The notes below the pieces were generated by a model. It did no database searches. It was given only the letters and a program-made list of their open reading frames with translations, and was not told where the DNA came from. 25,228 bases of DNA, from contig NIVC01005136.1 of NCBI GenBank assembly GCA_002269645.1, positions 1 through 25,228 of the forward strand, in the 5' to 3' direction. Positions 1 to 25,228 of this stretch are shown here, in pieces. Within the stretch, counting starts at the first letter, position 1, and every line of letters starts with the position of its first letter. Position numbers and translations under genes: made by a program. The DNA is from Macrostomum lignano. Its lineage: Eukaryota.

Positions 1-690
1 TACACGGTCAGTTAGGCGGAACTTAGGATTAGGAAGGATAAATAAAGCTTTGTAAGAGTTCAGACATGAAAGTATTTACACCTGAAAAAACGCGAAATAA
101 ATAAAATTAAACAAAGCACCCGGCATCCATGCACTACCGATTTGCAGTACATTTTTTACATGAATACAATTACATCTTAAAATCAAGTGGCAGCAGAAAT
201 GCGTTCAGAAAGAGGCTTTATTCTCGGCATACGTTGAGCAATATGAGAATAACAAACTTCAACTAACAAATAAGAGATAGTACTAAAAGTTCAGAAAACA
301 TGAAAATCACTAACTAAACCAATTCACTAGCATTCAAAGGTTAAAATGTTACGCCTATGGTAGGGAACTTGTAGTAGAAGTTTAGGCCCATAACAGGGGA
401 TTGTTGATCAAGACTGAGGACCATGAAAGGGGACTATTGGTCTAGCCTGAGGACTATAAAGTGGACTCAAGGACTACTCAAGTAGGGCGGGAAACTTCGT
501 TTCTTAGAAAATTTTAGGAAGCAGGTTTTACGCGATAAAAACCACAACGGAGATAGGGAGTTTTAATTTTTTTCAGCATAAAAATTGTTATTGCTTTCGA
601 TATGAGGCAGACCCAATGTTTATCTTTGATCTGTTGTGCTTTTTCTTATAGCTTATATTGATATTCAACTGTGGACCAGCAGGTACATTT

Positions 691-2586
691 TCACACGCCA
701 GTATCAGACAAAGAGTTAACAAAATCGCAAACTAAACAGCGGCAGTCCGTCGCCTGGCAGCCGACTCGGAGGCGAGGCTGCCGGCCCTGTCCAGCAGGTT
801 GCCCGTGTTGGCGGCCGAAGTTACCGCCGCAGATCTGGCGCAATAGCCGGCCATTCCTGACCAGATAGTCGGCAAACAGCCTATAATCGGCATTATCGTT
901 GCCATAGGCAACCGGCCGGATAAGGCCAGCCGGACACGGAGAGCCGCTTAGCCGGCAGCAGTTGACGAGCCGAGCCGCTCCATTCGATTGGCTCCTCGGA
1001 CAGCAGGAGCTGCAGCCGTCGACTGTCCTTGGCCAAGGCGGTCAGGTGCATCGGCGAGCAGCGCATCGCCACGGCCAGCGAGCGGCCGTTGTCGGAGTCG
1101 CGGTGGCGCAGGCCCAGCAGGTGGTAGGCTCGGAGCCGCAGCCACTGCGGCCAATCAGTGGCGGCCAGTTGACGAGCGGGCTGCAGGCGGCGATGGCGGC
1201 GGCCGGCAGGACGCGCAGCACAGAGTGAGACCACAGGCCGGCGGTTAAGTCGGCCAGTAGCCGCAGCGCCGACCATTTCTGCAGCGGGTCCGGGTCGCTG
1301 GAGCCGTCAGCACCGCGCCAGATAGCAGCTCCGGTGCCAGGGTTGCCATAGCAACGGCTGGCCAGCAGGCCTGACCGGAGGCCACAACTAGCACGGGCCG
1401 GTTGGGCATGGATCTGAGAGCGCGGTTTCTGAGCAGCCGGCACAGCAGGATGGAGTTCTCAGCTGCCGAGTAGGAGAATACCTGCGAGGATTAGTGAGGT
1501 GCTCAGTTGATGCTCGATTCATACTACTGACTGTTTCATTTCCTCGATTTTTATACTACTGACTACTCATTCGATCCATACTACTGACTATTCCCTCGAT
1601 TTTTATACTACTGACTACTTATTCGATCCATACTACTGACTATTCCTTCAATTTTAATACTACTGACTACTCATTCGATCCATACTACTGACTATTCCCT
1701 CGATTTTTATACTACTGACTACTCATTCTATCCATACTACTGACTATTCCCTCGATTTTTATACTACTGACTACTCATTCGATCCATACTACTGACTATT
1801 CCCTCGATTTTTATACTACTGACTACTCATTCGATCCATACTACTGACTATTCCCTCGATTTTTATACTACTGACTACTTATTCGATCCATACTACTGAC
1901 TATTCCCTCGATTTTTATACTACTGACTACTCATTCGATCCATACTACTGACTATTCCCTCGATTTTTATACTACTGACTACTTATTTGATCCATACTAC
2001 TGACTATTCCCTCGATTTTTATACTACTGACTACTCATTCGATTCATACTACTGACTATTATCTCGATTTATACTGACTGGCTACTGAATAGACTCAGTA
2101 CTGAATATTATACTTAACCGATTGACAATGACTACTTAATTGACTCATACTACTAATCACCAGCAGACTCACCCGCTCATCCTTAGCCGAGTGACCGGGC
2201 GAGCCCAGACCCGGCCAGAGCGGCAGCAGCACCCGTTGGCCGGCCTCCTCCAGATAGCGGCCGAGAGTCTCAACCTCCGAGTAGCCGCGCCCAAACGGCG
2301 CCAACAGGAGGAACAGCGCGTGCTGAGACTGGTGCTTCTTAGCCGGCACCGGGCTGAGATAGTAGCGCAATTTGAACTGCACCCCGGTGTAAATAGCCCT
2401 GTGCAGCCAAGCGTCCGAGGTTACCAGGGTCTCGCTCAGCGGGCCCAGGTGCTGCAGGTATTCGCTGGCAGTTTTCACTGTTGCAGGGCCGCCAGTTCCA
2501 TTGGAATTGTTGGTCTCGGGTCCGGCAGTGCTGGCGAGCTGACGGCGCCAGCAACAGCGGCGCCACGAGAGGAGCCGACGCGGTAA
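691..2586 (-). CDS. Alpha/beta-hydrolase-fold protein (DUF1057-like by recollection), with a possible mitochondrial presequence. Exon 1 is 2586-2173; exon 2 starts at 1481 and ends at 691 or 893. Frameshifted as assembled, and has no ATG of its own.
   Basis: Acceptor cattcag|TTA at 2586, donor CGG|gtgagt at 2173 and acceptor cctcgcag|GTA at 1481 are all phase 0. The joined peptide shows hydrolase-fold features: FLLLAPFGRGY, RVLLPLWPGLG, VLVVASGQACWPAVAMA (nucleophile-elbow position), PAGRRHRRLQP, AYHLLGLR, VAYGNDN and GGNF. These are spread over three frames in exon 2, so the 3' end is uncertain. Confidence 0.6.
1518..2075. repeat. 52-bp minisatellite (25+27 dimer sharing atactactgact), about 11 copies, in the intron of the hydrolase gene
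   Basis: Unit atactactgactactcattcgatccatactactgactattccctcgattttt; tcgatcc recurs at 1571 and 1623. Confidence 0.95.
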
Positions 2587-2720
2587 CTGAATGATTGGGT
2601 TTTTCAGCGATTGGAGTACGTAATATGAACACTTATAGCAGGTATTCTTTAGTTATAGCATAACAGGTAATACATGGACCTAAAAATACTCATGGAACTA
2701 AGGACGCATATTGCCTAACG

Positions 2721-3760
2721 ACAGCCTGATGGACCTAAAAACGGGCTGATGGACCTAACAACGGGCTGATGGACCTAACAACAGGCTGATGGACCTAACA
2801 ACGGGCTGATGGACCTAACTACAGGCTGATGGACCTAACAACGGGCTGATGGACCAAACGACAGGCTGATGGACCTAACAACGGGCTGATGGACCTAACA
2901 ACGGGCTGATGGACCTAACAACGGGCTGATGGACCTAAAAACGGGCTGATGGACCTAACAACGGGCTGATGGACCTAACAACGGGCTGATGGACCTAAAA
3001 ACGGGCTGATGGACCTAACAATGGGCTGATGGACCTAACGACAGGCTGATGGACCAAGCGACAGGCTGATGGACCAAGCGACAGGCTGATGGACCAAGCG
3101 ACAGGCTGATGGACCAAGCGACAGGCTGATGGACCAAGCGACAGGCTGATGGACCAAGCGACAGGCTGATGGACCAAGCGACAGGCTGATGGACCAAGCG
3201 ACAGGCTGATGGACCTAACGACAGGCTGATGGACCCAACGACAGGCTGATGGACCTAACGACAGGCTGATGGACCCAACGACAGGCTGATGGACCTAACG
3301 ACAGGCTGATGGACCAAACGACAGGCTGATGGACCAAGCGACAGGCTGATGGACCAAGCGACAGGCTGATGGACCAAACGACAGGCTGATGGACCTAACG
3401 ACAGGCTGATGGACCTAACTACAGGCTGATGGACCCAACGACAGGCTGATGGACCAAGCGACAGGCTGATGGACCAAGCGACAGGCTGATGGACCAAGCG
3501 ACAGGCTGATGGACCAAGCGACAGGCTGATGGACCTAACGACAGGCTGATGGACCCAACGACAGGCTGATGGACCTAACGACAGGCTGATGGACCAAACG
3601 ACAGGCTGATGGACCAAGCGACAGGCTGATGGACCTAACTACAGGCTGATGGACCAAACGACAGGCTGATGGACCTAACGACAGGCTGATGGACCTAACG
3701 ACAGGCTGATGGACCCAACGACAGGCTGATGGACCCAACGACAGGCTGATGGAACTAAAG
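2721..3760. repeat. 20-bp minisatellite acaggctgatggacc(t/a/c)a(a/g)cg, 52 copies in exact register
   Basis: Directly visible 20-bp periodicity. It explains the repetitive minus-strand ORFs at 2995-3738. Confidence 0.97.
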
Positions 3761-4324
3761 AGGAGGCGATGGAAATTATGAAGGGCCGATGGACCTAAAC
3801 ACTAACTTGCTGAAATACCTTTAAAACTAAGCTAAATAAAAAGGAATAAAAACACGAATATTCCCTTGTCAATGGCGGTGTGTATTTTACAATCATTATG
3901 CTATCTTTACCAGCCACAACACATCCAAACACACGATTTTATAGTTGAGGTACACAAACAGAAAAAAATATTACAGAATAAATGAACAAAATAATTAGAA
4001 CAATCTACAGTTTCTCTTCACATTGTTTCAGAAGCTTACTACGAGTAAAATCGGGGAAAATCCAGGCGATTATCTGGTTATAAAACTGACTGAGCCGATG
4101 CTGAATAACTGAACTTTACAGAGCGCGCATGTAGAAACGCACTCCAAGAAATCAGCGGTGAATCTGCTTGTTCGATTGATGCATTATTGATTAAAATAGA
4201 AGCGCTCGAGCCGGTTAATACTTTTTAGTATTAATAAAGTTATAAAGTATTAATATGTTTGTACTGGAGTTCGACTGCCGGCTACGGGCCACGGCAGCTT
4301 GTGGGGATGGACTAAACTGAAATT

Positions 4325-4408
<84 letters not shown>
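4325..4408. repeat. (GACA)n microsatellite
   Basis: Direct observation. Confidence 0.97.
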
Positions 4409-5010
4409 GTGGCACGCCGAGCAAGCCGGATGCCAAAACAAAGTCTCCAATTAACAAAACCGGTAAAAATGAAGGCAATAAAAAGCAGATACACAGGCAA
4501 AACAGCATATTTGGCCGAACTAAACCACAAAGCGTGGTACAGACTCAGGCAAAGTGATTTGATGCACAGAAAAAAAACAAATTAAGTTTGGCAAGGGCCT
4601 GTATGAAAGAGACTGAAGAAATTAAAGCTACATACATACATATTCGTAAGCCTCACTGTACACGTCTGGGAGTGAACGAACAAGATTAACATCAAAGTAT
4701 GGGCTGCTGAACTTTAGTTTAATTAATAACAGCCTAGTCATAATTAGTTACCATAATAATAGAACTGAAGCCTGTACAGTACATGCATTATGACAGTTGA
4801 AATTGTTTGATTAATAGGCAGTATGACTCTGGTGAGATCGGGGTTCCCTTGTTGACCCAGAGAGTAGGCCATGTCAATGAAATAGGTATGGCTCATACGG
4901 TTCTCTGAATCTCGTACTAAGTCGAGTCACACAGATAATAAAGACCGCCAAAGGACAATAGCAGAGCTACCGCGAAGGTCAAGGCAGGTCACGTCAGGAA
5001 TCGTCCAACA

Positions 5011-5401
5011 CAGACTACTCTGGGGGGGGTCACGCCAGGTCAGGGCAGCACAGGCTTTACTCTCGGGTCACGCCAGGTCAGGGCAGCACAGGCTTTACTC
5101 TCGGGGTCACGCCAGGTCAGGGCAGCACAGGCTCTACTCTCGGGGTCACGCCAGGTCAGGGCAGCACAGGCTCTACTCTGGGGGGTCACGCCAGGTCAGG
5201 GCAGCACAGGCTCTACTCTGGGGGGTCACGCCAGGTCAGGGCAGCACAGGCTCTACTCTCGGGGTCACGCCAGGTCAGGGCAGCACAGGCTCTACTCTCG
5301 GGGTTACGCCAGGTCAGGGCAGCACAGACTCTACTCTCGGGGTCACGCCAGGTCAGGGCAGCACAGGCTCTACTCTCGGGGGTCACGCCAGGTCAGGGCA
5401 G
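5011..5401. repeat. About 39-bp minisatellite (variable G-run), about 10 copies, overlapping the PLEKHM2-like stop codon
   Basis: Unit gggtcacgccaggtcagggcagcacaggctctactctc(g/t). The last copy includes bases 5393-5401, which read CTG CCC TGA on the minus strand. Confidence 0.95.
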
Positions 5402-8400
5402 AGTCTGTTCGCACAGCAGCGTCAGCGCCCTGGCTGAGGCGCGAAGTCCGCCGGCCCGACCTGGCGGCAGGCGGCGCAGCGGCAGCCGGGGCAGCAGGTG
5501 GCGCAGCAGGCGGCCCAGCCGGTTCCGCTCCTCGGCGGAGCCCAGGCAGATCAGCCAGGTGGTGGGAGGGCGCAGCCGCAGGGTCAGATAAGTGGGGTAG
5601 TGCGGATCGTAGCCAATACTGCGGATCTCGTCTAAAGTGACTAGATCGACCGTTTCTACCTGGAAGTTTAGAATGAGAAACAGCTCAACTACAGCTATAG
5701 AATGCTCAGATTGCAGCTCAACTGCAGCTATAGAATGCTCAGATTGCAGCCCAACTACAGCTATAGAATGCTCAGATTGCAGCTCAACTACTACAGCTAT
5801 AGAATGCTCAGATTGCAGCTCAACTACAGCTATAGAATGCTCAGATTGCAGCTCAACTACTACAGCTATAGAATGCTCAGATTGCAGCTCAACTACAGCT
5901 ATAGAATGCTCAGATTGCAGCTCAACTACAGCTATAGAATGCTCAGATTGCAGCTCAACTACAGCTATAGAAAGCCACTATAATACGTACAGCTCAAATG
6001 CTACTTCACAGGAGCCCCAGATCCCGCCCAAGAGCTGCACTCACCGTCCAGACCCCGGGCAGCTCGGCGCCCAGAGCGAGGCCATGCTCAGTAACCAACA
6101 GCGTCAGAATCTTTGAAGTGGCGCCGCTGCCGCTGCCGCCAGCGCCGCCGCGCACCAGAGCGGTGCAAATTGCCTGTTTCCAAGTGACAGAGCTCTGGCC
6201 GCCGATCATGACGGTGTCACCGCCGGCCAGCGTCACCTCCACTACGGTGCCATTGTCGGCGTCCTGAACCAGGCAGCATCCCCGACAGCCGGCCAGCGAC
6301 CACTGCGGCCCGCCGTCGCCCGGAGCGGCCAGCAGCCAGCCGCCGGAGAGTAGCAGTCGTCGGCGACTCCAATCGCCGCGCGGCGGCCGCACAGGCAGCC
6401 GGGCGTCGAGCAGCACCTCGTGCGTAGTTAGCGCGTAGTGCATCGGCGCGCCAGACAAATTGGACGCCTCGGCGCGCAGCCATTTGCCCAGGCCGACGTC
6501 TTGGCAGGGCGAGCCGCGGAACAGCGGCACAGTTGGCAGGCAGCGGCGCAAGTCGCGGGTCGCCGATTCGCCGATCGACTGGTCGACGCAGGCGACAAAA
6601 TGGCGGGCGGAGCGGACCACGCCGACCAGGTGAAGCAGGTGGCCCTGGACGCTCTGGCACACGTGATCGAGCGAATCCGGCCGCCATTCGCACAGCCTGC
6701 GTTAATGCGGATGGAATTCTACTACTTTTAGTAGAGTATGCGAGTTATCCGTGATCTACTGCTGTAATATTTAGAGTAATACTGACACGCCAACCCTCCG
6801 GAATCCTCCGCTGCCAGGCCCTCAACCCTCCGGAATCCCCCGCTGCCAGACCCTCAACCCTCCGGAATCCCCCGCTGCCAGGCCCTCAACCCTCCGGAAT
6901 CCCCCGCTGCCAGGCCCTCAACCCTCCGGATTCCTCCGCTGCCAGGTCCTCAACCCTCCGGAATCCCCCGCTGCCACCACCTCCTTGAAATCCTACAGTC
7001 CCAAATGTACTACAAGTTGATTACACGGTAAAAACTGTTAACAATCAACAATGAAAACAAAGGTGACAGAAGCAGACTCCGCACCTGGACAGAGAACCGG
7101 AAGACACCAGTCTAACCCGGCCAGGCGACAGGCACAGCAGGCAGGCCGCCCAGGCGTCGCCTCGCCACCACAGAGCTCTATAAGCTGCGCTGAGTGTCGC
7201 ATCGCCCAACGTGTCCTGAACCTGACGCAACGGCAACGCGTAGTCGCTAGAGAGAGCCGCCGGTTCAAAAGGATTTGGCGCATCTGATGTCACTGAATCG
7301 TCCGACAAAGATTCATCAGCGTCAGTGTCAGCATCCGTTTTAGCTTTGGCACTGGCTGCATCCGCATCCGCATCCGCATCCGCATCCGATCCGCATCTGC
7401 ATCCGTATAGGCATTCGCTTCATCTGAATATGTGTACACATCAGCATCCGCATCTGCATCCGCATCAGCATCCGCATCCGCATCAGCATCCTCATCCTCA
7501 TCAGCTCGCAAAGCCGCTTCGGCCTCTTGTAGTTCGTCGGCCAGCGACCTGGCCAAACTGGCGGGCTGCTGCTGGCCGGACCGCGAGAGTTGGTTGCCCG
7601 ACGCCGCCGCCGCCGACATGGACAACGGCATCGACATTGGCAGCGGAAGAGACGGTCGAGGATGTCGCTGCTGTTGTTGCCGATTTCTGGACGATCGAAC
7701 ATCGCCATTCAGTTTGACAGGCTCAGCAGCAGCAGGGGGCGCAGGTTGGCTGTCAGGTTGGCTGTCAGGTAAGCTGTCAGGTTCATCGCTATCGAGCCGC
7801 TGCAGCTGGTTGTGATTGTCGGCTAGCAGGCCAGCGGCAACGGGAAAACAGTCGGCATCGTCGTCGGAGTCCGCCAGCGCCAGCCGATAATAGTTGGATG
7901 ACGAGCCACCGTTGGCTGCCTGCTGCTGTTTCTGGCGATGCGTCAGCTTGCGCTCAACAACCAGACTGTCTTCCTGCGACATCGCGATGCTGTTGAAATC
8001 GGACGACAGGTCCTGCTGCTGCGGCGGCTCGTCCGGCTGCTCGTCAGTCGGAGGCATTGTTGACGAAGATCGAGACGATGACGGCGGCTGTTGATCCTGA
8101 GAGGAGCCAGTTGACGACGCCTGCGGATGGCTGTTGGCCTCGGCTGGGTCAGGCAGAGCGGAGAGTGAGCCAGACGAGCCGGACTCGGTGTCGCCGCGGT
8201 GCCGATCGCGCCGGGCCGGGTCCTGACAGCCGACGTCCAAGAAGGTGACGGTGGCCCAGGACACGCAGGACAGGTCGCAGTGCTCCAGGCCGGCCAGCAG
8301 GGTCTGCAATAGGCGGGTTCTGTTGGCATTGGCCAGCAGGGCGTGCGGCTCGTAGAATTTGCGTAGCAGGGGGACATCGCCGGCAAGGCTGGCCAGATAG

Positions 8401-9272
8401 GACTCGAGTAGAGACTCGCTGAGAGCCCGGAACAGCCAGGCGCGAGCTCTGCCGTGATTGGTTAGGAGGTACCTGGGCAAAGATAAGGGATTGAACGGGT
8501 ACACTGCTGAGGCATGAGCCTGACTGTGCATACGTGCAAACTGAGGAATATAAGCGTAGAATGGATATTATAAGCTGTGAGGTGTGTACATTGTGTGTGT
8601 ACATTGAGGGGTAGAGAGGTGTGGGCGAGGGCGGAAAATTGTGTGTACATTGAGGGGTAGAGAAGTGTGGGCGAGGGCGGAAGATTGTGTGTACATTGAG
8701 GGGTAGAGAGGTGTGGGCGAGGGAGGAAAATTGTGTGTACATTGAGGGGTAGAGAGGTGTGGGCCAGGGCGGAAAATTGTGTGTACATTGAGGGGTAGAG
8801 AGGTGTGGGCCAGGGCGGAAAATTGTGTGTACATTGAGGGGTAGAGAGGTGTGGGCCAGGGCGGAAAATTGTGTGTACATTGAGGGGTAGAGAGGTGTGG
8901 GTGAGGGCGGAAAATTGTGTGTACATTGAGGGGTAGAGAGGTGTGGGTGAGGGCGGAAAATTGTGTGTACATTGAGTGGTAGAGAGGTGTGGCCTCAATG
9001 CAGGAGAATATTGGAAGGCAAAGGGCTTTAAGCTAGAGTTACCTGCTGGCTTTAATCTCCCGAATAACATCTTTATGGCTGAGCTCCACAAGCAGGTCCC
9101 AGTAGCCGCGCGACGGTGTCCTTAGGCCGTCAAGAAATACTCGATCTAGACAGTGACAGACTTTTTGCACGCAGGGATTGTCGCTGGTTAGAGCGATGCT
9201 CTCGGTGCAGATGCACTGGATCTCTTTGAGGGCGACGCTAAGCCGCTGCAAATGAGCGTCCTTGATGGACAT
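5393..9272 (-). CDS. PLEKHM2: PLEKHM2/SKIP-like RUN- and PH-domain lysosome adaptor. Exons 9272-9043, 8472-7085 (1-nt deletion at 7388/7389), 6696-6045 and 5659-5393; about 845 aa if the frame is restored.
   Basis: RUN domain MSIKDAHLQRLSVALKEIQ..CHCLDRVFLDGL..GYWDLLVEL..GRARAWLFRALSESLLESYL..LLRKFYEPHALL resembles PLEKHM2 VKDRILENISLSVKKLQ..GYWVLV..GRSRAWLYLALNENSLESYL. The C-terminal exon LDEIRSIG..YLTLRL..TWLICLGSAEERNRL resembles the PLEKHM2 C-terminus. GT-AG phases (2,2,0) are consistent; exon total 2537+1=2538 nt. Confidence 0.85.
5681..5972. repeat. 33-bp minisatellite (36-bp variants), 9 copies, in PLEKHM2-like intron 3 (6044-5660)
   Basis: Unit cagctcaactacagctatagaatgctcagattg. Confidence 0.95.
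6791..6976. repeat. 32-bp minisatellite, about 6 copies, in PLEKHM2-like intron 2 (7084-6697)
   Basis: Unit ccaggccctcaaccctccggaatcccccgctg; caaccctcc recurs at 6791 and 6823. Confidence 0.95.
7358..7495 (-). repeat. Coding hexamer repeat (GATGCG/GATGCT on the minus strand) encoding an Asp-Ala tract in PLEKHM2-like exon 2
   Basis: Plus strand reads (gcatcc)n; translation DADADA. Confidence 0.9.
8593..8991. repeat. 46-bp G-rich minisatellite, about 9 copies, in PLEKHM2-like intron 1 (9042-8473)
   Basis: Unit ttgtgtgtacattgaggggtagagaggtgtgggcgagggcggaaaa; period 46 (8601 to 8647). Confidence 0.95.
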
Positions 9273-9451
9273 TTTCGCGTTGAGCGCGAAAAAGTGAAAC
9301 AATTGTTGCTTAACCAAATTTTGCTGGCATCATGCAGTTTTATGAAAAAAACTTAAGAGTGAAAATTATGTAATACAATTTTTAATATACTGTGGTTTTG
9401 CCTACCAAATCTACCAATGTGCACGACTTAGCTCGTATAACTAACATTTTA

Positions 9452-9961
9452 AACAGTTCAGGCCATAGACATAGCAACTACATCCAGACCATGAGGCACT
9501 GGCTGACCTGCTCAACAACAACAGTTCAGGCCATAGACATAGCAACTACATCCAGACCATGAGGCACTGGCTGACCTGCTCAACAACAACAGTTCAGGCC
9601 ATAGACATAGCAACTGCATCCAGACCATGAGGCACTAGCTGACCTGCTCAACAACAACAGTTCAGGCCATAGACATAGCAACTGCATCCAGACCATGAGG
9701 CACTAGCTGACCTGCTCAACAACAACAGTTCAGGCCATAGACATAGCAACTACATCCAGAACATGAGGCACTAGCTGACCTGCTCAACAACAACAGTTCA
9801 GGCCATAGACATAGCAACTGCATCCAGAACATGAGGCACTGGCTGACCTGCTCAACAACAACAGTTCAGGCCATAGACATAGCAACTACATCCAGAACAT
9901 GAGGCACTGGCTGACCTGCTCAACAACAACAGCTCAGGCCATTGACATAGCAACTGCATCC
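9452..9961. repeat. 68-bp minisatellite, about 7.5 copies, in the PNPLA-PLEKHM2 spacer
   Basis: cagttcaggccatag recurs at 9454, 9522 and onward. Confidence 0.95.
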
Positions 9962-10630
9962 GTCATTGTGAATTTAAGTAAAGAAAATACATAATACAAA
10001 CTAAAACAGCTTGAAAGCCAAAAATAACTTTTATATTTATCAAAATGAAAGCGTGAAACGAAAAAAGCAATTCAGTCATCAAGTTCTAAAATAGTCTGAA
10101 TTTTTTAAAAACTAAACTAGGACATGGTTATTTGATATACGAATCAATCAAGAGAATGAATACTAATCAAATGGATTAGTAATGCAGAATGTTACATGGA
10201 ATTCGCAGACCCGCACTACTAGATAAGAGCTAAGAACGAGTTAATGCAAGTATAGAAACCAATACAATGCTGTGCATACGCATACGCTAGCAACTAAGCC
10301 AGCTGGTATCGAATCAAACGGTTAGATGAGCAGTAAAACCATCTACCTAACATTTTTTCTAAGAAATGCCGAGAAGTGTAACTATATGACGGCGCAGTAC
10401 TTGAGTACATTGACTTAATAACGGCTAGTGTTTTCATAATCTACGAGTGGTATATAGATAATAAACATGTTAATCAATCATCTACTCGTAGCTAGATTTA
10501 GACTAGAAGTCAAGCAAATGTTCATTATAAAACAATCAAGCACTTCTTTGTTAAAGGCAGGTGAAAGCGCATTGAAAGCCGATTTTAAGACATACTTCCG
10601 GTAGGTTGCATGTATCACTAACTGACGAAA

Positions 10631-11049
10631 CAGCTGATCAAACAGCTGCAGCTGATCAGCTGATCAAACAGCTGACCAAACAGCTGATCAAACAGCTGAT
10701 CAAACAGCTGATCAAACAGCTGACCAACACCTAATCAAACAGCTGACCAACAGCTAATCAAACAGCTGACCAACAGCTGATCAAACAGCTGACCAACAGC
10801 TGATCAAACAGCTGACCAACAGCTGATCAAACAGCTGACCAACAGCTGATCAAACAGCTGACCAACAGCTGATCAAACAGCTGACCAACAGCTGATCAAA
10901 CAGCTGACTAACAGCTGATCAAACAGCTGACCAACAGCTGATCAAACAGCTGACCAACAGCTGATCAAACAGCTGACCAACAGCTGATCAAACAGCTGAC
11001 CAACAGCTGATCAAACAGCTGACCAACAGCTGATCAAACAGCTGACCAA
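10631..11049. repeat. 23-bp minisatellite cagctgatcaaacagctgaccaa, about 18 copies, just 3' of the PNPLA stop
   Basis: Direct observation; a 12+11 dimer, with CAGCTG in each half. Confidence 0.95.
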
Positions 11050-11175
11050 TACAGTTGATATTTTTAAGGATAAAATGTCTTTTAAAAATCGGCCCTCAAA
11101 AATATTGACAAAGTAGTTTGAAATGTGCATCACTGTTAAAAAAAGAAATTAAAAAATAATTTCCCCAAACAAAAG

Positions 11176-12901
11176 TCAGAACAGGATTCCAGCAGTTGAA
11201 CAGCACTGCAGCTGGGCAGCCGCATCTCTGCCATAGCTGATGGGCTCCACCACTGACAGACCCGGGTCTGAGATCGTCCGCGAGTAGGCCGGGGCAGTCG
11301 CCGATCTCAGCTGGAACAGCGGCGCCGAGGTCTCAGGTTCGAGCTCCATCTCGCCGCCGATCTCATTACAGTTGGCCGCTATTGCTGAGTCTTCAACGAA
11401 CCCTTTCGCTGGCTCGTGTGCCGAGAACAGGCGGATGCTCTGCAGCAGGGCGGAAACCTCCGACTCAAAGTTTGCGCTGGCCTGGAAGGGCGGGTGAGGG
11501 AGAGAGTGAATAGTTTGAATTCGCGCCAACGTGCTGAATCCGAATTCTAATAATCATTTCTAAGATTAACAAGATTCATCTCATGGATTACCAATAATCC
11601 AACAGGATTACCAATAATCCAACAGAATTACCAATAATCCAACAGGATTACCAATGATCCAACAGATTACCAATAATCCAACAGATTACCAATGATCCAA
11701 CAGAATTACCAATAATCCAACAGAATTACCAATGATCCAACAGATTACCAATGATCCAACAGAATTACCAATGATCCAACAGGATTACCAATAATCCAAC
11801 AGGATTACCAATGATCCAACAGGATTACCAATATCAACAGATTACCAATGATCCAACAACAGGATTACCAATGATCCAACAGGATTACCAATGATCCAAC
11901 AGGATTACCAATGATCCAACAGGATTACCAATGATCCAACAGGATTACCAATGATCCAACAGGATTACCAATGATCCAACAGGATTACCAATGATCCAAC
12001 AGGATTACCAATGATCCAACAGGATTACCAATGGATTACCAACCAGGATTACCAATATCCAACAGGATTACCAATAATCCAACAGGATTACCAATAATCC
12101 AACAGGATTACCAATAATCCAACAGGATTACCAATATCCATCCAACCAACAGGATTACCAATGATCCAACAGGATTACCAACAGGATTAACAATAATCCA
12201 ACAGGATAATCCAACAGGATTACCAATAATCCAACAGGATTACCAATAATCCAACAGGATTACCAATAATCCAACAGGATTACCAATGATCCAACAGCAT
12301 TACCAATGATCCAACAGGATCACCAATAATCCAACAGGATTACCAATAATCCAACAGGATTAACAATAATCCAACAGGACCAACAATAATCCAAGGACTA
12401 CTAAAACTAATTATACACTTGGATTCTCACGTGAACTCCGCCGGAAGCTGATGAGGCGGCGGCCGCTGGGCTGTCGCTGGCATCTGACAGCAGCTCGGCG
12501 AACCAGGCGGGCGCAGACGCGCTGTCCTCCTTCCACTTGGCTTCAGCGTAGGCGCTGGCTACCTCATAGATGAGCTGGAAGCTGGAGAAACTCGAGATGC
12601 TGTAGTTGTGCACAGGCGGGGTCAGGTACCAGCACCAGGTCGCCTCCTGCAGGTTGTGCTGCCGGACATTCATGCTGGAGGTGATGCTGGCAAGGCGGAG
12701 CTGAACGTCGATGAGGCTCGGATAGCGGGTGCCGCCGCGGGCTAGGAAGGCCCGGAAGCCGGACAGGCTGTCGCCGTAGACCCGGTAGCCGCCCTGCTCC
12801 AGGCTGCTGCTCTCAGAGATGTCCACGGCGACTACTTTGGCTGCGCCGAACTGGTACCTGGCAGTGTGTTGGAGCGGGAAACTGGCGACTGTTTTGTGGA
12901 T

Positions 12902-12944
<43 letters not shown>

Positions 12945-12989
12945 CACACACACACACACAGACACACACACACACAGACAGACAGACAG

Positions 12990-13050
<61 letters not shown>

Positions 13051-13181
13051 AAGACAGACAGACACACAAAAAGACAGACAGACAGACATCCACACACACA
13101 GACAGAGAGACAGATAGGCAGACAGACAGACAGACAGACAGACAAAAAGACAGACAGACAGACAGAAACACACACACACAC

Positions 13182-13226
<45 letters not shown>

Positions 13227-13293
13227 TAGACAGACAGACAGACACTTAGACAAACACTAAGACAGACAGACAGACAGACAGACACACAGACAC

Positions 13294-13359
<66 letters not shown>

Positions 13360-16300
13360 TGAGCACATCAGCGGGCAGATTATTAACGAAGCAGCCGTCA
13401 ACCAGCAGGTCGCCGTCATCGCTCCAGATGGGCGGCAGTATGATGGGGTAGGACATGCTAGCCCTGACGGCTTTCCACAGGCGGCCGCGCGTCATAACTC
13501 GCATCCGGCAGCTCTGCAAATCTGTGGCCACAAAATAGCAGGGCAGCCAGAGATCCTCGATGTTCAAGTCGCGATCGAACAGCTTCAGCACCAGCCGGTT
13601 CATAAGGCCGCCGCGGAAAAACGACACCAGCGGCAGCGTCATGTCCAGCAGTTGCATCAGCAGGGAGCCGGCCTCGCTGAATGTCTTCTTGGAGCTGTAC
13701 ATGAGCGACTCCAGGCTGGTGTCCATCGCCCACAGGCTGGCCATCAGCGAGCCGATGCTGGTACCGCTCAAGGCATCGATGGGCACCCGTCGATCGCACA
13801 GCAGCTTGATGACGGCCGGGTGCGCTGCGCCCCTGGCCCCGCCGCCGCCAAGCGCCAACCCGATCGAGGCGCCGGTTAGTCGGCGCGCCAATCGGCGCAT
13901 ATCCGGCGCCACGCGCAACGAGACCCGTCGAGTCCGGTGCAAGCGCAGGCTGTCGGGCAACCGCAGGTGCAGATGCTGCCGGACCCACGGCCGGGCGGCC
14001 AGAAACGGCGCCGTAGAGCCGGGCGGCACCCGGGCTCGCCGCTTCGGATGCAGCAGCAGCAGCTCGATCTGCGCCCTGCTGTACCTGGTGCAGAAGTGCT
14101 CGGTGAGGCAGGGCGCTGGCGGCCCGTCGTGATCTGACAACACCAGGATGATGTCCGCCTGCCTGATGCACAGCAGAGTCCACGGCGTCAGCTCGTAGTC
14201 TGCGGCGAATATAACAAAATTATTCTCCTCCTCCCCGGCCGTTAGCCAGCTGTGCAATGCGTCATCCCTGGTGCCCAGGTCCCACACGGACTTGTGGAAT
14301 TTGCGGCAGACCAGCTCCGAGGACAGGTGGCGCACCGGTGGCGGCAGAAGGCCAGCCAAGCAGCCGGCAAAAGAGGCGGCCGGCAGGTAGCCCTGAGCCG
14401 GGATCACTGCCACAGTCTTCACAGGAGACGACTGCGGCCGGCTGCAGCTGCTGGATGCCTGGCTGGAGTAAGAATCCAGCAAGGCGTTGGCCAGAGTGGA
14501 CACCAGCAGGTGGGAGAAGCCCTGGAATCGCTGGGACAGGAAGGAGACCAGGTGTCTGCTTAATCGGATCAGCTCGGAGTCGCGCACAGACTCGGCCGGT
14601 AGCGGGCACTGAGACCGGTTCAGCGCCGCTACTAAGTTAATAATCCTCCCCCGGCCGTAGTACTCGGACTGTCCGGACAGTAGCAGTCGGCCGGACAGCA
14701 GGAAATGGCAGTGCGGATCGTCCACGCCAGTCCGGCTGGCCAGGCTGGCGCCGCATTTCAACGATACGAAGCGCAGCGCGTAGTCCAGAGTGCGCACCAG
14801 CGGGCTGATGGAGCCAAGGCAGCTGTCTGACACCCGGGCAAGGCAGGCCGCCAGCAGCCGCGGCTCCGAGGCCAGGCTGGCCGGGTCCAGACGGGCCAGG
14901 ACGGCCGCGGATCGGCAGTAGATGTCCGAGGCCAGCGGCAGCTGACCGCAGTAGCTGACCATGCCGAAGAATTCGCCTGGGCCGGCCACCTGGATGATTG
15001 TTAGTCAGTTAGTTAATTAAATTATGCTATCATCCAGGTAGTAATCTCTAATCAGAGATCCCATCATCCAGGTATTTTAAACTCTAATCAGAGATTACAT
15101 CTACCAGGTATTGATCCTTAATCAAAGATCCCATAATCCAGGTATTAATCCCTAACCAGAGATCCCATAATTCAGGTATTGATCCTTAATCAGAAATCCC
15201 ATAATCCAGGTATTAATCCATAATCAGAGATCCCATAATCCAGGTATTAATCCATAATCAGAGATCCCATAATCCAGGTATTAATCCCTAACCAGAGATC
15301 CCATAATCCAGGTATTAATCCCTAACCAGAGATCCCATAATCCAGGTATTAATCCCTAACCAGAGATCCCATCATCCAGGTATTAATCCCTAACCAGAGA
15401 TCCCATCATCCAGGTATTAATCCTAACCAGAGATCCCATCATCCAGGTATTAATCCTTAATCAGAGATCCCATAATCCAGGTATTAATCCATAATCAGAG
15501 ATCCCATCATTTAGGTATTGATCCTTAATCAGAAATCCCGACTGTGAATTCGTGAAGCGACCCCCCCCCCAAGAAGTGCTCACCGATATGGGCTTGGCTC
15601 CCACCCGCTGCCACAGCCGGCCCCGCAGCACAAAGTACAGGCAGGTCAGGCGATCGCCCGCCTTGGCCACAGCATCGCCCGGCTTGCACTCGGTCACGGA
15701 CACGGCGGCTTTGAATCGATCCTCTGGCAGCTCCAGGATGCGAGCCAGCTGTGGCAGCCGGGCCTCCACCGCGTCCGATCGTTGGGAGCCCCACAGACCG
15801 CAGGCGGTGGTCGTGGCGACTCCCGTCTGCTGCTGCTCCCCGCTAGCATTGGTCTCGTCCGGCACCAAGACCGGCAGCAGGCCCTGAACAAAGACTTTGC
15901 TGAACTGACGCCAGCAATAAGTAGACACGGGATTAACGGGCGGACTAAATGATGAAGAACTCAAGTTCAAGGCTTGGCACAGAGCTCGGAAAGACAGAAA
16001 GCGGATGCTAGTAGGCTGCAGGCCGGGATAAGCGCGCAGGTAGACTCGGGCATCCGGGTGCTGCGAGTCCCGGACACTTGGCCGAGACTGGCACAGATGG
16101 CCCAGCAGCATCAGAGGGCTGAATATGCACTCCCCGGGCGGCACCACCTCAACTATGGTGTGCCTGCCGAATAGGCGGATCTCAATAGCGCCGGAGTCCA
16201 CAAGCACAATGCCATTGGCTGGCTCCGCCTCCACCAGGGTGCCGGCTGGCCAGCGGCTGCCAACCAGAGCCAGCCGGTCAATCTCGGCCGCCTGGAGCGA

Positions 16301-16861
16301 CCTGAGCGGCCAAAAAGTCTCGGCCAGTTTGTCCAGTCCGCGCCGCTGCAGAGCGGATCGAGTTTTCAACGTAGACGAAGAAGCCGACAGAGCATCGTCC
16401 TCGCTGAAGTCGCTGTCCGTGTCGGCAACAGCGGAACCGACCAAGGAACCGACGGAATTCAATCCGTCGCCGCCGCGCCCGGAGGCCAGCAATAGCAGGT
16501 CGCCTTGAGTCTTCTGCCTGAGCAGCCGCTTGCCAATGGAAGACACCCGGCGCATGTTGGTGAGTCCGAGGCCGGCGAGTTGCAGGGCCTGCTGCCGCTG
16601 CTGCAGAGCCGTCTGCTCCAGCTCTAGCTCCTGAGCCTTCTGCAGCTGAAGCCAACGCCGACGACTGCTGTAGGCGGCGGGCGTCCGCGACAGCCGGCCG
16701 AGCAGCCATCTGGCGATGCGGCGCAGATAAAAACGCAGCTGATCTCTACGTCGAAATTTTGTCACTTGGAAGCCTAAAGCGCCGGTCCGATAGGCGTAAT
16801 TGCCTAGCAACAGTAGCAGGCATGCCAGGCAGAAGGGCAACCAGGCCTCGAGTCCCGAGTA
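11176..16861 (-). CDS. PNPLA6: Neuropathy-target-esterase family (PNPLA6/7, swiss cheese) patatin phospholipase. Exons 16861-15584, 14989-13360, 12857 (or 12888)-12431 and 11481-11176; about 1213 aa. Start codon source unresolved.
   Basis: N-terminal hydrophobic helix, then [14 protein letters not shown] (cf. NTE FRKRDKVLFYGRKI), three cNMP-binding-like segments, and patatin motifs [42 protein letters not shown] and [11 protein letters not shown]. Phase-0 junctions TCG|gtgagc..catccag|GTG and CAC|gtgaga..cccttccag|GCC. PNPLA6 versus PNPLA7 cannot be resolved. The last exon is supported only by splice signals. Confidence 0.88.
11585..12392. repeat. 20-bp minisatellite caacaggattaccaat(g/a)atc, about 40 copies, in PNPLA intron 3 (12430-11482)
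   Basis: Direct observation. Confidence 0.95.
12903..13359. repeat. Compound (GACA)n/(CA)n microsatellite filling PNPLA intron 2
   Basis: It interrupts the patatin C-terminal region between NNLPADVL and [13 protein letters not shown]. Confidence 0.97.
15026..15540. repeat. 34-bp minisatellite, about 15 copies, in PNPLA intron 1 (15583-14990)
   Basis: Unit cagagatcccat(a/c)atccaggtattaatccctaac; period 34 (15261 to 15295). Confidence 0.95.
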
Positions 16862-17863
16862 CTGCAATGCATGTTTGAACGGCACTCTTGAGGGGGAATG
16901 AAATCTTCTAGCTGCATAACATAAGCAAGGACTGAAAATGTTAAGGAGGCCAGGCCAGGTTTTACCGAAAAATACTTTACGGAGATGGGGAATTTTCAGT
17001 TTTTTTCTGGACAAAACTTGCTACTGCTTTTGATAGGCGCGGCCTGACCCAATAATCATCTTTTGGTACGTTTTGCTTGTAAATTAGGATTCTATGATAA
17101 TTTTATATCCTACGTGTATGTCCTATTTAAAATGAAAAATAAAAATGACACAGCTCGACTCATTCTGTTACAAAGTTTGTTACACAGTCAGCTAAGAATA
17201 ACAAAACAGATTCATAAAACCAATGAGCCGAGCCGTGCCTTATGAATATCAATAGAGCTATAAGAAAGGCACAACATAAAGATAAACACTGGATGTGCCT
17301 CCTATCGAAAGCAATAACAATGTAATATGAAAAAAGTAAAAGCTTCCTATCTCCGTTGTGTATTTTTTCGGCGAAAACCAGCCTCCTAAACATTTTCTAA
17401 GAAACGTAGTCTCCCGTCCTTCTAGTTGAGGTGAGAAGTGTCTAAGAGAGAACTGCCTTCTATCAATTCACAGATACTAAAATACATTAAAAAAGACACA
17501 TCGCAATAAAAATCAAAACCAATGAGGGGGCCGCTCGTCTTGCGAGACGGCAATTTACTAATTGTATTTTTGCATTAGAGGATGAAGCGCTTGCCATATG
17601 CAATGAGTATGGTCTTTGTGAGTCTTACATTACAGTAGCAAGCGACTGATTAGGAAATTATCGCACTATATAAGTCACTACTACAGGCGCTATATATTAA
17701 TATGAGTAAGTCGATATCAATCACAGGCAGCCAGCCTAGCCATTGGTATAATTTACAGAAATTGGTAGACTATAAGATAGAGTTTAGATTTTACTGACAT
17801 GAAGCCTGCATTAGCAAGTTAGCGAAGCAGGGAAGCAGAGCTCAACAGAAATGAGGAGGAGCC

Positions 17864-18685
17864 GGCGGAGACCGGGGGGAGAGGGCGGAGACAGGGGGTG
17901 AGACAGGGGAAGGGGCGGAGACAGAGGGTAAGACAGGGGAAGGGGGCGGAGACAGAGGGTAAGACAGGGGAAGGGGGCGGAGACAGAGGGTAAGACAGGG
18001 GAAGGGGGCGGAGACAGAGGGTGAGACAGGGGAAGGGGCGGAGACAGAGGGTGAGATAGGGGAAGAGGCGGAGACAGAGGGTAAGACAGGGGAAGGGGGC
18101 GGAGACAGAGGGTAAGACAGGGGAAGGGGGCGGAGACAGAGGGTAAGACAGGGGAAGGGGGCGGAGACAGAGGGTAAGACAGGGGAAGGGGGCGGAGACA
18201 GAGGGTGAGACAGGGGAAGGGGCGGAGACAGAGGGTGAGACAGGGGAAGGGGCGGAGACAGAGGGTAAGACAGGGGAAGGGGCGGAGACAGAGGGTGAGA
18301 CAGGGGAAGGGGCGGAGACAGAGGGTGAGATAGGGGAAGGGGCGGAGACGGGGGGTGAGACAGGGGAAGGGGCGGAGACAGAGGGTGAGACAGGGGAAGG
18401 GGCGGAGACGGAGGGTGAGACAGGGGAAGGGGCGGAGACGGGGGGTGAGACAGGGGAAGGGGGCGGAGACAGAGGGTAAGACAGGGGAAGGGGCGGAGAC
18501 AGAGGGTGAGACAGGGGAAGGGGCGGAGACGGGGGTGAGACAGGGGAAGGGGCGGAGACGGGGGGTAAGACAGGGGAAGGGGCGGAGACAGAGGGTGAGA
18601 CAGGGGAAGGGGCGGAGACGGAGGGTGAGACAGGGGAAGGGGCGGAGACGGAGGGTGAGACAGGGGAAGGGGCGGAGACGGAGGG
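17864..18685. repeat. 30/31-bp purine-rich minisatellite ggggaaggggcggagacagagggtgagaca, about 27 copies, just 3' of the LCMT1 stop
   Basis: Direct observation; strong purine/pyrimidine strand asymmetry. Confidence 0.96.
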
Positions 18686-18740
18686 TCAGTGATAGGCTAG
18701 CAGAAGGGCAGTACAAGAGGCTGAGCAGTGGTGGGGGAGG

Positions 18741-21700
18741 TCAGCGAACGCTAGCCAAGCGATTTGCCAAGTCGGGCTCAGACGGGAAAGGCGAGCTGGC
18801 AGCGTAGGCGATGCAGTAGTGCTCCAGCAGCTGGTCGAATCCTTCTCGTTCGTCCAGCATCTCGATGCGCTCCACCCTAGCCGTGGCCGGCTGCGGCAGG
18901 GCCGCATAAACTCGGCGCATCGTCCAGACAGCGGCCGCGGGCCAGCCGGCGCGGAGCAGGCGCTGACGCTGGGCGTCTTCGCTGGCGCAGGCGGCCGAGC
19001 CGGCGAGGTCGCAGCCGCGAGAGCGAAAATTTGATAGCATCACCTCGCCGAAACGGTCGCTGAGATTAACCTGGCGAATTAGGGATTTAACAAAAACTTT
19101 CTATATTTATATAAGTGGAAAATATTGCATTTGCCGATCAAGCCAAATACTCGTAGTTAAAACGGCCCTTTTAGGGCACAGTTAACTCGTAAAAAGTAGC
19201 CAATCGCGAGTAGATTATGCATGAGAATTCTAGACATAATATCCTCTTGACCCACCAAACCAGAAAGGTTACTTGACTCTCTCTTCAGACGCTATTGGAC
19301 ATAACTTTCGATACATATCGGCTGACTGAGAAATCGTTACTTTCGATACATATCGGCTGACTGAGAAATAGTCACTTTCGATACATATCGGCTGACTTAC
19401 ATTGTAGAAATAGTTACTTTTGAATACACATCGCTGACTGAGAAATAGTCACTTTCAATACATATCGGCTGATTGAGAAAGAGTTACTTTTGATACATAT
19501 TGGCTGACTGAGAAATAGTTACTTTCGATACATATCGGCTGACTGTGAAATAGTTACTTTCGATACATATCGGCTGACTGAGAAATAGTTACATGTACTT
19601 TCAATACGCATCAGTTAACCAAAAAATACTTTAGATACATAACGGCTGTTCTTCTCACCTGTTCATAATGCAGCAAAGCGGATTTAGTAAACTGATTAGC
19701 TAATTGAGCCAACAGTTTCTCGCTAGACTCGACAGGCAGGTAAACCAGAACGCATTCGGCTAAGAAAATGGTAGGCAAGTCTGCATCAAGTCCGCAGCTA
19801 CTCCGCAGAGTAGACACCACAGCTGCTGGATCGCGCAGATCAGCGGGCACAATGTGATACGGATCAGCGTGCAGCTCATGCCGATTGTGCACAATGTCAA
19901 CCTCATCGCCACCGATAGCTTCCAATAATTGCCGATTAGAGGTCACCTGTAGAACTTTGCGGCTAGTGTTGTCTTGCAGGTCGGCGTCAACCCATTTGCA
20001 TGGCAACCAGTCGGCCTGGGGCCAGCTAGTGCACAAGCACATGTAGGTTGTGTCAGACCCGGCACCCAGGTTCACTACCTGTTGTGTGTGACGTAATGGT
20101 AGAATTTGAATGGAGTTAATACGACAAGGACCGGTCAATAGAAACGGAAAGTTGGATTTTGACTCTAAAGTGACTGGAGTTCACATTGACTAGAGTTCAC
20201 ATTGGCTAGAGTTCACAGTGACTGGAGTTCACAGTGACTGGATTTCACAGTGACTGGAGTTCACAGTGACTGGAGTTCACATTGGCTAGAGTTCACAGTG
20301 ACTGGATTTCACAGTGACTGGAGTTGACAGTGACTAGAGTTCACAGTGACTGGAGTTCACAGTGACTGGATTTCACAGTGACTGGATTTCACAGTGACTA
20401 GAGTTCACAGTGACTGGATTGACAGTGACTGGAGTTCACAGTGACTGGAGTTCACAGTGACTGGAGTTCACAGTGACTGGATTGACAGTGACTGGAGTTC
20501 ACAGTGACTGGAGTTCACAGTGACTGGAGTTCACAGTGACTGGATTTCACAGTGACTGGATTTCACAGTGACTGGAGTTCACAGTGACTGGATTGACAGT
20601 GACTGGAGTTCACAGTGACTGGAGTTCACAGTGACTGGAGTTCACAGTGACTGGAGTTCACAGTGACTGGATTGACAGTGACTGGAGTTCACAGTGACTG
20701 GAGTTCACAGTGACTGGAGTTCACAGTGACTGGAGTTCACAGTGACTGGAGTTCACAGTGACTGGATTTCACAGTGACTGGATTGACAGTGACTGGAGTT
20801 CACAGTGACTGGAGTTCACAGTGACTGGAGTTCACAGTGACTGGATTGACAGTGACTGGAGTTCACAGTGACTGGAGTTCACAGTGACTGGAGTTCACAG
20901 TGACTGGAGTTCACAGTGACTGGATTTCACAGTGACTGGATTGACAGTGACTGGAGTTCACAGTGACTGGAGTTCACAGTGACTGGAGTTCACAGTGACT
21001 GGATTTCACAGTGACTGGATTTCACAGTGACTGGAGTTCACAGTGACTGGATTGACAGTGACTGGAGTTCACAGTGACTGGAGTTCACAGTGACTGGAGT
21101 TCACAGTGACTGGATTTCACAGTGACTGGAGTTCACAGTGACTATAGTTCATAGTGACTGGAGTTCACAGTGACTGGAGTTCACAGTGACTGGATTTCAC
21201 AGTGACTGGAGTTCACAGTGACTGGAGTTCACAGTGACTGGATTTCACAGTGACTGGATTTCACAGTGACTGGAGTTCACAGTGACTGGAGTTCACAGTG
21301 ACTGGAGTTCACAGTGACTGGATTGACAGTGACTGGAGTTCACAGTGACTGGAGTTCACAGTGACTGGAGTTCACAGTGACTGGATTTCACAGTGACTGG
21401 ATTTCACAGTGACTATAGTTCATAGTGACTGGATTGACAGTGACTGGATTTCACAGTGACTGGAGTTGACAGTGACTAGAGTTCACAGTGACTGGATTGA
21501 CAGTGACTGGAGTTCACAGTGACTGGAGTTCACAGTGACTGGAGTTCACAGTGACTGGAGTTCACAGTGACTGGATTGACAGTGACTGGAGTTCACAGTG
21601 ACTGGAGTTCACAGTGACTGGAGTTCACAGTGACTGGATTTCACAGTGACTGGAGTTCACAGTGACTGGAGTTCACAGTGACTGGAGTTCACAGTGACTA

Positions 21701-21970
21701 CAGTGAACTTCAGCGAGCTACACAACACACCTGGCATCGGCACCCGACATCTCGCAGCAAGCTGATTAAGATAGCGCGCAGAGCGACTACTCTGGCCCAG
21801 TAGCCTCGGCTGATCTCCGGCGGTTTGCTGGCATCCCCTCCGCCCGCGAAGCCGCCGCCGCCGCGGCTAACCGCAGCTATGAACGGGTCTTCGTAGTAGC
21901 CCAGGCGTACGGCGTGTCGCTTGGAGGCGGCCGCATCGTCGTTAGTCTGCTGTACGACCAGGTCGGACAT
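18741..21970 (-). CDS. LCMT1: Leucine carboxyl methyltransferase 1 (PP2A methyltransferase). Exons 21970-21731, 20078-19659 and 19070-18741; 329 aa, intact.
   Basis: Motifs VQQTNDDAAASKRHAVRLGYYEDPF, PEISRGYWARV, CQVVNLGAGSDT, PTIFLAECVLVYL, YEQVNLSDRFGEVM and ERIEMLDE..LLEHYCIAYA. Both introns are canonical GT-AG and phase 0 (240+420+330 nt). Confidence 0.95.
19303..19607. repeat. 35-bp minisatellite, about 8 copies, in LCMT1 intron 2 (19658-19071)
   Basis: Unit actttcgatacatatcggctgactgagaaatagtt. Confidence 0.93.
20171..21706. repeat. 15/16-bp minisatellite cagtgactgga(gttca/tttca/ttga), about 95 copies, in LCMT1 intron 1 (21730-20079)
   Basis: Direct observation. Confidence 0.97.
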
Positions 21971-22116
21971 GGCCAGTCAGTTGAGGAATTCACTGGCGGT
22001 TGATCGCTGCTTGGCTATGCAATGCGGCTCTCTGGAGTGCTGTAAAACTGGTTCAGCTTAGAACACAACTGCAATACAGCTTGCCTGCTGGGACCTGAAG
22101 GATTCCATGACCACAT

Positions 22117-22443
22117 CAAAGCCGGTCCCTAACCCTATCAAAGCCGGTCCCTAACCCTATCAAAGCCGGTCCCTAACCCTATCAAAGCCGTTCCCTAACC
22201 CTATCAAAGCCGGTCCCTAACCCTATCAAAGCCGGTCCCTAACCCCAGCGAAGCCAGTCCCTTACCCCAGCGAAGCCAGTCCCTAATAACAACGAAGCCG
22301 GTCCCTAACCCCAACGAAGCCGGTCCCTAACCCCAACGAAGCCGGTCCCTAACCCCAACAAAGCCAGTCCCTAACCCCAACAAAGCCGGCCCCTAACCCC
22401 AATGAAGCCAGTCCCTAACCCCAACAAAGCCGGTCCCTAACCA
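22117..22443. repeat. 22-bp minisatellite aagccggtccctaaccc(tatca/cagcg/caacg/caaca), about 15 copies, upstream of LCMT1
   Basis: Direct observation; contains CCCTAACCC. Confidence 0.93.
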
Positions 22444-23320
22444 AGACAAAACGAGTTTCGAATACTTTATCTGCAGCTAGCTAAGGTGTGATTGGAATAA
22501 ACTAATAAAAAAATGAAGCTAGCAATGTAAGAATTGAAAAATCCAGTGCAGAATCACAATTGCGGCATTTATTTGCATTCGCAAAGTGTTGGCATGCAAA
22601 TTTTAAGAAAACATTTTGTCCAAGGTTAAATAAAACCGAAGCTGACCAAAAAAAGTTTATTGTGTTTCATGTTTTCAACAGTCGAAATACTATGCTTGAT
22701 ACTACTTAGTAAGTAGCCAATGCAATGGGAACAGAGCAGCTCAGTGATAAACGCGCCACAACCCCTAGTTCGATTCAGTGCTCGATCGCATTCATTTGGG
22801 GCTTGTGTGTGCACGAAGTTTGGCCGGAAGGTTGTCCTGCGATTCACAGCTATGAGGGCCAACCCCAAGCGCTGGTTGCGGGAAGATGTCGCCGAAGGCG
22901 TCGCGCCAGGGTGGCCGCAACCCTCCGGAGAACATTTTTAATACATATTTTTACATTATTAGTCAGCTCATCAGCAATTAGGAGACATTATTAAATAAAA
23001 AATAAGTGTTTAGACTGTTGAAAACCCATTGTAAAAAGAAACATGAACACTCGACCTGAACTGGATTACTATGGAAACAATTAAATACTGACAAGTCCAA
23101 GCTTCACTGCAGAGGATTGAAACTGCCGCAAAGACCTTTAGCAACAGTACCTCCGATTGGCAGCAACGCGTGTAAAAAGCAGGGAAGTCTTAGTTACAAA
23201 CTAAGTGCAGAGAGTTCAGCAGTGGAAAGGATGGTTAAGCAGTTTGGGATAACTTTAACGATGTTATAATTAAAGTTGGGAGTGCAGATGCGAACTCAGA
23301 TTGCTTTGGAATTTGGAATT

Positions 23321-23509
23321 ATGTGCAACCGACAGCTCAGCCGCAGCTATTGCGCGGCGCATCTGAAGGCTGCGTACGGCTGTTCAGTCCAAGGACTGGG
23401 GGGGTCGCCACACACAGCCTCAATTACCCCAGCTAATGCTGGCACCCATTTTACAGCTGGGTGAACTGAAGCAATGCAGAGTTAAGTGTCTTGCTCAAGG
23501 ACACAAATT
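23321..23509 (-). mobile_element. Truncated SINE copy (CORE-like region and most of the 3' part; no tRNA head)
   Basis: Near-identical to about 24903-25090; by eye 3 substitutions and one G-run indel in about 189 bp. Confidence 0.88.
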
Positions 23510-24050
23510 ATATTGATTTGATTATAAAAGTTAACTTTTATACCTGCTTGAGAAATGAGACTATTTTTAAGCAGTAATTTATGACTCAAAAAAATTGTTT
23601 TACCGATCTGAGCATTTAAATTACAAATAATAAGTTCACAAATAAGGCTATTTATGAACTTATTTGCAAAGAAATATTTTTGTATTAACAGTGTACCGAA
23701 AACAATAAAGTTAATAAAAATCTGACATTTATGCTGATGCAAACTCTGTACAGCATGTACGGAAGCATGAATTGCTAATTAACAATTACTGCAATTACAT
23801 CTAAAATCAATCAGCACTAATTAAACCCCCTAGCTAAAATCTTAGTGCAAATTATACAGACAAATCGCTATTGAATACAGAAATATCCGTTCTGTTCCAT
23901 TAGCAAATAGAAAAATCATGAGAGTAATCTAGCAGAATAAAATAGGCATCGCTTACCGCAATAGAGAATTATTAGTAATCAAACGCGTTATGATTAATTT
24001 GCACAGTTATGGTTAGGTTAATCAACGCAGGCCGTGCTTGCACAAGCAGC

Positions 24051-24149
24051 TTAGGAGTAGATCAGGCTCTGCTGCTCCTCGTCAATGTCCAAAGACAGCG
24101 TGAGGGATGCCGGTCGATTGTTTCGGAATAGAAAAAACTGCACCATTAT
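24051..24149 (-). CDS. Terminal exon of an upstream gene, probably a PQ-loop lysosomal transporter (PQLC2/SLC66A1-like): IMVQFFLFRNNRPASLTLSLDIDEEQQSLIYS*
   Basis: A long polypyrimidine tract and ctttcag|ATA acceptor at 24149; 33 codons to TAA. IMVQFFLFR resembles PQLC2 ISIQFLVYR, and EQQSLI fits the [DE]xxxL[LI] lysosomal sorting signal. Only 32 aa are visible, so the family call is tentative. Confidence 0.55.
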   Translation of the reverse strand: MMVQFFLFRNNRPASLTLSLDIDEEQQSLIYS

Positions 24150-24334
24150 CTGAAAGCGGGGCCGGGTGGGAAGATGAAAGAAAAGAGGAGAGAAGATGAG
24201 AGACGATAGAAAAGAGCTGGGAAGAGAAGAGACAAACCTTGAGCGGGCCGGATTGCTATTTTGAATTTTCAAAAGACCCGAGGGCGGGATAGAGAGGCTT
24301 CGCGTAACGCAAGTTTTCCGACCTTTGGATTAAA

Positions 24335-24408
24335 GCAGACAGACAGACAGACAGACGGACAGACAGACAGACAGACTTGCAGACAGACAGACAGACAGAA
24401 AGACTTGC

Positions 24409-24459
<51 letters not shown>

Positions 24460-24468
24460 AAGACTTGC

Positions 24469-24535
<67 letters not shown>

Positions 24536-24549
24536 ACAGAAAGACTTGC

Positions 24550-24581
<32 letters not shown>

Positions 24582-24617
24582 TTGCAGACAGACAGACAGA
24601 CAGACAGAAAGACTTGC

Positions 24618-24652
<35 letters not shown>

Positions 24653-24661
24653 AAGACTTGC

Positions 24662-24717
<56 letters not shown>

Positions 24718-24773
24718 GGACAGACAGACGGACAGACAGACAGACAGACTTGCAGACAGACAGACAGACTTGC

Positions 24774-24804
<31 letters not shown>

Positions 24805-24848
24805 AAGACTTGCAGACAGACAGACAGACAGACAGACTTGCAACTTGC
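24335..24848. repeat. (GACA)n microsatellite with recurring CTTGCA / AAAGACTTGCA interruptions
   Basis: Direct observation; it explains the QTDR/SVCL ORFs. Confidence 0.97.
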
Positions 24849-24861
24849 AGCCTCAGCAGAT

Positions 24862-25170
24862 ATAATAATAATAATTGATTACACCCAACCAAATTGGGCC
24901 AGATGTGCAACCGACAGCTCAGCCGCAGCTATTGCGCAGCGCATCTGAAGGCTGCGTACGGCTGTTCAGTCCAAGGGCTGGGGGGTCGCCACGCACAGCC
25001 TCAATTACCCCAGCTAATGCTGGCACCCATTTTACAGCTGGGTGAACTGAAGCAATGCAGAGTTAAGTGTCTTGCTCAAGGACACAAATTGTTCCAGTGG
25101 GACCGGGATTCGAACCCCCGACCTTTCAGTCGGAAGTCCGACGCTCTGACCACTAGGCTGCAACCCCTCC
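24862..25170 (-). mobile_element. Full-length tRNA-derived SINE with a CORE-like central domain and an (ATT)n tail
   Basis: Read on the minus strand: A-box-like TGCAGCCTAGTGG (25162-25150), B-box GGTTCGAATCCC (25116-25105), then TGTGTCCTTGAGCAAGACACTTAACTCT..CTGTAAAATGGG (25086-25026), which resembles the MIR CORE (tgtgaccttgggcaagtcacttaacctct..ctgtaaaatggg). It ends in ATTATTATTATT. A second copy lies at 23321. Confidence 0.85.
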
Positions 25171-25228
25171 AGTTATTAGATAAAGAGAAGAAAGCAGAAA
25201 ACTAGTAGTAAACACTTTGCAAGCATAT

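What the first reader, a model, noticed from the sequence alone, without database searches (positions are those of the whole stretch)
2173..2655. ATG-less first exon starting with a mitochondrial-presequence-like peptide: candidate start codon donated by a spliced leader
Exon 2586-2173 has no Met in 138 codons. Upstream in the same frame there is a TAA at 2655-2653 with no ATG in between. The nearby out-of-frame ATGs (2661, 2675, 2693) have no phase-0 donor. The exon opens at a phase-0 acceptor with LPRRLLSWRRCCWRRQLAST, an Arg-rich, acid-free sequence typical of mitochondrial presequences, which must be N-terminal. Flatworm spliced leaders end in a conserved AUG that can serve as the initiator. 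Trans-splicing here would give MLPRRLLSWRR..., so targeting would depend on trans-splicing.
Basis: partly seen in the sequence, partly recalled or inferred. Interest (0 to 1): 0.7.

Follow-up and report, generated by a model that had tools for sequence, protein, structure and literature searches.

The report
Start codon supplied by flatworm spliced leader
This Macrostomum lignano gene has no start codon of its own and most likely gets its AUG from the trans-spliced leader, which is a known flatworm mechanism, so this is a tidy example and not a new kind of thing.

Summary
Exon 2586-2173 (minus strand) is a 138-codon open frame without Met. It begins directly after an AG acceptor and is closed upstream by an in-frame TAA at 2655-2653.

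The window is Macrostomum lignano, gene Mlig005851.g1. Its three GenBank copies are all flagged 'partial', and their CDSs begin 0, 3 and 6 nt after this same acceptor.

The M. lignano spliced leader is 35 nt long and ends in ATG. Joined at 2586, it gives one uninterrupted 388-codon ORF starting MLPRRLLSWRR. Without it, the first in-frame AUG is codon 164, inside the hydrolase-like core.

The published annotation pipeline trims the leader and cuts transcripts at leader-read peaks. That explains the 'partial' models. I could reach no leader-containing read or transcript, so the junction is inferred and not shown.

The N-terminus looks like a mitochondrial presequence by composition: six Arg and no acidic residue in the first 24 residues, and an R-3 motif RQL|AS. 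Its amphipathicity is not above shuffles, and no targeting predictor or homologue supports it.

Initiation at the leader's AUG has been known in flatworms since 2006, and Macrostomum annotators have remarked on it. This is a new member of a known kind, of low to moderate interest.

The parts
2587..2592 (-). Predicted spliced-leader (trans-splice) acceptor ATTCAG, with the AG at 2588-2587. The exon starts at 2586.
   Evidence: Sequence read. The published M. lignano trans-splice acceptor motif is [T/C]TNCAG (PMC8629364). This copy matches 5 of 6 positions, and copies g2 and g3 read CTTCAG, 6 of 6. The GenBank CDS of g3 starts exactly here.
2173..2586 (-). Coding exon 1 of Mlig005851.g1: 138 codons, no Met, phase 0 at both ends.
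   Evidence: Identical to L003 from Mlig_3_7. G+C is 64.5% against 35% in the flanks.
2518..2586 (-). Presequence-like N-terminus LPRRLLSWRRCCWRRQLASTAGP (residues 2-24 once the leader's Met is added). It has six Arg and no acidic residue. The R-3 motif RQL|AS predicts cleavage after Leu18.
   Evidence: composition, motif scan, and hydrophobic moment (not above shuffles).
2653..2655 (-). In-frame TAA that closes the frame 22 codons above the acceptor. It is conserved in all three copies.
2167..2172 (-). 5' splice donor GTGAGT of intron 1.
   Evidence: It matches the published M. lignano donor motif GT[G/A]AG.
1482..2172 (-). Intron 1 (691 nt), mostly a 52-bp tandem array at 1538-2086.
732..1481 (-). 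Coding exon 2 (250 codons including the TAG at 734-732). In this window four one-base indels break it into three frames: a base missing near 1302/1301 and near 1149/1148, and an extra base at 908 and at 855.
   Evidence: The Mlig_3_7 copies are intact and translate to PAA72940.1, PAA55104.1 and PAA53740.1.
2714..3798 (.). A 20-bp tandem array (54 copies) filling the presumed outron just upstream of the acceptor.

Best explanation
The exon is the first coding exon of Macrostomum lignano gene Mlig005851. This gene encodes a Macrostomum-restricted protein of 388 residues with a weak alpha/beta-hydrolase-fold signature.

Proposed mechanism:
1. The pre-mRNA is trans-spliced at the AG at 2588-2587.
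2. The 35-nt spliced leader CGGTCTCTTACTGCGAAGACTCAATTTATTGCATG is joined directly to TTA at 2586.
3. The leader's 3'-terminal AUG becomes codon 1 of the ORF, giving MLPRRLLSWRR...
4. Without the leader the mRNA has no usable initiator, so making the full-length protein depends on trans-splicing.
5. The exposed Arg-rich, acid-free N-terminus then probably acts as a mitochondrial presequence, cleaved after Leu18.

Shown: the organism, the ATG-less exon, the phase and the intact ORF, the acceptor motif, and the positions of the annotated 5' ends.

Inferred: the leader-exon junction itself (about 0.8), initiation at the leader's AUG, and mitochondrial import (about 0.5).
For: Organism and gene:
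- The query hits BOX15_Mlig005851g2 at 97% identity. Cluster members g1 and g3 match too, and all three are labelled 'partial'.
- Window 600-2800 equals locus L003 (g1) with no substitutions.

Leader:
- The M. lignano leader ends in ATG, and 30-39% of its genes are trans-spliced (PMC8629364; PMC5730564).
- Leader plus exons gives a 388-codon ORF. The next in-frame AUG is codon 164, and two out-of-frame AUGs come before it.

Annotated 5' ends:
- The GenBank CDSs start at +0 (g3), +3 (g2) and +6 (g1) from the acceptor.
- A transcript reaching 69 nt or more upstream would contain the in-frame TAA and could not yield a 5'-open ORF. The transcript models therefore end at the acceptor.
- The pipeline trims the leader, cuts transcripts at leader-read peaks and calls ORFs with TransDecoder.
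- A neighbouring DNAAF11-like gene shows the same behaviour. Its CDS starts 1 nt after tttcag.

Sequence features:
- The acceptor fits the trans-splice motif.
- Composition steps sharply at the acceptor.
- Between copies the CDS differs by 0.9% (5 synonymous and 5 non-synonymous changes), against roughly 4-10% in the flanks.

Independent older models:
- Four gene models from an older assembly all start 14-15 nt above the acceptor.
- A leader-bearing transcript would stop aligning at about that point, because the outron end resembles the 3' part of the leader.

Precedent:
[quoted passage not shown] 2006, as summarised in PMC9851317).
- Macrostomum annotators note that the leader's final ATG is a start codon (PMC10468722).

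Presequence: composition and the R-3 motif.
Against: - No leader-containing read or transcript was seen. The Met-prefixed proteins are not in the 15-billion-protein collection, and the gene is not named in any supplement I could search.
- The three GenBank starts differ by 3 and 6 nt, and I cannot explain why.
- The initiation context of the leader's AUG is poor (TGCaugT).
- The window copy has A instead of a pyrimidine at position -6 of the acceptor motif.
- The three copies are recent duplicates, so their agreement says little about constraint.
- For the presequence, the hydrophobic moment is ordinary (47% of shuffles reach it), no predictor was available, and no homologue of known location exists.
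Confidence: 0.78

Rival explanations
1. An unannotated upstream exon, cis-spliced to 2586, supplies an ordinary genomic ATG. The acceptor would then be a normal intron end and not a trans-splice site.
For: Between the upstream gene's stop codon (5395-5393) and 2587, one ATG-to-donor candidate has a consensus GT[AG]AG donor in phase 0. It lies at 4692-4657 and reads ATG TTA ATC TTG TTC GTT CAC TCC CAG ACG TGT ACA|GTGAGG, 12 codons. In flatworms, trans- and cis-splicing often share acceptors (PMC12582326).
Against: About one such candidate is expected by chance (35 ATG-to-GT pairs x 1/32). It is AT-rich, unlike every coding exon here. None of the three genome-guided transcript models includes it, and the models stop at the acceptor.
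Confidence: 0.08
2. The full-length ORF is not translated. The locus would be a decaying or non-coding copy, or it makes only a truncated product from the first internal AUG (codon 164).
For: There is no genomic start codon. The protein matches Pfam only weakly (Abhydrolase_1, 14 bits against a cut-off of 25.8). The expected nucleophile Ser aligns to Gly. The window copy itself is frameshifted.
Against: The window's frameshifts are one-base homopolymer indels against an otherwise identical assembly (0 substitutions in 2.2 kb). All three Mlig_3_7 copies keep 387 open codons. The CDS diverges far less than its flanks. A relative at 51% identity in another sample keeps the C-terminal half, including VASGQACW. 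Starting at codon 164 would delete the part of the alpha/beta-hydrolase match that lies N-terminal to the nucleophile-elbow position.
Confidence: 0.07
3. The leader does supply the AUG, but the Arg-rich N-terminus is not a mitochondrial presequence. It could be, for example, a nucleolar or RNA-binding basic patch, or merely a GC-rich disordered leader.
For: The helical hydrophobic moment of residues 2-19 is 0.33, and 4698 of 10000 shuffles reach it. Exons here are 65-70% G+C, which favours Arg codons. No relative of known location exists. The structure model is uninformative (pLDDT 34.5).
Against: The first 24 residues hold six Arg, no Lys and no acidic residue. They are followed by an R-3 cleavage motif (RQL|AS) and a polar linker, and there is no hydrophobic core of the signal-peptide type. 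The copy difference C12F keeps a hydrophobic residue in W-R-R-[C/F]-C.
Confidence: 0.4
4. An mRNA that is not trans-spliced initiates at a near-cognate codon.
For: In-frame GTG (codon 38) and CTG (codons 45, 48, 51, 55) exist.
Against: None lies near the N-terminus, and none has a notable context. This would not explain why three transcript models end at an AG acceptor.
Confidence: 0.03

Closest known systems
ORFs initiated at the flatworm spliced leader's 3'-terminal AUG (Cheng, Cohen, Ndegwa and Davis 2006, J Biol Chem 281:733; called 'slORFs' in PMC9851317)
   Same: The leader ends in AUG and the acceptor is in phase, so the leader's AUG becomes codon 1. The recipient exon has no initiator of its own. 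The genome annotation therefore shows an ATG-less or 'partial' CDS.
   Different: It is documented in Schistosoma mansoni. For Macrostomum I found only a remark that the leader's final ATG is a start codon (PMC10468722), and no gene-level description. Here the junction is inferred from annotation boundaries and was not sequenced.
Echinococcus granulosus thioredoxin glutathione reductase, whose alternative trans-spliced mRNAs encode mitochondrial and cytosolic variants (Agorio et al. 2003, J Biol Chem 278:12920; title seen in the reference list of PMC12582326)
   Same: In a flatworm, the choice of trans-splicing decides whether a mitochondrial N-terminus is present.
   Different: That case has two alternative products of a conserved enzyme, with localisation shown (from the title and my recollection; I did not read the paper here). 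Here only one acceptor is indicated, the protein is lineage-restricted, and localisation is untested.
Trypanosoma brucei isoleucyl-tRNA synthetase, dually targeted through alternative trans-splicing (PMC3273800, listed)
   Same: The trans-splice site determines whether a presequence is encoded.
   Different: The trypanosome leader supplies no AUG. The site merely includes or excludes a genomic AUG.
Alpha/beta-hydrolase fold proteins (Pfam Abhydrolase_1 / Hydrolase_4; nearest solved chain 3qit_A)
   Same: There is weak sequence similarity across the segment around the strand-nucleophile-helix position. UniProt labels truncated models of this gene 'Hydrolase_4 domain-containing'.
   Different: The score is below Pfam's cut-off. 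The nucleophile elbow reads A-S-G-Q-A instead of G-x-S-x-G. No relatives outside Macrostomum-like samples were found among 1.8 billion representatives.

Membership tests
ORF initiated at the flatworm spliced leader's AUG | The organism performs SL trans-splicing with a leader that ends in AUG. | tested here: met
   Identified as M. lignano. Its 35-nt leader ends in ATG (PMC8629364).
ORF initiated at the flatworm spliced leader's AUG | The leader's AUG is in frame with the ORF, with no stop codon between them. | tested here: met
   Leader plus exon 1 plus exon 2 gives 388 codons from the leader's AUG.
ORF initiated at the flatworm spliced leader's AUG | The mature mRNA has no genomic initiator able to give the full protein. 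| tested here: met
   There is no ATG between the TAA at 2655-2653 and codon 164, and the earlier ATGs are out of frame. Only one chance-level upstream exon candidate exists.
ORF initiated at the flatworm spliced leader's AUG | The leader-exon junction is observed in transcripts. | not testable with these tools
   The evidence is only indirect: 5'-partial GenBank CDSs begin at +0, +3 and +6 from the acceptor, and the pipeline logic explains this. No reads or transcripts could be reached.
ORF initiated at the flatworm spliced leader's AUG | Translation starts at the leader's AUG. | not testable with these tools
   This needs ribosome profiling, N-terminal proteomics or a reporter.
M. lignano trans-splice acceptor | The motif [T/C]TNCAG lies at the outron-exon junction. 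| tested here: met
   The window and g1 read ATTCAG (5 of 6). Copies g2 and g3 read CTTCAG (6 of 6). The motif is short and is also close to the cis acceptor CAG, so it does not discriminate well.
Mitochondrial matrix presequence (cleaved by the mitochondrial processing peptidase, MPP) | An N-terminal stretch rich in Arg and free of acidic residues. | tested here: met
   Six Arg and no Asp or Glu in residues 1-24. The first acidic residue is at position 25.
Mitochondrial matrix presequence (cleaved by the mitochondrial processing peptidase, MPP) | An amphipathic helix. | tested here: inconclusive
   The hydrophobic moment is 0.58 over residues 2-15 but 0.33 over residues 2-19, and 47% of shuffles reach the latter.
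Mitochondrial matrix presequence (cleaved by the mitochondrial processing peptidase, MPP) | An R-2 or R-3 cleavage motif. | tested here: met
   R16-Q-L|A-S, with cleavage predicted after residue 18. This is a motif-level match only.
Mitochondrial matrix presequence (cleaved by the mitochondrial processing peptidase, MPP) | Import shown experimentally, or predicted by a trained predictor. | not testable with these tools
   TargetP and MitoFates are not available here, and no experiment was possible.
Alpha/beta-hydrolase fold (Pfam Abhydrolase_1) | A profile match above the curated cut-off. | tested here: not met
   13.8-14.1 bits against a cut-off of 25.8, E about 0.04.
Alpha/beta-hydrolase fold (Pfam Abhydrolase_1) | A nucleophile elbow G-x-S-x-G. 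| tested here: not met
   VVASGQAC aligns to LVGHSMGA of 3qit_A, placing Gly at the Ser position. The alignment is weak (E = 0.026).
Alpha/beta-hydrolase fold (Pfam Abhydrolase_1) | The fold itself. | tested here: inconclusive
   The single-sequence AlphaFold2 model has a mean pLDDT of 34.5 and is unusable.
Downstream gene of an M. lignano operon (Ustyantsev and Berezikov 2021) | Same strand, repeat-adjusted intergenic distance under 1 kb, and the downstream gene trans-spliced. | tested here: inconclusive
   The genes are on the same strand. From the upstream stop codon (5393) to the acceptor is 2806 nt, or 1252 nt after removing the tandem arrays. The upstream 3' UTR length is unknown, so the gene-to-gene distance may fall under 1 kb.

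The most novel reading that the evidence does not exclude
Trans-splicing acts here as an obligatory switch. Without the leader there is neither an ORF nor a presequence. The protein it gates would be a Macrostomum-restricted alpha/beta-hydrolase-like protein that has probably lost its nucleophile and would be imported into mitochondria. The gene may be the downstream cistron of a repeat-padded polycistron that also holds the RUN-domain gene. This would be a clean, genetically tractable case, in a transgenic flatworm, of organelle targeting that is encoded only after RNA processing.
Probability: 0.35. Interest if true: 0.4.

Novelty: new member of a known kind. Interest (0 to 1): 0.25.

Why it matters
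**Annotation.** Pipelines that trim the spliced leader, including its ATG, leave many M. lignano proteins labelled 'partial', with their real N-termini and any targeting signals missing. In this one neighbourhood, three gene models begin ATG-less at AG acceptors. Adding the leader's ATG back wherever it is in frame would complete such models and change predictions of subcellular location.

**Biology.** This locus adds a free-living, transgenesis-ready flatworm example to a mechanism documented mainly in parasitic flatworms. It could serve as a simple reporter for leader-dependent translation. It does not open a new question.

Tried and rejected
- **Transcript evidence through the protein collections.** A search with the N-terminal 183 residues, Met included, found only two frameshifted UniProt models. 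Exact look-ups of the Met-prefixed and leader-extended proteins for g1 and g2/g3 found nothing.
- **The gene id in papers and supplements.** 'Mlig005851' gave no hit.
- **Distant homologues, to learn function or location.** A full HMMER scan of 1.84 billion representatives gave only M. lignano copies plus one partial relative at 51% identity. That relative sits on a 1-kb Logan contig (SRR31628394) that does not reach the N-terminus.
- **Structure.** Single-sequence AlphaFold2 gave a pLDDT of 34.5, so I did not run a fold search.
- **Leader sequence or leader gene inside the window.** None was found at up to 3 mismatches.
- **Pseudogene reading based on the window's three-frame exon 2.** Rejected. 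The breaks are four one-base homopolymer indels against an otherwise identical Mlig_3_7 locus, and the ORF is intact in three copies.
- **Conservation among g1, g2 and g3 as a test of the acceptor.** This has little power, because the copies differ at only 2 of 134 bases upstream.

Full report
**What is in the sequence**

On the minus strand, an AG at 2588-2587 is followed by TTA CCG CGT CGG at 2586. The frame stays open for 138 codons to CGG at 2175-2173, and a GTGAGT donor follows. The exon contains no Met.

Upstream, the same frame is closed by TAA at 2655-2653 with no ATG in between. The ATG at 2661 is in frame, but it reads ATG CTA TAA.

G+C rises from 35% to 70% exactly at the acceptor, and GC3 peaks in this frame. 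Coding therefore begins at the first base of the exon.

**Organism and gene**

A protein search hit 'hypothetical protein BOX15_Mlig005851g2, partial [Macrostomum lignano]' at 97% identity. Its 90% cluster also holds g1 and g3 (PAA72940.1 and PAA53740.1), which are likewise 'partial'.

I fetched the three loci from assembly GCA_002269645.1. Window 600-2800 matches the g1 locus (L003) with no substitutions and eight one-base homopolymer indels. All eight lie downstream of position 1400.

The window is therefore another assembly of the g1 locus, and its 5' region is identical. Four of the indels fall in exon 2, near 1302, 1149, 908 and 855. They explain why the window's exon 2 reads in three frames. 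In Mlig_3_7 all three copies have an intact 387-codon ORF with a GTGAGT donor and a CCTCGCAG acceptor.

**The spliced leader**

M. lignano has one 35-nt leader, CGGTCTCTTACTGCGAAGACTCAATTTATTGCATG. It is found on 30-39% of genes. The top motif at trans-splice acceptors is [T/C]TNCAG (PMC8629364; PMC5730564).

The window reads ATTCAG| and copies g2 and g3 read CTTCAG|. Joining the leader to 2586 gives ATG TTA CCG..., a 388-codon ORF. The next ATGs in the mature mRNA are out of frame, with ORFs of 8 and 33 codons. The first in-frame one is codon 164, just before the nucleophile-elbow position of the hydrolase-like core.

**Why the annotation points to trans-splicing**

The Mlig_3_7 pipeline extracted leader-containing reads, trimmed the leader, mapped the remainder and 'cut' transcripts at the resulting peaks. 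ORFs were then called with TransDecoder. A gene that depends on the leader's ATG must come out of that pipeline as a 5'-partial CDS starting at the acceptor.

That is what is seen:
- g3 starts exactly at cag|TTACCG, g2 starts 3 nt in, and g1 starts 6 nt in.
- Any transcript model reaching 69 nt further upstream would contain the in-frame TAA and could not be called 5'-open. The models therefore end at the acceptor.
- Two neighbouring genes behave alike. The DNAAF11-like CDS starts 1 nt after tttcag|, with its own ATG seven codons in. The RUN-domain gene's CDS starts at the CAG of ...gatgcCAG|CAAAAT.

I cannot explain the 3-nt and 6-nt offsets in g2 and g1.

There is an independent hint. Four UniProt models from the older assembly all begin 14-15 nt above the acceptor (NPIIQLPRR... 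and TQSFSY...). A leader-bearing transcript aligned locally to the genome runs 17 nt past the acceptor under three scoring schemes, because AAAACCCAATCATTCAG resembles the leader's AAGACTCAATTTATTGCATG. This fits evidence transcripts that carried the leader. It is still an inference about how those models were built.

**What I could not get**

I could not see the junction itself.
- The Met-prefixed proteins are absent from the protein collection.
- An N-terminal search found nothing new.
- The gene id appears in no paper or supplement I could search.

**Rivals**

- *An upstream cis-spliced ATG exon.* A scan of 2587-5400 found 35 ATG-to-phase-0-GT pairs. Only one has a GT[AG]AG donor (4692-4657, 12 AT-rich codons), and about one is expected by chance. 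No transcript model includes it.
- *A dead gene.* The three ORFs are intact, the CDS diverges by 0.9% against several percent in the flanks, and a relative at 51% identity in another sample keeps the C-terminal half.
- *Non-AUG initiation.* This would not explain 5' ends at an AG acceptor.

**The protein and the presequence**

Pfam gives only a sub-threshold Abhydrolase_1 match. The best solved relative, 3qit_A (E = 0.026), aligns its GHSMG to ASGQA, placing Gly where the nucleophile Ser should be. The same VASGQACW is present in the distant relative. A full HMMER scan found no family outside Macrostomum-like samples, and the structure model is unusable.

With the leader's Met, the N-terminus is MLPRRLLSWRRCCWRRQLASTAGPE.... 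It has six Arg and no acidic residue before position 25. There is an R-3 motif RQL|AS, no hydrophobic core of the signal-peptide type, and a polar linker follows.

The helical hydrophobic moment is not above shuffles. Arg-richness is also favoured by the 65-70% G+C of the exons. Mitochondrial targeting is plausible, at about 0.5, but untested.

**Comparison with what is known**

Initiation at the leader's AUG was established in Schistosoma mansoni. There the AUG is in frame in 28% of trans-spliced mRNAs, and more than 40 cDNAs need it (Cheng et al. 2006, as summarised in PMC9851317; also cited in PMC5832876, and PMC12582326).

Mitochondrial and cytosolic variants produced by alternative trans-splicing are reported for Echinococcus thioredoxin glutathione reductase (Agorio et al. 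2003, title seen) and for Trypanosoma brucei IleRS (PMC3273800). Macrostomum annotators note that the leader's final ATG is a translation start and that trimming it causes annotation problems (PMC10468722).

**Verdict**

The trans-splicing interpretation is well supported by indirect evidence (about 0.8), and the targeting claim is plausible but unproven. The mechanism is already known in flatworms, so this is a new member of a known kind, of low to moderate interest. Its main practical value is for correcting 'partial' N-termini in M. lignano annotation.

Noticed in passing
window 732-1481 (minus strand): near 1302/1301, near 1149/1148, 908 and 855; four more downstream of the TAG stop codon: Against the Mlig_3_7 locus the window has no substitutions but eight one-base homopolymer indels. 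Four of them frameshift exon 2, so the window's own translation of this gene is wrong after residue 200 or so. Other ORFs in the window may have the same problem.
   Followed up: yes
window about 1380-1360 (minus strand), protein motif VVASGQACW; L004 197-223: The position of the alpha/beta-hydrolase nucleophile Ser is occupied by Gly (A-S-G-Q-A against G-H-S-M-G in 3qit_A). The same motif is kept in a relative at 51% identity, so this may be a conserved pseudo-enzyme. The alignment is weak (E = 0.026).
   Followed up: partly
window 9326-9272 (minus strand); L001 2912; L003 2956: The GenBank CDS of the upstream RUN-domain gene (862-863 aa) is also ATG-less. It starts at the CAG of ...gatgcCAG|CAAAATTTGG. 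If trans-spliced after that AG, the leader's ATG would be in frame (MQNLVKQQ...), 17 codons ahead of the gene's own ATG at 9272.
   Followed up: partly
L001 18417, L002 14673, L003 18161 (outside the window): The DNAAF11-like neighbour's CDS starts 1 nt after tttcag| and is 5'-open. The leader's ATG would be out of frame there (ATG TGT GCT TAA), and the gene's own ATG lies seven codons in. This is a local control showing how trans-spliced genes look in this annotation.
   Followed up: partly
window 2603-2587 (minus strand): The last 17 nt of the outron (AAAACCCAATCATTCAG) resemble the 3' part of the leader (AAGACTCAATTTATTGCATG). About 5% of shuffles score as well. A leader-bearing cDNA would align 17 nt too far, and four UniProt models from the older assembly start at -15 or -14.
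   Followed up: partly
window 2648-2647, 2633-2632 and 2588-2587 (minus strand): All three AG dinucleotides between the in-frame TAA and the exon end a codon in frame 0. The leader's ATG would therefore be in frame at any of them. The two upstream ones are AAG and fit the acceptor motif poorly.
   Followed up: no
window 732-23000, minus strand: Four genes lie on the same strand: an LCMT-like gene (LCM domain at 19611-20138), an NTE/PNPLA6-like gene (cNMP-binding, NTE_Ploop and Patatin domains, 12.4-17 kb), a RUN-domain gene (5.4-9.3 kb) and the hydrolase-like gene. Their spacers are mostly tandem arrays. From the RUN gene's stop codon to the acceptor is 2806 nt, or 1252 nt without the arrays, which is close to the published 1-kb repeat-adjusted operon threshold.
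   Followed up: partly
window 12904-13359, 4325-4409 and 24336-24837: Long (GACA)n and (CAGA)n microsatellites read as open frames of the '...SVCLSVCL...' type. One joins two NTE exons into a spurious 860-aa ORF at 12407-14989. The list of mechanical ORFs overstates exon length here.
   Followed up: no
proteins P0002 and P0003 (UniProt A0A1I8FPM5 and A0A1I8FHQ1): Gene models of this locus family from the older assembly hop between frames. They carry unrelated names ('Exostosin domain-containing', 'Pecanex-like'), apparently from chimeric or frameshifted predictions.
   Followed up: no
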